Shown here: one piece after another, positions 1 to 64,000 of the stretch
Layout of the letters: each line of letters begins with the position of its first letter
Numbering within the stretch: position 1 is the first letter of the stretch
Made by a program: the position numbers and the translations under genes
Source of the DNA: Acidobacteriaceae bacterium
GTDB taxonomy: Bacteria > Acidobacteriota > Terriglobia > Terriglobales > Acidobacteriaceae
DNA length: 64,000 nt
Assembly (NCBI GenBank): GCA_003151335.1
Contig: PLXE01000112.1
Location: 2,981 to 66,980, forward strand
Direction: 5' to 3'
The notes under the pieces: generated by a model
The model's database searches: none
The model's input: the letters and a program-made list of their open reading frames with translations, nothing else
Told to the model about the DNA's origin: nothing

Positions 1-282
1 CAGGATGATGTTGCTGCCCGCCATCGAGCGGTCCACATCTTTCACCAGCTTGACCTCGCCACTGTGCTGCTTGGCGTTTCCATAGCTCGACACCGCAATG
101 AAATCGAGGCTGACGTCGAGCGTGATCTGCCGCGCCAGGTCGGCGAGAAAAATGGTGGCGCCCTTCAGCACTCCGATCAGGACGACCGGCTCACCGGCAA
201 AATCCTCGCTGATGTGCCGCCCTATCTCGGCCACCTTCGCCGCGATGCGTTCGCGCCCGATCAGCACCGTAAGCTTGTCCAC
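1..282 (-). CDS. hpt: hypoxanthine phosphoribosyltransferase (3' end outside window)
   Basis: The reverse-strand frame is open to the window edge. The translation ...TVLIGRERIAAKVAEIGRHISEDFAGEPVVLIGVLKGATIFLADLARQITLDVSLDFIAVSSYGNAKQHSGEVKLVKDVDRSMAGSNIIL matches the purine PRTase core (LKGxxxFxADL, SSYG, KD). The start is unresolved; GTG at 282 is plausible. It is absent from the ORF track because there is no stop in the window. Confidence 0.8.
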   Translation of the reverse strand, partial: MDKLTVLIGRERIAAKVAEIGRHISEDFAGEPVVLIGVLKGATIFLADLARQITLDVSLDFIAVSSYGNAKQHSGEVKLVKDVDRSMAGSNIIL

Positions 283-424
283 CAGTGTTCCGCCTGAGAA
301 GGGATGGAGAACTCTGGATGGTAGAGAAAACGCGCGGGAAACTCAACTGGGCGTGAGGCCGGCGTAGTGGGGCAGTTTATAAGGGCGGCCCAGCACCGAA
401 CTGAAGCGCGATCCTCGAAGCAGT

Positions 425-2809
425 CTATGGCGCGAAGTAGCTGGAGATGTCCAGAATCAATTGCGTGAGCCCGGACGCATAAACATCGACCTTTCCGTTA
501 TTGGTGGGCACGATCGCCATGTTGGAGGAGATTGACGCGTCCAGCGCGTTCAGCGTCGAGACCAAAGGCTGGTTGCTGCCGTCAGGCCACAGCGTCAGGT
601 AGCCCAGCGCGCCGACTGGCACCACACTCGCGTTGAAGACATACGCCTGCGCCAAGCTGGAGGCTGCACACCCCGCAGTCACCACATCCACCGGCGGACT
701 CAGGAGTCCGTTGAAGGCGCCGCCTGCGGTGCGAGTGTCGATGACCCTACAGGGCTGTACCCCGTACAGCGACAGTCCACCCATACCGGCCGCCGCGAAG
801 TAGCCATTGATATCAATGACCAAGTCGGTGTCGTTGGTCGGGTAAACCGAAACGTCACCACCCGTGCCGGCAACTACAATCGCGGCATCGGCGATGATCT
901 GGCCCGGGATGTCGTTCAAGGTGGAAACTGTAGGCCGGGTTTCACCGGTGGGCCACACCGTCATGTAAAACAGCGAGCCGTGGGGCACGACCGAGAAGTT
1001 CAGCGAATACGCGGCTACGCCGCTCGATGGAATGTTGCAGGTCGCGGCATCCAGTATGGGGAAGGCCCGCTCCTGGCCGGCGTTCAGGAACGGCGGTCCC
1101 AGGCCCGGGGGATAGGTATCGTGACGCGTGTCGGCGACCCGACAGGGTGGCAGCGGGTAGAAGGCCAGCGTGGAACCAGACACCGGTGCGAAGTAGCCAT
1201 TGACGTCGACGATCACATTGGTGGTGCTGGTGGCGTACACGCTGATCTGTCCGCTGGCGCCCGCCGGAATGATGGCGGCGTTGGCCTTGATGCGGCCATC
1301 CAGCGAGTTCAAGGTGGAAGCCAAGGGCCGCGGCTGTCCCGCGGGCCACACCGTCAGGTAGCCCAAAGGCCCCTGCGGAACCACCGAGACGTTCATGGAA
1401 TAGGCGGCTGCGGAAGGCAGAGTGGCGCAGCTGCCCGCGCCGGAAATGGGGAAGTTCTGGAGTATACCACCCTGAATCGGGCCCCCACCGCCGCGCTCCG
1501 GCCGGGTATCGACCGCACGACACGGCTGACTCAGCGGAACAAATTGCAGTGCGGTGCGAGGTGTGCCATCAATAACTGAGACCGTGGCGTCTTGACCATT
1601 AGCGACGTAAATTCTGTTGGTCACGGAGTTGACGGCCACGCCGTCGGAGGCATTTCCGACGTCAACGTTGGTGGTCGCGAGGGTGGCCCCGTCAATCACC
1701 GTCACCGTTCCACCGCCACAGTTGGGGATTTTGCCGCCGCAATTTGCCACGTAGATCTTGTTGCTCTGGGAATCGACCGCCAGGTCAATGGGATAGTACC
1801 CCACGGTGACCGTCGTAGTGTTATTGGTAGCGCCATCGATGACCGTGATGGTTCCGGCGCTGTTGCAAGTGGGATCGTTGCCACAGCCGTTTTCCACGTA
1901 GATCTTGTTGGTTATGGGATTAACGGCCACATGATACGGCGAAATCTCTGCGGAGACGGTTTGGGTGGAAAGGGTCGCCCCGTCGATCACCGTCACTGTT
2001 CCCGGAACGCCACCACCAAAGAAGCAGCCGGGAACGTTACCACAACTATTGTCCACGTAGATCTTGTTGGTTGCGGAGTTAACGGCCACAAAGTTGGGGG
2101 AAGCGCCGGAAATGACGGTTTGGGTGGAAAGGGTAGCCCCGTCGATCACCGTCACTGTTCCAGGGCTCTGGCATCCGGAATCGTTGCCGCAAAAGTTGTC
2201 CACGTAGATCTTGTTCGTCACCGAGTTGACCGCTACCTCCGAGGGGAAAATGCCAACTGTGATGGTGTCAGTGGAAAGCGTCGCCCCATCGATCACCGTC
2301 ACCGTTCCGGGGCCGCGATAGCCCTCGCACGAGGGAGACGAGCCAAACACATTGACGACGTAGATTTTGTTCGTGACGGAGTTAACCGCCAGATTCCGAG
2401 GGCAACTTCCAACCGTGACGGTTTGGGTAGTAAGCGTGGCCCCGTCGATCACCGTGACCGTTCCGGGGATCTGGCAGTCATAAAGGATGCCGCAACGGTT
2501 GACAACATAGATCTTATTGGTCACAGAATTGACCGCCATGGCATACGGTTCAAAGGCTACCGCGACGGTTTGTGTCGCCAGCGTAGTGCCGTCTATTGCA
2601 GTCACAGTTCCGCTGTAGGTTAGGCAAGTGGGGTCGTTGCCGCAGAAGTTAACCACATAGGTCTTGTTGGTAACAGGATTAACCGCTATAGCGCCGGGAG
2701 CATTCCCTACCGGTACCGTCGCGATTACAACCTGTGCGACGGTGGACGGCAATGCGATGGCAAGACTGAATACGAGGAGAACTAGGTGGAAACTGGGCAT
2801 GTTCCGCAT
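425..2809 (-). CDS. secreted YVTN-family beta-propeller repeat protein with three C-terminal ~120-aa modules
   Basis: 794-aa ORF with a signal peptide (MRNMPSFHLVLLVFSLAIALPSTVAQ). It has eight ~50-aa units with the motif (V/L)AVNxxTNKIYVxN...GTVTVIDGATL, followed by three tandem modules (PCRxxDTR...VVP...GYLTVWP...STLN...NGYFA). Confidence 0.75.
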   Translation of the reverse strand: MRNMPSFHLVLLVFSLAIALPSTVAQVVIATVPVGNAPGAIAVNPVTNKTYVVNFCGNDPTCLTYSGTVTAIDGTTLATQTVAVAFEPYAMAVNSVTNKIYVVNRCGILYDCQIPGTVTVIDGATLTTQTVTVGSCPRNLAVNSVTNKIYVVNVFGSSPSCEGYRGPGTVTVIDGATLSTDTITVGIFPSEVAVNSVTNKIYVDNFCGNDSGCQSPGTVTVIDGATLSTQTVISGASPNFVAVNSATNKIYVDNSCGNVPGCFFGGGVPGTVTVIDGATLSTQTVSAEISPYHVAVNPITNKIYVENGCGNDPTCNSAGTITVIDGATNNTTTVTVGYYPIDLAVDSQSNKIYVANCGGKIPNCGGGTVTVIDGATLATTNVDVGNASDGVAVNSVTNRIYVANGQDATVSVIDGTPRTALQFVPLSQPCRAVDTRPERGGGGPIQGGILQNFPISGAGSCATLPSAAAYSMNVSVVPQGPLGYLTVWPAGQPRPLASTLNSLDGRIKANAAIIPAGASGQISVYATSTTNVIVDVNGYFAPVSGSTLAFYPLPPCRVADTRHDTYPPGLGPPFLNAGQERAFPILDAATCNIPSSGVAAYSLNFSVVPHGSLFYMTVWPTGETRPTVSTLNDIPGQIIADAAIVVAGTGGDVSVYPTNDTDLVIDINGYFAAAGMGGLSLYGVQPCRVIDTRTAGGAFNGLLSPPVDVVTAGCAASSLAQAYVFNASVVPVGALGYLTLWPDGSNQPLVSTLNALDASISSNMAIVPTNNGKVDVYASGLTQLILDISSYFAP

Positions 2810-2970
2810 GGGCTTCTCTCCCTGGGAAATCCGCTACGTCCGGGTCATGTCAGATCATATTTGAACGCGGGAACAAGCTTAGTATGTGACGCCAATCACA
2901 GCGGATTGGTAGGTGGTTCGGATCGGTTGCCACTTAAGCTAGTTTGGCGCGTGGCCCGCCCTAACATTCT

Positions 2971-3130
2971 GCGGGCGCCCACCCAAGTTGCTTTTGCTTG
3001 GGTGGGGTAGTTCCGTGAACCTCAGTCTCAACGGCATCCCCATTGGCTCGCGCTTCCGTCCGGTTCGGGAAGCGCTGTGATCGAAAGAGAAAATCCCTAT
3101 CCAAGCAAGACCAGCTTGGATGGGGCACCC
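2971..3130. repeat. bipartite hairpin element, copy A
   Basis: Module 2 at 2971-3020 is gcgggcgcccacccaagttgcttttgcttgggtggggtagttccgtgaac. Module 1 at 3090-3130 is aaaatccctatccaagcaagaccagcttggatggggcaccc, a 12-bp palindromic stem. The motif ggatggggcaccc recurs at 3168-3179. Confidence 0.75.
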
Positions 3131-3190
3131 ATTTCTTGTTTCCACCCTTTCGCCAAAGCGGCGAAAGGATGGGGCACCCGATTAGAGGAA

Positions 3191-3240
3191 CAGCAGGTCC
3201 CTCGACTCACCCGCTGAAGCGGGTTCGCTCGGGATGACAA
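3191..3240. repeat. REP-like element (GTCATYMCGAGCG...GAGGRAYCTGC family), reverse orientation
   Basis: Sequence is cagcaggtccctcgactcacccgctgaagcgggttcgctcgggatgacaa. Its termini match copies at 13185, 15649, 25101 and 47073. It contains an internal hairpin with a TGAA loop. Confidence 0.6.
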
Positions 3241-3567
3241 GCGAAAGGAAATGGAAGGGCGGGCCATCCGCCCGGTCACAATCGGTTGTGATGCAAGTCA
3301 TCGCCATGCCAGTAGAAGGTGGGAAACACTGGGTTCGCGATCAGCGGGCTTTTCTTTGGGGGTACGGAGGAAATTCACACAGTAACCTGACATTCCATGC
3401 CGCGGGTAATCTTTACGGAAGAGCGTCAACGGGCGGCACAAAACAAGAAGCTTGTTGTCTGGGAGATCACGTCGTAAACTCTGCTGGCCAGCAATATCGG
3501 CCGCTGGCGAACTCCCGATGGGCGAATGTCGGGGAGCGCAATTGAGAATGGGTGAAGGGGACAGCGC

Positions 3568-4065
3568 ATGAACATCTTCAGGTTGGTTGGCAACCATGGC
3601 AAAGAAGTCACCCGAGTTTTGCTTGCAGCTTTGCTTTTGGCGCTGCCACTCCCCGCCATGGCGGTGCTGGGCGACAACGCCGCGTCGGTGCTGACCGACC
3701 AGGCCCGCATGAAGGGAACTTTGCGCAGTGTGGACAATGGCACGTACGTGATGCACGAAATCACCTCGGGCGCCGGAACCGTGGTGCGGGAATTCGTGTC
3801 GCCGGCGGGAGTAGTATTCGGGGTCGCCTGGGAAGGACAATTTCCGCCTGATCTGCAGCAGCTCCTTGGTCCCTACTATCAGCAGGCGCAGCGGGCGGAG
3901 CAGGCGGGAACGCAGGAGCAGCAACCGCGCCGCAGCCGCGCTCCGGTCGTGATCAAGACCCCCGGTCTGGTGCTGTACGAGACTGGGCACATGCGGAGTT
4001 TCCACGGACAGGCCTACATTCCTCAACTGGTGCCACAAGGTGTTCAGGTCAGCGAAATCCATTGA
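3568..4065 (+). CDS. DUF2844-like small exported protein
   Basis: 165 aa with a signal peptide (LLAALLLALPLPAMA). The core GTYVMHEITSGAGTVVREFVSPAGVVFGVAWEGQFPPDLQQLLGPYY resembles the DUF2844 family as I remember it. It lies directly upstream of a DUF3443-like gene. Confidence 0.55.
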   Translation: MNIFRLVGNHGKEVTRVLLAALLLALPLPAMAVLGDNAASVLTDQARMKGTLRSVDNGTYVMHEITSGAGTVVREFVSPAGVVFGVAWEGQFPPDLQQLLGPYYQQAQRAEQAGTQEQQPRRSRAPVVIKTPGLVLYETGHMRSFHGQAYIPQLVPQGVQVSEIH

Positions 4066-4160
4066 GGAGACGACACCGCGCGATATGGTTTACCCCACAC
4101 CGTCGCCGTGAAATTCCCCAAGTCCCGAGTCGCGAGCAACTCTAGAAAGGAAGACATCGA

Positions 4161-5684
4161 ATGACAGGCCGCCCCGGTTGGTTTCTTGCCGTTCAGAAAT
4201 TTGCGTGGTGTGTCGCACCACTTTTGGCCGTGTGTCTGGTCGGCTGCGGCGGTTCCGAATACCGCTTTCCCGGTCATAAACCGCAACCGGCGGTCACGGG
4301 TGTGACGGTAGTGTGCTCGCCAGCAACCATCCAACCCAATCAAACCAGTCAGTGTTCGGCAACGGTGGTGGGCCAGGGCAGTTTCAATCCGACGGTTGAA
4401 TGGAGCGCAAGCGCGGGTCAGATTTCGACGGCAGGCTTATTTACGGCGCCATCGTTGCCGACATCGGTGACCATAACCGCCACCTCAATATGGGACCGAA
4501 CCAAGTCGGGGACGTTCACCATCACCGTGGGTAATTCGACGACCAGCAACGTGGCGCCCATTGTGGTGGACGCGGGGCCGGCGCCCCAAACCTTCATCAC
4601 TGCGAATGTAGCTTTCGTTACGGTGACGGTTTGTGTTCCGGGGACCACCACCTGTCAAAACATTGACCACGTGCAGGTGGATACAGGATCTTCCGGACTG
4701 CGCCTTTTGTCGTCCGCAAGTGGCGGCGAATTGGGCATCACGCTCCCCAATGAACCAGACTCCAGCGGGAATCCGCTGCTGGAGTGCGCGCTGTTCGGGA
4801 GCGGCTATGCCTGGGGAAACGTAGCTCAAGCAGACATTACCGTGGCGGGCGAAATGGCGTCAGCGGCGCCGGTGCAAGTGATCATCCCCTCGACCAGTTC
4901 GCCGCCGGTGCCGGCAAGCTGCTCCAGCCAAACCACGCAGCCGAACATTGGCGACAGCGTGCAAGCTCTGGGCGCCAACGGCATTCTCGGTGTCGGACTG
5001 TTTCAACAGGACTGCGGTCTGGCCTGTACCACAGCCAATAGAACCATTCCACCCGTGTATTACGATTGCCGGACGTTCGGCTGCAATCCGACGTATGTCA
5101 CTCTCGCACAGGAGGTGACGAACCCAGTCACTTTATTCGCCACTGACAAAAACGGGGTGCTGATTGAATTGCCAGCCGTGCCTAACGGAGGTTCGCCGAA
5201 TCCCAGCGGCAGCCTGGTCTTTGGCATCGGGACCCAAGCTAACAATGGCCTGGGAAGCGTCACCGTTTACACCGTGCCCGACAGCGGGACAAACGCCGGT
5301 GACATCACGACCACGTTTAATGGGACGAGCTATCCAGCAAGCTTCATCGACAGCGGTTCCAACGGGATTGTTTTCCTCGACACCGCAACCACCGGCATAC
5401 CGCTGTGCGCCATCCCGAACGACTCCTGGTATTGCCCCAACACGTCCCCGGATAACCTCTCAGCCGTAAACCAGGGCGCCAATGGAAATCACGGCACCGT
5501 CAATTTCAGCATTGAAGATGCGACCACGCTGTTTATCGGCGGCAATACAGCCTTCAGCACTCTGGGAGGACCATTTCCAGGCTTGTTCGATTGGGGATTG
5601 ACGTTTTTCTTTGGCCGCAACATGTTTACCGCGATCGAGAACATGGACACTCCCGGGGGCCCCGGGCCGTACTACGCATATTGA
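4161..5684 (+). CDS. DUF3443-like lipoprotein with Big_2 domain and pepsin-like DTGSS / GILGVG / DSGS motifs
   Basis: 507 aa with lipobox LVGC. An Ig-like segment (VTGVTVVCSPATIQPNQTSQCSATVVG...) is followed by VTVCVPGTTTCQNIDHVQVDTGSSGLRL (Asp codon 4680-4682), ANGILGVGLF and ASFIDSGSNGIVFLD (Asp codon 5349-5351). Confidence 0.7.
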   Translation: MTGRPGWFLAVQKFAWCVAPLLAVCLVGCGGSEYRFPGHKPQPAVTGVTVVCSPATIQPNQTSQCSATVVGQGSFNPTVEWSASAGQISTAGLFTAPSLPTSVTITATSIWDRTKSGTFTITVGNSTTSNVAPIVVDAGPAPQTFITANVAFVTVTVCVPGTTTCQNIDHVQVDTGSSGLRLLSSASGGELGITLPNEPDSSGNPLLECALFGSGYAWGNVAQADITVAGEMASAAPVQVIIPSTSSPPVPASCSSQTTQPNIGDSVQALGANGILGVGLFQQDCGLACTTANRTIPPVYYDCRTFGCNPTYVTLAQEVTNPVTLFATDKNGVLIELPAVPNGGSPNPSGSLVFGIGTQANNGLGSVTVYTVPDSGTNAGDITTTFNGTSYPASFIDSGSNGIVFLDTATTGIPLCAIPNDSWYCPNTSPDNLSAVNQGANGNHGTVNFSIEDATTLFIGGNTAFSTLGGPFPGLFDWGLTFFFGRNMFTAIENMDTPGGPGPYYAY

Positions 5685-5829
5685 CTTGGTGGGTGTGGCG
5701 CGTCCAAGCTGCGCGGAAGTCGAAGGTTTCCCGGCATCTCGGCGATCCGTCAATGGACCGGCTTGGATGGGCACGCGGCTCGAGAATCGCGGCTCCGGCC
5801 ATGCGGGAGTCATGGACGGGCTGCCAAAA

Positions 5830-6252
5830 TCACTTGGTTGGATCCGCCGGTTTAGCGGGCTCGGAAGGTGGCGCGGCTTTCAGCTTGGCCAGCGCTTCAT
5901 CCACACGCTTCTTAAAGTCACCCTGGTCGTTGTGCGAAAGCCCACTATACATCGACACAACACTCATCTCGCACGTGGTACCAGTCGGCAACAAGCTGAC
6001 GCGGTTTTTGCCCTGGTTGACCGCTCCGATAACGGACATATGAATGGAGTGTTTTACATTGTAGTCCGCAGTCATTTTGTCCTCGTCACTCTGCACGTCT
6101 TTGTAGTTGTCCGGATTGCCAAGGGCAACTTTGACCGCGCCCCACACTTCACTGCAAGGAACGGGATAGGTAGTCTTGTAAGTCTTGTTGCCGGCACCGA
6201 ACGCCGGCACAGCAACAGCAAGCGACATTAAGGCAACCACTGCAAATTTCAT
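5830..6252 (-). CDS. hypothetical small secreted protein
   Basis: ATG at 6252 is preceded by GGAGAA. There is a signal peptide, MKFAVVALMSLAVAVPAFGA. No family recognised. The longer ORF start at 6354 lacks a signal peptide. Confidence 0.5.
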   Translation of the reverse strand: MKFAVVALMSLAVAVPAFGAGNKTYKTTYPVPCSEVWGAVKVALGNPDNYKDVQSDEDKMTADYNVKHSIHMSVIGAVNQGKNRVSLLPTGTTCEMSVVSMYSGLSHNDQGDFKKRVDEALAKLKAAPPSEPAKPADPTK

Positions 6253-6473
6253 CTTGTTCTCCTTGGCCGTACGGCCGGAATCGAATCGACCTCTGGGACG
6301 GGCGACGGGGAGAGGGCAACGCAAAGGTTTGTTGCTCGCTGCTTGGCGCGCCACGCTGGATGAGAAAAAGGCCTGGGATCCCCCTCCGGGTCACGAAGAG
6401 ATTCTCATTCTATCGATTGGCGTTTGTCAGTGACAGGTAACGCACCAGGAAGTGATAGCCGGGAATACGCGGC

Positions 6474-6557
6474 CCCGAGTTACTCATCCTCGAATCGCAC
6501 ATGGCGACAGGAGACGAAGAATCCCCATCCAAGCAAAACCAGCTTGGATGGGGCAAC
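6474..6557. repeat. bipartite hairpin element, copy B (partial)
   Basis: The box ccccgagttactcatcctcg (6474-6491) matches 8045-8064. Module 1, gaatccccatccaagcaaaaccagcttggatggggcaacc (6518-6557), is present. Module 2 is absent. Confidence 0.7.
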
Positions 6558-6640
6558 CGCCTCGATGAGGACGAGAAGGTGAAAATTTAAACGGGCTATT
6601 AGGGGACACCTCAACTTCATCAGAATGCAACAGTTGAATG

Positions 6641-7918
6641 CTATTTCGCGGCTGCTACCTCCACTCGCGCGAGCGCTTCCAGCCGCGACAACCGCTGCTG
6701 TAGCGTGGCATTCTGCACTTGCAATTGTTGTTTGAGGTCCTCGATTTCCCGCTGCTGCGCTTTGATCAGCTCAGCCTGAGCTTCGGTGCGGTGATACTGC
6801 TTCTGCACTTCGTTGAGCAGCATGGTGGCCAGATACTGATAGCACACGGTATACGGCTTGCCGTCGTTGTCGTAGGCGACAAGGTCGGGATAGACCTTCG
6901 CCACTTCTTCCGCAATCAAACCGTACTGCAAGGTACGTTCGCCGTTGGCGTACGCGGGCTTATAGAGGAAAGTTACCGGCCGCAGCTTCATCAAGGCGTC
7001 GCTGCTGTCGCCCATGTCGCGCACCTGCTCCTTAAAGCGTAGCGAGGAGGGCGAAGTTCCGAGTTGTCCGAGGGAGTTGACATAGACCGGAATACCTGAG
7101 GATGCGGTTGAACCGTAGATGCCGGCAATGTAAGCAGTGCCTTGAAAGTTCGGATCCCCGATCCGGATGGCATTGAATTCGGTGCCCGAAGTTGGGCCCT
7201 CGTTTCCAATGTAGATGTCGCTGCTGCCGGTGGTGTTGTTGAAGCCAGCGTTAAGGCCTAAGAAGGTGTTGTCCGAACCGGTGGCGTTGTTGATGCCAGC
7301 GTTACCGCCCGAGAAGGTGTTGTCCGAACCGGTGGTGTTGCTGTAGCCAGCCTGCCAGCCGGAGAAGGTGTTCGCGAGGCCGGTAGTGTTGCTGGTGCCG
7401 GTCTGGTAGCCGTAGAAGGTATTCGCGGCACCGGTAGTATTGCGTAAGCCGGCGATGGCGCCCGAGAAGGTGTTCTGGAAACCGGTGGTGTTGCTGGAGC
7501 CACTGAAACCGCCGTAGAAGGCATTCGCGTAACCGGTCGTGTTGCTGGAGCCAGACAGGTAGCCGGAAAAGGTGTTGTTTACTCCCTGCCCTGCAACGTC
7601 ACTAGCACCTGCCCCCACGCCGAGAAATAAGTTGGAGTCAGCCGGACTGCCGATACTCACGACCCGACTCCCGCCGATCTGGTAGCTCGTGCCCGCGTTA
7701 AAGACGTTAGCGGTCCCAGTACCGTCAATGTTGAAGTCGGCGGACTTCTGTTGGTAGCGCCCCAGACCGTACGTGTTCTGGATGAAGCACAGTGCAGTGT
7801 TACAAGGCTGGCCCGCCGGGTTGGAGGTTTGTGGTTGGGACTTTTGTTGGGCTGAACTCATGCAGACTAGCAACAAGGTAGCCAGAGCGATAACGATGCT
7901 GGTGCTGATGCGGCGCAT
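6641..7918 (-). CDS. secreted tail-fibre-like repeat protein with C-terminal S74 intramolecular-chaperone domain
   Basis: 425 aa with a signal peptide. It has many NTFSG/NTTG ~14-aa repeats. The C-terminus SSLRFKEQVRDMGDSSDALMKLRPVTFLYK...YGLIAEEVAKVYPDLV...YQYLATMLLNEVQKQ plus a coiled coil matches the Peptidase_S74 chaperone-of-endosialidase pattern. Confidence 0.75.
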   Translation of the reverse strand: MRRISTSIVIALATLLLVCMSSAQQKSQPQTSNPAGQPCNTALCFIQNTYGLGRYQQKSADFNIDGTGTANVFNAGTSYQIGGSRVVSIGSPADSNLFLGVGAGASDVAGQGVNNTFSGYLSGSSNTTGYANAFYGGFSGSSNTTGFQNTFSGAIAGLRNTTGAANTFYGYQTGTSNTTGLANTFSGWQAGYSNTTGSDNTFSGGNAGINNATGSDNTFLGLNAGFNNTTGSSDIYIGNEGPTSGTEFNAIRIGDPNFQGTAYIAGIYGSTASSGIPVYVNSLGQLGTSPSSLRFKEQVRDMGDSSDALMKLRPVTFLYKPAYANGERTLQYGLIAEEVAKVYPDLVAYDNDGKPYTVCYQYLATMLLNEVQKQYHRTEAQAELIKAQQREIEDLKQQLQVQNATLQQRLSRLEALARVEVAAAK

Positions 7919-7966
7919 GGTACGTCTCCTTTCGTGTGATCGAATTTATGGACACCGTGGGATCGT

Positions 7967-8137
7967 GCGGGTGCCCACCCAAGCTTTTTCTGCTTGGGGT
8001 AGTTCTGTAACTTTCACGGACAACGAATGCCGCGAGCACGCCGCCCCGATTTACTCATCCTCGCCCGCCGCGGCGGGCACACCCCGACATGAAACCAAAA
8101 TCCCCATCCAAGCAAAACCAGCTTGGACGGGGCACCC
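7967..8137. repeat. bipartite hairpin element, copy C
   Basis: Module 2 at 7967-8011 is gcgggtgcccacccaagctttttctgcttggggtagttctgtaac. The box ccccgatttactcatcctcg lies at 8045-8064. Module 1 at 8097-8137 is aaaatccccatccaagcaaaaccagcttggacggggcaccc. Confidence 0.75.
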
Positions 8138-8170
8138 TCACGATGGTAGCCTGGGCCACCCGCCAGGCCG

Positions 8171-8974
8171 CTAACCTCGTTTGGCCAGAATCAGACGAAT
8201 GAAACCGACTGCGGCCCCGGCCAAGGCCAATGCAATCGTGGGCGGCTCTGGGGTCTGGCCCCCGCCACTATCCTCCTGGTCGGCGAATGCGGTGATTTCG
8301 TACCACTGATTCTCGTAGAGAGGGATGGTATTTGTTAGTTCACCGGAGAAGGTGTAGTTCCACGAACCGTTCGGACCAATCTGGTTCGCGATATCTTGGA
8401 ACAAAACGACCTGACCATCTACGGAGAGTGTGAATGCCACCTCGGAGCCGGCAAACAGTCCGGAGGAATCGGTCAAGAGGCTCTGCATGGAGTTGAGCAG
8501 GACCCCGAAGGTCACATTCACCGGGCCGCCTGCGCCGGTGATCTCGAACATGTTGTAAAGCGTCTCTTGGCCCACAGCGCTCGCGGCAATGAGTCCGCCG
8601 GGGATGTTCACTCCGCCAGAGCTCATCTGGATCAAGTTTAGGGCGTCGGCGGAGCTCTGTGCCGAGGCGAACTGCACACTGGCACTCGCCTGCGCCAGTC
8701 CGCCGAGGCTGGAGTTGTACTGCGAATTGTTCCCCCCCCAGCTGTTTTGCGCCTGCGCGAAGGCTTCTGCCGTCCAGGGGTCAAGGAAGACGATCATGCC
8801 GCTGCTGGAGGTCATCGTGAAGTCGCTGATCTGCATGTAACTGAAGCTGGTCGAGTCCGCATATAGTGGCGGAGAGATCAGAGTTGAAGCCGCCAGCAGG
8901 AACACCAGCGAAACTGTATAGACACAGACGAGCCGAAAGCGGGACGCAGGGAAAAAGCAGGCCAGGCGATTCAT
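8171..8974 (-). CDS. PEP-CTERM sorting-domain protein
   Basis: ATG at 8974 follows GGAGGGTGAG. There is an N-terminal hydrophobic signal. The C-terminus TPEPPTIALALAGAAVGFIRLILAKRG shows PEP, a TM helix and a basic tail. Confidence 0.7.
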   Translation of the reverse strand: MNRLACFFPASRFRLVCVYTVSLVFLLAASTLISPPLYADSTSFSYMQISDFTMTSSSGMIVFLDPWTAEAFAQAQNSWGGNNSQYNSSLGGLAQASASVQFASAQSSADALNLIQMSSGGVNIPGGLIAASAVGQETLYNMFEITGAGGPVNVTFGVLLNSMQSLLTDSSGLFAGSEVAFTLSVDGQVVLFQDIANQIGPNGSWNYTFSGELTNTIPLYENQWYEITAFADQEDSGGGQTPEPPTIALALAGAAVGFIRLILAKRG

Positions 8975-8975
8975 C

Positions 8976-9170
8976 TCACCCTCCAAATTGCTTAGGGACC
9001 CAGTAACCGAGCCGGTTGTCGCAGTGCACATTCCATCGACAATCGGCCGCGCCATAGAAGGCAGACGCGCGTTGTATTGCAGGCTCTTGAATGGTTGAGG
9101 CATAGCCGCCACTTGCGGACAGGACGGCACAGGTGATCAGCAGCAGCAATGGCCCACGGTGCTTGCTCAT
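8976..9170 (-). CDS. small secreted Cys-containing peptide, translationally coupled to the PEP-CTERM gene
   Basis: 64-aa ORF, MSKHRGPLLLLITCAVLSASGG..., that looks like a signal peptide. The mature ~42 aa carries DCRWNVHCD. Stop TGA (8978-8976) is followed by 1 nt and then the ATG of the next gene (TGAGATG). GAAGG lies upstream of its ATG. Confidence 0.4.
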   Translation of the reverse strand: MSKHRGPLLLLITCAVLSASGGYASTIQEPAIQRASAFYGAADCRWNVHCDNRLGYWVPKQFGG

Positions 9171-9480
9171 AGGGGACCTTCTTCGCTTGCTGATCGAGAG
9201 TTAGACGAAGTTGGAGTCGATGCGGGCTCGACAACCGGGGACGGTGAGCCGGCGACAGATCGATCTTGCCTGTCGTAGCTTTGCCCACTCACCAGCGCAC
9301 GCGATAGTCCAGAAGGGGCCTCGAAGCGTGCACTTTAATAAGCTAACTGTAGGACGAAGCTACGGCAGGTCAAGACCAAAATCGGAATTTCCTCTCATTT
9401 TTGTCCACAGCTTCCCGAATTGGAACCGAGTGCGGAAAAATGTGCGCCGAAACCCGCGGCTTGCACTTCTCGGTGGGAGC

Positions 9481-9700
9481 CCCGCATTTATGCGGGGGAA
9501 GGAGCGCCTCAGCGCTCCGGGAAAAGCTCGACTTCAATCAATGCGCTTTAGCGCCGGAATCGCGAAATCCCAGGGCTAAAGCCCATTTCAAAATCAAACG
9601 CTTTTCCGCTGGACTAAAGTCCAGCTTCCCCCTGCTGAAGCAGGGGGCTCCCACTAAAAGTCTTCCACAGACTTTTTCCGCAGCCTGTGAAGGCGTGCTC
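9481..9700. repeat. array of seven to eight different short stem-loops
   Basis: The hairpins are cccgcatttatgcggg (9481-9496), ggagcgcctcagcgctcc (9501-9518), gcgctttagcgc (9543-9554), gggctaaagccc (9573-9584), ctggactaaagtccag (9609-9624), ccccctgctgaagcaggggg (9628-9647) and aaaagtcttccacagactttt (9656-9676). Loops are mostly TTTA, TAAA or TGAA. Confidence 0.65.
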
Positions 9701-9858
9701 CACCCATCGCCTATACACCAGATGCGAAACTGCTATAGAGTTTCCAGTTTGCGGTTACGAGTCCCTGCGAGCGTTACTGCCCCGAGCGTTTGCGAAATAC
9801 TGCTACTGTGAGCGCGAGACTTGAAACCGGAAACCCACTTTCCAACGGAGGCCAGCGT

Positions 9859-11445
9859 ATGCGGCGCGGTTCGCGTTCTCTCACCACAGTTGTTGCAAGA
9901 TTGGCAATTGTCGCGGCGCTGCTCGCGCCGGCGACGACGATCGCGGCCAATCGCCCTGCGGTTTCCCAATCCCATTCCGACGAGGCCCGCGCCGAGCGCT
10001 ACTTCCAAAGCATTCGCAAGGACCCCAACCTGCTGCTGGCCTTTCTGCGCGAGATGCCCAAGGGAGGCGATCTCCACATTCACCTCACCGGATCGGTTTA
10101 CGCGGAATCGTACATCCTGTGGGCGTCGGAGGAAGGTGAGTGCGTTGATCCCCATGTCTTGTCCTTCAGCGCGCCCCCGTGCAACGCGCCTGCGGTGCCG
10201 GTTGCGAACGCCTTCGCCGATACCCAGCTGTACGGCAACATCGTTGACGCCATCTCGATGCGCAACTGGCAGTACTCGGGCCAGTCCGGACACGACCACT
10301 TCTTCGCGGTGTTCGGCAGGTACGTTCAGGCGACGAACGGCACCACCGACAAAGCGCTGGCGGAGACCGCCGCCCGCGCCGCTGCCCAGCACGAGATCTA
10401 TCAGGAGCTGATGCTTACGCCGACCGGCAAAGACCTGGAGACACTGGCCGAGTCGGTTGGTTGGGACGAGGATTTTGCCCGGCTGCAACAAAAGCTGCTG
10501 GCCGGCGGGTTGCCGCAGATTCTGGCTGCTGCCAGCCAAGAACTCAATGCGGCAGAGGCGTCGCGCGACAAACTCCTCCACTGCGGCGTTCCCGCCGCCG
10601 ATCCGGGATGCCAGGTTGTACAGCGCTACATAGCCCAGGTGTCACGGGGCAAGCCGAAAGAGGTGGTCTTCGCCCAGATTCTCACCGGCTTTCTGCTGGC
10701 GGGGGCCGACCCCAAGCTGGTTGCGCCCAACCCGCACGTGGTCGGCCTGAACCTGGTGATGGCGGAAGACTGGTATGTCCCCATGCGGGATTTTGCGCTG
10801 CACATGCGCATGCTCAATTACTTTCACGAACGCTATCCGCAGGTGCACATCGCGCTGCACGCGGGCGAACTGGTCGAGCGGCTTGTCCCTCCCAAGGACT
10901 TGCAGTTTCATGTGCGCGATTCGGTCGAGATGGGACACGCCGAACGCATCGGACATGGGGTTGACGTGATGAACGAAACTCGCCCCTTCGAGCTTTTGCG
11001 GGAGATGGCCGACCGCAATGTGATGGTGGAAATCTGCCTCACCAGCAACGACGTCATCCTCGGCGTGCGCGGGCCGCAGCATCCGCTAAGCGAGTACCTA
11101 CGCGCCGGTGTGCCGGTGGCGCTGGCCACCGATGACGAGGGCGTCTCCCGCTCGGACATAACCCACGAATATCTGAAGGGCGCACAGGAACAGAATCTCA
11201 GCTATCTGCAGTTGAAGAAAATGGCGCGCACCAGCCTGGAACACGCCTTCATCGGCGGCGCCAGCCTGTGGCGTGACGGGAAGGCGTTTAGCGTGGTCAA
11301 GGAATGCGAAAGCGAGAAGGCCGGAGCGACGCAACCGTCGGCGATATGTCAGAAGTTTCTCGATGGCAGCGAAAAGGCGCGGCTGCAATGGAAGTTGGAA
11401 ACCGAGTTCCGCCAGTTTGAAGCGAACACGTGGACGGTGCCGTGA
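9859..11445 (+). CDS. adenosine deaminase family protein, exported
   Basis: ATG at 9859 follows GGAG. There is a signal-like N-terminus. Motifs GGDLHIHLTGSVY, ALHAGE, HGVDV and ATDDEGVSRSD are typical of the adenosine/AMP deaminase metal site. Confidence 0.8.
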   Translation: MRRGSRSLTTVVARLAIVAALLAPATTIAANRPAVSQSHSDEARAERYFQSIRKDPNLLLAFLREMPKGGDLHIHLTGSVYAESYILWASEEGECVDPHVLSFSAPPCNAPAVPVANAFADTQLYGNIVDAISMRNWQYSGQSGHDHFFAVFGRYVQATNGTTDKALAETAARAAAQHEIYQELMLTPTGKDLETLAESVGWDEDFARLQQKLLAGGLPQILAAASQELNAAEASRDKLLHCGVPAADPGCQVVQRYIAQVSRGKPKEVVFAQILTGFLLAGADPKLVAPNPHVVGLNLVMAEDWYVPMRDFALHMRMLNYFHERYPQVHIALHAGELVERLVPPKDLQFHVRDSVEMGHAERIGHGVDVMNETRPFELLREMADRNVMVEICLTSNDVILGVRGPQHPLSEYLRAGVPVALATDDEGVSRSDITHEYLKGAQEQNLSYLQLKKMARTSLEHAFIGGASLWRDGKAFSVVKECESEKAGATQPSAICQKFLDGSEKARLQWKLETEFRQFEANTWTVP

Positions 11446-11457
11446 GATCGATTGGGT

Positions 11458-11619
11458 TCACCACAGAGACACGGAGGCACAGAGAAGATTTATTACCACG
11501 GACGACACGGAGATTGATTTTTCGTTCTCTTTAGTAATTCTTGGTTTTTCCCCGCGACCTCGGTGCTCTCCGTGGTGACAAGGTCCTTCTTCTCTGTGTC
11601 TCTGCGCCTCTGTGGTTGC
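11458..11619. repeat. inverted-repeat element (CCACAGAGRCACGGAG family), copy 1
   Basis: The left arm is ttcaccacagagacacggaggcacagagaag (11458-11488). The right arm is cttctctgtgtctctgcgcctctgtggttgc (11589-11619). The arms are complementary at 24/31 positions by hand. There is an inner sub-repeat, ttaccacggacgacacggagat. It lies between the deaminase stop and the permease start. Confidence 0.7.
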
Positions 11620-11671
11620 CGTCTCATGCCGCAAACCGCAAATTCCATGTAGACTTTGAAAAACTCCTCGC

Positions 11672-13159
11672 ATGGGTCAGGAAACAACTTTGGGTAACAG
11701 TTTGCCAGCCGCCGCATCGAAAACCTCCTATCCCCCTGTCGCGAACTCAGGCAGCGCTGCCGTTGCTGCGAAGCGTACTCAATTACGCCGGGTATTTCGC
11801 GTGCGGGACGGCGTCGCGCTGATCATCTCCAACGTGGTTGGCGTCGGCATCTTCACCACGCCCGCCATCATCGCCAAGCTGGTGCCCGAACCCCGCGCCA
11901 TGCTTGCCCTTTGGATTGCCGGTGGATGCCTCGCCCTGGCTGGCGCAATGTCGTATGCGCAATTAGGACGGAGATGGCCGTCAGCCGGAGGAGAATACAT
12001 TTACCTCTCCAAGGCCTACGGCCCAACCGCCGGCTTTCTTTCCGGCTGGACATCGCTGATAGCCGGCTTCTCCGGGGCCGTGGCCGCCAGCGCCGTGGGG
12101 CTGGTCATTTATCTTGGCCAGTATTTTCCCAGGCTGGCGTCGGACCACGCATTGCTTTCCATCAACTTCTATGTGGGAGCATTCACGTTTTCACCGCGCT
12201 CGCTCACCGCGGCTGCCATTATCGTCGTGTTCGCCGTCTTACACGCCTGTCACTTGGGAGCCGGCAAGCTGACGCAAAATGCGCTGGCCCTCCTGATCTT
12301 GGCGATCGTCCTTCTCTTTTGCCTGTTTGGATTTGCCGTGGGGACGGGTTCATGGTCGCACTTCCAGTCGGCCCACATACCTATCCGTCCGATGAACTGG
12401 CTGCTCGCTCTGATTCCCATCATGTTCACTTACAGCGGCTGGAATGCAGCCTCGTATATCTCGGAGGAGTTGCACGACACGCGGCGCATGATCGGCCCCG
12501 CGCTGCTGATCGGGACTTCCATTATCGTCGGTCTCTATTTCCTTCTGAACACGCTGTACTTGTATGCGATTCCGCCCGCCGCCATGCAAGATGCCGTAAA
12601 TGTCGGCGACGTGACAGCGCACGCGTTGTTCGGAGTGGGGAGAAACTTCGTGACTCCGGCGCTGATCGTCGCTCTGCTGGGCGCCGTCAGCGCCATGACT
12701 ATCGCGGGACCGCGCGTTTACTTCGCCATGGCCCGCGACGGGGCTTTTGTGCCAGGCTTCGACCGCACCAGCCCACGATTCGGCACGCCTGCGCTGGCCA
12801 TTGCGCTGCAAGCTTTGTGGTGCGTGGTGCTGGTGATGGCTGGCGGGTTCTATCAGCTTCTGATGTATACCGGATTCACGATTCTGTTGTCTTCGGGCGC
12901 GGCGGTGGCGGGACTGTTCGTAGTCCAGCGACGCGAATTGCGATCCAACCCCAAGCTCTGGCTCAAGATGTTGGCGCCTGCAATTTTCGTCATCGCCTGC
13001 GCCGCCATCGTTGTCAACGCGGTGGTGGGAGCTCCCAAGACCGCGCTGGTTGGTTGTCTGCTGATCGCGGCTGGACTTCCGGTTTTCTTCTGGTCAAGGC
13101 GGCGAAAAGCTGCGGAACCGGCCGCCGGACCCGAAACGACCGTTGTCGAAGCAGGGTAA
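11672..13159 (+). CDS. APC-family amino acid permease
   Basis: 495 aa, polytopic and hydrophobic throughout. The N-terminal motif LIISNVVGVGIFTTPAII is typical of APC transporters. Confidence 0.8.
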   Translation: MGQETTLGNSLPAAASKTSYPPVANSGSAAVAAKRTQLRRVFRVRDGVALIISNVVGVGIFTTPAIIAKLVPEPRAMLALWIAGGCLALAGAMSYAQLGRRWPSAGGEYIYLSKAYGPTAGFLSGWTSLIAGFSGAVAASAVGLVIYLGQYFPRLASDHALLSINFYVGAFTFSPRSLTAAAIIVVFAVLHACHLGAGKLTQNALALLILAIVLLFCLFGFAVGTGSWSHFQSAHIPIRPMNWLLALIPIMFTYSGWNAASYISEELHDTRRMIGPALLIGTSIIVGLYFLLNTLYLYAIPPAAMQDAVNVGDVTAHALFGVGRNFVTPALIVALLGAVSAMTIAGPRVYFAMARDGAFVPGFDRTSPRFGTPALAIALQALWCVVLVMAGGFYQLLMYTGFTILLSSGAAVAGLFVVQRRELRSNPKLWLKMLAPAIFVIACAAIVVNAVVGAPKTALVGCLLIAAGLPVFFWSRRRKAAEPAAGPETTVVEAG

Positions 13160-13184
13160 AGAGGCTGCTGAAAAAATCGGGAAA

Positions 13185-13226
13185 GCAGATCCCTCGCGGG
13201 TTTTAAACCCGCTCGTGATGACAAAA
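13185..13226. repeat. REP-like element, reverse orientation
   Basis: Sequence is gcagatccctcgcgggttttaaacccgctcgtgatgacaaaa. It is nearly the reverse complement of 47073-47115. A hairpin ggcgcacctgaaggtgcgcc follows it. Confidence 0.65.
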
Positions 13227-13278
13227 ACTAAAGCGCTTAACGGCGCACCTGAAGGTGCGCCCCTGCTTTTGCGAGTCT

Positions 13279-15147
13279 TCACTCCACCGTAACCGACTTC
13301 GCCAAATTGCGCGGTTGATCCACGTCGCAGCCGCGGCGCACGGCAATGTGATACGCCAGCAACTGGCAGGGAACCACCTCCAGAATTGGCGCGAGCAGTT
13401 CGGGCGCATCGGGAACGTAGAGGACGTGGTCGGCGGCTTCGCGAATCTCCTCGTCGCCGTCGGTGGCGATGGCGATCACCGTTCCAGAGCGCGCTTTCAC
13501 TTCCTTCAGGTTCGACAGCGTCTTCTCGTAGCGCAGCACCGAGCCGGGATCGGTCTTGTCGTGCGTAGCCAGAATCACCACGGGAAGGTCTTCGTCGATC
13601 AGCGCGTTCGGCCCGTGCTTCATCTCGCCCGCGGGATAGCCCTCGGCGTGAATGTAGGAGATTTCCTTCAACTTCAATGCGCCTTCCAGCGCGATGGGGT
13701 AGTGAATGCCGCGTCCTAGAAACAGGAAGTCGTGGGCGCGGTGGTATTCCTTGGCAAGATCTTCGGTTTCCTCGTCGCGCGTCAGCAGAGTCTCCAGCTT
13801 GCCGGGCATGAGAGTGAGATCGGTAAGGAGCTGCTTGGAGTGGTCGAGATCGAGTTTTCCACGCACCAGGCCGAGGTGGACCGCGAACAGGAACAGTGCG
13901 GTCAGTTGCGCAGTGAAAGCCTTCGTCGAGGCCACGCCAATCTCCGGCCCGGCATGGGTGTAGATGGTGCCGTTGGCTTCGCGCGCGATCATGGAGCCCA
14001 CCACGTTGCAGATGCCTACCGTCTTCGAGCCTTTGGCGCGCGACTCGCGCATGGCCGCGATGGTGTCAGCGGTCTCGCCTGACTGCGTAATCAAGATGGT
14101 CAGATCACCGGGTCCGGTCAGCGGATCGCGATAGCGGAACTCGCTGGAATAATCCACCTCCACCGAAAGCTTGGCCAGCCGCTCAATCATGAACTTGCCC
14201 GCCAGTCCAGCGTGCCAGCTGGTGCCGCAAGCCGCGATATACACCTTCTCCAATTTGCGGAAATCTTCGTCGGTGATGTCCATCTCGTCGAGGAACACCT
14301 TGCCGGAGTCGAGCGAGACGCGGCCCAGCGTGGTATCGCGCACCGCTCGCGGCTGCTCGTAGATTTCCTTCAGCATGAAATGCTTGAAGCCGCCCTTCTC
14401 CGCCATAATGGGGTCCCAGGTGATGTGCTGCACCTGGCGGGTGATGGGCTGGCCCTCGAAGTCGGTGAGTTGCACGCCCGAGGACGTGATGACAGCAAGG
14501 TCGCCGTCGGCGAGAAAGAACAGGTCGCGAGTGTGGTACAGGATGGCCGGCACATCGCTGGCGACGAAGTATTCATCTTTGCCCAGACCGATGACTGCGG
14601 GCGGGCCATTGCGAGCGGCCACAATTTTGTTGGGCTCGTCGGCCGAGATGACGGCGATGGCGAACACGCCGGTCAGCAGCTTCACCGTCTTGCGCACGGC
14701 TTCTTCCAGCGGAACCTTGCGATCCGCCTCGGAAAGGTTTTTCTCGATGAGGTGGGCGATCACTTCGGTGTCGGTCTCGGTGCGAAATTTGTGGCCTTCG
14801 TCGATCAGCTTCTTCTTCAGGGCGACGTAGTTCTCCACGATGCCGTTGTGCACAACCACGACCTTGCCGGTGCAATCGCGGTGGGGATGCGCGTTCTCTT
14901 CGGTGGGACGGCCATGGGTGGCCCAGCGGGTATGGCCAATGCCGTAGGTGCCGTCGAGCGGCTTGAGGCGGATGACCTCCTCCAGGTTGCGCAGCTTGCC
15001 CTCGGCGCGGCGCACCTGCAAACCATCGCCGTTGCCGCCCACGGCAATACCGGCCGAGTCATAGCCGCGATATTCGAGGCGGCGCAAGCCGTCAATGATG
15101 ACCGGCACAACCCGCTTTTTCCCGACGTAGCCAACGATGCCGCACAT
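13279..15147 (-). CDS. glmS: glutamine--fructose-6-phosphate aminotransferase
   Basis: 622 aa. It begins MCGIVGY (Ntn amidotransferase Cys), has two SIS domains and ends VTVE. Confidence 0.97.
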
Positions 15148-15150
15148 AAA

Positions 15151-15198
15151 TGTCAGTTGCCTGTAGTCAGTTGTCAGTGGCCAGTTAATCTTAGCTGA
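15151..15198. repeat. heptamer-phased repeat tract
   Basis: Sequence is tgtcagttgcctgtagtcagttgtcagtggccagttaatcttagctga, with 7-nt periodicity (CAGTNNN). It abuts the glmS start codon. Confidence 0.6.
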
Positions 15199-15313
15199 TT
15201 TGATGAGCCAGAGGGAGTTCCTGACACCGAAGATTGGATTACGAAAGGGTACTCACGCTTAACGCTCGCAGGGAAATGCCGGAGCCGTCGGCGAGAATCC
15301 GCCGCCGGGTGGT

Positions 15314-15559
15314 TCATCCCTCAATGGTGAAGCGGTACTCCTCGATGACGGGATTGGTGAGCACTTCGCGCGCGATGCGCTCCACCTCAGCCTGCGCCGC
15401 TTCGCGGGTGACGCTGCTGTCCAGAGCAATCTCGAAATATTTGCCCTGGCGCAGGTCGTCGATGCCGCGGTACCCCATCTTCTTCAGCGCGCCGTGGATG
15501 GTTTTGCCTTGAGGGTCGAGCACACTTTTCTTCAGCGAGACGTAAACGTAGGCTTTCAT
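15314..15559 (-). CDS. purS: phosphoribosylformylglycinamidine synthase subunit PurS
   Basis: 81 aa. The translation MKAYVYVSLKKSVLDPQGKTIHGALKKMGYRGIDDLRQGKYFEI... matches the PurS pattern. Confidence 0.9.
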   Translation of the reverse strand: MKAYVYVSLKKSVLDPQGKTIHGALKKMGYRGIDDLRQGKYFEIALDSSVTREAAQAEVERIAREVLTNPVIEEYRFTIEG

Positions 15560-15580
15560 GGGTGGAGTTCATTATAAGCC

Positions 15581-15628
15581 GTCAGCGGTTAGCTATCAGC
15601 TTTCAGCTATGCATTAGCGCCCAGCAGC
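15581..15628. repeat. heptamer-phased repeat tract
   Basis: Sequence is gtcagcggttagctatcagctttcagctatgcattagcgcccagcagcc, with 7-nt phasing of AGC/CAGC. Confidence 0.55.
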
Positions 15629-15648
15629 CGTTCCAGCGGCAAGAAACA

Positions 15649-15680
15649 GCAGATTCCTCGCTTCGCTCGTAATGACAATT
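15649..15680. repeat. REP-like element, reverse orientation (short form)
   Basis: Sequence is gcagattcctcgcttcgctcgtaatgacaatt. Its reverse complement is gtcattacgagcgaagcgaggaatctgc. Confidence 0.6.
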
Positions 15681-15687
15681 CAAATCT

Positions 15688-16092
15688 TTATTTCGACGGC
15701 GGCTTGAACTGCTCGTCGATATCGACCTGATAGCCGTTTACCAGCCGATTATTTTCATTTGCCATGCCAACTACCGACATCATCTCGTGGAACATCTTAT
15801 CGGTCATGCCTTTCTTGCGCGCCGAGACAGTGTGAGCGGCAACACAATACGGGCATCCATTAGTGACGCTCACCGCCAGGTAGATGAGTTCTTTGACCAC
15901 CGCATCCAGCGCACCTGGCGCCATAATCTGTTTGGTGTCCTCCCAGGTACGTTTCAACAGTTCCGGATCGTGCGCAATGGCCTTCCAGAAATTATTGATC
16001 CAGTCTGTCTTGCGCGTCGCCATGATGTCGTCATACACCGCCTGTACTTCCGGGCTGGCGTTTTTGTATTCGACGAAGCCAAGTGTAGCCAT
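15688..16092 (-). CDS. carboxymuconolactone decarboxylase (AhpD-like) family protein
   Basis: 134 aa. The CPYCVAAH CxxC motif sits in an AhpD-like helical context. Confidence 0.8.
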   Translation of the reverse strand: MATLGFVEYKNASPEVQAVYDDIMATRKTDWINNFWKAIAHDPELLKRTWEDTKQIMAPGALDAVVKELIYLAVSVTNGCPYCVAAHTVSARKKGMTDKMFHEMMSVVGMANENNRLVNGYQVDIDEQFKPPSK

Positions 16093-16130
16093 GTGTCCTC
16101 CTGAAAGTGCGATGGGCGCGCTCGACGCGC

Positions 16131-16748
16131 CTATGCCGTTGACTGCCTCTGTTGGACTCGCTCCCGCACAAACTCGACCAGTTCAGGCGTCACATACTGC
16201 GGCGGTCGGATGTGGAACCTCGGTTTGGCGGCGACTGGCTTCAAGGAGACGTTCGTCCAGGCGACATCGCCACTGCCGTCGTGCACGATTATGGCGTCGG
16301 CGCGATCGAGAAATTCCTGCGCCGAGGACTTGAAGTCGGCGGTCGCCGGGTCGAGCACCGTCAGGTAAAGGTCGGGGCGCAGGAAGCGCATTATCGAATT
16401 GGATTCGACGATCGCGTTCTCGGCGGCAGCGAGTTCCTGGCGGACGCGCGGCATGGCTTCCGCCAGCATTCCCTGTCGGGTCCGCACCCAGAGCGCGCGA
16501 GTTGCGCCACAGACGAGAAAGCGCGAGGTGTCGCTGTCGCCGCTGCGATCACGCTCTTCGGTTACCGCCCAACTGTGGTCGTCGGTGGCGCAGTCGCAGA
16601 GTTCGCCGTTGGCGGAACAAATGCCGTGTCCGTATTGCGTGATCTTGATGGCCGTCCAGTGAAACTCGGGGAGCGCGGCAATCAAGCCGGCGACCACGCT
16701 GGTCTTGCCTACGCTGCGAGAATGTCCGCCGATGACGATGAGGGCCAT
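16131..16748 (-). CDS. P-loop NTPase, MobB-like, function unknown
   Basis: 205 aa. It has Walker A GGHSRSVGKTS at the N-terminus and a Cys/His cluster, YGHGICSANGELCDCATDDH. The family assignment is tentative. Confidence 0.4.
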   Translation of the reverse strand: MALIVIGGHSRSVGKTSVVAGLIAALPEFHWTAIKITQYGHGICSANGELCDCATDDHSWAVTEERDRSGDSDTSRFLVCGATRALWVRTRQGMLAEAMPRVRQELAAAENAIVESNSIMRFLRPDLYLTVLDPATADFKSSAQEFLDRADAIIVHDGSGDVAWTNVSLKPVAAKPRFHIRPPQYVTPELVEFVRERVQQRQSTA

Positions 16749-16784
16749 GAGTAAACCGCAACTGGCAATTAGTGTAGATGTGTC

Positions 16785-16866
16785 GCCGGCTGAAGCCGGC
16801 TCGGGATTTCAGCCTTAACCCAGGACTTACGTCCTGGGCTAACATTATGCCGCCCGCTGCGCGGGC
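16785..16866. repeat. cluster of three short stem-loops
   Basis: The hairpins are gccggctgaagccggc (16785-16800), cccaggacttacgtcctggg (16819-16838) and gcccgctgcgcgggc (16852-16866). They are the same style as the 9481-9700 array. Confidence 0.55.
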
Positions 16867-16947
16867 TAGTTTCGTGCCTGTATCGCTGCCCGTCAGCATG
16901 AGGCAAGACGCTTGGGTTAACGCTAAACGCAAGGGCCTAGCGTGAAA

Positions 16948-16986
16948 TGCTAACTTGTAACTTCTCCCTGCTGATTGCTAACTGCT
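16948..16986. repeat. heptamer-phased repeat tract overlapping the lpxD stop
   Basis: Sequence is tgctaacttgtaacttctccctgctgattgctaactgct. On the reverse strand it reads agcagtt agcaatc agcaggg agaagtt acaagtt agca. Confidence 0.5.
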
Positions 16987-17985
16987 CTTTTCGCTTTTCC
17001 GCGCCAAACGCGCGAGCGCTGCCACCTGCTTCAAGTATTCGCTGAGTGGACGTGCCGGTCTGCCCCAGAAGACCACGCCCCGCCCGCGGACTATCTTATT
17101 CGATAGCACGCCGCTGCCCGACCCGAGAATGACGCCCGGCTCGACCGTTGCGTGGTCGCCGATGCCAACCTGGCCGCCCACGACCGCACCGTCTCCGATC
17201 TCGACACTTCCCGAAATGCCGGTCTGTGCTGCGATCACGACATTGGCTCCGACGGTGACGTTATGGCCAATATGGACCAGGTTGTCGAGCTTCGTTCCTG
17301 CGCCGATCACGGTTTTGTCCAGCGCGCCGCGGTCAATGGTGCAATTGGCGCCGATCTCGACAAAGTCGCCGATGACAAGCTCGCCGATCTGGGGAAACTT
17401 GTGATAACGGCCGTATTGTTCATCGCGCACGAATCCGAAGCCGTCCGCGCCCAGCACAGCGCCTGCATGCACCACCACACGGCGGCCCAGCGTCGTACCC
17501 GGATTGATGACGACGCGTGCATACAGGTCACAATCGTCGCCGATCACGACGCCCTCGCCGATGAAGCAGCCAGCTCCGATGTGCGAGTGCTCTCCCACTA
17601 CGGCGTTCGCTTCGATCACCGCGCAGGCGCCAATGGCCGCACTGGAGGCGACCTTCGCCGAAGCATGGACGACCGCCGTGGGATGAACGCCCGCGGGGTA
17701 GGTCCTCGGCGGATGGAGCAGCGCTCCGGCCAGCGCGAAAGCCAGCCGGGGATGGGCTGCGATCAACAAAGGCTTCTGTCCGGCAGGCGGGGCCGCGAAC
17801 TCACCCGCGATGACGGCGCTCGCCGCAGAAGCCAGCGCCTGCGCCAGGTGTTTCTCGTCCTGGACAAACACCAGGGCTCCGGGCCGCGCTTGTGCGATGC
17901 TGGCGACGTTCGTGATCTCGAGGTTGCCGTCGCCGATCAAGCGGGAGGCGGTGAATTCCGCCAGCGATTGCAGAGTTTGGTGCAT
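16978..17985 (-). CDS. lpxD: UDP-3-O-acylglucosamine N-acyltransferase
   Basis: 335 aa. It has an LpxD-type N-terminal domain (IGDGNLEITNVASIAQARPGALVF) followed by left-handed-helix hexapeptide repeats. Confidence 0.9.
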   Translation of the reverse strand: MHQTLQSLAEFTASRLIGDGNLEITNVASIAQARPGALVFVQDEKHLAQALASAASAVIAGEFAAPPAGQKPLLIAAHPRLAFALAGALLHPPRTYPAGVHPTAVVHASAKVASSAAIGACAVIEANAVVGEHSHIGAGCFIGEGVVIGDDCDLYARVVINPGTTLGRRVVVHAGAVLGADGFGFVRDEQYGRYHKFPQIGELVIGDFVEIGANCTIDRGALDKTVIGAGTKLDNLVHIGHNVTVGANVVIAAQTGISGSVEIGDGAVVGGQVGIGDHATVEPGVILGSGSGVLSNKIVRGRGVVFWGRPARPLSEYLKQVAALARLARKSEKSS

Positions 17986-18201
17986 GAAGTTGTTATAGCA
18001 GTGGAGAGTGAATAGTGGATAGAAGAATCGAGTATCCTAGCCCGTACAAGACCAGGACTAACCGCGATGCGACCTCACAGGCACGTCAACGCATCCCACT
18101 GGGTCCCTTCGGCGGGTTGGGGAACTTGACATTCGGCGGCAGACCCAGCACTATACTGTCGCAGATTTGGTGCAATCCTTGTACCCAGGAATGGTAAGAA
18201 T

Positions 18202-19065
18202 ATGGCGTCTTCCGTTTGGTCCGGATATCTAACTTTTGGGCTTATCTCAATGCCGGTGAAGTTGTTTTCCGGCGCGCGCAGCAATCACATCTCCTTCAAC
18301 ATGCTGCACCGCGATGACAACACGCGCCTCAAACAGCAGCTCTGGTGCCCGCTTGACGAGCGCGTTGTGGAACGCAATGAGATCGTCAAGGGCTACGAGT
18401 ACCGCAAAGGCGAGTACGTCATTATCGAGCCGGACGAAATCAAGAAGATCGAGCCCAAGACCGCGAAGGCGATGGAGATCCTGGAATTCGTCGAGTACAA
18501 GGAAGTGGATCCCATCTACTTCGAATCTTCGTATTATCTGGTGCCGGATGAAGCTGGCCGCAGGCCGTACGCGTTGCTGACCAAGGCGATGGAAGAGACC
18601 GGCTACGTGGCCATAGCCAAGCTCACCATGCACAACCGCGAATACACGGTGTTTTTGCGGCCTCATGGCGGCGGGCTCATGCTGCACACCATGTACTACA
18701 GTGACGAAGTGCGGCAGTTAGAAAGCTTCGGCCCCGTCGACGTCGAACTGAAAGACGCCGAGGTCAAGGTCGCCCATCAATTGATCGAAGCGCTCGCCGG
18801 CAAATTTGAGCCGGAGAAGTATCACGACACCTTCGAGGAAAACCTGAAGCAGCTCATCAAGGCGCACCTGGAAGGGCGTGAGGTGACCGCCGTGGAGAAA
18901 CCCCGCAAGCTTGCTCCCGTGGTTGACCTCATGGCTGCGCTCAAGGAAAGTCTGGCACAAATGCCGAAGAAGCCTCCGCAACGCGTGGCCGCAGCGGAAA
19001 GAGCGTCGGAGGTGAAAGCGGTGAAAAAGTCGGCCAAGGCTCCACGCCGAAAGTCCGCCGCATAA
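18202..19065 (+). CDS. ku: Ku protein (non-homologous end joining)
   Basis: 287 aa. The translation MASSVWSGYLTFGLISMPVKLFSGARS...YYLVPDE... is the bacterial Ku signature, with a basic C-terminal tail. Confidence 0.93.
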   Translation: MASSVWSGYLTFGLISMPVKLFSGARSNHISFNMLHRDDNTRLKQQLWCPLDERVVERNEIVKGYEYRKGEYVIIEPDEIKKIEPKTAKAMEILEFVEYKEVDPIYFESSYYLVPDEAGRRPYALLTKAMEETGYVAIAKLTMHNREYTVFLRPHGGGLMLHTMYYSDEVRQLESFGPVDVELKDAEVKVAHQLIEALAGKFEPEKYHDTFEENLKQLIKAHLEGREVTAVEKPRKLAPVVDLMAALKESLAQMPKKPPQRVAAAERASEVKAVKKSAKAPRRKSAA

Positions 19066-19158
19066 TGCCGCCACCCGCATTATGATTTGCGGCGGGTGCA
19101 ACTGACCCTTTCTGCTAACTAGCACGATTGGGCCATTCGGTATGCACCAAAGTTTGCC

Positions 19159-19845
19159 ATGCGGTATTCTACGGGCACCTTGAGTACCCGAATGAAACCG
19201 CCGCCTGAAAGCGCCATCCGCATTGCCGTGGTGGAAAGCGACCCGCTTCGCTTCCTTGGGTTTCGGGCGATCTTCTCCTCCGAAGAAGGCTTTCGCATAC
19301 GCGCTGCTTCCGTCCTGTCGATCATGAGTTCTGCTGACGATGACATCATTCTGATGACCTCCAGTGGCGGGGCCGCATTCTACTCGGCCATGTCCGCCTT
19401 AAAGGCCGTGCGCCCCACCATTCGCATTATCGTCACCGGGGCAGGTACGAGCGATGAAGAGATTCTGCGGGCCATTTCGGCTGGCGCGAAGGGTTATATC
19501 GCAGAGGATGCAACCCCCGGCGAATTCAAGCACGCGATCCGCGAGGTACACAACGGTTCGGTGTGGGCGCCCAGGCGGGTGCTGTGCGCGTTCATCGAAC
19601 GCGCCACCGCATCTCCGCACAAGGTGCGGCCTCGAGGGGAAGACAAGATCAGCGAACGCGAGCGGGAAGTGTTGAGGTTGCTGGTCGCGGGCCGCTCCAA
19701 CAAGGAGATGGGGGACGCGCTGGGTATCGAAGAGCGCACGGTCAAGGCGCATGTCAGTCAGCTCATGCGCAAGGTCGGAGTGCAGAACCGCATCGCTTTG
19801 TCGGTCTATGCCATCACTCATTCGCTGCTTTCGGAGCGTCCGTAA
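19159..19845 (+). CDS. LuxR/FixJ-family response regulator with a degenerate receiver domain
   Basis: The C-terminal HTH is ISEREREVLRLLVAGRSNKEMGDALGIEERTVKAHVSQLMRKVG. In the receiver-like N-terminus, VVESDP replaces the DD pocket and DIILMTSS sits where the phospho-Asp is expected. The start could instead be ATG 19192. Confidence 0.8.
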   Translation: MRYSTGTLSTRMKPPPESAIRIAVVESDPLRFLGFRAIFSSEEGFRIRAASVLSIMSSADDDIILMTSSGGAAFYSAMSALKAVRPTIRIIVTGAGTSDEEILRAISAGAKGYIAEDATPGEFKHAIREVHNGSVWAPRRVLCAFIERATASPHKVRPRGEDKISEREREVLRLLVAGRSNKEMGDALGIEERTVKAHVSQLMRKVGVQNRIALSVYAITHSLLSERP

Positions 19846-20033
19846 TCCAGTTGGCTAACCGCCGGGCCTTCACACAATCCAAGTTTCACGGGCGGGGTAC
19901 CTGCACTTTCCCACTGGTTACCTGCCGGTCTCATGTTACTAAAGTCCAATTACCCCGTATGACCTTCCGTTACTTGCGCGAATGTGACTATGACAGCATA
20001 CTGCACTCACCTACCACAGAACCTGGGAGATAG

Positions 20034-20079
20034 GGTTGGAAGAGGTTACGAGGGTCTCCTCTTCCAGCCCTTGTTTTTT
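20034..20079 (+). terminator. candidate intrinsic terminator
   Basis: The stem pairs ggttggaagagg (20034-20045) with cctcttccagcc (20058-20069). It is followed by ttgtttttt. Confidence 0.45.
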
Positions 20080-20269
20080 GGGATCAAGCCCATCTGAACT
20101 AGCGAGAATCATCCGGGCGGTCGCGTTTCGGTTCTCCCTATCGCCATCGGGTCACTAGAGAGTAACCAGTCCCCAGCTTTCTTCAGGCGCGAAATTCCAT
20201 CGAACACTCGTAAGATGAGTGCAGCCGGCACAGGCTGGCAGAGCCAACGTTCTTGATCGGAGTTGAGCC

Positions 20270-21172
20270 ATGAAGAAGATAGTCGCGGCAGCACTGTTGA
20301 TTGTTTTCACGACCACCTGGGCTTGGAGCCAGAACCGAAACGCGCAAGTGGATCGCGTTCAGACGGCGAGCACCGTTCTCAGCCAGATTATGTCTGCTCC
20401 CGATCGGGCCATTCCCGATGGAATCCTGTCGGGAGCCAAGTGCATTGCGATCGTGCCCTCCATGCTGAAGGCAAGTTTCGTGTTCGGCGCCAACTATGGC
20501 AAGGGCGTAGCCACCTGCCGTACCGAGCATGGCTGGAGCGCGCCCGTGTTTTTCAAGGTGACCGGCGGCAGTTTCGGATTTCAGGCAGGCGGTCAGGCTT
20601 CGGACCTGGTGTTGATCATCCGCACCGATGACGGCATGCAGCACCTGCTACAAAGCAAGTTCAAGCTGGGGGCCGACGCCTCCGCAGCAGCCGGGCCGGT
20701 GGGCCGCGACGCGCAGGCTTCCACCGACCTTACGTTGCGCGCCCAGGTGCTGACCTATTCGCGTTCGCGCGGATTGTTCCTCGGTGTCTCCTTGAGCGGC
20801 GGTGTGATTCGCCAGGACGACGGCGACACTCGCGCCTTCTATGGCGGCAAGGGCTGGACATTCTATTCGCTGCTCAAAGGAGAGGTCCCGGCCCCGCAGG
20901 ATTCGCTGGTGCTGCTGAACACGGTTGAGAAGTACGCTCCGACGCCCAGGATCCGCGCGCAGGCTGCAGCCACACCTGTCGTGACATCGCCTGCGGCCAC
21001 GCCAGCCGAGACGCCTGCGACAAGCTCACCGGCGGACCCTGTTCAAGCGCCCGCAGCGGTGGATCCGACAAGCGAGGAACCTGCTGCAGCGCCGACCGCC
21101 GCAACCCCAAGTTCAGCCACGGCACCGCCGGTTGCGGCTACACCGGCTAGCAGCGGAACTGTCAATCCTTAG
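20270..21172 (+). CDS. SYLF (Ysc84/DUF500) lipid-binding domain protein with a Pro/Ala/Thr-rich tail
   Basis: It has a signal peptide. The core GAKCIAIVPSMLKASFVFGANYGKGVATCR...GGSFGFQAGGQASDLVL...KLGADASAAAGPVGR matches the SYLF pattern. Confidence 0.75.
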   Translation: MKKIVAAALLIVFTTTWAWSQNRNAQVDRVQTASTVLSQIMSAPDRAIPDGILSGAKCIAIVPSMLKASFVFGANYGKGVATCRTEHGWSAPVFFKVTGGSFGFQAGGQASDLVLIIRTDDGMQHLLQSKFKLGADASAAAGPVGRDAQASTDLTLRAQVLTYSRSRGLFLGVSLSGGVIRQDDGDTRAFYGGKGWTFYSLLKGEVPAPQDSLVLLNTVEKYAPTPRIRAQAAATPVVTSPAATPAETPATSSPADPVQAPAAVDPTSEEPAAAPTAATPSSATAPPVAATPASSGTVNP

Positions 21173-21292
21173 GTGCAGTGACGGAGGAGAGCGGTGGCTG
21201 CGGCCACCGCTTTTCTCCTGCGCAAGAAGCCGTACCCGGCAATCGGTTTGACCTTGGTTTTTCGCGGTGCTACCGTCGAACCGATACTCCTC

Positions 21293-22192
21293 ATGCGCCA
21301 CAGGTTGCAGTATGTTCCGGTCGCGTTGGTGGTGCGCCTGATCGGCGCCTTGCCGCGCCCGCTGGCCCGCGGATGGGGCATCTTGCTGGGCGGGGCGGTG
21401 TACCATCTGCACCGCCGATTGCGCCGGGTCGGAATGCGCAACCTCGAGTTGGCGTTCCCGGAGAAACCGCCGAAAGAACGCCGCCGGATTCTGCGCGGCG
21501 TTTACGTCTCGTTGGGACGCTTGCTCGGCGAAGCCTGCCTCTTCCCCAGCTACACCAGGGAAAACGCTTCCCGGGTTGCCGTGTACCAGGGCTTCGAAAA
21601 TTTCGAAGCGGCCGAGAAGCGCGGCAAGGGTGTGCTCTTCCTCACCGGCCATTTTGGGGGATGGGAGATTGGTTCCTTCTTCCACTCGCTGCAAGGTCAC
21701 CCCATGAAGATGGTGGTGCGGCCGCTCGACAATCCTTACGTGGACGCCCTGGTTGCGCGCTATCGCGGCCTCCACGGCAATCAGATGCTCGGCAAAGATG
21801 AATTTGCCCGCGGCTTGCTGGCGGCCATGCGCAACAACGAAACCGTAGGCGTCCTGATGGACACCAACATGACCCCGCCGCAGGGCGTATTTGTGAACTT
21901 CTTCGGTATTCCCGCCTGCACCGCCAGCGGCGTGGCGCGGGTGGCGCTGCATACCGGCGCGGCAGTGGTTCCGGCGTTCACCATTTGGGACCCGGTGCTG
22001 CGCAAATACCGCGTGGAGTTCGACCGCGCCGTGGATTTGATACGGACAGGAGATCCTGATGCCGATGCCCTTGCCAATACCGCGCTCTTCAACAAAATAA
22101 TTGAAGACCACGTGCGCCGCTATCCGAACCAGTGGCTCTGGGTGCATCGGCGATGGAAGACCAGGCCGCCAGGTGAGCCGCCGCTCTACTAG
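21293..22192 (+). CDS. lipid A biosynthesis (LpxL/HtrB-like) lysophospholipid acyltransferase family protein
   Basis: The translation ...RRVGMRNLELAFPEKPPKERRRILRGVY...GKGVLFLTGHFGGWE... is the Lip_A_acyltrans pattern. The ORF could start at 21194. Confidence 0.75.
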   Translation: MRHRLQYVPVALVVRLIGALPRPLARGWGILLGGAVYHLHRRLRRVGMRNLELAFPEKPPKERRRILRGVYVSLGRLLGEACLFPSYTRENASRVAVYQGFENFEAAEKRGKGVLFLTGHFGGWEIGSFFHSLQGHPMKMVVRPLDNPYVDALVARYRGLHGNQMLGKDEFARGLLAAMRNNETVGVLMDTNMTPPQGVFVNFFGIPACTASGVARVALHTGAAVVPAFTIWDPVLRKYRVEFDRAVDLIRTGDPDADALANTALFNKIIEDHVRRYPNQWLWVHRRWKTRPPGEPPLY

Positions 22193-22297
22193 TCTGGGAT
22201 CGATCACTCCTCATCCTTCAAGGCTCATTCGCTTGAGAAACACTGACCCGGTCTCCTGCGATGGACCTCCGGCTCATGCGATACTGGCCGAGGACAA

Positions 22298-23038
22298 GTG
22301 ACAAGTCTCTTCCATGCAAGGGGTTTGCCTGCCGCTGTCGTGGCCATCGGGTTTGCGGTTATTGCCCGAACCCTAGGCGCCGTGACCGACGGCGGAGCGC
22401 TGATGGGCGTGCTGGTGGCGTTCGTCCTGATGCTGGCCGCCGGACTAGCGGGCGTTGTTCCTCTGCTGATGGTATTCGTGATCACGGTGCTGGCCACCCG
22501 CTTGGGCTATGCGCGCAAACAGCAGCTGGGGGTGGCCGAGCGCGGACCCGGACGCAGCGCGTCGCAGGTGCTCGCCAATCTTGGCGCAACCACTTTGTGC
22601 GCGCTGCCGGTAATCTGGTTTCCGCGGTTGACCGGCATACTGTTGATCGGAGCCATGGCGGCCCTCGCCGAAGCCGCTGCCGATACCGCTTCCAGCGAAA
22701 TTGGACAGGCAACCGCCCGCGCGGCATACATGATCACCGACTTCCGCGAAGCTCCCATCGGCACGAATGGCGCAATCAGTGCCGTAGGGACTTTGGCCGG
22801 GTGCATCGCGGCTTGCCTCGTGGCCTGGGTGAGCGCATTCTTCCAGGTCGTAAGCTGGAATTGGACGCCGCTGATCGCCCTGGCGGGAATTGCCGGCATG
22901 TTTTTCGACAGCGTCCTGGGGGCCACGTGGGAAAACTCCGGCAAAATGGGCAACGATTCCGTCAACTTTGTGAGCACGGTGTTCGCCGCTGAGCTGGCGC
23001 TGACTGTGGCGATGGTGACGCAGAGGGTGGGGAAGTAA
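22298..23038 (+). CDS. DUF92 (TMEM19-like) integral membrane protein
   Basis: Polytopic. The AAADTASSEIGQA motif is characteristic of DUF92. Confidence 0.7.
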   Translation: MTSLFHARGLPAAVVAIGFAVIARTLGAVTDGGALMGVLVAFVLMLAAGLAGVVPLLMVFVITVLATRLGYARKQQLGVAERGPGRSASQVLANLGATTLCALPVIWFPRLTGILLIGAMAALAEAAADTASSEIGQATARAAYMITDFREAPIGTNGAISAVGTLAGCIAACLVAWVSAFFQVVSWNWTPLIALAGIAGMFFDSVLGATWENSGKMGNDSVNFVSTVFAAELALTVAMVTQRVGK

Positions 23039-23069
23039 GCCTGGGATACTAAGTATTTGCCATAATTGC

Positions 23070-25073
23070 GTGCCGCAAATTTGCTATTCGGAGCTCACCT
23101 TGTTACGACACAGATTCTTGCTGCTTCTCGTTGTTCTGGGATTTGCGATTCCTACGTTGGCACAGGAGTTCGACTACCTCATCCGCAACGGGCGCGTTGT
23201 GGACGGCAGCGGCAATCCCTGGGTTTACGCCGACGTCGGCATCATTGGCGATCGCATTGTTTTTGTCGACCACGCCGACGCTTCGCTGGTGGCCAAGCGC
23301 ACCATCGATGCCAGGGGCTTGATCGTCGCTCCCGGCTTCATTGACATGCTGGGCCAGTCGGAGAGCAACCTGCTCATCGACAAGCAGGCGGTCAGCAAGC
23401 TGACGCAGGGCATCACTACCGAGATCACCGGGGAAGGCGACTCCATCGCGCCTACCAACGAACTGCTCAACCAGGAGCACGCCGACTATTTCCAGCACTT
23501 CCATATCACGCCCGATTGGAAATCGCTGGAGGAATATTTTCAACGCCTGACCAGGCAGGGAAGCGGCATCAACCTCGCGACGTACGTGGGCGCGGCGCAG
23601 GTGCGCCACATGGTGATTGGCGCCGCCGACCGTGATCCCACAACTGACGAACTGAAGCAGATGGAGATCATGGTGGACGACGCCATGAGCGACGGGGCCA
23701 TGGGGCTGTCCAGCGCGCTCATCTATGCCCCGGGGTCGTATGCGAAAACCGATGAGCTGATTGCGCTGGCGAAAGTGGCGGCGAAGAAGGGCGGCATCTA
23801 TGCCTCGCACATTCGCGGCGAGGGCGACTCCGAGATGGACGCACTCGACGAGGCGTTTCGCATCGGACGCGGAGCCAACATTCCGGTCGAGATTTTTCAC
23901 CTGAAGGCCGCGGGCATGCAGAACTGGGGAAAGATGCCGCAGGTGATCGCGGCCATTGAGCAAGCGCGTGCCAACGGAGTTGACGTGACCGCCGATCAGT
24001 ATCCGTACATTGGCGCTGCTACTTCGCTGGGCGCGGCCATCCCGCCGAAATATCACGAGGGTGGCGCCGACGAATTCGTGAAGCGGCTGAAGGGGCCCGC
24101 AATACGGCAGCAGATTCGCAAGGACCTCGACGGCACCGGAGGTTCGTTCGAGAACCTGTGGCGTGAAGTCGGGGGAGCCAATGGCGTATTAGTGGTCTCG
24201 GTGCTCGATCCTCAGCTTCGCAAGTATGAAGGCAAAACCGTCTCGCAGATCGCAAAGATGGAGAACAAAGACCCGCTCGATGCGCTAATGGACCTGGTGA
24301 TCGCCGATCGCGACAACGTGGGCGCGGTGTACTTCCTGATGAGCGAGCCCGACGTGAAGCTGGCCATGCAACAGCCCTGGGTCAGCGTTGGCATCGATTA
24401 CGGAGCGATCAATCCGGCTGGCCCGCTGGGAGAATCCAAGGCACATCCGCGAGCCTATGGCAGCTTCGCCCGCATTCTTGGCAAGTATGTGCGCGAGGAG
24501 CATAACCTGCGGTTGGAAGACGCGATTCGCAAGTTCACTTCGCTGCCGGCGCAGCGCGAGAAGCTCGACCATCGCGGCCTGCTGCGTCTCGACTACTTTG
24601 CCGACATCACGATCTTCGATCCCGACAAAGTGCGAGACCTGGCCACCTTCGACGATCCGAACAAGCCGTCAGTTGGCTTCGAATATGTCTTTGTGAATGG
24701 CACGCTCGCGCTGGAGCACGATAAAGTCACGGGACAGCTCGGCGGACGTCCATTGCGCGGGCCGGGATACATCATGCGCGATTACCTGCCCGAAGGTCTG
24801 CCGTTGCGTGGCAAAGTGCAGGGTGTAGTGACCGACGAGGGCGGCTGGCCGCTGCCCCGCGCCACCATCACGCTGACCGATGCCAGCGGCGCCGTAATTG
24901 GCACGGCTAATTCTAAGCGCGATGGCCGCTACGAGATCATTCTGGAGAAGCCCTGCAACAATTGTCTGCTAAAAGCGCAGCGTATGGGATTCGCAATTCA
25001 GCAACGATCCGGCGTTGACTACAACGGTTCAAATTCGCTGTGGTTCGGTTTTGCGTTGGCAAGAAGCAAGTAG
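23070..25073 (+). CDS. D-aminoacylase-type amidohydrolase with C-terminal CarboxypepD_reg-like domain
   Basis: It has a signal peptide. DYLIRNGRVVDGSGNPWVYADVGIIGDRIVFV...APGFIDMLGQSE matches N-acyl-D-amino-acid deacylase. The C-terminus is GKVQGVVTDEGGWPLPRATITLTDASG...DGRYEI. Confidence 0.8.
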   Translation: MPQICYSELTLLRHRFLLLLVVLGFAIPTLAQEFDYLIRNGRVVDGSGNPWVYADVGIIGDRIVFVDHADASLVAKRTIDARGLIVAPGFIDMLGQSESNLLIDKQAVSKLTQGITTEITGEGDSIAPTNELLNQEHADYFQHFHITPDWKSLEEYFQRLTRQGSGINLATYVGAAQVRHMVIGAADRDPTTDELKQMEIMVDDAMSDGAMGLSSALIYAPGSYAKTDELIALAKVAAKKGGIYASHIRGEGDSEMDALDEAFRIGRGANIPVEIFHLKAAGMQNWGKMPQVIAAIEQARANGVDVTADQYPYIGAATSLGAAIPPKYHEGGADEFVKRLKGPAIRQQIRKDLDGTGGSFENLWREVGGANGVLVVSVLDPQLRKYEGKTVSQIAKMENKDPLDALMDLVIADRDNVGAVYFLMSEPDVKLAMQQPWVSVGIDYGAINPAGPLGESKAHPRAYGSFARILGKYVREEHNLRLEDAIRKFTSLPAQREKLDHRGLLRLDYFADITIFDPDKVRDLATFDDPNKPSVGFEYVFVNGTLALEHDKVTGQLGGRPLRGPGYIMRDYLPEGLPLRGKVQGVVTDEGGWPLPRATITLTDASGAVIGTANSKRDGRYEIILEKPCNNCLLKAQRMGFAIQQRSGVDYNGSNSLWFGFALARSK

Positions 25074-25093
25074 CAATTAGCAATCAGCAAAAT
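25071..25093. repeat. heptamer-phased repeat tract
   Basis: Sequence is tagcaat tagcaat cagcaaa at. It lies directly at the stop of the preceding gene. Confidence 0.55.
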
Positions 25094-25100
25094 CGGCCTT

Positions 25101-25134
25101 GTCATCACGAGCGCAGCGAAGGATCTGCGGTTCG
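25101..25134. repeat. REP-like element, forward orientation
   Basis: Sequence is gtcatcacgagcgcagcgaaggatctgcggttcg. Confidence 0.6.
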
Positions 25135-25266
25135 TCACGCACAACTGCGATTTATCGCAAGCCCGCATCAAACGAGATCATTCCGGGTTCTCTCGTTGTT
25201 AAACGCAATTCACGAAGCGATCGCTCCCTTCGGAGCATCGGATATTTTGCGGGCATTTATTTTGCG

Positions 25267-26058
25267 ATGATCAAGTGGAAGACATTTGCGATAGGCTGTA
25301 GTTTGGCGCTGGCGCTGTTGTTGATCGCGCAGCACAAACCCTCCATGGCCGATCCCAATGTCTATCGCGCGGTTATCGATCTCACCCACAACTTGAACGA
25401 TGATTCGCCCAACTGGGAAGGCAGCGAGCAGTCGCAGTTCCAGACGAAGGAACTGGGCAACATCGAGCGCGACGGATACTACTCACGCATCTTTACCACC
25501 GAGGAGCATTACGGCACGCACCTCGACGCGCCGGCGCATTTTGCCAAGGGCACGTGGACGGTGGACCAGATTCCGGTGGAGCGACTGGTGCGTCCGCTGG
25601 TGGTGCTCGATGTCCGCAGCAAGGCCAGAAGCAATCCCGACTACCAAATCAGCGTGCAGGACCTAGCCGATTGGGAAAGCGCGCACGGAGAAATTCCCAC
25701 CGGCGCCGTGGTGATGGCCTACACCGGATGGGATGAGCGCTGGAACTCGCAAAAAGAGTTTCGCAACGTGGGAAGCGATCATCTGTCGCACTACCCCGGT
25801 TTCTCCCTGGAGGCGGTGAAGTTTCTGGTGAAGACGCGCAGCGTGGTGGGCCTTGGCATTGACACCATGAGCGTGGACATCGGCGCAAGCGCCACTTTTC
25901 CGGTGCACCTGTTCACATCGAAGCAGAGCGTTTACCACCTGGAAAACGTCGCCAACCTCGGACTGGTTCCTCCCTCCGGAGCGACGGTGGTAGTGGCGCC
26001 CATCAAGCTGGAAGGCGGTTCCGGTGGGCCGGCGCGGGTAATGGCGCTGGTGAAGTGA
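25267..26058 (+). CDS. cyclase family protein (kynurenine formamidase-like)
   Basis: ATG at 25267 gives a signal peptide, MIKWKTFAIGCSLALALLLIA. The HYGTHLDAPAHF motif is typical of the putative-cyclase family. Confidence 0.75.
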   Translation: MIKWKTFAIGCSLALALLLIAQHKPSMADPNVYRAVIDLTHNLNDDSPNWEGSEQSQFQTKELGNIERDGYYSRIFTTEEHYGTHLDAPAHFAKGTWTVDQIPVERLVRPLVVLDVRSKARSNPDYQISVQDLADWESAHGEIPTGAVVMAYTGWDERWNSQKEFRNVGSDHLSHYPGFSLEAVKFLVKTRSVVGLGIDTMSVDIGASATFPVHLFTSKQSVYHLENVANLGLVPPSGATVVVAPIKLEGGSGGPARVMALVK

Positions 26059-26067
26059 GGCTGCCGC

Positions 26068-26607
26068 CTACCTCACATGCGCCCGATACAGCATGTAGCT
26101 GGAGCTCTCGCGCAGCGCGGCCATCCAGCGGGCGAATGGAGTTTTCGGAATTGAGCCGGGACGCGGCGAGATGTACACCGTGACGCCCTCGCGCGCCATC
26201 ATCTGCTTCGCCCGGTAAAGGTGGTAGGCGTCGCTGACCAAAAGGCCGCTGTGCATGCCGTTGGCATGCATGATCACGGCAACCCGCTGGGTGGACTCGT
26301 CGGTGTTATCGCCCTGAGTTTCGGCAATCAGGTTTACATCCGGGATGCCGCGTCCTTCCAGGTAATCGCGGCCAACCTGGCCTTCACTGTAGTGAGGATC
26401 TTTGGCTGCGCCGCCAGTGGTGATGATGACCGGAGCCAATCCGCGCTGGAAAAGGTCGTAAGCGTGGTCCAGGCGCGCGCGATACACCGGCGAAGGATGG
26501 CCCACGTATTCCGCCGCGCCGAACACCACGATGGCATCCGCGAGACGGGCTTCGTCCACTCCGCCCTCGCGCATGATTTGCCAGCTGGTGTACAGCAGAA
26601 ACCCCAC
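26068..26607 (-). CDS. YdcF/DUF218 family protein
   Basis: DAIVVFGAAEY...VIITTGG...EGRGIP...IAETQGDNTDEST matches the DUF218 pattern. The frame stays open upstream of GTG 26607 and encodes a hydrophobic WVVALAAIVAVGFLLY segment. The true start is probably further upstream and non-ATG. Confidence 0.65.
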   Translation of the reverse strand: MGFLLYTSWQIMREGGVDEARLADAIVVFGAAEYVGHPSPVYRARLDHAYDLFQRGLAPVIITTGGAAKDPHYSEGQVGRDYLEGRGIPDVNLIAETQGDNTDESTQRVAVIMHANGMHSGLLVSDAYHLYRAKQMMAREGVTVYISPRPGSIPKTPFARWMAALRESSSYMLYRAHVR

Positions 26608-26678
26608 CGCAACGATGGCAGCGAGGGCTACGACCCAGCGGGAGAGATGAGAGTTGGAGTTCTGTACCGCCGTGGCGC

Positions 26679-27329
26679 CTACTCCTGGCCGCCTAAAAGC
26701 TCGACGATCTGCTCTTCCGGAATGGCGCCATGCCGCAGCAGGCGCCAGCTTCCATCGTCGCTGGTTAGGTCAATGATGGTCGAAGGCATCTCGCGCGGGG
26801 ATTGGCCGCCATCCACGATGATGGACAAGCAGTCGCCCAACTGATCGCGCACCTGCAAGGCCGACGTACACTCGCTTTCGCCGCTCAGGTTGGCCGAGGT
26901 GGCGGTAATCGGCATCCCGCCGGCGCGGATAATGGCGAGCGGAATTTCCGCAGCGGGCACCCGCAAGGCCACATTGCCGGTATTGGCGGTAACCTTGAGC
27001 GGCAATTTGGGGTCGGCCTTCACAATGATAGTCAGCGGCCCCGGCCAGAAGCGGCGGGCCAGCAGGTAGAAAATTTCCGGGACTGGCCATGCCAGCTCGG
27101 CGGCCTGGTCCACCGATTCGATCAACAGCGAAAGGGGTTTATGGCGCGAGCGAGACTTAATCTCGTAAACCCGGTCCACCGCGTGCAAGTTAAAGGGATC
27201 CGCCGCCAGACCGTAAAATGTGTCGGTCGGCATGCCTAACACCTCGCCGGCACGGATCTTCTCCGCCACATACGACACCAGCGAGCTCTCCGGTTCCTGA
27301 CTGCTGATTTTGACGATTTCGGGACGCAC
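26679..27329 (-). CDS. tsaC: L-threonylcarbamoyladenylate synthase (YrdC/Sua5 family)
   Basis: 216 aa. LGMPTDTFYGLAADPFN...KSRSRHKPLSLLI...RFWPGPLT...SANLSG is the YrdC domain pattern. Confidence 0.85.
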   Translation of the reverse strand: MRPEIVKISSQEPESSLVSYVAEKIRAGEVLGMPTDTFYGLAADPFNLHAVDRVYEIKSRSRHKPLSLLIESVDQAAELAWPVPEIFYLLARRFWPGPLTIIVKADPKLPLKVTANTGNVALRVPAAEIPLAIIRAGGMPITATSANLSGESECTSALQVRDQLGDCLSIIVDGGQSPREMPSTIIDLTSDDGSWRLLRHGAIPEEQIVELLGGQE

Positions 27330-27471
27330 CCAGACCTCTTCCTTCAGTAACTGGTGTTGATGGAGGGAAAACGTAACATATCACCCCTTGCAACGACAAC
27401 TGAGCAGATTACCACGTCGCGGCCATGGAAAGCGGTGATAGTCGGTGTAGGATAGACCCCGGTCCTGAGCT

Positions 27472-28293
27472 ATGGCCATGCCCATCAAAATGGACGACCG
27501 TTTACGCCGCATCCACAGCGGGCAGAATGCGCGCGTGAAGGAACTGCGCCGCGCTTTTGGCGAGGCCGCGCCCAACGCTGAGGGCGAGGTTGCCGTGGAA
27601 GGCATGCATATCGTCGAAGAGGCAATCCGCAGCGGACTGCGGCCCACCACCGTTTTCCTCAGCGAATCGGCGAAAGAACGCGCGCACAAACTGCTGCCGC
27701 AACTGTCGTCACACACCGAGGCGCTGCTACTGCCGGATGAAGTTTTTGCCAGTGCCGTACCCAGCGAGACTCCGCAAGGCGTGGCTGCTCTGGTGCGCGT
27801 GAAGTCGTGTGCGTTGGACGAAATGTTTGCTTCCGCGCCGGCATTGCTGGTGGCGATTGCCGGCCTGCAGGACCCGGGCAATCTGGGCACGATTGCGCGT
27901 TCGGCCGAAGCCTTTGGGGCCACGGGCCTGCTGCTGGGCGAGCGAACCGTGAGCCCCTGGAATTGGAAAGCGGTGCGGGCTTCCGCCGGCTCGTTGTTCC
28001 GCTTGCCGACGCTGAAGGTCGAATTGGCGAAAGCGCTGCACGAGACGAAAGCGCGTGACGTGCGTGTACTGGCGACATCCTCACACAAAGGCACCGCGAT
28101 TGTGGAGGTTGACCTGCGCGGTCCGGTGGCGTTTATCGTCGGCAGCGAAGGCGCGGGCCTTCCCAAGGACGTGTTGGCGCAAGCCGATGAAGTCGTCGCC
28201 ATTCCGCACTCCTCCAGAGTGGAATCGCTGAACGCGGGCATCGCAGCGTCGATCCTGCTGTATGAGGCCGCACGTCAGCGAAAATCCCGATGA
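27472..28293 (+). CDS. TrmH/SpoU-family RNA 2'-O-methyltransferase
   Basis: LQDPGNLGTIARSAEAFG...FIVGSEGAGL...IPHSSRVESLNAGIAASILLYE are the SpoU motifs. Confidence 0.8.
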   Translation: MAMPIKMDDRLRRIHSGQNARVKELRRAFGEAAPNAEGEVAVEGMHIVEEAIRSGLRPTTVFLSESAKERAHKLLPQLSSHTEALLLPDEVFASAVPSETPQGVAALVRVKSCALDEMFASAPALLVAIAGLQDPGNLGTIARSAEAFGATGLLLGERTVSPWNWKAVRASAGSLFRLPTLKVELAKALHETKARDVRVLATSSHKGTAIVEVDLRGPVAFIVGSEGAGLPKDVLAQADEVVAIPHSSRVESLNAGIAASILLYEAARQRKSR

Positions 28294-28301
28294 TCGGACT
28301 C

Positions 28302-29060
28302 TTACTGCGCGGTATATCCGCCATCGATTACCAGGGTTGTTCCTGTGATGTAGGAAGCATGCTCACTGCATAGAAAGAGAACAGCTGCAGCAATCTCCTC
28401 CGGTTTACCTATGCGACCCAACGGGTTGTAGGCAGCCACCTGTTCCAGGCTCCAGCCCAGCGACTTCCAGACTTCCAGCGCTAGCTCAGTAGCCACGCTG
28501 CCGCAGCACAGGGCATTGATGGTGATATTGTTTTTGGCGGCGGATAGCGCCGTCGATTTTGTCAGCCCGACAACACCCGCTTTTGCCGCCGAGTAAGGTG
28601 CGTTGATGGGAATGCCAACTACGGCGCCCGCAATGGATGACATGTTAACGATCGCCCCGCCACCCGATTTCGCCATAGCCGGCAACTCATGTTGCATGCA
28701 AACAAACGTTCCGCGGAGATTGGTGCTTAGCATGTTGTCGAAGTCGGCAGTCGTCTGCTGCTCCAGTGGCGCGATGTGGTCGACTCCCGCATTATTGAAG
28801 GCGCAATCGAGGCGACCGAACTTCTGCAGGGCCGCCTTCACCAGGTTCTCGACCTCCGCTTCGACTTGGACATCGGTGTGGACGAATATCGCGTCTCCGC
28901 CAGCAGTCTTTATGTTTTCAACCACGCGCTCTCCCTCAGCGTCCCGTCGGCCGGCGATGACGACCTTGGCGCGGTACCGGGCAAACATCACCGCGGTTGC
29001 CTCGCCAATGCCCGATGTAGCGCCCGTTATCAACGCAACCTTCCCGTGAAAATCAATCAT
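28302..29060 (-). CDS. SDR-family oxidoreductase
   Basis: ATG at 29060 follows AGGAAA. Motifs are GKVALITGATSGIGEA, NNAG and YSAAKAGV. Confidence 0.85.
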   Translation of the reverse strand: MIDFHGKVALITGATSGIGEATAVMFARYRAKVVIAGRRDAEGERVVENIKTAGGDAIFVHTDVQVEAEVENLVKAALQKFGRLDCAFNNAGVDHIAPLEQQTTADFDNMLSTNLRGTFVCMQHELPAMAKSGGGAIVNMSSIAGAVVGIPINAPYSAAKAGVVGLTKSTALSAAKNNITINALCCGSVATELALEVWKSLGWSLEQVAAYNPLGRIGKPEEIAAAVLFLCSEHASYITGTTLVIDGGYTAQ

Positions 29061-29236
29061 GGGTTTCCTTTGTGTGCAGGTTTCAACCTGCGAATTATGG
29101 CGGATTGTGGACACAGATTCAAATCGCCGATCCGGCTGGCTGACCGTGGAGCCGCGGCATGAAACGAGTAGCTGAGGCGCATAATTAAAGGGAACTGGGG
29201 CCGGTGGAGTTCGTGCCTCCGTGGTGAATCAAAGTT

Positions 29237-30613
29237 TTGAGTCTATTTCAGAACAATCCGCCCTCTGACGACGCCATTGACAAATCGCGGCCGCTGGCTG
29301 ATCGCATGCGTCCGCGCAGCCTGGATGAGTTTGTCGGGCAGGAGCACATTCTCGCGCCCGGCAAGCCGCTGCGGGTGCAGATCGAGCGCGACGACACCGG
29401 CTCGCTGCTCTTCTGGGGCCCTCCCGGAGTCGGCAAGACCACGCTCGCCAAAATCATCGCGCGCATGACCCGTGCGGAGTTCGTAGAATTTTCCGCTGTG
29501 CTGACCGGCATCAAGGAAATCAAGCAGGTCATGGCCGATGCGGAACGGGCACGCCAGTACGGCACCCGGACCATCGTCTTCGTGGACGAGGTGCACCGCT
29601 TCAACAAAGCGCAGCAGGATGCTTTCTTGCCGTACGTCGAAAAGGGCAGCATCCGCCTGATCGGCGCGACCACCGAAAATCCGTCGTTCGAAGTGATTTC
29701 GGCGCTGCTGTCGCGCTGCCGCGTTTACGTGCTGAAGCCGTTGACCGAGGAGCAGATCGTGCTCTTACTGCGGCGCTCGCTAGAAGACACCGAGCGCGGC
29801 TTGGGCGAAGCGCAGCTTGAAGCGGAAGACGACATCTTGCGCAAGATTGCGGCCTACTCCAGCGGAGACGCGCGCAGCGCCTACAATGTGCTGGAGGTCG
29901 CGGCCACGCTGGCGGCTGAGCAGCAGAAGGCGGGCGCGAGGCCCCGCATCACCGACGCCATGGTCACCGACGCGCTGCAGAAGCGCGTGCTGATGTACGA
30001 CAAGGCCGGCGAAGAGCATTACAACCTGATCTCGGCGCTGCACAAAAGCGTGCGCAATAGCGATCCCGATGCGGCACTCTATTGGCTGGCGCGCATGCTG
30101 GAGGCCGGTGAGGACCGGCTGTACGTGGCCCGGCGCGTGGTGCGGATGGCGGTTGAGGACATCGGGCTCGCCGACCCCAATGCGCTTAGCGTGACCTTGG
30201 CCGCCCGCGATGCTTTCGCCTTCCTCGGCATGCCGGAAGGCGACCTGGCGCTGGCCCAGGCGGTCGTGTATCTGTGCGCCGCCCCCAAGTCCAACGCGGT
30301 GTACATGGCGTATGGTGCGGTGCAGGAGGACGTCGAGCGCACCGCGCAGGAGCCGGTCCCGTTGCATCTGCGCAACGCCCCCACTGGGCTGATGAAGGCC
30401 TTGGATTACGGCAAGGGATATCAGTACGCGCACGACCTGGAATCGAAAGTCGCTGACATGCAGTGCCTGCCTGACGGCTTGAAGGACCGCAAGTATTACC
30501 ATCCCACCGAGGAAGGCATAGAGAAGCGGATCAAGGCGCGACTGGAAGAGATCCGGCAGGCAAAGAAAACTTCACAACAGAGGCACAAAGACACAGAGAA
30601 GAAGAAATCTTAA
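29237..30613 (+). CDS. rarA: replication-associated recombination protein A (AAA ATPase)
   Basis: TTG start. Motifs are LADRMRPRSLDEFVGQEHIL, GPPGVGKTT, VFVDEVHRFNK and the MgsA C-terminal domain. The last ~12 codons lie in a repeat arm. Confidence 0.9.
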   Translation: MSLFQNNPPSDDAIDKSRPLADRMRPRSLDEFVGQEHILAPGKPLRVQIERDDTGSLLFWGPPGVGKTTLAKIIARMTRAEFVEFSAVLTGIKEIKQVMADAERARQYGTRTIVFVDEVHRFNKAQQDAFLPYVEKGSIRLIGATTENPSFEVISALLSRCRVYVLKPLTEEQIVLLLRRSLEDTERGLGEAQLEAEDDILRKIAAYSSGDARSAYNVLEVAATLAAEQQKAGARPRITDAMVTDALQKRVLMYDKAGEEHYNLISALHKSVRNSDPDAALYWLARMLEAGEDRLYVARRVVRMAVEDIGLADPNALSVTLAARDAFAFLGMPEGDLALAQAVVYLCAAPKSNAVYMAYGAVQEDVERTAQEPVPLHLRNAPTGLMKALDYGKGYQYAHDLESKVADMQCLPDGLKDRKYYHPTEEGIEKRIKARLEEIRQAKKTSQQRHKDTEKKKS

Positions 30614-30788
30614 AACGATCCAGCACAGAGACTCGGCGGACACGAAAAACTACAGTTTGTCATGCTGGAGCAGGCCCCGACTTGATTTTGGTAGGCGGCC
30701 TCGAAGCATCGTTATTCCCTGAGCGCAGAGAGCGATTGGAAAAGAAAAAACTAAAGACTTCTCTGTGCTTCTATGCCTCTGTGGTTCA
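30571..30788. repeat. inverted-repeat element (CCACAGAGRCACGGAG family), copy 2
   Basis: The left arm is ttcacaacagaggcacaaagacacagagaag (30571-30601). The right arm is cttctctgtgcttctatgcctctgtggttca (30758-30788). The arms are complementary at 24/31 positions by hand. It spans the gap between convergent rarA and the CoA-binding gene. Confidence 0.7.
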
Positions 30789-31235
30789 TTGTGTCTTGAT
30801 GTGCTCCTTGAGAATGCACTTGTCCATCACGACGAAGATGCCCGCCTGGCGCGCCTTTTCAGCTGCTTGGTGATGGACCACGCCTTCCTGCATCCAGATC
30901 GCCGGCGCCTTGATCTGGATGGCCTGCTCCACCACATCGGGCACCGCTTCGGAGCGGCGGAAGACATTCACGATGTCGATCTTTTCCGGCACCTCGAGCA
31001 GCGATGGGTATGCTTTTTCGCCTTCCCACTCCGTGATGTTGGGATTGACCGGAATGATTCGGTATCCGTGCGATTGCATGTAGTGCGAGACGCCAAAGCT
31101 GGGCCGGGTGGGAGTGTTGGTCAGTCCTACGACGGCGATGGTCTTAGCGGATTTCAGCAGTTCCGTGATGCGTTCGGCTTCGGTTGCGGGCACGTCCAGC
31201 TCCTGGCGTCGAACATGCGATTGTAACTTGCCCAC
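30786..31235 (-). CDS. CoA-binding domain protein (YccU/YneT-like)
   Basis: AKTIAVVGLTNTPTRPSFGVSHYMQSHGYRIIPVNP is the CoA_binding_2 pattern. Confidence 0.8.
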   Translation of the reverse strand: MGKLQSHVRRQELDVPATEAERITELLKSAKTIAVVGLTNTPTRPSFGVSHYMQSHGYRIIPVNPNITEWEGEKAYPSLLEVPEKIDIVNVFRRSEAVPDVVEQAIQIKAPAIWMQEGVVHHQAAEKARQAGIFVVMDKCILKEHIKTQ

Positions 31236-31248
31236 TTGGTCGCGGTGG

Positions 31249-31935
31249 CTAGCGCTTGCTCTTCAGCTTCGTGGTTAGCCGGCGATGACGGCTTGGCGAA
31301 GCCGCCAGGAAGCCCGACAGGTGCTCCACTTCGACCACCACGCGATCAAGGTCGTCAAGCAGCGGCTTCAGCAGGTGGGTCACGCCGCCGGCGCGGTATT
31401 CATTTACCAGGGAGCGGTAATACCAAATAATTCTGGTCTTGGGAGCGGAAAAGCGCGCGAAGGCCAGGTCTCCGTTGTAGCGCAGGTCGCGCAGCACGGC
31501 GCGTACGTTGTACAGTTTGTCGGCCGCGGATACGAACCGGGTTTCGGCATCCTCATGGCGCACCCGGCGCAGGTAGCGAAATTTACGCTGCTCCCAACTT
31601 TCCTTCTTCTTCGGATCTTCGACGTACGAGTCGGTGCAGCCGTCCACGATCTTGGCCACACGCGCTCCGAAGATCTGCTCGATGATCTTCAACATGGGAC
31701 GCCCGCCCTGGTCCTCGACCGCGTCGTGCAGTAGGGCCGCGATGGCCATCTCCTCGTCGCCGCCGTAATCGAGCACGATGGAGGCCACGCCCAGTAAATG
31801 CGAGATGTAAGGAATGCCGCTCTTCTTGCGGTCCTGGTCGCGATGCACTTGGGCCGCGAAGAGCAAAGCGTGGTCGAAGCGGGTGGAGAGCGGAACAAAC
31901 TTGCGGTCGAGCGAGCGTAATGGTTTGCGTCTCAT
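31249..31935 (-). CDS. HD-domain protein, SpoT/Mesh1-like small alarmone hydrolase candidate
   Basis: AAQVHRDQDRKKSGIPYISHLLGVASIVLDYGGDEEMAIAALLHDAVED is a RelA/SpoT-type HD hydrolase motif. There is no synthetase domain. Confidence 0.65.
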   Translation of the reverse strand: MRRKPLRSLDRKFVPLSTRFDHALLFAAQVHRDQDRKKSGIPYISHLLGVASIVLDYGGDEEMAIAALLHDAVEDQGGRPMLKIIEQIFGARVAKIVDGCTDSYVEDPKKKESWEQRKFRYLRRVRHEDAETRFVSAADKLYNVRAVLRDLRYNGDLAFARFSAPKTRIIWYYRSLVNEYRAGGVTHLLKPLLDDLDRVVVEVEHLSGFLAASPSRHRRLTTKLKSKR

Positions 31936-31976
31936 AGGCAGGATCGCAATTGCTGCTAATCAGAATAGCCGAAAAG

Positions 31977-32004
31977 GAGCGGAGCAACGAGCAATTAGCA
32001 ACTG
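31977..32004. repeat. heptamer-phased repeat tract
   Basis: Sequence is gagcgga gcaacga gcaatta gcaactg. Confidence 0.45.
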
Positions 32005-32101
32005 CCATGTCATACCAACTGGCAGGAGGACGAGAAGGCTTAGCGGCCGAGCCCGCGGTGTCGGGGGCAGGGAAGGGGTGAAGTCGCTGATTGTTATCCC
32101 G

Positions 32102-34189
32102 CTATGGCTGGCTCGCCGAGGGAGTCGGCGCGCCGGAATGTGCCGCGTCCGAGGCCGACTCCACAGCACTGCTTTGTTCCAGCAACAGGCCATTGTAAGA
32201 AGAAGCGCCCAGCAGGCGGCCCTGGTAATTCAGAGCGTGGCGAATCGAGACTCCGGCATCGGGGGTGCGCTGCCAGCTTTGTCCGCCATCCTTGCTCTCG
32301 AAAACACCGTGGGCGAAAAGCGCGGTGGCCAGCAGCCGCTGCCCGACTGCGTCATAGCGCACGGAAAACACGTTGCGCGTTGGAAGACCGGCGAGAAGGT
32401 GCGCCCAGGTCTTTCCGCCATCGGTCGAGTGCAGCGCACCTTCGCGCGTTCCCAGCCACAGCGAACCGTCGGGAACAACCGTCAGGTTGTACAGTCCAGT
32501 GACGTACCGAGGGTAAGAGATCTCCATCCAGGATGCGCCCTCATCCTTGGAAAGGAAGATATGCTTAGGGCTGACCAGCGTAACGCTACCGTCGGCGAAA
32601 TGATTCACCACGATGAAATCGCTCTCGCCTTCCACCGGCTCGCCATACCACTTGCGCCCCTGATCGACGCTCACGAAGAGTCCCTGATCAGTGGCGGCAT
32701 ACCATGCTTTGTCGGTGAACTCGAGGGAGCGCACCCGCGGTGCTTTGGCAGGAGCGATCACGGCTTCAAGCGGAGCCTTGGGCGCGTGAGTCACCGGCTT
32801 GCGTCTGGAGTTGGTCGCAGCCGAGTGGGCCGTTTGCGAGCGGGCGGGCGGCGCGGCTTGCTCGCTTTCCGGCGGACGCTTGCCCATGATCATTGCCGCC
32901 GGTAGCCAGGTTGCGTTTACGGAGAGCAGAGAAAAGATTCCATGATTGGTGCCGGCGAAGATCACGCCGCTGTCCGCCTGTTGCAGGCTCAGAATGTCGC
33001 GCTCGTCCAGTCCGCGGTTCGACTGACGCCAGCTTTGCCCGCCGTCAGCGGAGAGGAAGAACCCGCCGCGGTCTTTATCGTTGACCACTCCCACGTACAG
33101 CCGGTTGGGGTCCTTGCGATCGACCACGACGCCGCCGATCACACGATGGGAAAAGCCGCGGTTCGAACTGGTGTAATGGTCAAAACCATCGTCGCTGGCC
33201 AACACCCCGCCGCGATCGGTGGCCAGCAGCACGCGATCAGGCTGACGCGGATCGATGAGTACGTCGTTAACAATCACGTCCGGCGCGGAGTAGAGTTCCC
33301 ATGTGTTGCCGCCGTCAAAGGTCTTCCACAGGCCGCCGGTGGTGCCGGCATACACGATCCCAGGCCGCTTGGGATCCTGCTTTAGAACCCGGGTGCGGAT
33401 TGCGGAGTGAGGTATGCCCCGGATGCGAGAAAAAAGATTACCGGCATTCACGCTCTTGTAAATTCCCGAACAGGCGCTAACGTAAACCGTCGCGGGCCTA
33501 TTCGGATCGATAATGATGCTGAAAACGTCAGAATCCAGCAGCATTCCCTGCTGGATACTGTGCCAGCTTTGGCCACCATCTTCGGTCTTCCACGGCAGGT
33601 GGAAAGTGCCGGCATAGATGGTGTCGGGATTCAGCGGATCGATGGCCACTGACTCAATGTTCTTGATCTCGGGGTGGTTCTTGGGCGAAATGCGGGTCCA
33701 GGTGGCGCCGCCGTCGGGCGAACGGAAGACCCCGTCGAGGGCGCCAATCACCAGGGTGTTGTGATCGCTGGGCGCCATGGCCAGAGCCCGGACAGACTTG
33801 CCATGCACCATCGGCAACGCGCGCCAGGTGCGCCCGCCATCGTCGGAACGGAAGACATCGCCTTCCTCCTGGTTGTACAGGCTCCATCCTGCGACGTAAA
33901 TCGTGGCTGGGCGGGTGGGATCGAAGATGACGTGGTCCAGAACATAATCATCGCCGTCGCCGAGGTGCGCGAATGGGGCCCAGGAGTTTCCGCCGTCCTG
34001 CGAGACAAATAATTGCCCCGCGCTGGTGCCCAGCAAGATGTGGTTGGGATCGGCCGGGTCGTAGGCCAAACTGCGCACGTCGCCACCTTCGGGCCCGATC
34101 AGACGCCAGTCCGATGCAGAGGACCCGATGCTGAACAGCACGGCAACGCAGAAAAGGAGCTTCACCAGGGACAAGACAATCTTACGCAT
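32102..34189 (-). CDS. secreted BNR/Asp-box (sortilin/Ycf48-like) beta-propeller protein
   Basis: ATG at 34189 gives a signal peptide, MRKIVLSLVKLLFCVAVLFS. S-x-D-x-G-x-x-W boxes recur (SQDGGNSW, SDDGGRTW, SPDGGATW, TEDGGQSW, SADGGQSW, STDGGKTW, SKDGGQSW). Confidence 0.75.
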   Translation of the reverse strand: MRKIVLSLVKLLFCVAVLFSIGSSASDWRLIGPEGGDVRSLAYDPADPNHILLGTSAGQLFVSQDGGNSWAPFAHLGDGDDYVLDHVIFDPTRPATIYVAGWSLYNQEEGDVFRSDDGGRTWRALPMVHGKSVRALAMAPSDHNTLVIGALDGVFRSPDGGATWTRISPKNHPEIKNIESVAIDPLNPDTIYAGTFHLPWKTEDGGQSWHSIQQGMLLDSDVFSIIIDPNRPATVYVSACSGIYKSVNAGNLFSRIRGIPHSAIRTRVLKQDPKRPGIVYAGTTGGLWKTFDGGNTWELYSAPDVIVNDVLIDPRQPDRVLLATDRGGVLASDDGFDHYTSSNRGFSHRVIGGVVVDRKDPNRLYVGVVNDKDRGGFFLSADGGQSWRQSNRGLDERDILSLQQADSGVIFAGTNHGIFSLLSVNATWLPAAMIMGKRPPESEQAAPPARSQTAHSAATNSRRKPVTHAPKAPLEAVIAPAKAPRVRSLEFTDKAWYAATDQGLFVSVDQGRKWYGEPVEGESDFIVVNHFADGSVTLVSPKHIFLSKDEGASWMEISYPRYVTGLYNLTVVPDGSLWLGTREGALHSTDGGKTWAHLLAGLPTRNVFSVRYDAVGQRLLATALFAHGVFESKDGGQSWQRTPDAGVSIRHALNYQGRLLGASSYNGLLLEQSSAVESASDAAHSGAPTPSASQP

Positions 34190-34525
34190 AACAGGAACAG
34201 ACACCGAGAGAGCCATTTGTTAAATGATAACCCGGAGTGAGCGGCCTGGGTAGCTCTAAAGCTGCCAGTATCCGGACGGTAAAGTTCGCAGTCGAAAGTT
34301 TGCCGCACCTGTGCGGACTCGAGAAGACTGGCCGCCAATTTACTTAGATGCGGGCATGACAAGCGGCGCACCCCGGAAGATTCGGACCCGGTGGCAGTCC
34401 GAAAGGCGAATTTACCACGGACCGGCACACCGAGGAACACGGATTCATTGAATCCGTGGTGAACTCGACCCGCAGCGCGAGGCGGAACATCCATCCATCA
34501 CCGAAAGAAACCGCTCCGTCCCTCA

Positions 34526-34561
34526 AATAAAAAGCCGGTGAGAGCGTTGCGCTCTCACCGG
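34526..34561 (-). terminator. intrinsic terminator downstream of the OmpA-family gene
   Basis: On the reverse strand, the ccggtgagagcg/cgctctcaccgg 12-bp stem is followed by CTTTTTATTTG. Confidence 0.75.
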
Positions 34562-34588
34562 TGTTAGAGTCCCAGGCAAATTACGCGC

Positions 34589-36403
34589 TCAGTGAGGCGT
34601 TACTGTGTCTTCCGTCGCCTTGGCGCCCTTCTTGACAGCATGTCCGGTTTTTTTGGCAGCCTTGCCAACGTCCTTGCCTGCAGTTTCGGCGCCCTCTGCC
34701 ACGGCGTTGCCCGTGGTTTCAGCCGCCGCTGCCGCCGCTGCCCTCTTGTGATGGTGCATCGGAGCCACCGTCTTCGGTTTCGGATAGGCGTTCTCGCTCG
34801 GCGTCACCACAGTCTCGTCAACCGGCGTTGTACCTTGCAGTAACGGAGCAGTGGCGGTGTCCGCGCCCTGCGGTACCCAGAAGATATCCGCATCGTGGTC
34901 CTTGCCCGTACCCTTGCGCACCTCGATACGGCTGGGGTCGATGCCCTGTTGCTGTACCAGGTAAGCCTTGGCGTTTACCGCACGCTGCGCAGCCAGATCC
35001 ATCGCATGTTTCTTCTTGCCCATGCCGATCTTCGGCTGCGGTTCGCCATCGGCGTAACCGACGATAACCAGCTTCGCATTGGGATCGTTCTTCAATGCGG
35101 AGGCGTCGTCGTCCAGTATGGCCTTGGCTTCGTTGTCAACGCGCCACGGGATGTACTTCTGTTTCGGACGCGGTATGAACTGAATCGGCGTACGCGCACT
35201 CACCTGCGGCAGTTCGGGCTTACCTTCAACCGTCACTGTAGCGACGCAGGGTTGAGCGTTGGTCACTCCGCGTGAATCCGTCGCCGTGACGCTGACATTG
35301 ATCGGCCCAGCTGGTGCGCCGGTCGTGTCCAGGGTCGCGGTGGTGCCGGTTCCGCTGATCGTTCCGGCCGAAGCCAGGTACGAGTAGCTGGAGATGGTCA
35401 CGCCGGGATCCGGACTGGTCGCGTTGGCTGTGATGGTGGACGGAGTACCCGCGCGTACCGTGGTCGGGTTAGCCGAGCAGGTCACCACTGGCGGGTTCAT
35501 CGGCTTCGCCTTGACGGTGAAGGGCGCGCTACACTTCGCCGAGTTCATCTTCCTCATCTTGGCATCGGTGAGGGTAGCGTTGGCGGTGTGAGGACCCGCG
35601 GATGCGCCCGTGGTGTCAATGTGGGCAGACTGCGCATTCGCCGTATCGATCTTGCCACCGTCGGTTGTCCAGGCATAAGTGATGGTGTGCTTGGAATTGA
35701 AGTTCGCTCCCGTCGCCGTAACCGTTACCGGCTCGCCTTCGGTCACTTCGGTAGGCTGGGCCGTGCAGGTCGCAGCCAACGCCGGGGCGTAGTAGTCGCC
35801 TAGGTTTACAACAATGCCCGCCGCCAGGCGAATGCTGTTCAACTGGGTACTTTCACCGAGAAATCTCCCGTGATAGTTGCTGTAGATGTAATCCACCTGC
35901 GCCAGGCGGATCGCGAAGTTATGGGTTACGTTCAAGTCGAACCCGCCGCCCCCGCCTACCGCAGCCTGCCACTCAGTTCTAAGTAAGTTGGGGGTGATAT
36001 TCGGGTCGTAAGTTTGGGGTGATATTCGGGCGGCGCCGACAAAGACCCGGACAAACGGGGAGAATGTGTCGGTATGATACTTGTACTGCAATCCTCCCAA
36101 AAGGTAACCCACGTTGACGTGGTTACCCCAATGGCCGCTCACGTCGCCGAGTACGCCCAAGTTGTGCGCAGCGGGAAGGTAAAACACGTTCGAAAAGTCA
36201 AAGCCCTTGGCGAGATCCGGGACTTTGTAACCAAGGTCTGTCTTGGCACCCGGGTGTAACCATGAGTAACCGCCAAAGATTTCGTCTTTGGGCTGAATAT
36301 CAGTTTGCGCTGTAGCAAGGACGCCTAATAGACACAGCGCGAACGCCAGCGCAATCGATGCCGCAATGAGGCGTGTCGGGACTACTCCAATACGAGAAGA
36401 CAT
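34589..36403 (-). CDS. OmpA-family outer-membrane protein with central Ig-like repeats
   Basis: ATG at 36403 follows GGAGG, with a signal peptide. It has an N-terminal beta-barrel-like region. Repeated TxxPTxVxxG...ATLDTTGAPAGP modules follow, then an OmpA-like C-terminal domain (KLVIVGYADGEP...AAQRAVNAKAYLVQQQGIDPSRIEV) and an Ala/Lys-rich tail. Confidence 0.75.
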   Translation of the reverse strand: MSSRIGVVPTRLIAASIALAFALCLLGVLATAQTDIQPKDEIFGGYSWLHPGAKTDLGYKVPDLAKGFDFSNVFYLPAAHNLGVLGDVSGHWGNHVNVGYLLGGLQYKYHTDTFSPFVRVFVGAARISPQTYDPNITPNLLRTEWQAAVGGGGGFDLNVTHNFAIRLAQVDYIYSNYHGRFLGESTQLNSIRLAAGIVVNLGDYYAPALAATCTAQPTEVTEGEPVTVTATGANFNSKHTITYAWTTDGGKIDTANAQSAHIDTTGASAGPHTANATLTDAKMRKMNSAKCSAPFTVKAKPMNPPVVTCSANPTTVRAGTPSTITANATSPDPGVTISSYSYLASAGTISGTGTTATLDTTGAPAGPINVSVTATDSRGVTNAQPCVATVTVEGKPELPQVSARTPIQFIPRPKQKYIPWRVDNEAKAILDDDASALKNDPNAKLVIVGYADGEPQPKIGMGKKKHAMDLAAQRAVNAKAYLVQQQGIDPSRIEVRKGTGKDHDADIFWVPQGADTATAPLLQGTTPVDETVVTPSENAYPKPKTVAPMHHHKRAAAAAAAETTGNAVAEGAETAGKDVGKAAKKTGHAVKKGAKATEDTVTPH

Positions 36404-37228
36404 TCGCAACCCTCCGGAACTCTAGCAATACCGTAAGCAAAGTGGCCTAGCTTGAATTCAACTTCAATTATCTTAGTACAAGTGCAGGCAATTATCCTGC
36501 TCGCAACCGCCACTGATTGTACAGCAACACGGAAAATTAACAAAGCCTCTCTATTGTTGTGGCGTGTTTATTCCGGGGGAGATGTTTACTGACTTTGTAA
36601 CCGGGAATCATCCGCCTCACCCGTCCAACTGCACCGTTCTGACTCGGGGACTCGGGTACGGAGTTGTTTCCCAACTCACGGTACGGTGCGAGTCTCTCGG
36701 CCCAGCGGGCGGCTTCGCCGGTGGCCCAAAGCCCTACTGATACGGGCTTGGCGGCGCGCGGAACTGACATTTCCGAGCCCTGGTAACGAGCATCGCCTGC
36801 AGTTACTGGATCCTGAACAGCTCTTCGGTGTCCACGTCATTGGCTGGGCCTCCAAAGCGCAGCTACCACAGAACGTTCCCAGTACCGAATCGGGAATTGT
36901 CACTAGAAATCAGGTATAGATCAGGCAACAGGGCCGGCAACTTTTGGCCCGGCAGGACCCCCACCAGCAGCGACGTGCTAGGTAGCGATTTTGGCGGCCG
37001 CCTCATCGTCCGCTATGAGTTTTCTGGAATCCTCGCTCCAAGCTACATGGTTCGAGCAAAGGGAGCTCGAAAGGTGTTACTTTTGTTGGCAGCGGGTCGT
37101 GACCGCAATTCCCGGCGGAAGCGGGCCGGTTCGCGTTTCGACCCAGAGCCGCCGGTTCGCATCTAGGTCTGTGTTTTATCGGCAGGCGGTAAGTTCGTCA
37201 ATCGAGTCGCAAGAGGCGCCTGTTCCCC

Positions 37229-38626
37229 ATGCCGCGTGAAAAAATCTTGATCGTAGAGGACGAGGAAAACGAGCGCACAGGTATGGCGGAACTGCTCCGC
37301 ACCTGGGGCTATGACACCGCAACCGCCGAGGATGGGGTGGAAGGCCTGGAAAAGGTCGAGTCGTGGAGTCCGCAAATCGTAATCACCGACCTGAAAATGC
37401 CGCGCATGGATGGCATGGAGCTGCTGCAGCAAATCGCGGTCCAGCCGCAAGCCGTCGCGGTCATCCTGCTCACCGCTCAAGGTAGCGTGGATGCCGCAGT
37501 CAACGCGATGAAGATCGGCGCCTTCGACTTTATCGAGAAGCCGGTGAATCCTACCCGCCTGCGCAACATTCTGCAGAATGCTTCGCGCATTCAAGGCACT
37601 GAGCGCGAACTGGAAGCCAGCCGCCGCAAGCTGCGCGACGTCGGCGTGCTGGGCTCGCTGGTCGGCCCTTCGAAGAAGATGCAGGAAGTGTTCCGCTTGA
37701 TCGAGATGGTGGCGCCCAGTACTGCATCGGTGCTTATCACCGGCGAAAGCGGTACCGGTAAGGAACTGGTGGCACGCACCATCCACTCGCTCAGCAACCG
37801 CAAGCCCAAACCGTTTGTCGCCATCAACTGCGCCGCCATTCCCGAGACGCTGATCGAGAGCGAAATTTTCGGACACGAAAAGGGCGCCTTTACGGGCGCG
37901 CTGGAACGCCGCACCGGCTGCTTCGAGTTGGCGGAGGGAGGCTCGTTGCTGCTCGACGAAATCGGCGAAATGCCGATTGCCACCCAGGCCAAGTTGTTGC
38001 GAGTGCTGGAAGACCGCAAGCTGCGCCGCCTGGGCAGTAAGAGCGAGACTTCCGTCGACGTGCGTGTCCTCGCCGCTACCAACCAGCCTCCGGAAGAAGC
38101 GGTGGCGCGCGGCAGTTTACGCAACGATCTCTATTATCGTTTGAACGTCTTCAACATTCACTTGCCGCCATTGCGCGACCACAAGGACGATCTGCCCGAC
38201 CTGGTGCACTCGTTGCTCGCCGACATGAACGAAAAACACAACCGCACCGTTGCCGGCATAAGCGATGCGGTGGCGGGCGCCTTCCAGGCGCATGCCTGGC
38301 CCGGCAATGTTCGCGAGCTGCGCAACACCCTGGAGCGGGCTGTCATCGTGTGCGACGGGCCGCTGATCGAACCCCGGCACTTGCCGCCGGGATTCGGCCA
38401 TGTGGCCCCGCGCGCTCCTGTGCAGGAAGCCAACGCAGTGCGTCTCGGCGTCGGCACCACCGTGGGCGAAGCCGAGCGCCTGCTCATCCTGAAAACTCTG
38501 GAAGCTACCAATAACAATAAGACGCGCGCCGCAGACATTCTCGGCATCAGCCTGAAAACTCTGCACAACAAGCTGAAGGAATATGGGGCCCATGGCGCCA
38601 GCGAGGCCGCGGAGGCGGCAAGTTGA
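37229..38626 (+). CDS. sigma-54-dependent NtrC-family response regulator
   Basis: The receiver is ILIVEDEE...VITDLKMPRMDG. The AAA+ domain has GESGTGKE and GAFTGA. There is a C-terminal Fis-type HTH. No histidine kinase is adjacent. Confidence 0.92.
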   Translation: MPREKILIVEDEENERTGMAELLRTWGYDTATAEDGVEGLEKVESWSPQIVITDLKMPRMDGMELLQQIAVQPQAVAVILLTAQGSVDAAVNAMKIGAFDFIEKPVNPTRLRNILQNASRIQGTERELEASRRKLRDVGVLGSLVGPSKKMQEVFRLIEMVAPSTASVLITGESGTGKELVARTIHSLSNRKPKPFVAINCAAIPETLIESEIFGHEKGAFTGALERRTGCFELAEGGSLLLDEIGEMPIATQAKLLRVLEDRKLRRLGSKSETSVDVRVLAATNQPPEEAVARGSLRNDLYYRLNVFNIHLPPLRDHKDDLPDLVHSLLADMNEKHNRTVAGISDAVAGAFQAHAWPGNVRELRNTLERAVIVCDGPLIEPRHLPPGFGHVAPRAPVQEANAVRLGVGTTVGEAERLLILKTLEATNNNKTRAADILGISLKTLHNKLKEYGAHGASEAAEAAS

Positions 38627-38630
38627 GAGA

Positions 38631-38788
38631 AGCAACTAGCAGCCAGCAATTAGCCGTTAGCATTTAGCTCTTAGCATCCCACGATTGGCGGCCTGCTCTG
38701 GTTAATCTCGCTTCTCCGCTGATCCTCTAGCGAAGAGCGAACGGCGAAAAGCTACTTGCTAACGGCTAATTGCTAGTTGCTAGTTGCT
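38631..38788. repeat. 38-nt inverted repeat built from phased heptamers
   Basis: The left arm is agcaactagcagccagcaattagccgttagcatttagc (38631-38668). The reverse complement of the right arm (38751-38788) is agcaactagcaactagcaattagccgttagcaagtagc. They match at 34/38 positions by hand. Confidence 0.75.
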
Positions 38789-38845
38789 CCTTTACAATAA
38801 TCATGCTTCCTGATGGCGGGCTGAATATCTGGCTCGCATCCACTA

Positions 38846-38932
38846 GCCGAAGTGGCGGAATTGGCAGACGCGCATGGTTCAGGTCCATGTACCCGCAAGG
38901 GTGTGGGGGTTCGAGTCCCTTCTTCGGCACCA
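38846..38932 (+). tRNA. tRNA-Leu (anticodon CAG)
   Basis: The sequence folds by hand as a class II tRNA: acceptor GCCGAAG/CTTCGGC, anticodon stem CATGG/CCATG with loop TTCAGGT, a long variable arm, T-arm GGGGG TTCGAGT CCCTT, discriminator A and an encoded CCA. Confidence 0.9.
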
Positions 38933-38950
38933 ACTTTTTCTCACCGACTC

Positions 38951-39145
38951 ATGAATTTACGCCGACTCATTGAAGATGCCCGCACGCTTGGTGGGCATAA
39001 AACGAAGAAAGATGCGGTCACCGCGGCGCTCGCGGAATATAACCAGAGGCGCAAGCAGATAGGCATTATCAAGTTATTCGGCACGATCGACTATGACCCT
39101 GCCTACGATTACAAAGCGGCACGGGGGCGGCGCAGAGGCGCGTGA
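38951..39145 (+). CDS. VapB-type (DUF2191-like) antitoxin, no cognate toxin
   Basis: 64 aa. MNLRRLIEDARTLGGHKTKKDAVTAALAEYNQRRKQIGIIKLFGTIDYD... fits the L-x-x-A-x-x-L-x-G-x-KTK-x-x-V-x-x-AL pattern of VapB antitoxins. The N-terminal strand appears short. No PIN gene follows. Confidence 0.55.
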   Translation: MNLRRLIEDARTLGGHKTKKDAVTAALAEYNQRRKQIGIIKLFGTIDYDPAYDYKAARGRRRGA

Positions 39146-39170
39146 TAGTGCGCCTGCTCTCCCTTTCGCG

Positions 39171-40208
39171 CTATACCAATGATTCAACCGAGTGCGCTCC
39201 CAACATCGCAGATTTTGCTGCCGCCGGCGCATACTGAATGGCCATCAGCGCCTCGTCGTCGGCGCGCTCCGTTGCTCCCCGGAACGCCGCCAACCGCTGC
39301 TTGCAGGCCTGCACCAGCTTCGCAGGGCAGCACGTCGGATGCTGTTCCGCAACGAGCTTCCGCAAGGCTTCGACGCCGTATTCCTCGCCCTCGGCATTGC
39401 TGGCCTCACTGACCCCGTCGGTGTAAAGGACGACGGTATCGCCGGGCGACATGACGGCCCTCACCACATTCACTCTTTCGTCGGAGAAGAATCCCAGCGG
39501 TTTGCAGTTACTCTCGAACGTGGTCACGCCAGACTTGCCGGCCAGCAGCACCGGCAAGTGACCGGCGTTGGCCAGCTCCAGCTCTCCCTGGCTCGAAGTA
39601 CGCCCAAACGCCAGGGTGGCGTATTGGTTGGGCAGCGCGCTCTCGTGGAACAGGCGATTGGCACGCACCATCAACTCTTCAACCGGCAGGCGCAGCGGTA
39701 TCAGCGAGCGGAACACCGCACGCAGGTTTGAGGCCAACATGGCGGCTGCCACGCCCTTGCCGGAAACATCGGCCATGATGAAGTTGAGGTGGCCGTCGTC
39801 CTTGATGACGTCGCAGTAATCGCCGCTCACCATGCCGGCAGGCTGATAAAGATAGGAAATCTCCCAGCCCGCGATGGCGACATCGGCCGGCGGCAACAAT
39901 CCTTTCTGGATCTGCGCGGCCAGTTCCAGGTCGTACTCCAGCGCGCGTTGCTGCTTGGGCGTGAGGCACTCCAGGCAGACCCGAGCCAGCGGGTTCTCCA
40001 TCAGTTCTTCGCTGGGGACCACGCCCGCGCACATTTCGCACACGCCGAAAGAGCCATGTTCAATGCGATGCAGCGCGCTGTCCACTTCCGCCAGCAGGCG
40101 CAGCATCTGTTCGCTCTCGGGGCCGGCAAGCACATCGCTCAGCCGCTCGCGTCCGGCCAGCAACTGCTCGCGGACGCTATTCACGTAAGTCGTTTCTCCA
40201 GTCGCCAT
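39171..40208 (-). CDS. DksA/TraR C4 zinc-finger fused to a PP2C/SpoIIE serine phosphatase domain
   Basis: The N-terminus is a coiled coil followed by HRIEHGSFGVCEMCAGVVPSEELMENPLARVCLEC (a CxxC...CxxC DksA/TraR finger). The C-terminus YQPAGMVSGDYCDVIKDDGHLNFIMADVSGKGVAAAMLASNLR...VVLYTDGVSEA is the SpoIIE/RsbU pattern. Confidence 0.8.
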   Translation of the reverse strand: MATGETTYVNSVREQLLAGRERLSDVLAGPESEQMLRLLAEVDSALHRIEHGSFGVCEMCAGVVPSEELMENPLARVCLECLTPKQQRALEYDLELAAQIQKGLLPPADVAIAGWEISYLYQPAGMVSGDYCDVIKDDGHLNFIMADVSGKGVAAAMLASNLRAVFRSLIPLRLPVEELMVRANRLFHESALPNQYATLAFGRTSSQGELELANAGHLPVLLAGKSGVTTFESNCKPLGFFSDERVNVVRAVMSPGDTVVLYTDGVSEASNAEGEEYGVEALRKLVAEQHPTCCPAKLVQACKQRLAAFRGATERADDEALMAIQYAPAAAKSAMLGAHSVESLV

Positions 40209-40595
40209 GGCTAACCGCCTTATACCGTTTAGAGGGTTATGGACAACAGCAGGATGCAGTCTTTTTTCGCTGGAAAACCCTTTGTCCTGGCTGTCATCTT
40301 TCGCCTGATAACTATTTTCCCACGCTGTTCATCCCTCGCGTGAAGGTATTTTATTCTTGACTTTCATCCGGAGCGGGTCCGCGCCGCGCGGGCAAGTCGA
40401 AAGCAATCACTTCTCAGAATTGTGATTCTGAGCGCCGCTTTTGCACGCCGGAGTCGAAGTGCTTCCCCCAGCCAAGCCGGGGGAAGCTGCGGTTCCGTTC
40501 TTTTCTGCGTGTCCTTGTTTCGACTTTAGCCTCGATTCCTGCGGGCGTCACCCCGCTTCTTGCGCTCAAAACAAATTCGATTTTTGACGATTCGC

Positions 40596-40620
40596 AAAAA
40601 GGGGAGCGTTTCCGCTCCCC
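40596..40620 (-). terminator. intrinsic terminator downstream of clpC
   Basis: On the reverse strand, GGGGAGCG-GAAA-CGCTCCCC is followed by TTTTT. Confidence 0.75.
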
Positions 40621-40692
40621 TTTCTAGCCGAGGCTGAAGCCTCTGAACAATTTTTCGCCTAGCTGAGTACCTGAAGGTCCGCACTACCCGAG

Positions 40693-43140
<2,448 letters not shown>

Positions 43141-43332
43141 TGAGCCTCTCCAAGGACCCCTGTGGAAGGTTCCCCCTCAGCGAAGGAACAGTCACCCGCA
43201 GCGTCCCATTGCCTGTCGCACCCGTGGTCGTCGGCCAGCAAAATTCTGTGGCCAATCCATAAGGACCTCGCCGGTCCTTTTCTTACTCTGTTGCTTACTC
43301 CGTACAAACCCGTCTTCCGCCCGCCGGTTGCG

Positions 43333-44025
43333 TCATGCCGACAACGACTGCGGGGACACTTCGACGACTCGTCCGCGCTCCAATCGCAGCACACGGTCGC
43401 AGCGGCGTGCAAACCCAAGATTATGAGTAACGATGAGCGAGGTCAGACGATAGTCGCGATGTAGCTTGGCGATCAAATTAAAAACCATGTCCGCGGTCCG
43501 GTTGTCGAGGTCCCCCGTAGGCTCGTCGGCCATCAGGATCTTCGGCCGGGTGACCAGGGCGCGGGCCAGCGCTACCCGTTGTTGCTCTCCACCCGACAAC
43601 TCGCCGGACCGATGACTGGCACGGTCCGTTAAGCCAACCTCCTGCAACCAGTGCAGGGCTTGCTGCTCGGCTTCCCGCCGGTTCCCGCCGCGCATCAACA
43701 GCGGCATGGCCACATTCTCGACGGCGGTAAACTCCGGCAACAAATAATGAAACTGCCAGACAAATCCCAGTTCGCGGCTGCGAAACTCCGCCGCATCTTC
43801 TTCCGAGAGCTCACCCAAATCGAGTTGGGCGAAGTATACGTCACCTTCGGAAGCGCTATCAAGCACTCCGAGGATGTGCAGCAAAGTACTTTTGCCGGCA
43901 CCAGACTCGCCAACAATGGCCAGCATCTCGCCAGCCTGCACCTGGAACGACAGGTTCTCAAAGAGCACTAAATCGGAGTCGCCCGAGCGGAAAACCTTTT
44001 TCAGGTTCTGCGCTCGTAACAGCAC
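43333..44025 (-). CDS. lolD: lipoprotein-releasing ABC transporter ATP-binding protein
   Basis: 230 aa. It has Walker A GESGAGKST, the signature LSGGEQQRVALARAL and Walker B ILMADEPTGDLD. It is in the same strand context as the LolC/E permease. Confidence 0.85.
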   Translation of the reverse strand: MLLRAQNLKKVFRSGDSDLVLFENLSFQVQAGEMLAIVGESGAGKSTLLHILGVLDSASEGDVYFAQLDLGELSEEDAAEFRSRELGFVWQFHYLLPEFTAVENVAMPLLMRGGNRREAEQQALHWLQEVGLTDRASHRSGELSGGEQQRVALARALVTRPKILMADEPTGDLDNRTADMVFNLIAKLHRDYRLTSLIVTHNLGFARRCDRVLRLERGRVVEVSPQSLSA

Positions 44026-44262
44026 GTCTTGAACGATTGGATGCAGGTGCGCTCCTGCGCGTCACAAATTCCGGCCAAGTCGCTGCAACCGAGCCCGATC
44101 CGGAACTCAGTATGTCAACCCGCGGCCTATGGGAATTAGATCACGTCCGGGCGGCGAAGTCAGCGACTCTGCCACGGAAGGGGTAGGAGCCGGTGTCGTT
44201 TCAGAGTTCTGGAAGCGGTACCGGAAGATGGACGGACTTGAAGGCTGACAAGGGGCTGCCGC

Positions 44263-44691
44263 TCAGTTGACTCTCAGACGCACAGCCCGCGCCAGTCTGC
44301 GCTGCTGTTTGTCGAAGCTGTAGAGCCAATCCACCCCAAGCTCCAGTGCCGTCGCCACATGCAGGAGATCGGCTGTCCGCGTGCCCAGGCGCGCAGTAGT
44401 TTGCCGCGATAACTGGCGTGCCCGGTCAAAGACCTGCTCCGACAACGGGCGCAGTTGGAGCACCCCGTTCCGCATGTCTTTATCGAAGTCGTTGAAGGAG
44501 GACTGCGCTTGCGCTGCCAACACTTCCTTCCGAAACACACGGAGTCCTAAGGCATTCACGACCTCCAATTCCCCTAACGTGGTGATCAACCGGTCTGCTT
44601 CGGAGGCGTGCATCAGGCGTGCGGCGGTCCCGGAGTTGAGGTCCGGACTGTACAACGAGACGAGAAAGCTGGTGTCGAGATAGATCTTCAA
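44263..44691 (-). CDS. vapC: PIN-domain toxin VapC
   Basis: 142 aa. MKIYLDTSFLV... has acidic PIN residues (D6, E in GELEV, D in TADLLHVA, D in SFDK). There is a 4-nt overlap with the upstream antitoxin. Confidence 0.85.
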   Translation of the reverse strand: MKIYLDTSFLVSLYSPDLNSGTAARLMHASEADRLITTLGELEVVNALGLRVFRKEVLAAQAQSSFNDFDKDMRNGVLQLRPLSEQVFDRARQLSRQTTARLGTRTADLLHVATALELGVDWLYSFDKQQRRLARAVRLRVN

Positions 44692-44939
44692 TATCGCTTC
44701 CGATCTTCGCTTACCAGATCAGCGCCGCTCACGGCCAATACTTTGTCTCCATAAATGGCCCGCAGCCGTGCTCGGAAGTCGGGAAGCTCGGGAGGAGACG
44801 GAGGGCCTTCAGGAACCAGGCGAGCAATTACACGCCGGCGTTTGGTGATCAGGACTTCTTCGCCCTGGCGCAAGAGCCGTTCAATCTTCTTAAATTCGTA
44901 GCGCAGGTCCCGGATTGAGGCTTTTGTCATGTGATACAT
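44688..44939 (-). CDS. Phd/YefM-like antitoxin
   Basis: 83 aa. ASIRDLRYEFKKIERLLRQGEEVLITKRRRVIARLVP fits the prevent-host-death type N-terminus. It overlaps the vapC start. Confidence 0.7.
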   Translation of the reverse strand: MYHMTKASIRDLRYEFKKIERLLRQGEEVLITKRRRVIARLVPEGPPSPPELPDFRARLRAIYGDKVLAVSGADLVSEDRKRY

Positions 44940-44995
44940 TCTAGCATCACATCGGGAGGCGGGTAAGGCAGCGGTTCAAGATGCGCTCTGCGAGG

Positions 44996-46291
44996 TTATT
45001 CATACCGCAACGCTTCGGCGGGCAGAACGCTGGCGGCCGACCACGAAGGGTACAGGGTCGCAATGAAACTGACGCCGATGGCGATAATCGCCACCAGAAC
45101 TCCGTCGAGGACGCGCGGCGCGAAGGGCACGTAGTCGATGGAATAAACCTCGGCGGAAAGCGATACCAGATGGTAGTGTCCAGCTGCCCAGGAGAGTGAA
45201 TACCCCGCGATCAGCCCCAGCACCGTTCCGATCACACCGATCAGGATTCCCTGATAGATGAAGATACGCCGGATCTGCCGCTTCTTGGCACCCATCGAGA
45301 TCAGCACCGCGATGTCGCGCGTCTTCTCCATCACCATCATGATCAGCGAGATCAAGATATTGAGCGCCGCCACAAACACGATCAGCCCGATGGTGATAAA
45401 CGTAACCACTCGCTCCAGCCGCAGGGCATGGAAGATGGCGCGGTTCTGCTCCATCCAGTTGGTTGACATGAAGCCCTTGCCAGCCACGGCTTCCAGCTTC
45501 TGTGCGATTTCCGGCGCCTGGTAGATATCGTCGATCTTGAATTCCAACACGGAGACGACATCGCCCAGGTCGAAGAGTTTCTGCGAGTCAGCGAGCGAGA
45601 TGAAGGCCCAGGAACTGTCGTACTCGTAGAAGCTCGACGAGAAAATTCCTGTCACTTTGAAGCGCTTGTACTTGGGGACAATGCCAAAGGGCGTGAGCTC
45701 GCCTTGCGGGCTGGTGACGGTCACCAGCGATCCGACCGTCGCGCCCAGTTGGTCCGCCATATCTTTGCCAAGAATAATCGGCGGCGTTGAGCCGGTGATG
45801 CGCGCCGAGAGCGGATTGGGTTCATCGGGGTCCAGAGGCGAAGTCCCGCCCTGATCTTCTTTGCGCGTTTCAAGACTGTCGGCTGAGCCGCTCTTGACGG
45901 TATCGAGAATGTCGCTGACCCTGCGTTCGTCCTGCGGGAGGATGCCCTTGAGAATCGCTCCCTGGGCGCGAGCGCCGCGCGAGATCAACACCTGTTCGTA
46001 AATGGCGGGCGCACCGGCGAGCACGTGCGGCTGCTTCTGCAAGCGCGCCAGCAGGTCTTGCCAGTTGCGGATGCCATCGCTTTCCACGCGCAGCAAGTTG
46101 ATGTGCGAGGTCGAGCCCAGCAGCCGCTCCTGCAAGTCCTGGCGAAATCCGTTGTTGATGGCCAGCGCGATGATGAGCGAGGCCACGCCCGCCGCCACTC
46201 CGACAATGGAGATGACGGTGATGACGCCGATGACGGCCTGGCGCCGTTTGGCCCGCAAGTAACGCGCCGCGACAAAGAGTTCAAATTGCAT
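44996..46291 (-). CDS. lipoprotein-releasing ABC transporter permease LolC/E family
   Basis: 431 aa. MQFELFVAARYLRAKRRQAVIGVITVISIVGVAAGVASLIIALAINNGF is followed by a periplasmic domain and a C-terminal FtsX domain. Confidence 0.88.
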   Translation of the reverse strand: MQFELFVAARYLRAKRRQAVIGVITVISIVGVAAGVASLIIALAINNGFRQDLQERLLGSTSHINLLRVESDGIRNWQDLLARLQKQPHVLAGAPAIYEQVLISRGARAQGAILKGILPQDERRVSDILDTVKSGSADSLETRKEDQGGTSPLDPDEPNPLSARITGSTPPIILGKDMADQLGATVGSLVTVTSPQGELTPFGIVPKYKRFKVTGIFSSSFYEYDSSWAFISLADSQKLFDLGDVVSVLEFKIDDIYQAPEIAQKLEAVAGKGFMSTNWMEQNRAIFHALRLERVVTFITIGLIVFVAALNILISLIMMVMEKTRDIAVLISMGAKKRQIRRIFIYQGILIGVIGTVLGLIAGYSLSWAAGHYHLVSLSAEVYSIDYVPFAPRVLDGVLVAIIAIGVSFIATLYPSWSAASVLPAEALRYE

Positions 46292-46357
46292 TCAGAGTGC
46301 TCAGCGAAGGTTCATTGTAGCGAAAAGCGGGTCAGGCGCGGATTTACAGGGATGAAG

Positions 46358-46430
46358 ATCAACCACAGAGGCACGGAGATCACTCGATAGAAATCAAGAA
46401 TTCGGTGTCCTCCGTGTCTCCGTGGTAAAT
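46358..46430. repeat. inverted-repeat element (CCACAGAGRCACGGAG family), copy 3 (compact)
   Basis: The left arm is atcaaccacagaggcacggagatcac (46358-46383). The right arm is ggtgtcctccgtgtctccgtggtaaat (46404-46430). The right arm lies inside the 3' end of the methyltransferase CDS. Confidence 0.7.
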
Positions 46431-47077
46431 AATTTCGGCACGACGCCAGGCACGCGCTGCCGATACGCTCGAAACGCTTCCCCAAAGCGCGCTTCCAGTT
46501 CGCGGTCTTCCATGCGAATCATCACTGCTCCGGTGATCATGGCGAAAGCTGCCAGCACGTAGAGCGCGACCAATCCTGTTGCGATGCACCAGGCCGCGAT
46601 CTCGCAAAGGTGGCCCAGATAGATCGGATGGCGCACCCGCGCGCGAATGCCGGTGGTGATCAGTTGCTGACGATGGTGGTCGGGCTCAAGTTCGGCCAAG
46701 CCGGAAACCTTGGCGCGGTCGAATCTCTGAAACGCCGCGCGGTAAATCGAGAATCCCAGAAGAAAGAAGATGGCCGCGGGCGCAAAGGCAAACCAGTTCG
46801 CATAAAAGTGGACGGAACGAAACGGCCACATCAGCAGAAAGGCGATGGCGATAAATCCGCCCCACACCGGCAGGATGAAAGCGTAGGCGCGCCGCCCGCG
46901 GGTGCGCCAGCGCTCCACAAAGGGATGCACCACAAACCAGAACAGCGGAATGGTGCCGTACACCGAGCAGGCCAGTAGCGCGACGAGATCGAAAATAGGA
47001 CGAGGGTTCAATGAGGGAATGCTGTTTTGATAGAGCGGACTTTTGGCTCCGCGTCCAACATCGTTAATTTTTGTCAT
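46394..47077 (-). CDS. isoprenylcysteine carboxyl / phospholipid methyltransferase (ICMT/PEMT) family membrane protein
   Basis: Polytopic. RVRHPIYLGHLCEIAAWCI is typical of the family. The ATG at 47077 (GTG at 47080) lies inside a REP-like element. Confidence 0.75.
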   Translation of the reverse strand: MTKINDVGRGAKSPLYQNSIPSLNPRPIFDLVALLACSVYGTIPLFWFVVHPFVERWRTRGRRAYAFILPVWGGFIAIAFLLMWPFRSVHFYANWFAFAPAAIFFLLGFSIYRAAFQRFDRAKVSGLAELEPDHHRQQLITTGIRARVRHPIYLGHLCEIAAWCIATGLVALYVLAAFAMITGAVMIRMEDRELEARFGEAFRAYRQRVPGVVPKLFTTETRRTPNS

Positions 47078-47115
47078 CACGAGCGGGCTTTAGCTCGCGA
47101 GGGATCTGCTCTTCG
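47073..47115. repeat. REP-like element, forward orientation
   Basis: Sequence is gtcatcacgagcgggctttagctcgcgagggatctgctcttcg. Confidence 0.65.
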
Positions 47116-47136
47116 ACTCGGCAAATCTAATGGGCT

Positions 47137-49455
47137 CTAACGGCCCTTCACCACACTCTTGCTGATCCCCACATTCTCGAAGCGATCGTACACGCGAATC
47201 ACCAAGGTGTGCTCCTCGATGCCGTCACTGACGCGCTTGTCCACATCCATCTTGCTCTCGCTTGCACTCTCTGGCCGAATCGGCACGTTGAAATCATAGT
47301 TCTCAACCTTGTAGTCGGAGATCTTCCCCACCGGGTCGACGGTTTGCCAGTCGCCCGCATCCAGCGAGTACTCGGCGCGGCTGATGGGCGAAAAACTATC
47401 CACCGCGCGGAACGTCACGTGTAGCTTATCTCCTTCGACGTTGGTGTTCAGCGACTCAATGTGAGGCGGAGTGTTGTCCACCTCGAAGCGTGGGCTGGTG
47501 CTCTCGCCCGTCAAGGTGTCCTCGGGTGAGTGCGAAGGCGCATCCGAAGCGACCACGCAAATGGTGTAGCCGCCGTCGGGGAAGAGGTCGGAGTCGAGGT
47601 TGACGAACCGGTCCTCAATCCCATCGCGCAGCAGTTTCCACCGGTCCTCGCCGTCGCCGCGATAGTAAACGCTGTAAAGCAGCGAGTCGTCATTTTCGTC
47701 CTGCGCCCTCCACTTCACTGCAATGGAATGCTTGTCGCGGACCATGGGGATGGGAGGCGTATAGGGGTTCGGCGCGGAACTCTCCGGCTCGGCGTGCGTG
47801 CCCGCCGGGACTCGCGAGCCGACAACGACCGTAACGTCGTTCACCTCGGGGGCGACATTCTTGGGCAGATAATTAAGGGTTACGCTCTCGATGGCCGTCG
47901 TTGGTTTACCGGGATGCAGCACCGCCTTCCACTGAATGAAGCGTGCTGCCGGCGCATCCACCGGAAGGTCTTTCTGCAGATTGACCTGTTTCCACAAGCT
48001 CCAGTTGCGGTCGGGATTGTCCACGTTGCCACTGCGCGCGAAAACATCGAACCTGCCGCTGCCGCGAACTTCCACCCGTCCCCACTGGGAAAAGTTTTTC
48101 GCGTCGAAGACATCGCTCTCGTAGGTGCCTTCTGCCATCGGGTTGGGACCGAGGAGAAAAATCTTTCCCAGATTGCTGGTGGCCGCGTACAGTCCGCCGT
48201 TGGGCGCGCGCGCGAAGGCGGTCACCTGGTTGGCGCTGGCCTGGACCAGGTCGGTGTATTGATTACCGCTAATGATGAAAATCTTGCCGCGGTTCCCCGT
48301 GCCCGCGAGCAAGCGTCCCGCCTGATCGAAGGCGAGCGCATAGACCAGGTCCTCATGCGACGTCCACAGCGTCTTCGGTGAACCGTCCGGTCCAATTCGA
48401 TACACCTCGGACCCGCCAACGTTGGTCACGTTGGGGTAGGGAATCGCCGTGAACGTGGGAGTGGAAGCGCCAGGGGTCGCCGAACTACCTAGCGCGCCCA
48501 GCGCGGTGGCGCTTCCACCGCTAGGCGGCGCGGGGGACGCAGGAACGCTGGTCACCGGTGCCAGCGCCGGTGTTGCACCCCGTTTCCCGCCAGCCCCGGC
48601 TGCATAGATGCCGCCGTGCCCATCGACAGCGAGAGCGGTGATCTCCTTCTTGGGGGCGCTGTACAGCACGAAGCCTTCGCCTTGCGGGGTGATGCGATAG
48701 ATCAGCCCGCTGCCGTCGGTCCCGGCGATCAGGTTGCCGGAGTTGTCGAAATCGAGAGCGCGGATTTGCGCCTCATCGCTCTGGAAGAACAGCGCGCCGT
48801 TGCCGTCGCGATCCACCCGGAAGATCTCGCCGCGATCGCCCGTGCCGACGTACAGTTGCCCCTGGTGGTCGAGTGCCAGCGCCCAAATGTATTTCGTCCT
48901 GGGATTGAAGAAAACGCTGGCGGTGTAAGTGGAATCGACAGCCACCGAAGTCCGCGCAGATTCGCCTGTAGGACTTGGCTTGCCACCTTCCTGCGCTGCG
49001 GCCACTTCCGCCGTAGTGTGCGATCCTTCGGGACTCATCCCCGGAGCCGGGCCGCCGTGGACGATCTTGTACACCTTGCCGTCGGGCGAGGTGGCCGCGT
49101 AGATGGCGCCGCTGGGGTCCACCACCAGCGCCTGCACCTGCAACTCTTGCGGAGCAAAAATGATGCTGGCCTTGCCGGCAGGCGTCAGCTTATAGACGCG
49201 CGCCGGCGATCCCGCAGCGGCATAGGCATTGCCCAGCGCGTCGGCAGCGAGTCCCCAAAGATAGGAGGACGGCGAAGTGTAAAGCGGGCTGAAGGCAGGC
49301 GCGAGCGTAAGCGTTCCATCGCTGCTGATGGCGACGCCGTGGCTGGTGCCTTTTTCGAATTCGTCGTACTTAGTCTGTTCCCAGGTGCGCGTCCCTTGTG
49401 CCCAACACGTCGCGGCAAGCAACGGGCAGAAGAGCGCCAGTCGAAGCACTTTCAT
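47137..49455 (-). CDS. large secreted beta-propeller-like repeat protein, function unknown
   Basis: ATG at 49455 gives a signal peptide, MKVLRLALFCPLLAATCWAQ. G-x-(I/L)Y-A-(A/G)-T/G...G-K-(V/I)-(Y/F) units recur. The C-terminal region is Ig/FN3-like. Confidence 0.55.
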   Translation of the reverse strand: MKVLRLALFCPLLAATCWAQGTRTWEQTKYDEFEKGTSHGVAISSDGTLTLAPAFSPLYTSPSSYLWGLAADALGNAYAAAGSPARVYKLTPAGKASIIFAPQELQVQALVVDPSGAIYAATSPDGKVYKIVHGGPAPGMSPEGSHTTAEVAAAQEGGKPSPTGESARTSVAVDSTYTASVFFNPRTKYIWALALDHQGQLYVGTGDRGEIFRVDRDGNGALFFQSDEAQIRALDFDNSGNLIAGTDGSGLIYRITPQGEGFVLYSAPKKEITALAVDGHGGIYAAGAGGKRGATPALAPVTSVPASPAPPSGGSATALGALGSSATPGASTPTFTAIPYPNVTNVGGSEVYRIGPDGSPKTLWTSHEDLVYALAFDQAGRLLAGTGNRGKIFIISGNQYTDLVQASANQVTAFARAPNGGLYAATSNLGKIFLLGPNPMAEGTYESDVFDAKNFSQWGRVEVRGSGRFDVFARSGNVDNPDRNWSLWKQVNLQKDLPVDAPAARFIQWKAVLHPGKPTTAIESVTLNYLPKNVAPEVNDVTVVVGSRVPAGTHAEPESSAPNPYTPPIPMVRDKHSIAVKWRAQDENDDSLLYSVYYRGDGEDRWKLLRDGIEDRFVNLDSDLFPDGGYTICVVASDAPSHSPEDTLTGESTSPRFEVDNTPPHIESLNTNVEGDKLHVTFRAVDSFSPISRAEYSLDAGDWQTVDPVGKISDYKVENYDFNVPIRPESASESKMDVDKRVSDGIEEHTLVIRVYDRFENVGISKSVVKGR

Positions 49456-49800
49456 CACGAATCCTGATTGGCCGATTGGCAGGAATACGAAAAGCGTAAC
49501 ACAGGCGGGCCGGGCGGACCGTGCGAAGTCCGAGCGCAAACCATTGCCTCAGGTCCTCGACCCTACCAGACACAGAATGCTACCCGTTTATTTCCCACCC
49601 CGACCTGGCCCGGCTGTCACGGCGAACGGTGATTTGAAACACTGCGCCACCTCAGGACTGGGTGGTACATATTCATTGAAGTTAGTGGCGTGCCTCGCCA
49701 GGAGCCATTCCTGGCAACGGCGCACTCGGGAAGGGGCCGCGGAGCGCGTCGCCATGGGCAGAATGCGATAAGCGCAGTTCTATCGGGAAGGAGGTTCTCG

Positions 49801-50598
49801 ATGAACAGGAAGATATTTGCACTGGTGGTGCTTCTAGTTTTCTGCGGTCAAGCCCTATGCCAAACCGGCGTCAAGAAGAAAAGGCCGCTTCCCTACGAAT
49901 ACGGCCGGGTCGTTATCGACAACTACTCCGATAAGGCGGACCTGGCGCCCGTTGTCTTCGAGCATTGGATCCACCGTTCCAAGTTCACCTGCAGGGTCTG
50001 TCACGTGGACGTCGGTTTTGCGATGAAGGCCGGAGCTACGGGGATCACGGCCGCAGACAACGAGCGAGGCTATTACTGCGGCAGCTGTCATAACGGGAAG
50101 AGGATGGTTGACGGGAAAACCGTCTTCCAATCCTGCTCCAAGAAGGTGACCGACGAGGACGCGCAGAGGTGCCAGCGTTGCCACTCCTATGGACAGAAGG
50201 TCGCGTCCGATTACGACTTCTTCCGATTCAGTGAACCGCTTCCCAAAGAACGCTTCGGGAACGGGCTGGATTGGGAAAAATCAGAGGAGTTGGGACTCAT
50301 CAAGCCGGCAAAGTTCCTCGAGGGCGTCTCCATACAAAGGAACTCGCTCGTCGTGCAGAAGGATTTCGCGCTCAACCCGAAGGTTGAGGGAATGCCTAAC
50401 ATCATCTTCTCCCACAAGAAACATACTGTCTGGAATGGATGCGAGCTTTGTCACCCAGAGATATTCATGGGCGTGAAAAGGGGAACCGTGCGGTACTCGA
50501 TGGTGGACATATCCCAAGGGAAGTCCTGTGGCGTGTGCCATACCACGGTGGCGTTTCCTTTGACGGATTGCCAGCGCTGCCATTCCAAACCGGTATAA
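49801..50598 (+). CDS. periplasmic hexaheme c-type cytochrome (two c7-type triheme halves)
   Basis: It has a signal peptide, MNRKIFALVVLLVFCGQALC. There are six CXXCH motifs (CRVCH, CGSCH, CQRCH, CELCH, CGVCH, CQRCH). F-x-H-x-x-H precedes the first heme of each half, as in cytochrome c7. Confidence 0.85.
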   Translation: MNRKIFALVVLLVFCGQALCQTGVKKKRPLPYEYGRVVIDNYSDKADLAPVVFEHWIHRSKFTCRVCHVDVGFAMKAGATGITAADNERGYYCGSCHNGKRMVDGKTVFQSCSKKVTDEDAQRCQRCHSYGQKVASDYDFFRFSEPLPKERFGNGLDWEKSEELGLIKPAKFLEGVSIQRNSLVVQKDFALNPKVEGMPNIIFSHKKHTVWNGCELCHPEIFMGVKRGTVRYSMVDISQGKSCGVCHTTVAFPLTDCQRCHSKPV

Positions 50599-50620
50599 CC
50601 CCGGCCGGGCGGAGGCGTCC

Positions 50621-50959
50621 ATGTTCAAGGCGAAGATTGTCGTGGTACTGGTGATGTTCATGGGGCTCGTCGGCCTGTGTGGCCTGCGGGAGATCGGCGG
50701 GTCCCCTCCGTCTGCTTCGCAAGCGGACCCAGCGCGGGAGTCTTGGCGGAAGGAGTTCGATGACGTTTGCTCAAAGACCCAGGACGCCATGACCTTCTCG
50801 CAGGAGGAACTCAGGGACCTGATTCGCAGGTGCGACGCCCTGCTGCCGCAGATTGAAAAGCTCGACGAATCGCGGAAAAAGGTCTACCTGGGACGATTAC
50901 AGAAGTGTCGAGGCCTTTATGCCTACGTACTTGATGCGAAAAAGAACGAGAAGAAATGA
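50621..50959 (+). CDS. hypothetical membrane-anchored helical protein
   Basis: 112 aa. GGAGG lies upstream. An N-terminal hydrophobic helix is followed by a charged helical region with three Cys. It overlaps the next gene by 26 nt. Confidence 0.5.
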   Translation: MFKAKIVVVLVMFMGLVGLCGLREIGGSPPSASQADPARESWRKEFDDVCSKTQDAMTFSQEELRDLIRRCDALLPQIEKLDESRKKVYLGRLQKCRGLYAYVLDAKKNEKK

Positions 50960-51755
50960 GCGCGGGTTTCTCCTGCTGGTGCTGGCCTGCGGAATCTTGC
51001 TTCTGGGAAATATCGCGTTAGCCCAAATGTATTTGCCCGAACCTCCACCGGAACCGTCGGAGTATGGCAAGGTGATTCTTGACAACCACTCCAAGGCTGG
51101 CCCCGGCGCCGTGGTATTTGATCATTGGCTTCACCGTTCCAAATTCACCTGCCGGCTCTGCCATGTAGATATCGGCTTTGCCATGCAGGCGAACGCCACC
51201 GGCATCAATGCGAGCACGAACCGCGAGGGTTTCCATTGCGGCGCCTGCCATGATGGTAAGAGGGTGTTGGAGGGAAAAACCATCTTCGCGGCGTGCTCCG
51301 ATGCCGCCAACGACAAGCAGTGTGACCGCTGCCATTCCCTGGGCAAGAAGGGCGTAAGAAAATATGAGTACAACAAATTTACTGCGAAATTCCCGAAGAG
51401 CTTTTACGGTGTGAATTGGGAAGAGGCGGAGAGATCTGGCGTCATCCAACCCATCGATTTTGTAGAGGGTTTATCCGTCAAAACGCCGAAGATGCAGAAC
51501 AGGAAAGATTTTTCTATCGCAGCAGGTTACTCGTGGGTCCACCCCATTGGCTTCTCTCACGAGAAGCATTCTATCTGGAACGGCTGTGAACTCTGCCACC
51601 CCGAAATATTCCCGGCTGGCAACCGAGGCACGATCCGCCACACCATGTATTCTAATGTCGAAGGCCAATACTGCGGTGCCTGCCATGGAAAGGTGGCTTT
51701 CCCGCTCAACAACTGCCAAAGATGTCACCCAAAAGGCCCCGTCTGGGCTCCATGA
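50934..51755 (+). CDS. periplasmic hexaheme c-type cytochrome, paralogue of 49801..50598
   Basis: It has a signal peptide. The six CXXCH motifs (CRLCH, CGACH, CDRCH, CELCH, CGACH, CQRCH) are collinear with the paralogue. NGCELCHPEIF is identical in both. Confidence 0.85.
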   Translation: MRKRTRRNERGFLLLVLACGILLLGNIALAQMYLPEPPPEPSEYGKVILDNHSKAGPGAVVFDHWLHRSKFTCRLCHVDIGFAMQANATGINASTNREGFHCGACHDGKRVLEGKTIFAACSDAANDKQCDRCHSLGKKGVRKYEYNKFTAKFPKSFYGVNWEEAERSGVIQPIDFVEGLSVKTPKMQNRKDFSIAAGYSWVHPIGFSHEKHSIWNGCELCHPEIFPAGNRGTIRHTMYSNVEGQYCGACHGKVAFPLNNCQRCHPKGPVWAP

Positions 51756-51774
51756 ATGGGCATCGGAATTGGGA

Positions 51775-51811
51775 ATTAGTGCTAACGGCTAACTGCTAAC
51801 TGCTAACTGCC
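51775..51811. repeat. heptamer-phased repeat tract
   Basis: Sequence is attagt gctaacg gctaact gctaact gctaact gcc. It lies between convergent genes. Confidence 0.65.
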
Positions 51812-53599
51812 CTACTTGATCGTCAGGGTGATGATCTGCGATCCCGTCACCACGTAGTCCACCGGAGTGGACGCTTCATCCACGGCGGACTCGCCCACGA
51901 CAATCATGTCCTGCGTACCGCGCATGCCATCCATCACGTTCATTACCGACAGCGGCAACGTCGGCATCACCTTGTCGTCCACCATGGCTTGCGGGCTGGC
52001 CTCCAGCAGGGAGACGTAAAGCTCAGAGTTGGTGTGCTCTTTGTTGAGCAGTGCAATGGTGGAGCCCAGATCGAGCCGCCGGCTCATGGCTCCCGACACG
52101 CGGCGCATCTTATCGAGAGTGTCGCCGTCGCTCACCAGAATGCGCAGTGTTCCCCTGGGCGTGGAGGTAGGAATCTTCACTGGGATCTGGCGAAGAATGC
52201 TCTCTCCGCGATACGGCCGCAGCAGCGTCTCGATGGTTATCTCATCGCCGGGACGAGCTTCGGTGATGTCCGTGCGGGCGGTTTCCAGCCGCGCCGAACG
52301 GCGGTCAGGAACGAGATCGAAGTTCAATTCCACGCCTTCGATCTTTGGAGTTGCGTAAGGATTCTCGAAGATGCGGCTGAAGTGCTCGCCGATGGAAAGC
52401 GCGATGCTATAAGCCGTCGGCGTAGAGCCATCCAGCGGAGCGTACATGTTCTGCACACGCAACTTGGGATAGCCGAGAACGTCGATGTCGCCCCGCAAAC
52501 GATAGGTGGTATCTTCGCCGTACTCGTTCATGCCCTGGATGGCATTGAACACTGTGGCCATCATTGCGGCCGGCGTGACCTTGGCATTGTTCAGCACTTC
52601 GTAATGAAACTGCTTGGGATGGGAGACCCCGTTGAAGGTGAGCGTCACGGGAATCATGTGCGGCTCGCGATCGAAGCGCCCCATGAGGCCCGCACGGCGG
52701 TCCTGCATGAACGCGCCGACCGGCTCCGTCGCGTTAACAATCTTGAAGGAGTTCTGCGCCGAAGGCAGAGTGGCCAGCACCGTCGCTTTGGTCATCGGCA
52801 TGTTAACGCTGCCCGACTGTAACAACGGATGGCCGCATGCCAGCAGGTGGGTGTCGTCAAGATACGTGACGGTGCAAGTGCCGGCGATGTTCATATCGCC
52901 GCGTACCAGGATCGCGCTGACCGCCGAGCCTGGAACCAGCGGTTCCGGTTGCTTGTCGTTGCTGACCGAACCCGCCCCCATGACCGGGACAACACCGACC
53001 GAGGCAAAATCCTTGGAGAAGAGCCGCAGCGTGTTTTCGCTGAATCCGGTGAAGACCAGCGGAGTCTCGATGGGCTTCAGCAGGTTTGCGTAGCCTGGGT
53101 CCTGCTGGTTCGGAGATGTGGCCAAGCCGGGTCCAGAAGTTCGCGCTGTCGCCTGCCTGTCTCCGGCAAGCGCTCGCGCCTCTTCCGGCGCTGGCGTCTT
53201 GTCCATGGCATCGATTTCCAGCATGGAGCCGGCCGGAGTGATACCGGCAATCGGCTCTTTGGAAAACTCGCCAATGCGATAAGCGATGGCGCCGATGAGT
53301 TTGCCGTCAATGTAAACCGGGCTGCCGCTCATGCCCGCGACCACGCCGAAGTACTCAACTTTCTTGCCATGCAGCCGCGCCAGGATGACGTCGGATTTCG
53401 GACCGGCCATATTGCGCAGCACCCCGAGGATCTCGACCTCCATCGGTTCCGGAGTGACGCCTTCGAAGACGGTATAGGCCACGCCATGCATGCCGGTCTT
53501 GACCTGGTCCTCAGGCATGATTTGGACTTTTGGCTTTTCGGCCGCGAAACCGGCCAGAGATATGAAGCTGAGCAGTGCGAACGAGACGGCGTTGCGCAA
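51812..53599 (-). CDS. SpoIVB-type peptidase S55 domain protein, exported
   Basis: GVVAGMSGSPVYIDGKLIGAIAY resembles the SpoIVB serine motif. The likely start is TTG 53599 after GAGGA (or GTG 53611), giving the signal peptide RNAVSFALLSFISLAGFAAE. The ORF is open to 53821. Confidence 0.6.
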   Translation of the reverse strand: MRNAVSFALLSFISLAGFAAEKPKVQIMPEDQVKTGMHGVAYTVFEGVTPEPMEVEILGVLRNMAGPKSDVILARLHGKKVEYFGVVAGMSGSPVYIDGKLIGAIAYRIGEFSKEPIAGITPAGSMLEIDAMDKTPAPEEARALAGDRQATARTSGPGLATSPNQQDPGYANLLKPIETPLVFTGFSENTLRLFSKDFASVGVVPVMGAGSVSNDKQPEPLVPGSAVSAILVRGDMNIAGTCTVTYLDDTHLLACGHPLLQSGSVNMPMTKATVLATLPSAQNSFKIVNATEPVGAFMQDRRAGLMGRFDREPHMIPVTLTFNGVSHPKQFHYEVLNNAKVTPAAMMATVFNAIQGMNEYGEDTTYRLRGDIDVLGYPKLRVQNMYAPLDGSTPTAYSIALSIGEHFSRIFENPYATPKIEGVELNFDLVPDRRSARLETARTDITEARPGDEITIETLLRPYRGESILRQIPVKIPTSTPRGTLRILVSDGDTLDKMRRVSGAMSRRLDLGSTIALLNKEHTNSELYVSLLEASPQAMVDDKVMPTLPLSVMNVMDGMRGTQDMIVVGESAVDEASTPVDYVVTGSQIITLTIK

Positions 53600-53866
53600 A
53601 ATGTTCCTCACCTTACTTAAGCCGCGGTGCGGCTTTGCCACGAAGATCGGCCATTCCCAAAGCCCCCTAGGGGGAGCCACGACGATTTGACTGCGGCAGT
53701 GCCCCAACGTCAGTTCGCGAGCACTTTTCTGCGCGCCGCAGAGAGTCAAAGATGCTGAATTTGCATTTATACTAGCAGACAGTCCGTCCCACGAGGCACC
53801 CTGATGTGTTCTGAGAAACACCTTACTTGTTCCGGTATTTCACCCGTTACGCTTAGCTCCGTGAAA

Positions 53867-55045
53867 ATGGCGGTCCTCGCCTTGGGGTTGAGCTTGTTTT
53901 GCTTTGCCGTACCGGCGCAGGCCCAATCCTCCAGCAGCACCGATTCTGGGACGCAAACGCAATCGCAGCCGACTAAGAGCCAGCAAGAGCAGATGCCTGC
54001 CGAAGCGGGAGGCCCAGCGGGCGAATCCGGCTCCGTTGCGGTGCCTAAGAAGAAGGGCACGGAAGACGCGCCTCCACCCCCCAAGCCGAAACAGCCCACC
54101 GACAATCCGCAATACTCGTTGCACGTCGACGTTCCGGTGGTAAGCGTGGATGCACGCGTGTTGCAGAAGGACGGGCGTCCCCTGGCATTGCCGGAACAGG
54201 CCGCCAAGGAGCACTTCAAGATTTACGAAAATGGGGTTCCGCAGCAAATCCAGAACGTCACCATGTCCAAGGCGCCCATCACCGCGGTCCTGCTGGTGGA
54301 ATTCGCATCCACCAATTACAACTTCATGTATGACGCGCTGAATGCCTCGTACATGTTTGCCTCGAGCCTGCAACCCCAGGACTGGGTCGCCATCGAGGAA
54401 TTCGACATGAAGACGCATATCCTGCTGGACTTCACGCAGGACAAACAAGCGGTCTTCGGTGTGCTCAACCGGCTGCGCATTCCCGGGTTTAGTGAGACCA
54501 ACATCTTCGACGCCATGTATGACACGCTGGACCGCCTGGACCGTATCCCCGGCCACAAGGAGTTGGTGGTGGTCGCCAGCGGTCGCGATACCTTCAGCAG
54601 GATCACCCTCGACACCATTCTCAAGAAGATCAAGGTCACGCCCAACGTGACCATCTATACCATCTGTACCGGTGAAGCTTTCCTGGAGCGGGTGGACGCA
54701 GTAGCTGGCGCAAATCCCAACATGTCTCCGCTGATGATGGAGTACGTCCAGGCCAAGAACCAGATGAACGTCTTCGCCAGGATGACGGGCGGCCGCAGCT
54801 ATGCTCCGCGGCTGATGGGCGAATTGCCGGACATTTTCCGCGAAGTGGCCCAGGCGATCCGTAATCAATACACCATCACGTATAAGCCCACCAACACCAA
54901 GCAAGACGGCACCTATCGCAAGTTGAAGGTTGAACTGGTGGGGCCGGATGGCAAGCCGCTCATCATCAAGGACGAAAAGAACCATGACATCAAGTATCAG
55001 ATCGTGGCCCGCGAGGGTTACACCGCCAAGCACGAGGTGGAATAG
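53867..55045 (+). CDS. VWA-domain protein of the acidobacterial VWFA-related type
   Basis: It has a signal peptide, MAVLALGLSLFCFAVPAQA, followed by a low-complexity linker. The VWA core is TAVLLVEFASTN...ETNIFDAMYDTLDRL...ELVVVASGRDTFS...TIYTI. Confidence 0.8.
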   Translation: MAVLALGLSLFCFAVPAQAQSSSSTDSGTQTQSQPTKSQQEQMPAEAGGPAGESGSVAVPKKKGTEDAPPPPKPKQPTDNPQYSLHVDVPVVSVDARVLQKDGRPLALPEQAAKEHFKIYENGVPQQIQNVTMSKAPITAVLLVEFASTNYNFMYDALNASYMFASSLQPQDWVAIEEFDMKTHILLDFTQDKQAVFGVLNRLRIPGFSETNIFDAMYDTLDRLDRIPGHKELVVVASGRDTFSRITLDTILKKIKVTPNVTIYTICTGEAFLERVDAVAGANPNMSPLMMEYVQAKNQMNVFARMTGGRSYAPRLMGELPDIFREVAQAIRNQYTITYKPTNTKQDGTYRKLKVELVGPDGKPLIIKDEKNHDIKYQIVAREGYTAKHEVE

Positions 55046-55143
55046 GTTCAAACGCCTTCCGCCGTCGTGCTACCCTCTTGCTTTGTTCCCCGTCTAGAGT
55101 GAGGGCCTGCGTTCCTAGGCAGATGCCCTGTGGAGCCCTGTGA

Positions 55144-57219
55144 ATGAGATCCGCCCAGAAATTTCTTAGTCCCGCCCTTAAACTTGTTGGAATTATCGTC
55201 CTCGGCCTTCTCGCCGCCGACGCGCAGGATGCGCCGAAACCAGAGATTCACGGCATTGATGTCGCCAACATGGACCGCTCGGTCAAGCCGGGCGATAACT
55301 TCCATCTGTACTGCAACGGCGACTGGATCAAGCGCACCGAGATTCCCCCCGACCGCTCGCGGCTAAGCGTCTTTGCAACCCTTGCCGACGTGAGCGACAC
55401 GCGCACCGCCGCCCTGGTTGAAGAGGCGGCCAAGAATGGCGGGCCTGCCGGCTCTAGCGCGCGCAAAATCGCCGTTCTCTACAGCTCTTACATGGACGAG
55501 GGCGTCATCGAGGCCAAAGGTCTCGCGCCGCTCCATCCTCATCTCAAAGCCATCGCTGCCATTAGAAACAAGAAAGAGTTGGCGGCCGTGCTAGGGGAAA
55601 CGCTGCGCGCTGATGTTGACGCGCTGAATAACACCAACTTCCATACTCCGCATCTGTTTGGATTGTGGGTCGCCCCCGGCTTCAACGATTCCGATCATTA
55701 CGCCGCTTACCTCCTGCAAGGCGGCCTGCAACTGCCGGACCGCGAGTATTACCTTTCCAACAGCGAGCAGATGCGTGACATCCGCACCAAGTATCAGGCG
55801 CACGTCTCAGCCATGCTCAAGCTGGCGGGATTCACGGATACGGACGCCCGGGCCGAGCGCATTGTCGCGTTGGAGCACGCCATCGCGGAAAAACATCTCA
55901 CCCTCGCGGAAAATGATGACATCCACCAGGCCAACAACACCTGGAAGCGGGCAGACTTCGTGGCCAAAGCTCCGGGCCTCGACTGGGCCGAATACTTTCG
56001 CGGCGCCGGCCTCAGCAAGCAAGCCAGCTTCATCGTTTGGCAGCCTACCGCCTTTGCCGGCGAGTCTGCTCTGGTGGCCTCCACTCCGCTGGACACGTGG
56101 AAGGATTGGCTCGCCTATCACATGATCGAAGAGTACGGCGATGTACTACCGAAAGCCTTGGCTGACGAGCGTTTCGCCTTCTTTGGTAATGTGCTGCAAG
56201 GATCGCCGGAACAGCGTCCGCGCTGGCAGCGCGGTGTGGTGATCGTCAATCGGTACCTCGGCGACGACGTCGGGAAGATCTATGCGTAGCGCTACTTCTC
56301 TCCCGAAGCCAAGGCCCAGGCGCAGGCCATGGTGGCCAACATCATTGCCGCTTTCCGCAAGCGAATTGAGGCGCTTCCGTGGATGGCGGCATCCACCAAA
56401 GCCGAAGCTCAAGCCAAGCTGAACACTCTGTACGTCGGCGTCGGCTACCCGGAGACCTGGATCGACTACTCAGCCTACGAGGTGAGGCCGGATGACATCT
56501 TCGGCAACGTCTGGCGCGGTAATGTTTTTAAGTATCACCACGAGGTCGCGCGCCTGGGCGCAGCGATTGACCGCAAGGAATGGTCCATGACGCCGCAGAC
56601 GGTCAACGCGGTAAATCTGCCGCTGCAGAACGCTTTGAACTTCCCAGCTGCAATTCTGCAACCTCCATTCTTTGACCCGCAGGCACCCGCGGCGGTCAAC
56701 TATGGCGCCATCGGCTCGGTCATCGGCCACGAAATCAGCCATACCTTCGATTCGGAGGGGGCCGCGTTCGACTCCAAGGGTCGGGTGCGCAACTGGTGGA
56801 CGCCCGCCGATCTCGCCCATTTTGAAGCGGCCACCGCCAAACTCGCCGCGCAGTATGACACCTATAAGCCGTTTCCCGATCTTTCCCTCAATGGCAAGCA
56901 GACGCTGGCTGAGAACATCGCCGACGTCGCCGGCATCTCGGCTTCGTATGACGGCTACCGCGCGTCACTCGCAGGCAAGGAAGCGCCGGCGCAAGATGGT
57001 TTCTCCGGCGACCAGCAATTCTTCATCGCCTTCGGTCAGGACTATAGGGCAAAGTCGCGGGACGCTGCGCTGCGCCAGCAGGTGGCGGTTGACTCGCACT
57101 CGCCCGCCGAGTTCCGGGCAGATACGGTTCGCAATATCGACGCCTGGTACGCGGCTTTCGATGTCAAGGCGGGAGAAACGCTGTACCTGGCTCCGTCGGA
57201 ACGCGTGCGGATTTGGTAA
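55144..57219 (+). pseudogene. M13-family metallopeptidase (PepO/neprilysin-like) interrupted by a single in-frame TAG
   Basis: The N-terminal M13 region (55144-56286) and the C-terminal catalytic region (HEISHTFD, ENIADVAG, ends RVRIW) are in the same frame. They are separated only by TAG at 56287-56289 (GKIYA*RYFSPEAKAQ). Confidence 0.8.
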
Positions 57220-57581
57220 TGGATGAAGGACGGTCAGAGTTTGCATGACAACTCGTTCTGAGTTGGCGCGTTGGGGTGATTGCGCAAAATTCAGCCCCGC
57301 AGGGGCGAATAATGCCAGTCCAGGGCGTGACCGGGGCGGTGAACTCCTGGGCAAAATGGAAAGGATTAACGATTTTTTTTGGACATCACAGTTCCCACGC
57401 ATCCTCTAGGGGTCTTAAATCCTCTAAAAGTCTTATCAGGAAGCGGGTTGAGGATTACGTATATGGGATTGCTTGTATAATGTATGGCGTTTTCGATTCA
57501 AGAAGGAAATCTCGGGTAACGCTGTGGGTATTGGCTGGTCAGCCTGTTGACCATCCTGCGAAAAGTTTGTCAGGAGCAAGG

Positions 57582-58523
57582 ATGACTCTCGTGCGCCGTA
57601 GACCGATCCCGTTTTTGCCTGTCTTCCTCATGGCTTGGTGTTTGACCGCCACCCTTCCAGCGCAGGAACACCCCAGCAACCCGAGTCCCACGGCATCGGC
57701 GGCGCTCCCAGGCTCAACCGGCGGCCAGTATGCCGAGACCGACATTTGCCAGACGTGCCACCAGGAAGTCTGGGACAAGCACTTTGCCAACACTCCGCAC
57801 GCGGCGTTACTCAAAGGCAACCAGCACGGATGCCAGGCTTGTCACGGTCCGGCGCAAGCCCATGTTGACGGCGGCGGCGATCCCACCAAGATCGTTCGCT
57901 TTGAGAAGCTGAGTCCGGCGGAGACAGCAGCGATCTGTACGAAGTGCCACCAGTCGACCCCGGAAACGCAGAATTTCTCCAAGTCCGAACACCTGGCGAA
58001 TGGCGTCAGTTGCACCAGCTGTCACAGTCCGCACCGATCCAAGGACGTCAACTTCCTGCTGGTGAAACCGCAGACTGAGCTGTGCTACGGATGCCACGCC
58101 GCGCAGAAGGCCGAATTTGCCCGGCCCTATCGCCACCGCGTCGATGTCGGACTCATCCAATGCAGCGACTGCCACAATCCTCACGGCACCGAGACCGGTC
58201 ACCAGGTGCGAGCTGCCGCCGGTCAATTCAAGGTTTGCACCAAATGCCACACTGACACCATGGGGCCGTTCGTCTTCGAACATGCCCCGGTGAAGACTGA
58301 CGAAAGCTGCCTGCAATGTCATATGCCACACGGTTCTACGAATCCGCGTTTGCTGCAGGTCAACAACGTCAACTTTCTTTGCCTTCGCTGCCATACGGCG
58401 AATATGAATGGAGCAGCGCCAGGCGCGCCCTCGTTCCACAACCAGGCCACCAAGTATCAGGCGTGCACGATGTGCCACACGCAAATCCATGGTTCCAACT
58501 TCGATCCCTTCTTCTTCCGGTAG
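57582..58523 (+). CDS. MtrA/DmsE/MtoA-family periplasmic decaheme c-type cytochrome
   Basis: ATG at 57582 follows AGGAG, with a signal peptide, MTLVRRRPIPFLPVFLMAWCLTATLPA. There are ten CXXCH motifs in 313 aa (CQTCH, CQACH, CTKCH, CTSCH, CYGCH, CSDCH, CTKCH, CLQCH, CLRCH, CTMCH). Confidence 0.88.
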   Translation: MTLVRRRPIPFLPVFLMAWCLTATLPAQEHPSNPSPTASAALPGSTGGQYAETDICQTCHQEVWDKHFANTPHAALLKGNQHGCQACHGPAQAHVDGGGDPTKIVRFEKLSPAETAAICTKCHQSTPETQNFSKSEHLANGVSCTSCHSPHRSKDVNFLLVKPQTELCYGCHAAQKAEFARPYRHRVDVGLIQCSDCHNPHGTETGHQVRAAAGQFKVCTKCHTDTMGPFVFEHAPVKTDESCLQCHMPHGSTNPRLLQVNNVNFLCLRCHTANMNGAAPGAPSFHNQATKYQACTMCHTQIHGSNFDPFFFR

Positions 58524-58535
58524 TGGGGGCATGAA

Positions 58536-60890
58536 ATGGGTTGTCAAAGAAGTTTCGGCGCTTGTTCTTTTGGATTGGCCCTGCTGGCGGTCTGCCTGTC
58601 TTTGATCTGCAACACGCTTGGGCAGAGCTCGGGCCAGACGGCAGCCTCCGCGTCTGCCGATTCGAGCTCGGGCGCAGGAGAGGGTAAAAAGATCGGTGAC
58701 TTTCAGGTAACGCAGTCCATCGAGCTGGGCGGCCGCATCTCCGAGGTCAATGGCAGCCAGCCGATGTACGACACCCTGGTCAATGACCAGAGCGGTGCTC
58801 GCATCCTGGAACAGTCGCTCACCATGCAGTCTCTGACACACGAGGACATTTTCGACACCCTGACGCTCAACAGCTTTGGATGGGGCGGCGATCCCCAGCA
58901 GGCGGCGCGCATGCGCGTGTCGAAATACCGCTGGTACACCTTCAGCGGCAGTTATCAGCACATGCAGAACTATTTTGATTACGACTTGTTTGCCAACCCG
59001 TTGAATCCGCCCACCGGTACGCCGTTCATTCCGATCCTGAACTCACCACACGGCTACTACAACCGGCAAAACCTTTACAACTTCGATCTTGTCGTGCTGC
59101 CGATGCACCGCTTATCGTTTCGGGCGGGCTACAACCGGAACCGCTTCGCGGGGCCTGCGTTCAGCAGCATCCATGAAGGTACGGAGGCACTGCTAAACGA
59201 GAATACTGACAATACGCTCAACGGATATCGCTTCGGCGCCGACTTCCGCGCCACCAAGAAGACCACCCTCAGTTACACGCAACTGCTTCAGTACTATGAT
59301 GGCGGGACGACTTATGGCCTGAACCCGTTCAATTCCTGGCCGCTTCCCAATGGCACGCCCGTCAGCTTGGGACTCTCCTGGTTCAACAGCGGAAGTCCCT
59401 GCGCGAAGCCGCTCAACAACGGGGTCGCCAATCCAACGTGCAATGGTTTTCTCGATTACAGCCTGGACCAGCACATAAACACATTTGTCCCAACCGAACA
59501 GTTCAACCTGACCTCCTCTTCGCTCAAATGGCTGGACTTCAATGGCCAGTTCCAGTACAGCCATGCGCAAATGAACACCCCGTTCACGGAAATTTTCCGT
59601 GGTTTAAGCAGCCGCACGGCGAGTCTCGGCTCCAACACAACAGGCAGTAGATCCGACGCCAAGTGGAATTCTTCTTCCGCAGACATTTCGGCTACGATTC
59701 ACGTCACCGATAAGCTCCGGCTGGTGGAAACCTTCCGCTTCCGCAATTTCAGTGTCGCCGGCGATTATTTTGATCTTCAGGCCAACTACTTCAACGCTGC
59801 CTCCTTCGGCTCCGCCTCGCTGCTCAATCCGGTGGCGATGTTTCCTGGCACGAATCTCTTCCACAATTCCAGTTCTCCTGCCGACATCATCAATGAGATG
59901 ACGATCAACATGATCGGCCAGAATACGAAGCAGAATGATTTCCAGGTGCAGTACGATGTATCGCGCTGGTTTGGAGTGCGCGCCGGGTTCGTGTGGGCCA
60001 ATTCCACCATTCAGCCTGGGAACACCTATCAAGCCGCTTTGGGAGACATTTATTACCCCAATCTACCCAATCGCGGCAATTGTGTCGGCTTACCGTTGAA
60101 CCCGGATGGCAGTTGCACGTTCAGCGGAGTCATTGCGCCGTTTGGCAGCCCGACCACCGAGACCAATAATTACTCCGGCGTGGTCGGGGCTTGGTTCCGG
60201 AAGGGAAGCACCCTGCATGCCAACCTCAATGCGAAATATGGCAGGGCTGACAATTGGATCTATCGCATCGATCCCCTGAGTTCTCTGAATGTTTCCGGAA
60301 ACGTGTCGTATTCGCCCCGCCCTTGGATGACGGTGGGCGCCAATCTTAATTTCCAGCAGGCCAGGAACAACACCAGCGACATCCGGTTCAGCCAGCACAA
60401 CTACTCGACGGTGCTCAACGCCATGATCAATCCCAACAAATACTGGGGACTGGACATGGCGTACAACTTCGATGCCATTCAGCAGAACATGTTCCTTTGC
60501 TTTGCTGGAACGGTGGCCCCGCCGGACACCACCACCTGTGCCGAAGATCCCACGCTGCAGCAGACGTACGGTTTCTATCGCACCCGTACTCAGTTCGGTT
60601 ACTTCGCCTTGACGCTCACGCCCATCGAGCGCGTCACCATGCGCCTGGGATACAACATCGTCGACAACCAGGGCAACACGACCTCGCTCAATACGCTGCT
60701 GCCGTTGGGTCCCCTTTCCTCCATTTATCAGTCACCTCTTGCCGCAGTGGATGTCCTTGTCCACAAGGACGTCACGTTGAAAGCCGCCTGGAACTATTAT
60801 CAGTACGGCGAAGGATCGTTCGTAGGACCGACCGCCCCACGCTATTTCCATGCCAACAATACGACGCTGGCTCTGAGGTACGCCTTTTGA
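58536..60890 (+). CDS. MtrB/PioB-like large outer-membrane beta-barrel protein
   Basis: 784 aa. It starts 13 nt after the decaheme gene's stop and has a signal peptide. It has no heme motifs. It is rich in Y/N/G/S/T alternating segments and has a terminal ...TLALRYAF aromatic end typical of OM barrels. The assignment rests on context plus composition. Confidence 0.6.
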   Translation: MGCQRSFGACSFGLALLAVCLSLICNTLGQSSGQTAASASADSSSGAGEGKKIGDFQVTQSIELGGRISEVNGSQPMYDTLVNDQSGARILEQSLTMQSLTHEDIFDTLTLNSFGWGGDPQQAARMRVSKYRWYTFSGSYQHMQNYFDYDLFANPLNPPTGTPFIPILNSPHGYYNRQNLYNFDLVVLPMHRLSFRAGYNRNRFAGPAFSSIHEGTEALLNENTDNTLNGYRFGADFRATKKTTLSYTQLLQYYDGGTTYGLNPFNSWPLPNGTPVSLGLSWFNSGSPCAKPLNNGVANPTCNGFLDYSLDQHINTFVPTEQFNLTSSSLKWLDFNGQFQYSHAQMNTPFTEIFRGLSSRTASLGSNTTGSRSDAKWNSSSADISATIHVTDKLRLVETFRFRNFSVAGDYFDLQANYFNAASFGSASLLNPVAMFPGTNLFHNSSSPADIINEMTINMIGQNTKQNDFQVQYDVSRWFGVRAGFVWANSTIQPGNTYQAALGDIYYPNLPNRGNCVGLPLNPDGSCTFSGVIAPFGSPTTETNNYSGVVGAWFRKGSTLHANLNAKYGRADNWIYRIDPLSSLNVSGNVSYSPRPWMTVGANLNFQQARNNTSDIRFSQHNYSTVLNAMINPNKYWGLDMAYNFDAIQQNMFLCFAGTVAPPDTTTCAEDPTLQQTYGFYRTRTQFGYFALTLTPIERVTMRLGYNIVDNQGNTTSLNTLLPLGPLSSIYQSPLAAVDVLVHKDVTLKAAWNYYQYGEGSFVGPTAPRYFHANNTTLALRYAF

Positions 60891-60937
60891 CCCGCCGCAA
60901 ATCTGGCCGCTTGCCCACTCAAACTTCTTTGGCTTAA

Positions 60938-61076
60938 GGTGGGAACCGAAGTGGGCGTTCTGGGGAATAGAGGGCAGAGACGGTTCGCAATATCGACGCC
61001 TGATATGCGGCCTTCGATGTGAAGCCAGGAGAAACGCTCTACCTTGCGCCAGCTGATCGCGTACGGATTTTGGTAG
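60938..61076 (+). pseudogene. decayed remnant of an M13 peptidase 3' end
   Basis: 60973-61076 aligns by hand to 57118-57219 at about 85 of 102 positions. It has TGG->TGA, an in-frame TAG upstream and a 1-nt insertion before the stop. It translates as ..AETVRNIDA*YAAFDVKPGETLYLAPADRVRI.. Confidence 0.75.
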
Positions 61077-61101
61077 TCGTGGACTATCACTAGGAGGACG
61101 C

Positions 61102-61404
61102 ATGGCCAAATCCGAAAGACTTAGGCCCATTCATCCCGGCGAAATTCTGCGCGAAGATTTCATGAGGCCGCTGCGCATCAGCATGAACCGCCTCGCGCTT
61201 GACCTGCGTGTCCCCGTGACACGCATAGGTGAGATTGTGCATGAGCGGCGCGGCATCACTCCCGATACGGCGCTGCGACTGGGACGCTATTTCAACACCA
61301 GCGCGCGCTTCTGGATGAACGCCCAATCCAGCTACGACCTGGAAGTGGCGCAAGACGAACTGCGGCGCACCATCGAGCGCGACGTGCGTCCTCTGGTGGC
61401 ATAA
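61102..61404 (+). CDS. higA: HigA-family antitoxin (XRE HTH), no HigB partner
   Basis: 100 aa. IHPGEILREDFMRPLRISMNRLALDLRVPVTRIGEIVHERRGITPDTALRLGRYFNTSARFWMNAQSSYDL is the HigA/VapI pattern. AGGAGG lies upstream. Confidence 0.8.
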   Translation: MAKSERLRPIHPGEILREDFMRPLRISMNRLALDLRVPVTRIGEIVHERRGITPDTALRLGRYFNTSARFWMNAQSSYDLEVAQDELRRTIERDVRPLVA

Positions 61405-61589
61405 GCTGTTGTCCGCTTGGAGCAACGATTTCTCCAGTCGGTCTGAAGGATTCCGGTCGTGGTGACAAAGGGACGGTTGGCAAAGGCTCGGCGATGTCGG
61501 CGTGCGCTCGCTTTGCGGTTTGCAGAAACGCATGTTATCCTTGATCCCGTAACAACATACGATTAAAGAGTAGGAGCGCAGCTGATTCA

Positions 61590-61856
61590 GTGTTAGCCCC
61601 AGAGAAAAAAGCCGCTTTGATTGACCAACACCGCACTCATGCGACCGACACCGGTTCGCCCGAAGTGCAGATCGCGATCCTGAGTACACGGATTGGTGAA
61701 TTGACGGAGCATTTTAAGACGCATAAGAAGGACCACGCCTCCCGGCGCGGTCTTCTCATGATGGTGAGCCGGCGTCGTGGCCTGCTCGATTACCTCAGAA
61801 AGTCGGATACCGAACGGTATAAGACTGTCATTCAGAAGCTCGGCATCCGAAAGTAA
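61590..61856 (+). CDS. rpsO: 30S ribosomal protein S15
   Basis: GTG start. 88 aa. [49 protein letters not shown] is the S15 signature. Confidence 0.95.
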
Positions 61857-62136
61857 CGAAGCCAGCCGTTTGCCAGCCCCTGAACAACGACGTTTCTGGC
61901 GTATGGTGCGTCGCTACATGCGTTCTGCACGGGCCCTCGCGGCGCTTCGGCGTCCCCGGGCTTTCGTCCAGTCTCTGTTGGCGGATGAGTTTTCCACTCC
62001 ATCTCCCGTCGTAGTTACGATCTCTGCTCGCCCGTGGCGCTAAGCGCGCGAGGCGAGGTGCATTCGGATTCGGATTCGATAACGGCGGCGAAGCGGGCCC
62101 CTATCGGTTGCGTTCGGAACGGAAGGAACTTAAGAA

Positions 62137-64000
62137 ATGAAACATGAAGTTACGGTTGAGCTGCACGGCGGCAAGTCCATCCACTTTGAAACCGGAAAAT
62201 TAGCCAAGCAGGCCCACGGTTCCTGCATTGTGCGCATCGGCGACAACGTTGTTCTCGCCACCGCCTGCGCCAACCCTGACCCCCGCGAGGGCATTGACTT
62301 CTTTCCCCTCACCGTCGATTACCGCGAGTACACCTACGCTGCCGGACGCATTCCTGGCGGCTTCATCAAGCGCGAAGGGCGGCCCAGCGAACGCGAAATT
62401 CTGACCAGCCGCCAAATTGACCGGCCCATCCGGCCGTTGTTCCCGGAAGGGTTCCGCTGCGAAACGCAAGTCATCGCGATGGTGCTTTCGGCTGATACCG
62501 AGAACGACCCCGATGTTGCCGGCATCAACGGCGCGTCGGTTGCGCTCAGCGTCTCCGACATTCCATTTCACGGACCCATCGGCGCCATTCGAGTCGGTCA
62601 GGTGGACGGAAATTTCGTCATCAATCCCACCTACGATGAGCAGCGCTCTGGCAAGCTGAACCTGATGGTGGTCGGCACCGCGGACGGCATTGTCATGATC
62701 GAGTCCGGCGCCAAGGAGGTTTCGGAAGAAACCGTGGTTGAGGCCATCGAATTCGGCCATGAGCAGATCAAGAAGATTTGCGCCGCGATCAGCGACCTCG
62801 CCAAGAAAGTTGGTAAGGCGAAGCGGACCGTCGAGCCGGTCGTGACTGACGAAGCCTATCTGAGCCAGCTTCGTTCCAAACTGGGCGATCGGTTGCTGGA
62901 TGCGATCAACACCGAGAAGCATCCCAAGAACGAAAGCTACTCGCTCATCAAGCAGCTCAAAGACGAGATCAAGAGCGCCATTCCCGAAGACGACGAAGCT
63001 GGGCGCAAGAAGGCCGGCAAGTATTTCGATCTGTTGCGTGAGCAGATCTTCCGCGAGCAGGTGATCAAAGACCGACGCCGTCCCGACGGGCGCAAGTTCG
63101 ACCAGATTCGCGACATCTGGATTGAAGTTGGGGTGCTGCCGCGCACTCACGGCTCGTCCATCTTTACTCGTGGCGAGACCCAGGCGCTGGTCACGACCAC
63201 ACTTGGCACCGGCGAAGACATGCAGCGCCTGGAGGCCTTCGAAGGCGAAGCCAAGAAGCGCTTCATGTTGCACTATAACTTCCCGCCCTTCTCGGTCGGC
63301 GAAGTCGCATTCCTGCGCGGAGCGGGCCGCCGCGAGATTGGGCATGGCGCGCTGGCGGAGCGTGCGTTATACGGCGTGCTGCCGTCAGAAGCCGACTGGC
63401 CGTACGCCATGCGCGTCGTCTCCGACATTTTGGAGTCGAACGGATCGTCCTCAATGGCCACGGTCTGCGGGGCCTCGCTCAGCATGATGGATGCCGGCGT
63501 TCCGCTGAAGGCCTCGGTGGCCGGAGTGGCCATGGGATTGGTGAAGGAAGACAAAGATTACGCCATCCTCACCGACATCGCCGGTGCGGAAGATCATTAC
63601 GGCGACATGGACTTCAAGGTGGCCGGCACTCGCGAGGGAATCACCGCGTTGCAGATGGACATCAAGGTGATGGGCATCACGGCGCAGATCATGCGCGAGG
63701 CGCTAGAACAGGCCCGCCACGGACGTCTGTTCATCCTCGACAAGATGAACGAAGTGATCGCGGAGCCGCGCACCACGATCAGCGAATTCGCGCCCCGCTT
63801 CTACACCTTGCAGATTCCGACCGACAAGATCCGCGACCTCATCGGGCCGGGCGGCAAGGTGATTCGCGGAATCATCGAGCAGACCGGCGTGAAGATCGAC
63901 GTGGAAGATACCGGCAAGGTGAATGTTTCGTCCAGCGATCAAGTAGCCGCGGCCAAGGCGCTGCAGATGATTGGCGACATCACGGCCACCGCTGAGGTGG
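62137..64000 (+). CDS. pnp: polyribonucleotide nucleotidyltransferase (3' end outside window)
   Basis: ATG at 62137 follows GGAAGGA. The hand translation MKHEVTVELHGGKSIHFETGKLAKQAHGSCIVRIGDNVVLATA...FFPLTVDYREYTYAAGRIPGGFIKREGRPSEREILTSR is the PNPase N-terminus. The frame is open to the window end, so it is not in the ORF track. Confidence 0.95.
   Translation, partial: MKHEVTVELHGGKSIHFETGKLAKQAHGSCIVRIGDNVVLATACANPDPREGIDFFPLTVDYREYTYAAGRIPGGFIKREGRPSEREILTSRQIDRPIRPLFPEGFRCETQVIAMVLSADTENDPDVAGINGASVALSVSDIPFHGPIGAIRVGQVDGNFVINPTYDEQRSGKLNLMVVGTADGIVMIESGAKEVSEETVVEAIEFGHEQIKKICAAISDLAKKVGKAKRTVEPVVTDEAYLSQLRSKLGDRLLDAINTEKHPKNESYSLIKQLKDEIKSAIPEDDEAGRKKAGKYFDLLREQIFREQVIKDRRRPDGRKFDQIRDIWIEVGVLPRTHGSSIFTRGETQALVTTTLGTGEDMQRLEAFEGEAKKRFMLHYNFPPFSVGEVAFLRGAGRREIGHGALAERALYGVLPSEADWPYAMRVVSDILESNGSSSMATVCGASLSMMDAGVPLKASVAGVAMGLVKEDKDYAILTDIAGAEDHYGDMDFKVAGTREGITALQMDIKVMGITAQIMREALEQARHGRLFILDKMNEVIAEPRTTISEFAPRFYTLQIPTDKIRDLIGPGGKVIRGIIEQTGVKIDVEDTGKVNVSSSDQVAAAKALQMIGDITATAEV

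What the first reader, a model, noticed from the sequence alone, without database searches (positions are those of the whole stretch)
3568..5684. DUF2844/DUF3443-type gene pair whose large lipoprotein carries the three pepsin hallmark motifs in order
Seen:
- The 507-aa lipoprotein (lipobox LVGC, Ig-like domain) contains VQVDTGSSGLRL, then ANGILGVGL, then SFIDSGSNGIVF. The two Asp residues are 223 aa apart.
- Pepsin-family (A1) enzymes have F-D-T-G-S-S-N-L-W, D-G-I-L-G-L and I-V-D-T-G-T-S in the same order.
- A 165-aa exported partner lies 95 nt upstream on the same strand.

Established: bacterial pepsin homologues are rare. From memory, the two DUFs travel together and have no assigned function.

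Inference: this is a bilobed aspartic protease tethered to a membrane, with a small periplasmic partner that may act as an inhibitor, chaperone or substrate.
Basis: partly seen in the sequence, partly recalled or inferred. Interest (0 to 1): 0.62.

Follow-up and report, generated by a model that had tools for sequence, protein, structure and literature searches.

The report
Lipid-anchored bacterial pepsin-fold protease with partner
A peat-soil acidobacterium encodes a membrane-tethered protein of an "unknown function" family that is predicted to fold like stomach pepsin and keeps both catalytic aspartates, always next to a small secreted partner gene; this points to a very large, overlooked, exported bacterial branch of pepsin-type proteases.

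Summary
The ORF at 3568-4065 is DUF2844 (PF11005, E 4e-39). The ORF at 4161-5684 is a 507-aa lipoprotein whose residues 127-507 are DUF3443 (PF11925, E 4e-120).

An AlphaFold2 model (pLDDT 90.8) matches only family A1 aspartic proteinases in the PDB. All top 50 hits are A1 enzymes (rhizopuspepsin E 5e-11, probability 1.00) at 10-15% identity. No sequence method links the two families significantly.

Across 150 representatives that are at most 50% identical to each other:
- D174 is kept in 144/146 and D397 in 137/141.
- The psi-loop Gly277 is kept in 147/148.
- Ten Cys columns are conserved.

The pairing is near-obligate. 78 of 81 loci have DUF2844 directly upstream. In 121 genomes of the order the counts are 35 both, 0 DUF2844 alone, 2 fragments and 84 neither. 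Metatranscriptome contigs bridge the two genes.

DUF2844 folds confidently but resembles no solved structure, so its role (inhibitor, foldase or substrate) remains inference. One clade lost D397, and a subclade of it lost the partner.

Best reading: an exported, lipid-anchored, acid-active aspartic endopeptidase of a new clan-AA family with a dedicated partner. I found no literature on either family. Earlier notes of this scan reached the same reading in other genomes.

The parts
3568..4065 (+). DUF2844 gene (165 aa plus TGA stop): small secreted partner with no Cys
   Evidence: PF11005 E 4.1e-39, residues 30-164 cover the whole profile. AF2 model pLDDT 88.1. No significant structural relative in the PDB.
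3568..3663 (+). Signal peptide of DUF2844 (residues 1-32, ...PLPAMA|VLGDN); the L34-G35 just after the cleavage site is invariant
   Evidence: Read from the sequence. In alignment A3 of 72 sequences, A32 is at least 90% conserved and L34 and G35 are invariant. No signal-peptide predictor was available.
4066..4160 (+). 95-nt spacer between the two genes; it is transcribed, and a purine-rich AAAGGAAG lies about 7 nt before the ATG
   Evidence: Sequence. RNA contigs bridge it in 4 metatranscriptomes. No convincing terminator between the genes. Most other pairs are spaced -4 to +13 nt.
4161..5684 (+). DUF3443 gene (507 aa plus TGA stop): lipoprotein made of an Ig-like spacer and a pepsin-fold domain
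   Evidence: PF11925 E 3.8e-120. AF2 pLDDT 90.8. Foldseek top 50 hits are all A1 peptidases.
4161..4247 (+). Lipoprotein signal peptide ending in lipobox L26-V-G-C29 (4236-4247); Cys29 is the predicted lipidated first residue, followed by G-G-S
   Evidence: Sequence. C29 is invariant in A1 and at least 90% conserved in A2. Residues 1-37 are disordered in the model.
4290..4541 (+). Ig-like (Big_2-type) beta-sandwich spacer, residues 44-127; its copy number varies from 0 to 3 or more among homologues
   Evidence: Seven strands with pLDDT about 88-97. Weak match to PDB 7quz. Extra copies in P0011 and P0024. Pfam Big_2 in P0151.
4539..5681 (+). Pepsin-fold catalytic domain, residues 127-507 (the DUF3443 profile)
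4671..4706 (+). N-lobe active-site motif V-Q-V-D174-T-G-S-S-G-L-R-L (D174 codon 4680-4682)
   Evidence: In 150 representatives: D 144/146, T 144, G 137, S 145. hhalign aligns D174 to pepsin Asp32.
4773..4844 (+). Beta-hairpin at the position of the pepsin flap (residues 205-228: PLLECALFGSGYAWGNVAQADITV)
   Evidence: Strands 205-212 and 215-228. hhalign places F212-G-S-G on Tyr75-Gly-Thr-Gly. F212 135/147, W218 134, G219 146.
4974..4997 (+). N-lobe psi-loop hydrophobic-hydrophobic-Gly motif A-N-G-I275-L276-G277-V-G
   Evidence: G277 147/148, N273 135, G274 138. Aligned to pepsin F-D-G-I120-L-G122-L-A.
5340..5369 (+). C-lobe active-site motif S-F-I-D397-S-G-S-N-G-I (D397 codon 5349-5351)
   Evidence: D 137/141, S/T398 139, G399 140, S/T400 135. 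It follows strand 389-396. Aligned to pepsin Asp215 in a non-significant hhalign.
5586..5639 (+). C-terminal F-D-W478-G479-L-T-F-F-F-G-R-N-M-F-T-A-I-E, the counterpart of pepsin W299-I-L-G302-D-V-F-I-R...Y-T-V-F-D (C-lobe psi-loop Gly and last strands)
   Evidence: G479 140/140, W478 103 (F 20, Y 8), G485 138, R486 119. Local hhalign match to pepsin 285-324. The strand-Gly-helix-strand pattern is seen in the model.

Best explanation
The 507-aa product of 4161-5684 is an exported, lipid-anchored, bilobed aspartic endopeptidase with the pepsin fold. It belongs to a large bacterial family (DUF3443) that is too diverged from eukaryotic family A1 to be recognised by sequence. Its layout is Sec/Lsp signal peptide, lipidated Cys29, one Ig-like spacer, and then the catalytic domain held away from the membrane.

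Proposed mechanism:
- D174 (N-lobe, DTGS) and D397 (C-lobe, DSGS) sit at the tips of the two psi-loops and together activate a water molecule, as Asp32 and Asp215 do in pepsin.
- The hairpin at residues 205-228 covers the cleft like the pepsin flap.
- Five probable disulfides stabilise the protein outside the cytoplasm.
- Ser/Thr at the Thr218-equivalent position (S400), a mature pI of about 4 and the acidic peat habitat suggest an acidic pH optimum.

The gene is co-transcribed with DUF2844, which lies upstream. DUF2844 is a small, Cys-free secreted protein with a fold unlike any solved structure. I infer that it binds the protease in the periplasm as a dedicated regulator, meaning a trans-acting inhibitor or folding helper that does the job of the prosegment of pepsinogen.

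Shown here: identity of both families, predicted fold, conservation of the motifs, pairing, and transcription.
Inferred: catalysis, pH optimum, which membrane carries the anchor, and the partner's role.

My separate odds are about 0.9 for a pepsin fold with a conserved catalytic dyad, about 0.7 for an active aspartic peptidase, and about 0.35 for the partner being an inhibitor or foldase.
For: Fold:
- AF2 model with pLDDT 90.8 and pTM 0.78; the catalytic domain is at or above 92 in nearly every block.
- Foldseek against the PDB finds 494 hits at E<=1e-3. The top 50 are all A1 peptidases (2apr 4.9e-11, 4ape TM 0.63 normalised to target length, pepsin 6xcy 3.5e-9), each spanning about 410 columns, so both lobes are covered.

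Catalytic residues in 150 representatives at most 50% identical to each other:
- D174 144/146, T175 144, G176 137, S177 145.
- D397 137/141, S/T398 139, G399 140.
- Both Asp residues together in 132 of the 137 sequences aligned at both columns.
- Psi-loop G277 147/148. C-lobe G479 140/140.

Residue equivalences: N-lobe against N-lobe hhalign gives E 5.9e-4 over 159 columns. It places D174 on Asp32, the flap hairpin on Tyr75-Gly-Thr-Gly and ILG on ILG. The reference A1 sequences were verified against the PDB.

Export: signal peptide, lipobox and a conserved C29. Ten Cys columns are conserved in 116-147 of 150.

Partner:
- 78/81 loci have DUF2844 directly upstream on the same strand.
- Genome-level 2x2 in 121 genomes: 35 both, 2 DUF3443 only (contig-edge fragments), 0 DUF2844 only, 84 neither.
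- There are two such pairs in this genome.
- Spacing is usually -4 to +13 nt.
- No other neighbour is conserved.
- RNA contigs from 4 metatranscriptomes cover both genes and bridge the spacer.

Habitat: peat and permafrost metagenomes.

Link between partner and catalysis: the only loci without a partner lie inside the only clade that lost D397.
Against: - No biochemical data exist for any member. I found no paper that mentions either family.
- The link to A1 is structural only. There is no Pfam Asp or TAXi hit even at E<=1, and no PDB sequence or profile hit. Whole-length hhalign probability is only 8%, and the C-lobe alone reaches 1%.
- The structure is a prediction. I could not read its coordinates, so the juxtaposition of the two Asp carboxylates is inferred, not measured.
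- The flap Tyr75 position is Phe in most members (F212 135/147).
- Foldseek rmsd values are large (6-8 A), which reflects many insertions.
- The partner's role has no direct support. Its fold matches nothing. Asp-loss variants P0062, P0078 and P0085 keep the partner. The partner-loss observation is a single evolutionary event.
- All four RNA runs come from one study, and DNA carry-over cannot be excluded.
Confidence: 0.7

Rival explanations
1. DUF3443 has the pepsin fold but is not an enzyme. It would be a binding or inhibitor protein that reuses the cleft, like the wheat xylanase inhibitor TAXI-I or the pregnancy-associated glycoproteins within family A1. DUF2844 would be its ligand.
For: Activity is untested. 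Sequence similarity to active A1 enzymes is negligible. The flap Tyr is Phe. A natural clade (L023, L024, L027, L039, L068, L083) and scattered variants (P0045, P0062, P0078, P0085 and others) have lost an Asp yet remain intact ORFs, so non-catalytic members exist.
Against: In known non-catalytic A1-fold proteins the D[TS]G motifs decay. Here the whole DTGS...ILG...DSGS set is kept in more than 95% of 150 representatives that share at most 50% identity. That is hard to explain without catalysis. The Asp-loss clade sits on long branches (0.46-0.55 against a median of 0.15), as expected for a change of function away from the family norm.
Confidence: 0.12
2. The protease is real, but DUF2844 is its dedicated substrate or cargo rather than a regulator. 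The protease would process DUF2844, for example by trimming its conserved mature N-terminus or its basic loop, to release an active protein or peptide.
For: The same strict pairing and co-transcription apply. The mature N-terminus (L34-G35...S40...D44) is invariant, and a low-confidence basic loop (residues 118-126) lies between structured halves. Both are features of a processing site. The partner is retained by some Asp-loss variants, which a pure inhibitor role does not predict.
Against: A 1:1 operon-encoded enzyme-substrate pair with no downstream effector gene or conserved neighbour is unusual. The partner was lost only in a lineage where catalysis was already lost, which fits either model. 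No data discriminate between them.
Confidence: 0.2
3. DUF2844 is a trafficking helper (LolA/LolB-like carrier, or a factor for surface exposure) for this particular lipoprotein. It would not be a regulator of the active site.
For: The weak Foldseek list includes LolA/LolB/RseB-type proteins (3bk5, 3buu, 9tpm, 2p4b). The cargo is a lipoprotein.
Against: Those matches are not significant (E 0.1-0.8, probability 0.04-0.14, TM 0.13-0.25). DUF2844 has only 7 strands, against the 11-strand LolA barrel.
Confidence: 0.08
4. The motifs are a chance resemblance and the fold assignment is an artefact of structure prediction.
For: Two D[TS]G[STA] matches occur by composition with P of about 0.008, which is not negligible genome-wide. 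All sequence-level comparisons are non-significant or marginal.
Against: The motifs are conserved family-wide. The model is confident, with five models at pLDDT 88.7-90.8 and no templates used. 494 PDB hits at E<=1e-3 are headed exclusively by A1 enzymes. Independent local profile alignments pick exactly the catalytic, flap and psi-loop segments.
Confidence: 0.02

Closest known systems
Eukaryotic pepsin family, MEROPS A1 / Pfam Asp PF00026 (pepsin, rhizopuspepsin, endothiapepsin, penicillopepsin, plasmepsin II, BACE1, renin)
   Same: Single-chain bilobal beta fold. One D-[TS]-G-[ST] per lobe, each preceded by hydrophobic residues and followed downstream by a hydrophobic-hydrophobic-Gly psi-loop motif. 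A hairpin at the flap position. C-terminal W-x-x-G...R...T-x-[FI]-[DE] strands. Disulfide-stabilised and extracytoplasmic. Ser/Thr after the second DxG, as in acid-active pepsins.
   Different: - 10-15% identity and no significant sequence or profile match.
- About 380 residues with several insertions, and 223 rather than 183 residues between the two Asp.
- Phe instead of the flap Tyr75.
- A different disulfide pattern (10 conserved Cys).
- No N-terminal prosegment. Instead there is a lipoprotein signal, an Ig-like spacer and a separately encoded obligate partner.
- Bacterial.
Bacterial A1 homologues: shewasin A/D and the seven species of Rawlings & Bateman 2009 (PMC2761423, PMC4814920)
   Same: Bacterial, bilobed, two D[TS]G motifs. 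Shewasins are pepstatin-sensitive and most active near pH 4 (PMC4814920).
   Different: - The known homologues are recognisable members of A1 by sequence.
- They are restricted to seven species.
- They lack signal peptides and prosegments, and shewasin D is cytoplasmic (PMC2761423, PMC4814920).
- They have Ala in the second motif.
- DUF3443 is not detectable by the A1 profile. It is exported and lipidated, has an operon partner, and comprises about 4,000 clusters at 50% identity.
Pepsinogen-type zymogens and proteinaceous A1 inhibitors (prosegment; Ascaris PI-3 in PDB 1f34; yeast IA3): functional analogy for DUF2844
   Same: A small polypeptide dedicated to one aspartic protease. DUF2844 proteins are mostly basic (median pI 8.9), against an acidic enzyme (pI about 4).
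   Different: - DUF2844 is a separate gene product with its own signal peptide and a 130-residue alpha/beta fold with no solved relative.
- The window's own copy is not basic (mature pI 6.45).
- Binding and inhibition are untested.
Bacterial retropepsin-like (single-lobe, clan AA) envelope proteases: APRc of Rickettsia and the secreted retropepsin-like enzymes of Pseudomonas (PMC4140852, PMC11957051)
   Same: Bacterial, clan AA, envelope-associated or secreted aspartic proteases.
   Different: Those are single-lobe proteins that must dimerise. DUF3443 is a covalently bilobed chain with one Asp per lobe.

Membership tests
Pfam PF11925 (DUF3443) | Score above the curated gathering threshold over the full profile | tested here: met
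   401.6 bits against a cut-off of 25; profile positions 2-367 of 367.
Pfam PF11005 (DUF2844) | Score above the curated gathering threshold over the full profile | tested here: met
   133.9 bits against a cut-off of 22.4; profile positions 1-130 of 130.
MEROPS A1 / Pfam Asp PF00026 (pepsin family) | Significant sequence match to the family profile | tested here: not met
   No Asp, TAXi_N or TAXi_C hit even at E<=1. No PDB sequence or profile hit to any A1 chain. hhalign against a 5-enzyme A1 profile gives probability 8%.
MEROPS A1 / clan AA pepsin-like fold | Single chain with two homologous beta lobes and a cleft between them (bilobal pepsin fold) | tested here: met
   Predicted model only. 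pLDDT 90.8. The Foldseek top 50 are all A1 enzymes, with E down to 4.9e-11, probability 1.00, TM up to 0.63 normalised to target length, and about 410 aligned columns.
MEROPS A1 / clan AA pepsin-like fold | Catalytic Xaa-Xaa-Asp-[Thr/Ser]-Gly-[Ser/Thr/Ala] in each lobe, conserved in the family | tested here: met
   Q-V-D174-T-G-S and F-I-D397-S-G-S. D174 144/146 and D397 137/141. Both together in 132/137.
MEROPS A1 / clan AA pepsin-like fold | Hydrophobic-hydrophobic-Gly downstream of each Asp (psi-loop) | tested here: inconclusive
   The N-lobe is clearly met: I275-L276-G277, with G 147/148, aligned to pepsin I120-L-G122. The C-lobe has an invariant G479 preceded by W478 but by D477. The equivalence to G302 rests on the secondary-structure pattern and a non-significant alignment.
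MEROPS A1 / clan AA pepsin-like fold | Flap hairpin carrying Tyr75 | tested here: inconclusive
   A hairpin at 205-228 is present and aligns to the flap. The Tyr75-equivalent is F212 (F 135/147, Y 7); Y216 and W218 lie nearby.
MEROPS A1 / clan AA pepsin-like fold | The two Asp carboxylates lie within hydrogen-bond distance at the base of the cleft | not testable with these tools
   The tools return no model coordinates. This is inferred only from the full-length structural alignment to A1 enzymes and the motif equivalences.
Aspartic endopeptidase (function) | Pepstatin-sensitive proteolysis at acidic pH, abolished by mutation of either Asp | not testable with these tools
   This needs recombinant protein. 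No published assay for any DUF3443 member was found.
Bacterial lipoprotein | Signal peptide ending in a lipobox [LVI][ASTVI][GAS]C with a conserved Cys | tested here: met
   M1...L26-V-G-C29. C29 is invariant in 25 close homologues and at least 90% conserved in 79. No dedicated predictor (SignalP or LipoP) was available.
DUF2844-DUF3443 two-gene module | DUF2844 immediately upstream on the same strand, and co-presence in genomes | tested here: met
   78/81 loci. 35 both, 2 fragments, 0 DUF2844 alone and 84 neither in 121 genomes. RNA contigs span the junction.

The most novel reading that the evidence does not exclude
DUF2844 plus DUF3443 would be a 'split zymogen'. This is an ancient, purely bacterial, exported branch of bilobed pepsin-type proteases, deserving its own MEROPS family in clan AA. 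Its prosegment-like inhibitor or foldase would be encoded as a separate, co-translated and independently secreted protein, released or degraded at low pH. Because the family is large and already bilobed, the lobe duplication and fusion that created the pepsin architecture could have happened in bacteria, with eukaryotic A1 as a later offshoot.
Probability: 0.2. Interest if true: 0.8.

Novelty: new variant of a known kind. Interest (0 to 1): 0.6.

Why it matters
Pepsin-type (A1) proteases are textbook eukaryotic enzymes. The literature I could read reports bacterial homologues in only seven species, all without signal peptides, and shewasin D is cytoplasmic (PMC2761423, PMC4814920).

If DUF3443 proteins are active, then bilobed aspartic proteases are widespread in soil bacteria. 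The family has about 4,000 clusters at 50% identity. It is near-universal in this acidobacterial genus and also occurs in Betaproteobacteria, Myxococcota and Vulcanimicrobiota.

These proteins would work outside the cytoplasm on a lipid tether, and they come with a dedicated partner that has no counterpart in eukaryotic A1 biology. This would:
- assign a function to two sizeable DUFs;
- bear on the long-standing question of where and when the pepsin lobe duplication arose;
- point to an acid-adapted proteolytic system in peat, where acidobacterial nitrogen and carbon turnover matters;
- offer acid-active bacterial proteases that can be expressed without a eukaryotic host.

The natural clade that lost one Asp, and then the partner, provides a built-in comparison for working out what the partner does.

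Tried and rejected
1. Sequence-level homology to pepsins gave nothing significant. I tried Pfam at E<=1, NCBIfam, phmmer and profile hmmsearch against all PDB chains, hhalign of the family profile against porcine pepsin (probability 1.4%), and hhalign against a 5-enzyme A1 profile (probability 8%). The best was N-lobe against N-lobe (probability 29%, E 5.9e-4). The relationship is therefore claimed at the fold level only.

2. D374-S-G-T as an alternative catalytic motif is rejected. It lies in a lineage-specific insertion that 134/150 representatives lack.

3. Mis-binning or a foreign island as the explanation for 1 of 151 genomes positive in the phylum sample is rejected. C95 is the largest contig and its composition is typical of the genome. 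38/41 genomes of the genus carry the family.

4. A wider conserved operon is rejected. No neighbour recurs in more than 16/80 loci, and those that do are unrelated housekeeping genes.

5. A structural identity for DUF2844 could not be found. There is no significant PDB match, and the LolA/LolB-like hits are noise-level.

6. 'Loss of the catalytic Asp goes with loss of the partner' is downgraded as a general rule. The three unpaired loci are one subclade of one Asp-loss clade. Three independent Asp-loss variants keep DUF2844.

7. Natural DUF2844-DUF3443 fusions are essentially absent. There is one dubious partial case (P0233) in 270 proteins.

8. Literature searches for DUF3443, DUF2844, PF11925 and PF11005 found nothing relevant. 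The PF11005 hits are Plasmodium gene identifiers.

9. My first neighbour count (44/84 paired) and first column count were artefacts of overlapping stop-to-stop ORFs and of hmmalign --trim numbering. Both were corrected.
Full report
**1. The observation**

ORF listing shows a 165-aa ORF at 3568-4065 (+) and a 507-aa ORF at 4161-5684 (+), separated by 95 nt.

hmmscan assigns the first ORF to PF11005 DUF2844 (E 4.1e-39, full profile). Residues 127-507 of the second ORF match PF11925 DUF3443 (E 3.8e-120, full profile). NCBIfam has no model for either.

The quoted motifs are at residues 171-182 (VQVDTGSSGLRL), 272-279 (ANGILGVG) and 394-403 (SFIDSGSNGI). D174 and D397 are 223 residues apart, and the lipobox is L26-V-G-C29.

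It lies in an insertion that 134 of 150 family representatives lack, so it is irrelevant.

**2. Size and conservation of the family**

A word-indexed search returned more than 7,300 hits. An exhaustive HMMER scan of 1.84 billion representatives found 3,973 clusters at 50% identity with E<=1e-3, of which 1,100 are at E<=1e-30.

I aligned the best 150 representatives to a family HMM and counted residues:

| Position | Conservation |
|---|---|
| D174 | 144/146 |
| T175 | 144 |
| G176 | 137 |
| S177 | 145 |
| G179 | 145 |
| R181 | 142 |
| N273 | 135 |
| G274 | 138 |
| G277 | 147/148 |
| D397 | 137/141 |
| S/T398 | 139 |
| G399 | 140 |
| S/T400 | 135 |

Both Asp residues co-occur in 132 of the 137 sequences aligned at both columns. 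G479 is invariant (140/140). W478, F482, F483, G485 and R486 are nearly invariant. Ten Cys columns are kept in 116-147 of 150, which fits five disulfides in an extracytoplasmic protein.

**3. Fold**

AlphaFold2 was run on a 79-sequence alignment built from fetched loci. It gave mean pLDDT 90.8 and pTM 0.78. Residues 1-37 are disordered (signal peptide and tether). Residues 44-123 form an all-beta Ig-like module. A mainly-beta domain runs from about residue 131 to 507.

Foldseek against the PDB gave 494 matches at E<=1e-3. The first 50 are all family A1 aspartic proteinases: rhizopuspepsin 2apr (E 4.9e-11), endothiapepsin 4ape (TM 0.63 normalised to target length), penicillopepsin, plasmepsin II, BACE1, cathepsin D and porcine pepsin. 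Each has probability 1.00, covers about 410 alignment columns and shares 10-15% identity. No DUF3443 structure is in the PDB.

The tools do not return coordinates, so I could not measure the Asp-Asp distance.

**4. Sequence-level link to A1**

There is no significant link by any method: Pfam at E<=1, PDB phmmer and profile search, or hhalign against porcine pepsin (probability 1.4%).

Each was confirmed as a full-length match to its PDB entry. I then aligned them.

- Whole-length hhalign gives probability 8% and E 0.004. It aligns AFVTVTVCVPGT...VQVDTGSSGLRLLSS with YFGTIGIGTPAQ...VIFDTGSSNLWVPSV, so D174 falls on Asp32.
- N-lobe against N-lobe gives probability 29% and E 5.9e-4 over 159 columns. 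It places D174 on Asp32, F212-G-S-G on Tyr75-Gly-Thr-Gly (the flap tip) and ANGILGVG on FDGILGLA.
- C-lobe against C-lobe is not significant (probability 1%), yet it places FIDSGS on IVDTGT, so D397 falls on Asp215.
- The C-terminal FDWGLTFFFGRNMFTAIE matches ELWILGDVFIRQYYTVFD locally.

The residue equivalences are therefore coherent, but the homology claim rests on structure.

**5. The partner**

DUF2844 has an AxA signal-peptidase site (PAMA|VLGDN). L34-G35 directly after the site is invariant, as are D44, F84, W88, P94, G140, G147 and P156. It has no Cys.

Its AF2 model is confident (pLDDT 88.1). The order of elements is helix 39-48, four strands 51-90, a long helix 96-117, a lower-confidence basic loop, and three strands 127-150.

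Foldseek finds nothing significant (best E 0.094, TM below 0.4). Scattered LolA/LolB/RseB hits are at noise level.

Family members are mostly basic (median pI 8.9), although this copy is not (6.45). The mature DUF3443 protein has pI 4.05.

**6. Pairing, context and transcription**

- Among 80 loci fetched from one genome per species, 78 of 81 DUF3443 genes have DUF2844 directly upstream on the same strand.
- In a sample of 121 genomes of the window's order, 35 have both families, 2 have only a contig-edge DUF3443 fragment, none has DUF2844 alone, and 84 have neither. The two genes are adjacent wherever both were listed.
- The window's own genome has a second pair 128 kb away on the same contig.
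- Spacing is usually a 4-nt overlap up to about 13 nt, so the 95-nt spacer here is unusually long.
- No other neighbour recurs in more than 16 of 80 loci, and those that do are unrelated: an acyl-CoA synthetase, a GAF/PilZ protein, a menaquinone-synthesis gene and DprA.
- The DNA occurs in peat and permafrost metagenomes.
- Four soil metatranscriptomes, all from one study, contain assembled RNA contigs at 95-100% identity over both genes. Single contigs bridge the spacer: X27 at 3878-4612, X26 at 3838-4258, X25 at 3991-4187, and X28 at 3753-4089 and 4056-4455. DNA carry-over cannot be excluded.
- A consensus scan found no sigma-70-like promoter and no convincing terminator between the genes.

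**7. Distribution**

- The family is in 38 of 41 genomes of the genus (26 of 27 high-quality ones).
- It is in 15 of 32 genera of the order.
- It is in none of 150 other genomes sampled across the phylum.
- I checked the contig because of that last figure. C95 is the largest contig (231 kb) and its GC and tetranucleotide composition are typical of the genome.
- In a maximum-likelihood tree of the catalytic domains, sequences labelled Betaproteobacteria, Myxococcota and Vulcanimicrobiota are nested among Acidobacteriota. This indicates horizontal transfer of the module.

**8. A natural experiment**

Six of the 79 locus sequences have D397 replaced by Ser or Ala. They form one clade (support 94/92) with long stem branches of 0.46-0.55, against a median terminal branch of 0.15.

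Inside that clade, one subclade (L023, L024, L083) keeps DUF2844. The other (L027, L039, L068) comprises exactly the three loci without a partner.

So the partner has been lost only where catalysis had already been lost, which fits a role tied to the active enzyme. However, this is a single event. Three other, independent Asp-loss variants still have DUF2844 upstream: P0062 D->E, P0078 D->A and P0085 D->G. The last is called at only 86 aa.

**9. Other architecture**

Longer family members add only Ig-like or adhesin-type modules at the N-terminus: Big_2, DUF11 and ASH/HYDIN-type Ig. The window's clade has one such module, and relatives have none to three. This fits a variable-length stalk holding a catalytic head away from the membrane.

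**10. Interpretation**

The best-supported reading is an exported, lipid-anchored, bilobed aspartic endopeptidase of a new family in clan AA. It would work with a D174/D397 dyad under a flap-like hairpin, probably at acidic pH. The pH inference rests on Ser at the Thr218-equivalent position, an acidic pI and the peat habitat.

It is co-expressed with a dedicated secreted partner. The partner's role is open:
- A trans-acting prosegment-like inhibitor or foldase is my preferred inference, at about 0.35.
- A dedicated substrate is at about 0.2.
- A trafficking helper is at about 0.08.

It is not a member of Pfam Asp/A1 by the sequence criterion, which was tested and failed. It does meet the structural and motif criteria of the pepsin fold.

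The comparison literature reports bacterial A1 homologues in seven species only, without signal peptides, and shewasin D is cytoplasmic (PMC2761423, PMC4814920). No searchable paper mentions DUF3443 or DUF2844.

Earlier AI notes of this scan reached the same reading in at least 19 other genomes. I treat them as leads, not as support, and I repeated the key tests here.

Noticed in passing
L023, L024, L083 (paired) and L027, L039, L068 (unpaired); catalytic-domain matches start near position 4000 in each locus: A single acidobacterial clade of DUF3443 paralogues has replaced the second catalytic Asp (IDSG to ISSG or IASG) and sits on long branches. One of its two subclades has also lost the upstream DUF2844 gene. 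These are probable pseudo-proteases and a natural test case for the partner's role.
   Followed up: partly
G000 contig C95:134827-136797 (locus L002: 643-1146 and 1159-2712): A second DUF2844-DUF3443 pair lies on the same contig, 128 kb from the first. Both Asp residues are intact and the spacer is 12 nt. The two DUF3443 copies share 59% identity, so the duplication is old or the copies were acquired separately.
   Followed up: partly
window 425-2809 (-): A 794-aa exported protein with about nine copies of a roughly 45-residue repeat (…VNSVTNKIYV…GTVTVIDGATL…), followed by three copies of a roughly 110-residue C-terminal repeat. It has no Pfam hit at E<=0.001.
   Followed up: no
window 6641-7918 (-): A 425-aa exported protein with Gly/Asn/Thr-rich NTFSG-type repeats and a C-terminal Peptidase_S74 domain (the intramolecular chaperone of endosialidase and tail-fibre proteins, E 8e-11), followed by a coiled-coil tail. 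This architecture is usually seen in phage tail fibres, yet here it sits in a chromosomal context.
   Followed up: no
window 8171-9130 (-): A 319-aa ORF ending in …TPEPPTIALALAGAAVGFIRLILAKRG. This looks like a PEP-CTERM sorting signal: PEP, then a hydrophobic helix, then a basic tail. It was read from the sequence only and not checked with an HMM.
   Followed up: no
P0085 locus (JGI 3300047160; no DNA held): In this D397-to-Gly variant, the upstream DUF2844 gene is called at only 86 aa, with an unannotated 195-aa ORF just before it. The partner may be decaying.
   Followed up: no
P0233 (421 aa, from the representative search): A single protein with a partial DUF2844 match (residues 15-73), followed by the Ig module and the N-lobe of DUF3443. 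It is either a rare fusion or a frameshifted or chimeric gene call.
   Followed up: no
window 4116 and 3908-5782: All four metatranscriptome strains lack one base at 4116 in the spacer and carry many mostly third-position differences. Related strains of this population are transcriptionally active in another soil study.
   Followed up: no
(genome samples): The distribution is strongly uneven: 38/41 genomes in the genus, 15/32 genera in the order, and 0/150 other genomes in the even phylum sample. Yet the family also appears in Vicinamibacteria, Betaproteobacteria, Myxococcota and Vulcanimicrobiota loci.
   Followed up: partly

Follow-up and report, generated by a model that had tools for sequence, protein, structure and literature searches.

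A second, broken M13 peptidase gene end behind a putative MtrAB-like conduit in an uncultured acidobacterium, a probable record of recombination between two versions of one locus

Results

The window analyzed here is the whole stretch of 64,000 nucleotides, and it comes from a Korobacteraceae-like group of Terriglobia that is uncultured and known only from metagenomes. Two genes that may encode an electron conduit lie in it between a full-length M13 metallopeptidase gene and rpsO, and the 3' end of an M13 gene recurs behind them. The features from the M13 gene to the conserved right flank are listed by window coordinates; L numbers designate the related strains and lineages that were compared.

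55144-57219, plus strand: full-length M13 metallopeptidase gene (PF05649, 274 bits; PF01431, 206 bits)
57116-57218, plus strand: first copy of the repeat, the last 103 nt of the M13 gene (local alignment, repeat search)
57220-57366, plus strand: 147-nt stretch, called el147, where L001-L004 and L009 have an Asp/Glu racemase gene behind M13
57367-57581, plus strand: AT-rich leader of the conduit operon (GC 0.447)
57582-58523, plus strand: MtrA/DmsE-family decahaem c-type cytochrome (TIGR03508, ten CXXCH)
58536-60890, plus strand: predicted outer-membrane beta-barrel of 784 aa, MtrB-like by fold only (structure model)
60891-60905, no strand: short post-porin stretch common to the relic-free alleles L108 and L106
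60906-60960, minus strand: remnant of the 3' end of a DUF2442-family gene, 77-80% identical to L009, L195, L190 and L187
60961-61076, plus strand: M13 3'-end relic, strong part 60972-61075 (alignment to M13)
61077-61093, plus strand: final 17 nt of higB (..VDYH*), following immediately on the relic stop (comparison with L084)
61102-61404, plus strand: orphan higA antitoxin gene (TIGR02607, 105.9 bits; cut-off, 47.7)
61405-61529, no strand: spacer after higA, its first ~80 nt common to L009 and L003
61590-61856, plus strand: rpsO (ribosomal protein S15; PF00312), followed by pnp, the conserved right flank

The cytochrome scores 246.5 bits against TIGR03508 (cut-off, 192.2), matches chain A of 6r2q at E = 5e-37, and has ten CXXCH motifs in its translation. 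Its neighbor has no Pfam or PDB sequence match; the model shows a barrel of about 26 to 28 long strands at a pLDDT of only 56, and the best fold match of that model is chain B of 6r2q (MtrB; E = 1e-7, TM 0.43-0.50). In relatives the barrel gene is always paired with the cytochrome gene, and where the pair occurs in other genomic contexts, homology stops at the two open reading frames and no M13 fragment adjoins them. A decahaem MtrA-family cytochrome gene beside a large barrel whose best fold match is MtrB is the arrangement of MtrAB conduits, but the window pair differs from these in having no adjacent MtrC-like outer cytochrome and in a barrel with no sequence similarity to MtrB. On homology and modeled fold, the pair may be an MtrAB-like electron conduit, a putative function. 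Clusters of porin and multihaem cytochrome genes occur in peat Acidobacteriota (bioRxiv 10.64898/2026.05.27.727921), a report in which the history of this locus is not treated. The base composition of the pair was ruled out as a sign of foreign origin, since the low GC of the porin gene (0.56) is a family trait seen in every context; its GC3 resembles that of its neighbors.

The full-length M13 gene has both domains, and its frame is broken by an in-frame amber codon (CAG to TAG at 56287-56289, residue 382). The species is polymorphic at this site: among its distinct contigs, 7 read TAG and 4 read CAG. An earlier, sequence-only reading overlooked the amber codon in this copy; it also overlooked that the expected racemase is replaced by el147. 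Copies of el147 were found only in the window's species and in L108/L109/L188 (93-95% identity in L108 and L188), plus a 75-nt match to DNA after pnp in L002 that covers 57228-57302. The leader that follows starts at the exact point where homology to L001 resumes past the racemase stop. By eye it had seemed richer in AT than its surroundings, and measurement agrees: GC is 0.447 at 57367-57581 against 0.593 for the whole window, with 300-nt windows there at 0.49-0.52. An Rfam scan of 57100-61700 returned no RNA family at E <= 1, and consensus scans returned no promoter-like site in either intergenic region and no terminator-like site between porin and higA; two terminator-like hairpins on the minus strand (57294-57309) are within the count expected from shuffling. 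Neighbor-joining trees of both M13 halves and of pnp gave the same clade, which does not favor the earlier suggestion of a foreign M13 gene.

The recurrence of the M13 end after the porin gene, originally noticed by hand alignment, is real and far above chance. Exact local alignment of 57116-57218 with 60972-61075 gave 88 identical columns out of 104, with one 1-nt gap and a score of 126 against 18.4 ± 2.4 in 300 shuffles (maximum, 32), and a repeat search of the window returned the same pair at 85%. The second copy had been described as dead, and all three lesions named in that description are present: an in-frame TAG at 60968-60970, TGG changed to TGA at 61001-61003, and one extra T in the run at 61068-61071, ahead of the copy's own TAG stop (61074-61076). 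The TGA is polymorphic, TGG being retained in strains L084/L087. This second M13 end is a scar without function of its own.

Relic and window M13 gene differ at 13 of 99 nt, mostly synonymously, which equals the between-species distance within the clade. When the ancestor of the relic was reconstructed from two haplotypes and compared with the window M13 end, 11 of 13 substitutions fell at third codon positions (P = 2e-4); both M13 genes had therefore been working while they diverged, before one was shortened. The relic peptide is one residue off the L002/L106 type, and together with the third-position bias this indicates that the relic derives from a functional gene at roughly species-level divergence. 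Each haplotype's relic has acquired just 2 changes since the haplotypes split, two of them at second positions. The third-position excess bears out the proposal that the locus carries a scar of recombination and not a target-site duplication. Distances from the relic to every M13 gene of the clade are star-like (10-15 nt over 99 nt), so that no source can be named for it.

Left of the relic, a weak resemblance to M13 had been thought perhaps to reach back to about 60938. That stretch proved to be something else: 60906-60960 matches the 3' end of DUF2442 with z = 13-15 against shuffles, against z <= 3 for M13, and an M13 origin of 60936-60960 was rejected in favor of DUF2442. The M13 relic therefore begins only at about 60961-60965. 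In relatives the DUF2442 gene lies on the minus strand beside rpsO, directly upstream of the rpsO leader; in the window its remnant abuts position -116 of an M13 gene (60961), with unrelated genes on the two sides. Because the remnant on the left is normally a neighbor of rpsO, the junction is a join between unrelated sequences. An assembly artifact was rejected, as the identical 211-nt interval from porin to higA recurs in 11 distinct contigs of separate assemblies (JGI, ENA, Logan); a 568-nt variant of the interval occurs in 2 further contigs. Between 60937-60960 and higA there is also an inverted match of 24 nt, judged to be chance.

The HigBA module is incomplete in the window, where 17 nt of higB remain, and complete in L084/L087 and L002; HigB of L084 matches PF05015. 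L084 belongs to the same species (pnp 98.4% identical), and behind its relic come the spacer that separates M13 from racemase, the initial ~36 nt of a racemase of the L002/L003 type, the higB upstream region, intact higB, and higA. This order is that of L002, in which M13, racemase, higB, and higA follow one another intact; the window's relic forms the left end of a degraded version of that block. Relative to L084, about 358 nt are deleted from the window, comprising the racemase stub, the higB promoter region, and the rest of higB. The window higA is 90.6% identical to that of L002 versus 87.7% to that of the sister lineage L106/L107. Orphan antitoxins are a known outcome of toxin-gene deletion in type II toxin-antitoxin loci. 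The window is alike in that higB was deleted while higA and its ribosome-binding site were kept, and unlike in that the deletion also took the higB promoter region present in L084. Loss of higB with retention of higA is independent in the window, L106/L107, and L003. A search for HigB homologues as a trace to the relic's source allele was unhelpful, with 7,444 matches in unrelated contexts; a family this abundant and mobile cannot identify that allele.

The slot between M13 and rpsO-pnp exists in related genomes in two structural versions. The 'higBA' version reads M13, Asp/Glu racemase, higB, higA, (other cargo, DUF2442), rpsO, and the 'conduit' version reads M13, racemase or the 147-nt substitute, leader, MtrA-like cytochrome, MtrB-like barrel, rpsO. 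L002, L003, L009, L186, L190, and L191 have M13-racemase-(higB)-higA-...-rpsO and no conduit. It had been asked whether M13 and higA are contiguous where the cytochrome pair is absent: these loci do have the same order upstream of rpsO, but racemase and higB intervene. Among conduit-bearing relatives, L108/L109/L188 have the window's left junction and no relic, and L001/L110 keep the racemase and have a TPR gene after the porin. In L106/L107, codon ~55 of higA runs directly into the conduit leader, of which the final ~95 nt remain; by eye the join has ~3 nt of microhomology. This is a second, independent non-homologous join of the two versions. In at least four related lineages of similar overall divergence, three of them relic-free, the pair has M13 on one side and rpsO on the other, which does not fit the idea that 57220-60972 arrived as a single foreign insert.

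In about 170 related loci (80 genome, 80 metagenome, and 10 rpsO-anchored), none has two intact M13 copies, so simple tandem paralogues are not indicated, and a second M13 piece occurs only in the window's species and in L045, both times as a fragment. The L045 relic, an independent case, is an M13 3' end 87.5% identical over 224 nt to that locus's own M13 gene; it follows the intact gene at a distance of 2.6 kb, and other cargo occupies the interval.

Sequence comparisons indicate frequent recombination across the slot. Within the species, the porin gene and the 3' part of M13 are 92-94% identical against 98.4-99.7% for the backbone, and between the window lineage and L106/L107 the cytochrome dS is 0.06-0.07 while flanking genes reach 0.22-0.33. 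The right edge of the variable slot is the same in all relatives, the start of the conserved rpsO leader at ~61512-61530. Neither homologous flank (VWA-M13; rpsO-pnp) shows an identity step that would mark a crossover. Sliding comparisons of the right flank place the window closest to L001 right from the start and reveal no tract of L002 type. From 61533 on L001 stays the closest, and the initial 200 nt of the flank (counted from 61530) contain 1 mismatch to it. A patch of 10 nt (61523-61532) is unlike all sister lineages.

Discussion

From the anatomy of the locus, the homology of its pieces, the intermediates in relatives, and the divergence pattern, we infer a mechanism in which homology-anchored, one-end-illegitimate recombination between 'conduit' and 'higBA' alleles was followed by deletions, and we put its probability at roughly 0.78. 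DNA of one version of the slot would have recombined, in the ancestor of the window's species, with a chromosome carrying the other version. One end would have joined through a homologous flank; as no crossover maps in either flank, this anchoring on one side is deduced. The other end would have joined without homology, linking a point ~55 nt inside the DUF2442 gene behind the porin to a point ~116 nt before an M13 stop, whether by homology-facilitated illegitimate recombination or through an unequal exchange to the same effect. The resulting locus would have combined a complete M13 gene and the conduit from one version with a clipped M13 end, racemase, higB, and higA from the other. Later decay removed most of the second version's racemase, of which a stub survives in L084, and in the window's strain also that stub and nearly all of higB (~358 nt), leaving higA an orphan; stops and a frameshift arose in the relic, and the amber codon in the full-length M13 gene.

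As to direction, we lean slightly, at little better than even odds, toward the conduit-bearing piece as the incoming one, as the sequence-only reading had proposed. The relic terminus (CGGATTT, the TAG stop, and the type of spacer) favors this direction, as does the low dS seen in the conduit genes. The opposite direction is a somewhat less likely possibility. A resident locus of M13, 147 nt, conduit, DUF2442, and rpsO would then have received a higBA-type fragment that begins 116 nt before the donor M13 end and runs through racemase, higB, and higA, anchored in the rpsO leader or rpsO and joined illegitimately inside DUF2442, so that the relic would be the end of the incoming DNA and not of the former resident gene. 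Consistent with such an entry, sister lineages most often carry the conduit allele without a relic; L108, L109, and L188 share the window's left structure without a relic, and the window differs from them only from 18 nt past the porin to the rpsO leader. The relic also reads GGGGAATAG (G-E-Y type) where every M13 gene of the clade has GCCGAGTTC (A-E-F), its GE(Y)R-type codons being absent from all of them; the racemase stub, spacer, and higA are closest to L002, and the window's higA is closer to L002 than to L106/L107; the 10-nt patch before the right flank resembles no sister lineage; and HigBA is a very widespread, mobile module. However, with the window nearest to L001 from 61533 and a single mismatch in the first 200 nt, the crossover needed for this direction must sit at the extreme edge of homology. 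The relic's last codons and stop (CGG ATT .. TAG) are of the L106/L107 type, not the L002 type, and it is the conduit genes, not the higBA block, that show recent movement between lineages.

Explanations other than exchange between the two versions fare less well. An ancient duplication of M13 and racemase could have flanked the conduit, with later truncation of the downstream copy, and the relic's own spacer and racemase stub are what a second full copy should have, just as its synonymous-biased divergence implies that both copies once worked. Yet none of the 80 genome, 80 metagenome, and 10 rpsO-anchored loci has a second intact M13 or racemase around the conduit, the distance between relic and M13 equals that between M13 genes of different species, and outgroups on several branches are single copy, so that repeated losses would be needed; we consider such paralogues improbable. 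A site-specific element integrating at the M13 3' end with a replacement gene end would leave the displaced native end at its far border, as at E. coli icd, where prophage e14 or phage 21 gives an intact gene end, cargo, and a diverged displaced end in direct orientation. The window has this same geometry, and its two copies share a 23-nt identical block (ACGGTTCGCAATATCGACGCCTG). That block, however, encodes TVRNIDAW, a motif conserved in all M13 genes, and neither between the two copies nor within 10 kb do gene lists and Pfam show an integrase, a transposase, or another recombinase, the interval between the copies containing only the 147-nt stretch, leader, cytochrome, and barrel. There is no att core either, the pair occurs elsewhere with no M13 fragment and with homology ending at the two open reading frames, and the conduit at this slot has different borders in sister lineages, so the locus is not a site-specific element, a reading that is very improbable and largely refuted. 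Duplication in place, by a long target-site duplication or replication slippage and with decay of one copy, agrees with the direct orientation of the copies but is scarcely credible: the 13% divergence is nearly all at third positions with the peptide conserved, while the relic itself gained only 2 changes per haplotype since the split, two at second positions, and this substitution pattern refutes it.

A broader reading would make the slot a dedicated cassette-exchange site at which gene ends (M13, higA, DUF2442) are reused as recombination substrates. The L045 relic, the L106/L107 junction, and the right slot boundary common to all lineages are compatible with such a site, which we regard as unlikely. 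If it were real, species would trade the conduit, toxin-antitoxin pairs, and defence-type genes there through an unrecognised displacement process, perhaps recombinase assisted and akin to Rhs/T6SS C-terminal displacement.

The join in the favored history, recombination between 'conduit' and 'higBA' alleles, would be of a familiar type. Homology-facilitated illegitimate recombination is established in transformation and conjugation (PMC3240628, PMC5361080), including conjugation in E. coli (PMC3240628), with de Vries & Wackernagel 2002, Prudhomme et al. 2002, and Meier & Wackernagel 2003 as its sources in the account of PMC5361080, and it has been invoked for comparable arrays of displaced ends (PMC3240628, PMC5361080). 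As in those systems, DNA that the recipient lacked would have been fixed beside a homologous flank, with the far end joining unrelated sequences and recipient DNA lost at the join; the junction here is non-homologous, and the donor lineage is unlike the recipient (13/99 nt, mostly synonymous). The difference is that the process is read from natural variants of uncultured bacteria, in which the anchor crossover is unmapped. Rhs and T6SS effector-immunity arrays likewise contain orphan immunity genes and 3' ends that have been displaced (Jackson et al. 2009; Kirchberger et al. 2017, PMC5361080). There too a module enters behind a conserved gene and pushes the old 3' end and a small partner downstream; in the window the old end would be the M13 end, and the surviving orphan partner, like an immunity gene, would be higA. 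Unlike those arrays, the locus has a single displaced end, its cargo is a putative respiratory conduit in place of a toxin-immunity pair, and M13 is no polymorphic toxin.

The scar is of an ordinary kind and leaves current understanding of recombination unchanged. Its intermediate states are unusually well preserved in related genomes, and its value lies in being a dated, well-bracketed record. An MtrAB-like module, putatively for extracellular electron transfer, appears to have been exchanged between species-level lineages of abundant peat Acidobacteriota at one slot beside rpsO-pnp, sometimes by non-homologous joins, and strains within one species have porin alleles as divergent as those between species. 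These patterns bear on how respiratory capacity spreads in peat communities and on how such genes are binned and compared in metagenomes. The locus also illustrates, in natural variants, how a toxin is lost while its antitoxin is kept and how genes decay step by step (racemase, higB, M13). The racemase has been lost by three different routes in the clade, a threefold loss that the recombination model does not predict.

Results

The repeat lies among the following genes.

53804-55045, plus strand: acidobacterial VWA protein
55144-57219, plus strand: M13 peptidase (PF05649 and PF01431)
57582-58523, plus strand: decahaem MtrA/DmsE-family cytochrome (TIGR03508, 246.5 bits, cut-off 192.2; ten CXXCH motifs)
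58536-60890, plus strand: 784-aa barrel protein, best fold match MtrB (6r2q_B)
61102-61404, plus strand: higA (TIGR02607)
61590-61856, plus strand: rpsO, with pnp next

The cytochrome matches chain A of 6r2q (E = 5e-37). Its 784-aa neighbor, which had no sequence match to any family searched, is predicted to form a barrel of about 26-28 strands that matches MtrB at E = 1e-7 and a TM score of 0.43-0.50, in a model with a pLDDT of only 56. The leader of this conduit pair, judged AT-rich by eye in a sequence-only reading, indeed has a GC content of 0.447 at 57367-57581, compared with 0.593 window-wide.

That reading had also proposed that the 3' end of the M13 gene recurs past the porin gene as a dead copy, and both parts of the claim held. 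Smith-Waterman alignment of 57116-57218 with 60972-61075 gave 88 identical columns out of 104 with one 1-nt gap, and its score of 126 lies far beyond those of 300 shuffles (18.4 ± 2.4, maximum 32); a repeat search of the window returned the same copy pair at 85%. In the relic, TGG has become TGA at 61001-61003, a TAG stands in frame at 60968-60970, and 61068-61071 contains one surplus T; its own stop is TAG at 61074-61076. Three repositories together supply 11 distinct metagenome contigs with an identical porin-to-higA interval, and two more contigs have a longer variant, so the interval is not an assembly artefact.

Immediately past the relic stop, the 17 nt at 61077-61093 (TCGTGGACTATCACTAG) form the end of a higB like that of the conduit-free relative L002. 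Two strains of the window's own species, L084 and L087 (pnp 98.4% and higA 99.4% identical to the window), have 568 nt where the window has 211 nt. These 568 nt comprise a relic that still has TGG, the spacer between M13 and racemase, some 36 nt of a racemase of L002/L003 type with ATG changed to CTG, an L002-like higB upstream region, and intact higB (PF05015). Since the spacer, racemase stub, and higB follow the relic there, the relic is the left end of a degraded M13-racemase-higB-higA block; an additional deletion of about 358 nt in the window haplotype starts at the relic stop and spares only the last 17 nt of higB. Weak M13 similarity had been suspected to extend back to about 60938, and an M13 origin of this stretch was rejected (z ≤ 3): 60906-60960 instead matches the 3' end of a DUF2442 gene on the minus strand, at 77-80% identity (z = 13-15 against shuffles). 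In L002, L009, L187, L190, and L195 this gene sits just ahead of the rpsO leader. The nonhomologous join therefore falls at about 60960/60961, from the DUF2442 interior to M13 position -116.

For relatives without the conduit, the C-terminal half of M13 was scanned against one genome per species, and 80 loci were marked up by tblastn. A metagenome scan with the barrel C-terminus found four types of arrangement at the M13-rpsO slot, the window's species being one.

Gene order at the slot in related loci
L002: M13, Asp/Glu racemase (PF01177), higB, higA, TIR protein, DUF2442, rpsO, pnp
L003: M13, racemase, higA, phosphoesterase, rpsO
L009, L186, L190, L191: order akin to L002/L003
L004: M13, racemase, rpsO
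L108/L109/L188: M13, the window's 147-nt stretch, leader, pair, about 245 nt, rpsO (neither relic nor higA in the slot)
L106/L107, left: M13, spacer and first 8 nt of racemase, joined to last bases of higB
L106/L107, right: higA codons 1-55 (frameshifted), last ~95 nt of leader, pair, rpsO
L001/L110: M13, racemase, leader, pair, TPR gene (minus strand), rpsO

M13 and higA had been expected to be contiguous where the pair is absent; gene order in relatives agrees, except that racemase and higB intervene. In the window, the left side of the slot is that of the L108/L109/L188 type and the right side that of a higBA-type allele; L106/L107 have the converse, a higBA-type left side and an L108/L109/L188-type right side. 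In the latter loci (L106 5313-5594, L107 2343-2624), one deletion fuses racemase to higB, and higA is cut at about codon 55 and fused to the conduit leader, a second nonhomologous junction between the allele types at another point. The four lineages form a single clade in neighbor-joining trees of both M13 halves and of pnp, and the outgroups closest to it are L002 and L003. Barrel homologues are common in Korobacteraceae/Terriglobales, always preceded by the cytochrome. More distant relatives carry the pair in unrelated contexts, where nucleotide homology does not extend past the two ORFs and M13 fragments are absent from the vicinity.

Slot cargo from racemase to the rpsO leader differs by lineage (L002, L003, L009, L187, L190-L195) and includes higBA, DUF4160/DUF2442, TIR, SIR2-like, phosphoesterase, DUF6714, and TPR proteins; the common right boundary is the conserved rpsO leader (window about 61512-61530). 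The 147-nt stretch at 57220-57366, which stands in for racemase, contains the hairpin GCCCCGCAGGGGC and has no Rfam match; its positions 57228-57302 are 82.7% identical to L002 intergenic DNA after pnp (16949-17023).

Discussion

What lies here is a recombination scar of an ordinary kind, whose main interest is in the intermediates still present in related genomes. The sequence-only reading was right in kind but incomplete, and the direction it gave is left unproven. The simplest and best account is that a conduit allele and a higBA allele recombined, through homology at one end and by an illegitimate join at the other, and that deletions came afterwards. Such homology-facilitated illegitimate recombination is known from transformation and conjugation experiments (PMC3240628) and has been invoked for orphan immunity genes and displaced gene ends at T6SS and Rhs loci (PMC5361080).

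The divergence of the two M13 ends bears on what was joined. When the relic before its decay was reconstructed from both haplotypes, 13 of 99 nt differed between it and the window's M13 end, 11 of them at third codon positions and none at second (binomial P = 2e-4), and its peptide was of the L002/L106/L107 type bar one D-to-E change. It lies 10-15 nt from each M13 gene of the clade, the range by which those genes differ from one another. This third-position bias, conserved peptide, and clade-range distance mean that two functional orthologues at about species-level divergence were joined. The same differences exclude in-place duplication, and the earlier argument from divergence against a target-site duplication is upheld. 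Tandem M13 paralogues are argued against, as a relative with an intact second M13 gene was looked for and none of those surveyed has two; a site-specific element of the e14/icd kind is disfavored by variable borders and by the lack of a recombinase in or near the insert. An independent parallel is L045 (10931-13875), where 2.6 kb encoding a PD-(D/E)XK nuclease and a beta-propeller protein separate intact M13 from an internally deleted M13 relic downstream. That relic consists of two pieces, which share 76% and 87.5% identity with the intact copy, the latter over the last 224 nt.

The evidence on which allele was incoming is divided. Arrival of the conduit beside an old resident end, as originally proposed, is consistent with the low synonymous divergence of the conduit genes and with a relic whose terminal codons, TAG stop, and spacer are of the native L106/L107 type. 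Arrival of a higBA piece at a resident conduit allele is consistent with the relic-free allele with an identical left junction being commonest in sister lineages, with GE(Y)R codons in the relic that are absent from every M13 of the clade, with a higA nearer L002 (90.6%) than L106/L107 (87.7%), and with a 10-nt patch at 61523-61532 unlike all sisters. However, the window is L001-like from 61533 onward, so that crossover would then have to fall at the very edge of homology.

Conduit genes pass between lineages by recombination. L084 is 98.4-99.7% identical to the window in VWA, higA, rpsO, and pnp, but only 92-94.5% in the barrel gene (L084 7078-9432, window 58536-60890) and 93% in the 3' portion of M13. 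When the window lineage is compared with L106/L107, synonymous divergence is 0.06-0.07 for the cytochrome and 0.22-0.33 for VWA, M13, and pnp; against L001 it is 0.18-0.22 for the pair and 0.27-0.42 for the flanks, and against L108 the pair resembles its flanks. The 5' third of the window's barrel gene is 97.4% identical to L001, and parts of the gene are nearer other species than its own; the alleles of the surface-exposed barrel are mosaics.

The rearrangement may have affected neighboring genes. The window haplotype has lost the higB promoter region of L084, and a scan from the barrel gene to higA found no terminator-like site, so higA may be read through from the conduit operon. Racemase was lost three separate ways in the clade, by the 147-nt replacement, by internal deletion in L084, and by deletion into higB in L106/L107, which the mechanism does not predict. 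The full-length M13 gene itself has an in-frame amber codon (CAG to TAG, aa 382) at 56287-56289. Codon 382 is TAG in seven distinct same-species contigs and CAG in four, which makes the "live" copy a polymorphic pseudogene in the window's strain. In L188, of a different lineage, an independent CAG-to-TAG change lies ten codons further down (aa 392, about 2209-2211), and unusual amino acid changes occur, too, in those M13 C-termini that are linked to the 147-nt stretch. Together, the independent amber codons and odd C-terminal residues suggest relaxed selection on M13 in the window's species, L188, and other lineages with this stretch.

Another cytochrome-bearing indel lies 5 kb upstream of the conduit: about 2.3 kb at 49513-51810, with two c7-type multihaem cytochromes (PF14522; 49690-50598 and 50853-51755), has no counterpart in L001/L003, where its flanks are contiguous. 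The pair also often adjoins mobile DNA. In L101 (9471-13046), the barrel gene of an 87%-identical pair is followed immediately by genes for a phage-type integrase, Prim-Pol, and PriCT; in L104 and L105, the cytochrome gene comes immediately after transposase genes of the IS200 type (Y1), joined in L105 by a phage-type integrase.

Follow-up and report, generated by a model that had tools for sequence, protein, structure and literature searches.

The window, the 64-kb stretch of DNA analyzed here, carries two adjacent genes on its + strand: gene A (57582..58523), which encodes an exported decaheme c-type cytochrome of the DmsE/MtrA/MtoA/PioA family (313 aa), and gene B (58536..60890), which encodes a predicted exported outer-membrane beta-barrel of an unannotated family (784 aa). 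The ORF of gene A extends from an ATG at 57582, with AGGAG located 7-11 nt 5' of it, to a stop codon at 58521-58523 and is followed by a 12-nt intergenic spacer (58524..58535, + strand), in which a G-rich ribosome-binding stretch can be read (TGGGGGCATGAA, including GGGGG), before the ATG of gene B at 58536. A spacer of this length implies co-transcription and makes coupled translation possible, and across related loci the two genes likewise stay closely spaced or overlapping. The original prediction had described an exported 313-aa protein with ten CXXCH motifs and, starting thirteen nt after its stop, an exported 784-aa protein that is heme-free, barrel-like in composition and terminates in RYAF; each of these features was confirmed, the first base of gene B lying 13 nt past the stop.

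A GTG start at 57276 (415 aa) was mechanically possible for gene A, but orthologous decaheme ORFs were mostly 309-350 aa long even when counted from the first possible start. The non-coding region upstream of the pair (57220..57581, + strand) is the presumed promoter region. Most of it, amounting to ~460 nt when the first 99 nt of gene A are counted in, was 79-92% conserved relative to close orthologs. A consensus scan of 57220..57581 found no sigma-70-type site, promoter and terminator consensus scans near the operon returned nothing exceeding shuffled expectation, and a sigma-54 pattern search 5' of gene A gave no match. Throughout the window just three ORFs contain at least two CXXCH motifs, and the two besides gene A encode six-heme c7-type proteins located 6-8 kb from the pair.

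The decaheme cytochrome and the barrel

The product of gene A contains exactly ten CXXCH motifs (residues 56, 84, 119, 144, 168, 194, 219, 243, 267 and 295), and no CX3-4CH or CXXCK variants were found in its 313 aa. A chance origin of ten such motifs within 313 residues is impossible, and 14 of the 24 His residues lie outside the motifs, which is sufficient for bis-His ligation. The N-terminus (MTLVRRRPIPFLPVFLMAWCLTATLPAQE) is basic and hydrophobic and, judged by eye, looks like a Sec signal peptide. Against TIGR03508 the protein reached 246.5 bits (cutoff 192.2) over model positions 3-257 of 258, and its Pfam match was Paired_CXXCH_1 (E 4.9e-35). The top match among PDB sequences was MtrA (6R2Q_A, E 5e-37), with residues 47-307 aligned and all ten heme motifs in register. 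The model of the Geobacter sulfurreducens OmcK (GSU2203) family ranked second among curated models with 214 bits, far under its cutoff of 325. Clustering with nitrite or sulfite reductase-type multihemes, which the original prediction had named as a finding that would speak against it, was not indicated, NrfB/NrfH-type models giving about 50 bits. Judged by its sequence, gene A belongs to the DmsE/MtrA decaheme family, with heme loading and electron transfer as predicted properties.

The product of gene B begins with a hydrophobic signal and lacks both internal hydrophobic helices and CXXCH; its mature part is 13.3% aromatic and 39.8% G/N/S/T/Q, and its C-terminus (LALRYAF) ends in RYAF as a beta-signal. 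It matched nothing in Pfam, including the TonB-dependent-receptor families, and neither PF11854 nor TIGR03509 at E values up to 1. Among 42 barrel-family members, three touched PF11854 (best E 0.0056) and none TIGR03509, and the barrel-family profile did not retrieve MtrB from the PDB sequences. Direct PF11854/TIGR03509 membership of gene B was ruled out by the negative Pfam, NCBIfam and phmmer/hmmsearch (PDB sequences) results. Of the profile-HMM searches proposed with the original prediction, the one for gene A thus bore out the DmsE-family assignment, while the one for gene B failed to return the MtrB/PioB models. The sole curated match of gene B was to NF041027, the GSU2204 family (E 2.5e-7, 29.9 bits, far under the cutoff of 350), limited to residues 580-656, and the same weak match was present in 35 of the 42 family members. 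Because this match is weak and gene B lacks CXXCH, whereas GSU2204-family proteins have CXXCH or selenocysteine, GSU2204 is the nearest curated relative and not a member of the same family. GSU2204 has been described as an MtrB/PioB-family barrel (PMC13188914), and GSU2203 and GSU2204 are both up-regulated with iron-oxide minerals (PMC4070692).

Comparison by hhalign of a 42-sequence barrel-family alignment with 23 PF11854-annotated Shewanella MtrB sequences gave a homology probability of 94.7% (E 5.7e-8) over 528 columns and nearly the full length (query 115-783, template 111-695). An MtrB sequence that served as bait alone matched 6R2Q_B over its full length; only database sequences entered the later steps. 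The strand count, another check proposed with the original prediction, came to 26 long strands as read from the DSSP string of the AF2 model (pLDDT 85.4, pTM 0.78), which is a prediction, with 12 short turns and 13 long loops, the latter confined to odd-to-even strand junctions, and with no plug domain. In a Foldseek search of this model against 350,542 PDB chains the top match was MtrB (6R2Q_B, E 5.2e-15, TM 0.58/0.69), followed by 22-strand TonB-dependent transporters (TM 0.35-0.45, E down to 7e-12).

The presence of these transporters among the fold matches, as well as the lack of a Pfam domain and the failure of gene B against the curated MtrB/PioB models, would fit a gene A product acting as a soluble periplasmic carrier or reductase and a gene B product that is an unrelated large porin or transporter merely sharing the operon. 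We regard this as highly improbable, since MtrB is clearly the top fold match with no other above TM 0.45, the hhalign homology is extensive, and both a plug domain in the model and a TonB-dependent-receptor Pfam match are absent; the strict gene pairing described below argues in the same direction. An unrelated porin or usher, which the original prediction had listed as contrary evidence, was not what we found, the best structural and the best profile-profile match both being MtrB. Gene B is a remote MtrB homolog with an MtrB-like predicted fold, the homology being seen at the profile-profile and fold level only.

The pair resembles the MtrA-MtrB core of Shewanella MtrCAB (6R2Q) in the ten aligned CXXCH motifs of A, the best fold match and 26 predicted strands of B, and the cytochrome-then-barrel order. 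In contrast to Shewanella MtrB, gene B is only ~11-15% identical, ~90 residues longer, under the PF11854/TIGR03509 thresholds and devoid of the N-terminal CXXC (C42, C45) that is invariant in the Shewanella MtrB alignment and may be specific to Shewanella-type MtrB. Its mature Cys residues are exclusively 289, 302, 516, 527, 655 and 668, without any CXXC, and the conserved pairs 289/302, 516/527 and 655/668 lie in predicted external loops. The missing N-terminal CXXC and the failed curated MtrB/PioB models count against a conduit.

Gene pairing and neighboring cytochromes in related loci

In 78 of 80 genome loci the barrel gene was directly preceded, on its own strand, by a decaheme gene. A 1.9-kb contig and an HSP artefact accounted for the other two, and pairing was found in 79 of 79 evaluable loci. 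All five sampled distant relatives, with barrel identities of 28-31%, also carried the pair, with ten CXXCH in the upstream cytochrome in 4/4 of those having DNA and a passing TIGR03508 score in 3/3 scanned. Gene pairing is therefore obligate across the barrel family, which answers the synteny check proposed with the original prediction, and strict pairing down to 28% barrel identity is not expected of an incidental neighbor. One of the relatives has a barrel with a monoheme cytochrome c domain fused to its periplasmic C-terminus, which argues for docking of periplasmic cytochromes.

Further cytochrome genes were associated with the pair in about a quarter of the related loci. ImcH-like genes (3 TM, 6 CXXCH and 1 CX3CH, NapC/NirT region) were present within 8 kb in 22 of 80 loci, CbcL-like genes (11 CXXCH and an FdnI/b561 membrane domain) lay beside the pair in 20, and 19 loci had both. 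These neighbors were considered as MtrC-like surface cytochromes and rejected, given the C-terminal FdnI/b561 domain of the 11-heme protein and the three N-terminal TM helices and NapC/NirT region of the 6-heme protein; by sequence they have inner-membrane architectures, CbcL-like and ImcH-like, respectively. Because quinol-oxidase genes of these two types adjoin the pair in related loci, outward flow, i.e. respiration onto extracellular acceptors in anoxic peat, is favored. Direction is not provable from sequence, as the original prediction had appropriately cautioned, and MtrAB-type conduits work reversibly (PMC8805035). In the window, tblastn detected no ImcH-like or CbcL-like gene, the sole match being the heme-rich region of gene A, and no ImcH-like, CbcL-like or NapC/NirT gene was found near the pair in its own ortholog clade (barrel at least 77% identical), so the evidence for this wiring comes from other clades, either paralogous or more distant. 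That the same module is linked to ImcH-like/CbcL-like genes in related loci suggests a hybrid pathway with Geobacter-type inner-membrane and Shewanella-type outer-membrane parts.

The original prediction was correct in that no MtrC/OmcA-family surface decaheme gene adjoins the pair in the window, a difference from MtrCAB. One of the six-heme c7-type ORFs showed a negligible TIGR03507 match (E 8.4e-4, 17.9 bits vs a cutoff of 209), and an MtrC-sized decaheme was absent from all related loci inspected. A decaheme with a barrel and without a surface cytochrome is also the arrangement of MtoAB (Sideroxydans, Gallionella) and PioAB (Rhodopseudomonas palustris), a likeness read from gene architecture. 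In two distant family members (L085 and L086), the decaheme and barrel genes are followed by a monoheme c and then a NapC/NirT cytochrome gene, as in Mto clusters. In the window, no monoheme c with NapC/NirT or CbcL-type gene follows the pair in the manner of Mto clusters, and equivalents of mtoD, cymA/mtoC and pioC are absent.

The same conduit could serve electron uptake, oxidizing extracellular Fe(II) or reduced humics at the surface and handing the electrons to carriers in the periplasm, from which they would reach the quinone pool or a terminal oxidase. An architecture of two genes and no MtrC would fit this reading (PMC6344600; PMC7005843), as would the resemblance of the L085 and L086 gene order to mtoA-mtoB-mtoD-cymA and the PioA/MtoA homologs noted in Acidobacteriia (PMC10654088). 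However, the inner-membrane partners linked to the pair in Korobacteraceae relatives are ImcH-like and CbcL-like, unlike those of MtoAB/PioAB, and ImcH has to date been implicated in quinol oxidation only (PMC6295460). Even one of the two Mto-like loci, L085, has an ImcH-like NapC/NirT-type partner (474 aa), and HiPIP, cupredoxin, Cyc2 and carbon-fixation genes were all absent near the pair in the window region examined. Moreover, MtoA and PioA form no function-specific clade (PMC8805035), so that architecture by itself is no sign of uptake. We consider uptake rather unlikely. The original leaning towards an Fe(II)-oxidizing MtoAB/PioAB type held for the two-gene architecture without MtrC; for Fe(II) oxidation the context gave no support, the linked partners of relatives being mostly ImcH-like and CbcL-like quinol oxidases. 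The Mto-like gene order of the two distant relatives, as in Fe(II) oxidizers, counts against outward flow.

A DmsEF-type conduit would instead feed a non-heme extracellular terminal reductase encoded elsewhere, e.g. a molybdoenzyme. The family of gene A takes its name from DmsE, and DmsEF, an established paralog of MtrAB, supplies a DMSO reductase on the outer surface (PMC8805035). In contrast, no dmsAB-like or other oxidoreductase gene adjoins the pair in the window, in the 80 loci (conserved-neighbor screen) or in the five distant loci, and this possibility appears very unlikely.

A predicted electron conduit and its counterparts in peat

[quoted passage not shown] Very probably A and B constitute a two-gene MtrAB/MtoAB/PioAB-type porin-cytochrome conduit, with outward flow favored. 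Both proteins would be exported via Sec, A would gain ten covalent hemes in the periplasm and would be threaded through the lumen of the 26-strand barrel B, and a lipid-insulated heme chain spanning the outer membrane would result. Since no MtrC-type partner gene is adjacent, the outermost heme of A itself would meet acceptors directly at the cell surface, such as iron in soluble or chelated form, the humic or quinone groups in peat organic matter, or small shuttles. Electron exchange at the periplasmic end of A would be with soluble cytochromes of the periplasm and, via these, with inner-membrane quinol-oxidizing cytochromes. We infer the position of A inside B and the exposure of its terminal heme at the surface, as well as the partners and which way the electrons flow.

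Geobacter Pcc systems (OmaB/OmbB/OmcB) share the functional logic of a periplasmic multiheme, an outer-membrane porin and trans-outer-membrane transfer, and the ImcH and CbcL partners of related loci are likewise Geobacter-type. However, Pcc complexes have no homology to Mtr (PMC6344600) and combine an octaheme periplasmic cytochrome with an outer-membrane dodecaheme, unlike the DmsE-family decaheme and MtrB-like barrel observed here; a third cytochrome gene as in Pcc systems was absent beside the pair.

The original assessment that such physiology is poorly characterized in Acidobacteriota was overstated. MtrA/MtrB-type genes in Acidobacteria have been published since 2013 (PMC3669403, 2013; PMC5900883, 2018; PMC8805035, 2022; PMC10654088, 2023) and were treated in detail for peat MAGs by Fiorito et al. 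(bioRxiv 10.64898/2026.05.27.727921, 2026). Mtr-like conduits in peat Acidobacteriota are thus already known, and the pair would add one more, with a barrel too divergent for standard annotation. The clusters EET2 (Acidobacteriota, Bryobacterales) and EET3 (Verrucomicrobiota) of Fiorito et al. also combine a DmsE-family multiheme with a divergent MtrB-like porin (TM to 6R2Q_B about 0.68), the EET3 porin has the same weak NF041027 match without a heme motif, and these clusters and the MtrCAB "Group 5" Acidobacteriia of Baker et al. (2022, PMC8805035) come from the same habitat and the same or neighboring phyla. In contrast, EET2 and Group 5 are from Bryobacterales and have an MtrC-like surface decaheme and a periplasmic tetraheme, EET3 has an octaheme in place of the decaheme, and EET1, the Terriglobales system, consists of a porin, an NHL propeller and a 13-heme OmcE-like cytochrome. 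Identity of the pair with EET1 or EET2 was rejected on these differing architectures in the text and supplement, i.e. by description and not by sequence. Baker et al. report no inner-membrane quinone oxidoreductase near acidobacterial clusters. We found no description of the bare two-gene Korobacteraceae module or of its ImcH-like/CbcL-like linkage in the accessible portions of the two studies.

The barrel family comprises 1,056 clusters at 50% identity, and all members examined are labelled "hypothetical protein". Standard pipelines label the cytochrome correctly, while the barrel remains "hypothetical" everywhere and escapes the MtrB HMMs used by e.g. FeGenie; judging from the FeGenie HMM, pair-based screens would see a lone decaheme and make no conduit call. 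Tentatively, and with somewhat less than an even chance of being right, the family may represent a very large, entirely unannotated MtrB-like porin clade that is invisible to PF11854/TIGR03509, obligately paired with DmsE-family decahemes and modularly re-wired to differing inner-membrane partners (ImcH-like and CbcL-like; monoheme c and NapC/NirT; barrel-cytochrome fusion). If so, surveys based on HMMs and operon rules would systematically under-count the capacity for extracellular electron transfer in dominant peat Acidobacteriota, and the conduit in its minimal two-gene form, set in a housekeeping locus, could allow constitutive respiration of peat organic matter.

The host was placed in Korobacteraceae from peat, bog and palsa. 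This family, like other Terriglobales, ranks among the dominant bacteria in acidic peat, where respiration onto iron and organic matter is held responsible for CO2 production in excess of CH4 production. A confirmed conduit in these groups would provide a molecular handle on this respiration. Comparable acidobacterial and verrucomicrobial conduits are transcribed throughout deep anoxic peat (bioRxiv 10.64898/2026.05.27.727921).

The decaheme cytochrome and its barrel partner

ORF reading placed the decaheme cytochrome gene (gene A) on the plus strand at 57582-58523, with its ATG at 57582, its stop at 58521-58523 and an AGGAG 7-11 nt 5' of the start codon. As originally predicted, it encodes a 313-aa exported protein with exactly ten CXXCH motifs; variant heme motifs were absent, and the basic, hydrophobic N-terminus reads like a Sec signal. 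Of 24 histidines, 14 lie outside CXXCH, which is sufficient for bis-His ligation. Since an ORF scan of the 64-kb window found only three ORFs with at least two CXXCH motifs, the ten motifs are not a compositional accident. The protein reached 246.5 bits against TIGR03508 (DmsE-family decaheme; cutoff 192.2) over nearly the entire model and 214 bits against the GSU2203/OmcK-family model, under the cutoff of 325. Clustering with nitrite- or sulfite-reductase multihemes was not seen, as scores against NrfB, NrfH and other multiheme models were about 50 bits or lower. The top solved-structure match was MtrA of the Shewanella baltica Mtr complex (6R2Q chain A, E 5e-37), and the alignment keeps the ten heme motifs of both proteins in register. 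Judged by sequence, A belongs to the MtrA/DmsE/MtoA/PioA family and is an ordinary member of it.

After a G-rich spacer of 12 nt follows the barrel gene (gene B, 58536-60890, plus strand, ATG at 58536). ORF reading bore out a heme-free exported protein of 784 aa with a barrel-like composition (aromatic 13.3%, G/N/S/T/Q 39.8%) and a terminal RYAF (C-terminus LALRYAF); it has a hydrophobic N-terminal signal, zero CXXCH and no internal hydrophobic helix. The profile searches divided the pair: A passed its family model, while B matched neither PF11854, with nothing returned from Pfam at E up to 1, nor TIGR03509. A sequence search of the PDB with B was likewise empty. The sole curated match, weak and partial, was with the GSU2204 family (NF041027; E 2.5e-7), where B scored 29.9 bits and the cutoff is 350. 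The close homologs of B number more than 1,000; all were labelled 'hypothetical protein' and lacked Pfam domains, and an exhaustive HMMER search yielded 1,056 clusters at 50% identity. Among 42 family members aligned at 28-69% identity, only three grazed PF11854 (best E 0.0056) and 35 repeated the weak GSU2204-family match; the family profile did not retrieve MtrB from PDB sequences. B thus stands outside the curated MtrB/PioB family as presently modelled.

A remote link to MtrB emerged from profile and structure comparison. The S. baltica MtrB sequence was drawn from the PDB and served to gather PF11854-annotated MtrB proteins, 23 of which were aligned. In hhalign, the 42-sequence family alignment matched this MtrB alignment with a probability of 94.7% (E 5.7e-8) over 528 columns (query 115-783, template 111-695). 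B lacks the N-terminal CXXC present without exception in the aligned Shewanella MtrB sequences. A confident AlphaFold2 model of B built from the family alignment (mean pLDDT 85.4, pTM 0.78) contained 26 long strands as read from the DSSP string. Long connections (10-41 residues) all fell at odd-to-even junctions and the even-to-odd turns were all of 2-8 residues, the expected outer-membrane pattern with 13 predicted external loops. Three conserved cysteine pairs (289/302, 516/527 and 655/668) map to such loops, which suggests loop disulfides. Foldseek of the model against the PDB returned MtrB first (6R2Q_B, E 5.2e-15; TM 0.58 query-normalised, 0.69 target-normalised), followed by 22-strand TonB-dependent transporters at a TM of just 0.35-0.45. 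Taken together, the hhalign, AlphaFold2 and Foldseek results make B a remote homolog of MtrB, with a predicted fold like that of MtrB.

Obligate pairing and the proposed conduit

The pair was retained in related genomes. In 78 of 80 loci from species-representative genomes the decaheme gene lay immediately 5' of the barrel gene on the same strand; of the other two, one was a contig of 1.9 kb and one an HSP-choice artefact (decaheme end 7982, barrel start 8001). Five relatives with only 28-31% barrel identity all encoded a paired-CXXCH cytochrome of 298-333 aa directly upstream (5/5), with ten CXXCH in the four for which DNA was available and TIGR03508 scores of 234-260 bits, all passing, in the three scanned. 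Decaheme and barrel are thus an obligate unit throughout the family, and this pairing is the strongest argument that A and B act together. The feature is real, and its interpretation as a porin-cytochrome conduit is supported.

In the proposed mechanism both proteins would be exported by Sec, ten hemes would be attached to A in a Ccm-dependent manner, and A would insert into the predicted 26-strand barrel, giving a heme chain across the outer membrane. The window holds no MtrC/OmcA-like gene, in agreement with the original prediction, and the terminal heme of A may be exposed and react directly at the surface with soluble or chelated Fe, humic quinones or shuttles. The periplasmic end would swap electrons with soluble cytochromes. 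Candidate carriers are two paralogous exported six-heme cytochromes encoded 6-8 kb upstream of the conduit on the plus strand (49690-50598 and 50853-51755), each with two c7-type triheme domains (TIGR04257, PF14522). Their orthologs were detected in only two of the 80 loci (L002, L008); elsewhere the 8-kb flank was possibly too short to include them. A 112-aa ORF (50621-50959, plus strand) lies between the two genes.

Several MAGs carried two decaheme-barrel copies, on separate contigs or at distant sites (L002/L009, L004/L005, L031/L063, L034/L038, L035/L036 and L064/L065). The decaheme ORF was broken in L005 (2+6 CXXCH) and L064 (2+8 CXXCH), suggesting frameshifts or assembly errors.

Inner-membrane partners and direction of electron flow

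In clades at or below 76% barrel identity, the pair was flanked by two cytochrome genes, on the same strand downstream or divergent upstream. One encodes a CbcL-like protein (about 660 aa, signal peptide, 11 CXXCH, C-terminal FdnI/cytochrome-b561 membrane domain) and the other an ImcH-like protein (about 512 aa, three N-terminal TM helices, NapC/NirT-like region, six CXXCH and one CX3CH); both agree with the architectures published for CbcL and ImcH of Geobacter. ImcH-like genes were found in 22, CbcL-like genes in 20 and both in 19 of the 80 loci, as in L041 (10956-12929 and 13068-14606), L022, L025, L026, L033, L034, L037, L040, L046, L056, L058, L060-L062, L067, L070, L077 and others, about a quarter of the related Korobacteraceae loci. 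Such relatives would join a Geobacter-type inner-membrane module to a Shewanella-type outer-membrane module. Both genes are missing from the window and from the clade of its orthologs, and the window contains no inner-membrane cytochrome gene. In L070, the CbcL-like and decaheme genes are separated by a gene (4206-6275, minus strand) for a protein of 689 aa that has 19 CXXCH and a TM segment at its C-terminus; the decaheme ORF of this locus diverges at the C-terminus and carries just nine CXXCH.

To date, the only role assigned to ImcH is in quinol oxidation (PMC6295460). Its linkage, with that of CbcL, speaks for outward transfer at those loci and, through homology, also for the pair in the window; provided that the pair is a conduit, we regard outward transfer as moderately probable. 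Against this stand two distant members (L085, L086), where decaheme and barrel genes are followed by a separate monoheme cytochrome c gene directly 3' of the barrel and then by a NapC/NirT-type cytochrome. This order resembles that of the Mto cluster in Fe(II) oxidisers, although the final gene of one locus is again ImcH-like. A distant barrel-family member of 894 aa (L084:2096-4780) carries a class-I monoheme cytochrome c domain (PF13442) after the barrel's C-terminal beta-signal, at the periplasmic end. Given these loci, and since Mtr-type conduits are known to be reversible (PMC8805035), outward flow remains an inference.

In one distant clade a 368-aa exported protein is encoded 3' of the barrel (L081:7986-9092; also L082 and L083). 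It matched no family and has low-complexity regions, Gln/Pro-rich and Tyr/Gly/Pro-rich, and the L081 locus is ringed by sigma-54 activator and PAS histidine-kinase genes.

Known systems, host and genomic neighbourhood

Among structurally characterised systems, the MtrAB core of MtrCAB comes closest; in architecture MtoAB and PioAB are closest, as had been proposed from the missing MtrC-like gene. By curated sequence models, the nearest relatives are OmcK (GSU2203) and GSU2204, encoded side by side in Geobacter. GSU2204 has been described as a barrel of the MtrB/PioB family (PMC13188914), and iron-oxide minerals induce both genes (PMC4070692). This type of system is already recognised in Acidobacteriota and in peat, with B a divergent relative. 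Earlier work describes acidobacterial MtrA-type decahemes in Arctic peat (PMC3669403), 13 genomes with candidate mtrA/mtrB including 'Ca. Koribacter versatilis' Ellin345 (PMC5900883), 19 acidobacterial ImcH homologs (PMC6295460), an MtrCAB 'Group 5' of Bryobacterales-type Acidobacteriia that lacks a nearby inner-membrane oxidoreductase (PMC8805035) and 27 PioA/MtoA homologs in Acidobacteriia (PMC10654088). A May 2026 preprint (10.64898/2026.05.27.727921), whose search was anchored on extracellular multihemes, reports porin-multiheme clusters that Acidobacteriota and Verrucomicrobiota of peat transcribe. Like B, its EET2 porin has no conserved domains and its EET3 porin only a weak NF041027 match, each with a TM of 0.68 to 6R2Q_B. 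[quoted passage not shown] Neither the bare two-gene Korobacteraceae module nor the ImcH/CbcL linkage was found in the accessible parts of these acidobacterial reports and supplements. New here are evidence that places an unannotated barrel as an MtrB homolog beyond structural likeness, the size of its family and its obligate pairing with a decaheme, and the finding that relatives link the pair in modular fashion to inner-membrane quinol oxidases of the Geobacter type. As FeGenie relies on TIGR03509 (PMC7005843), which fails on this barrel family, surveys based on MtrB HMMs would probably miss such conduits.

The 'Acidobacteriota-like' attribution of the window was sound. Loci with 87-97% barrel identity came from MAGs of palsa, bog and SPRUCE peat that carry the label Acidobacteriaceae or Candidatus Korobacteraceae, and the window encodes a VWA-domain protein of an acidobacterial family (TIGR03436). 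A small RNA matching Acido-Lenti-1 (Rfam RF01687; 16819-16867, plus strand), at 37.9 bits barely over the gathering score of 37, is consistent with this origin. A tRNA-Leu(CAG) gene lies at 38846-38932 (plus strand).

The neighbourhood of the pair is housekeeping and kept in its own ortholog clade, with S55-like peptidase, VWA and M13 peptidase genes upstream and rpsO downstream. The S55-like gene (51812-53821, minus strand; 669 aa, weak SpoIVB/S55 peptidase-domain match, PF05580, E 1.4e-8) is conserved in that clade together with the VWA and M13 genes on the upstream side of the pair. Between the barrel gene and rpsO, the window has a solitary HigA-family antitoxin gene (61102-61404, plus strand; TIGR02607, 105.9 bits) with no evident HigB-like ORF beside it. 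None of the 80 related loci has this gene, and in several of them rpsO follows the barrel gene after about 140 nt; it looks like a strain-specific insertion. The M13-family metallopeptidase gene directly upstream of the conduit (55144-57219, plus strand) is split by an in-frame TAG at 56287-56289, where six orthologous loci (L001-L004, L006 and L008) have CAG (Gln). The difference is either a sequencing error in this genome or a nonsense mutation from C to T that makes the gene a pseudogene.
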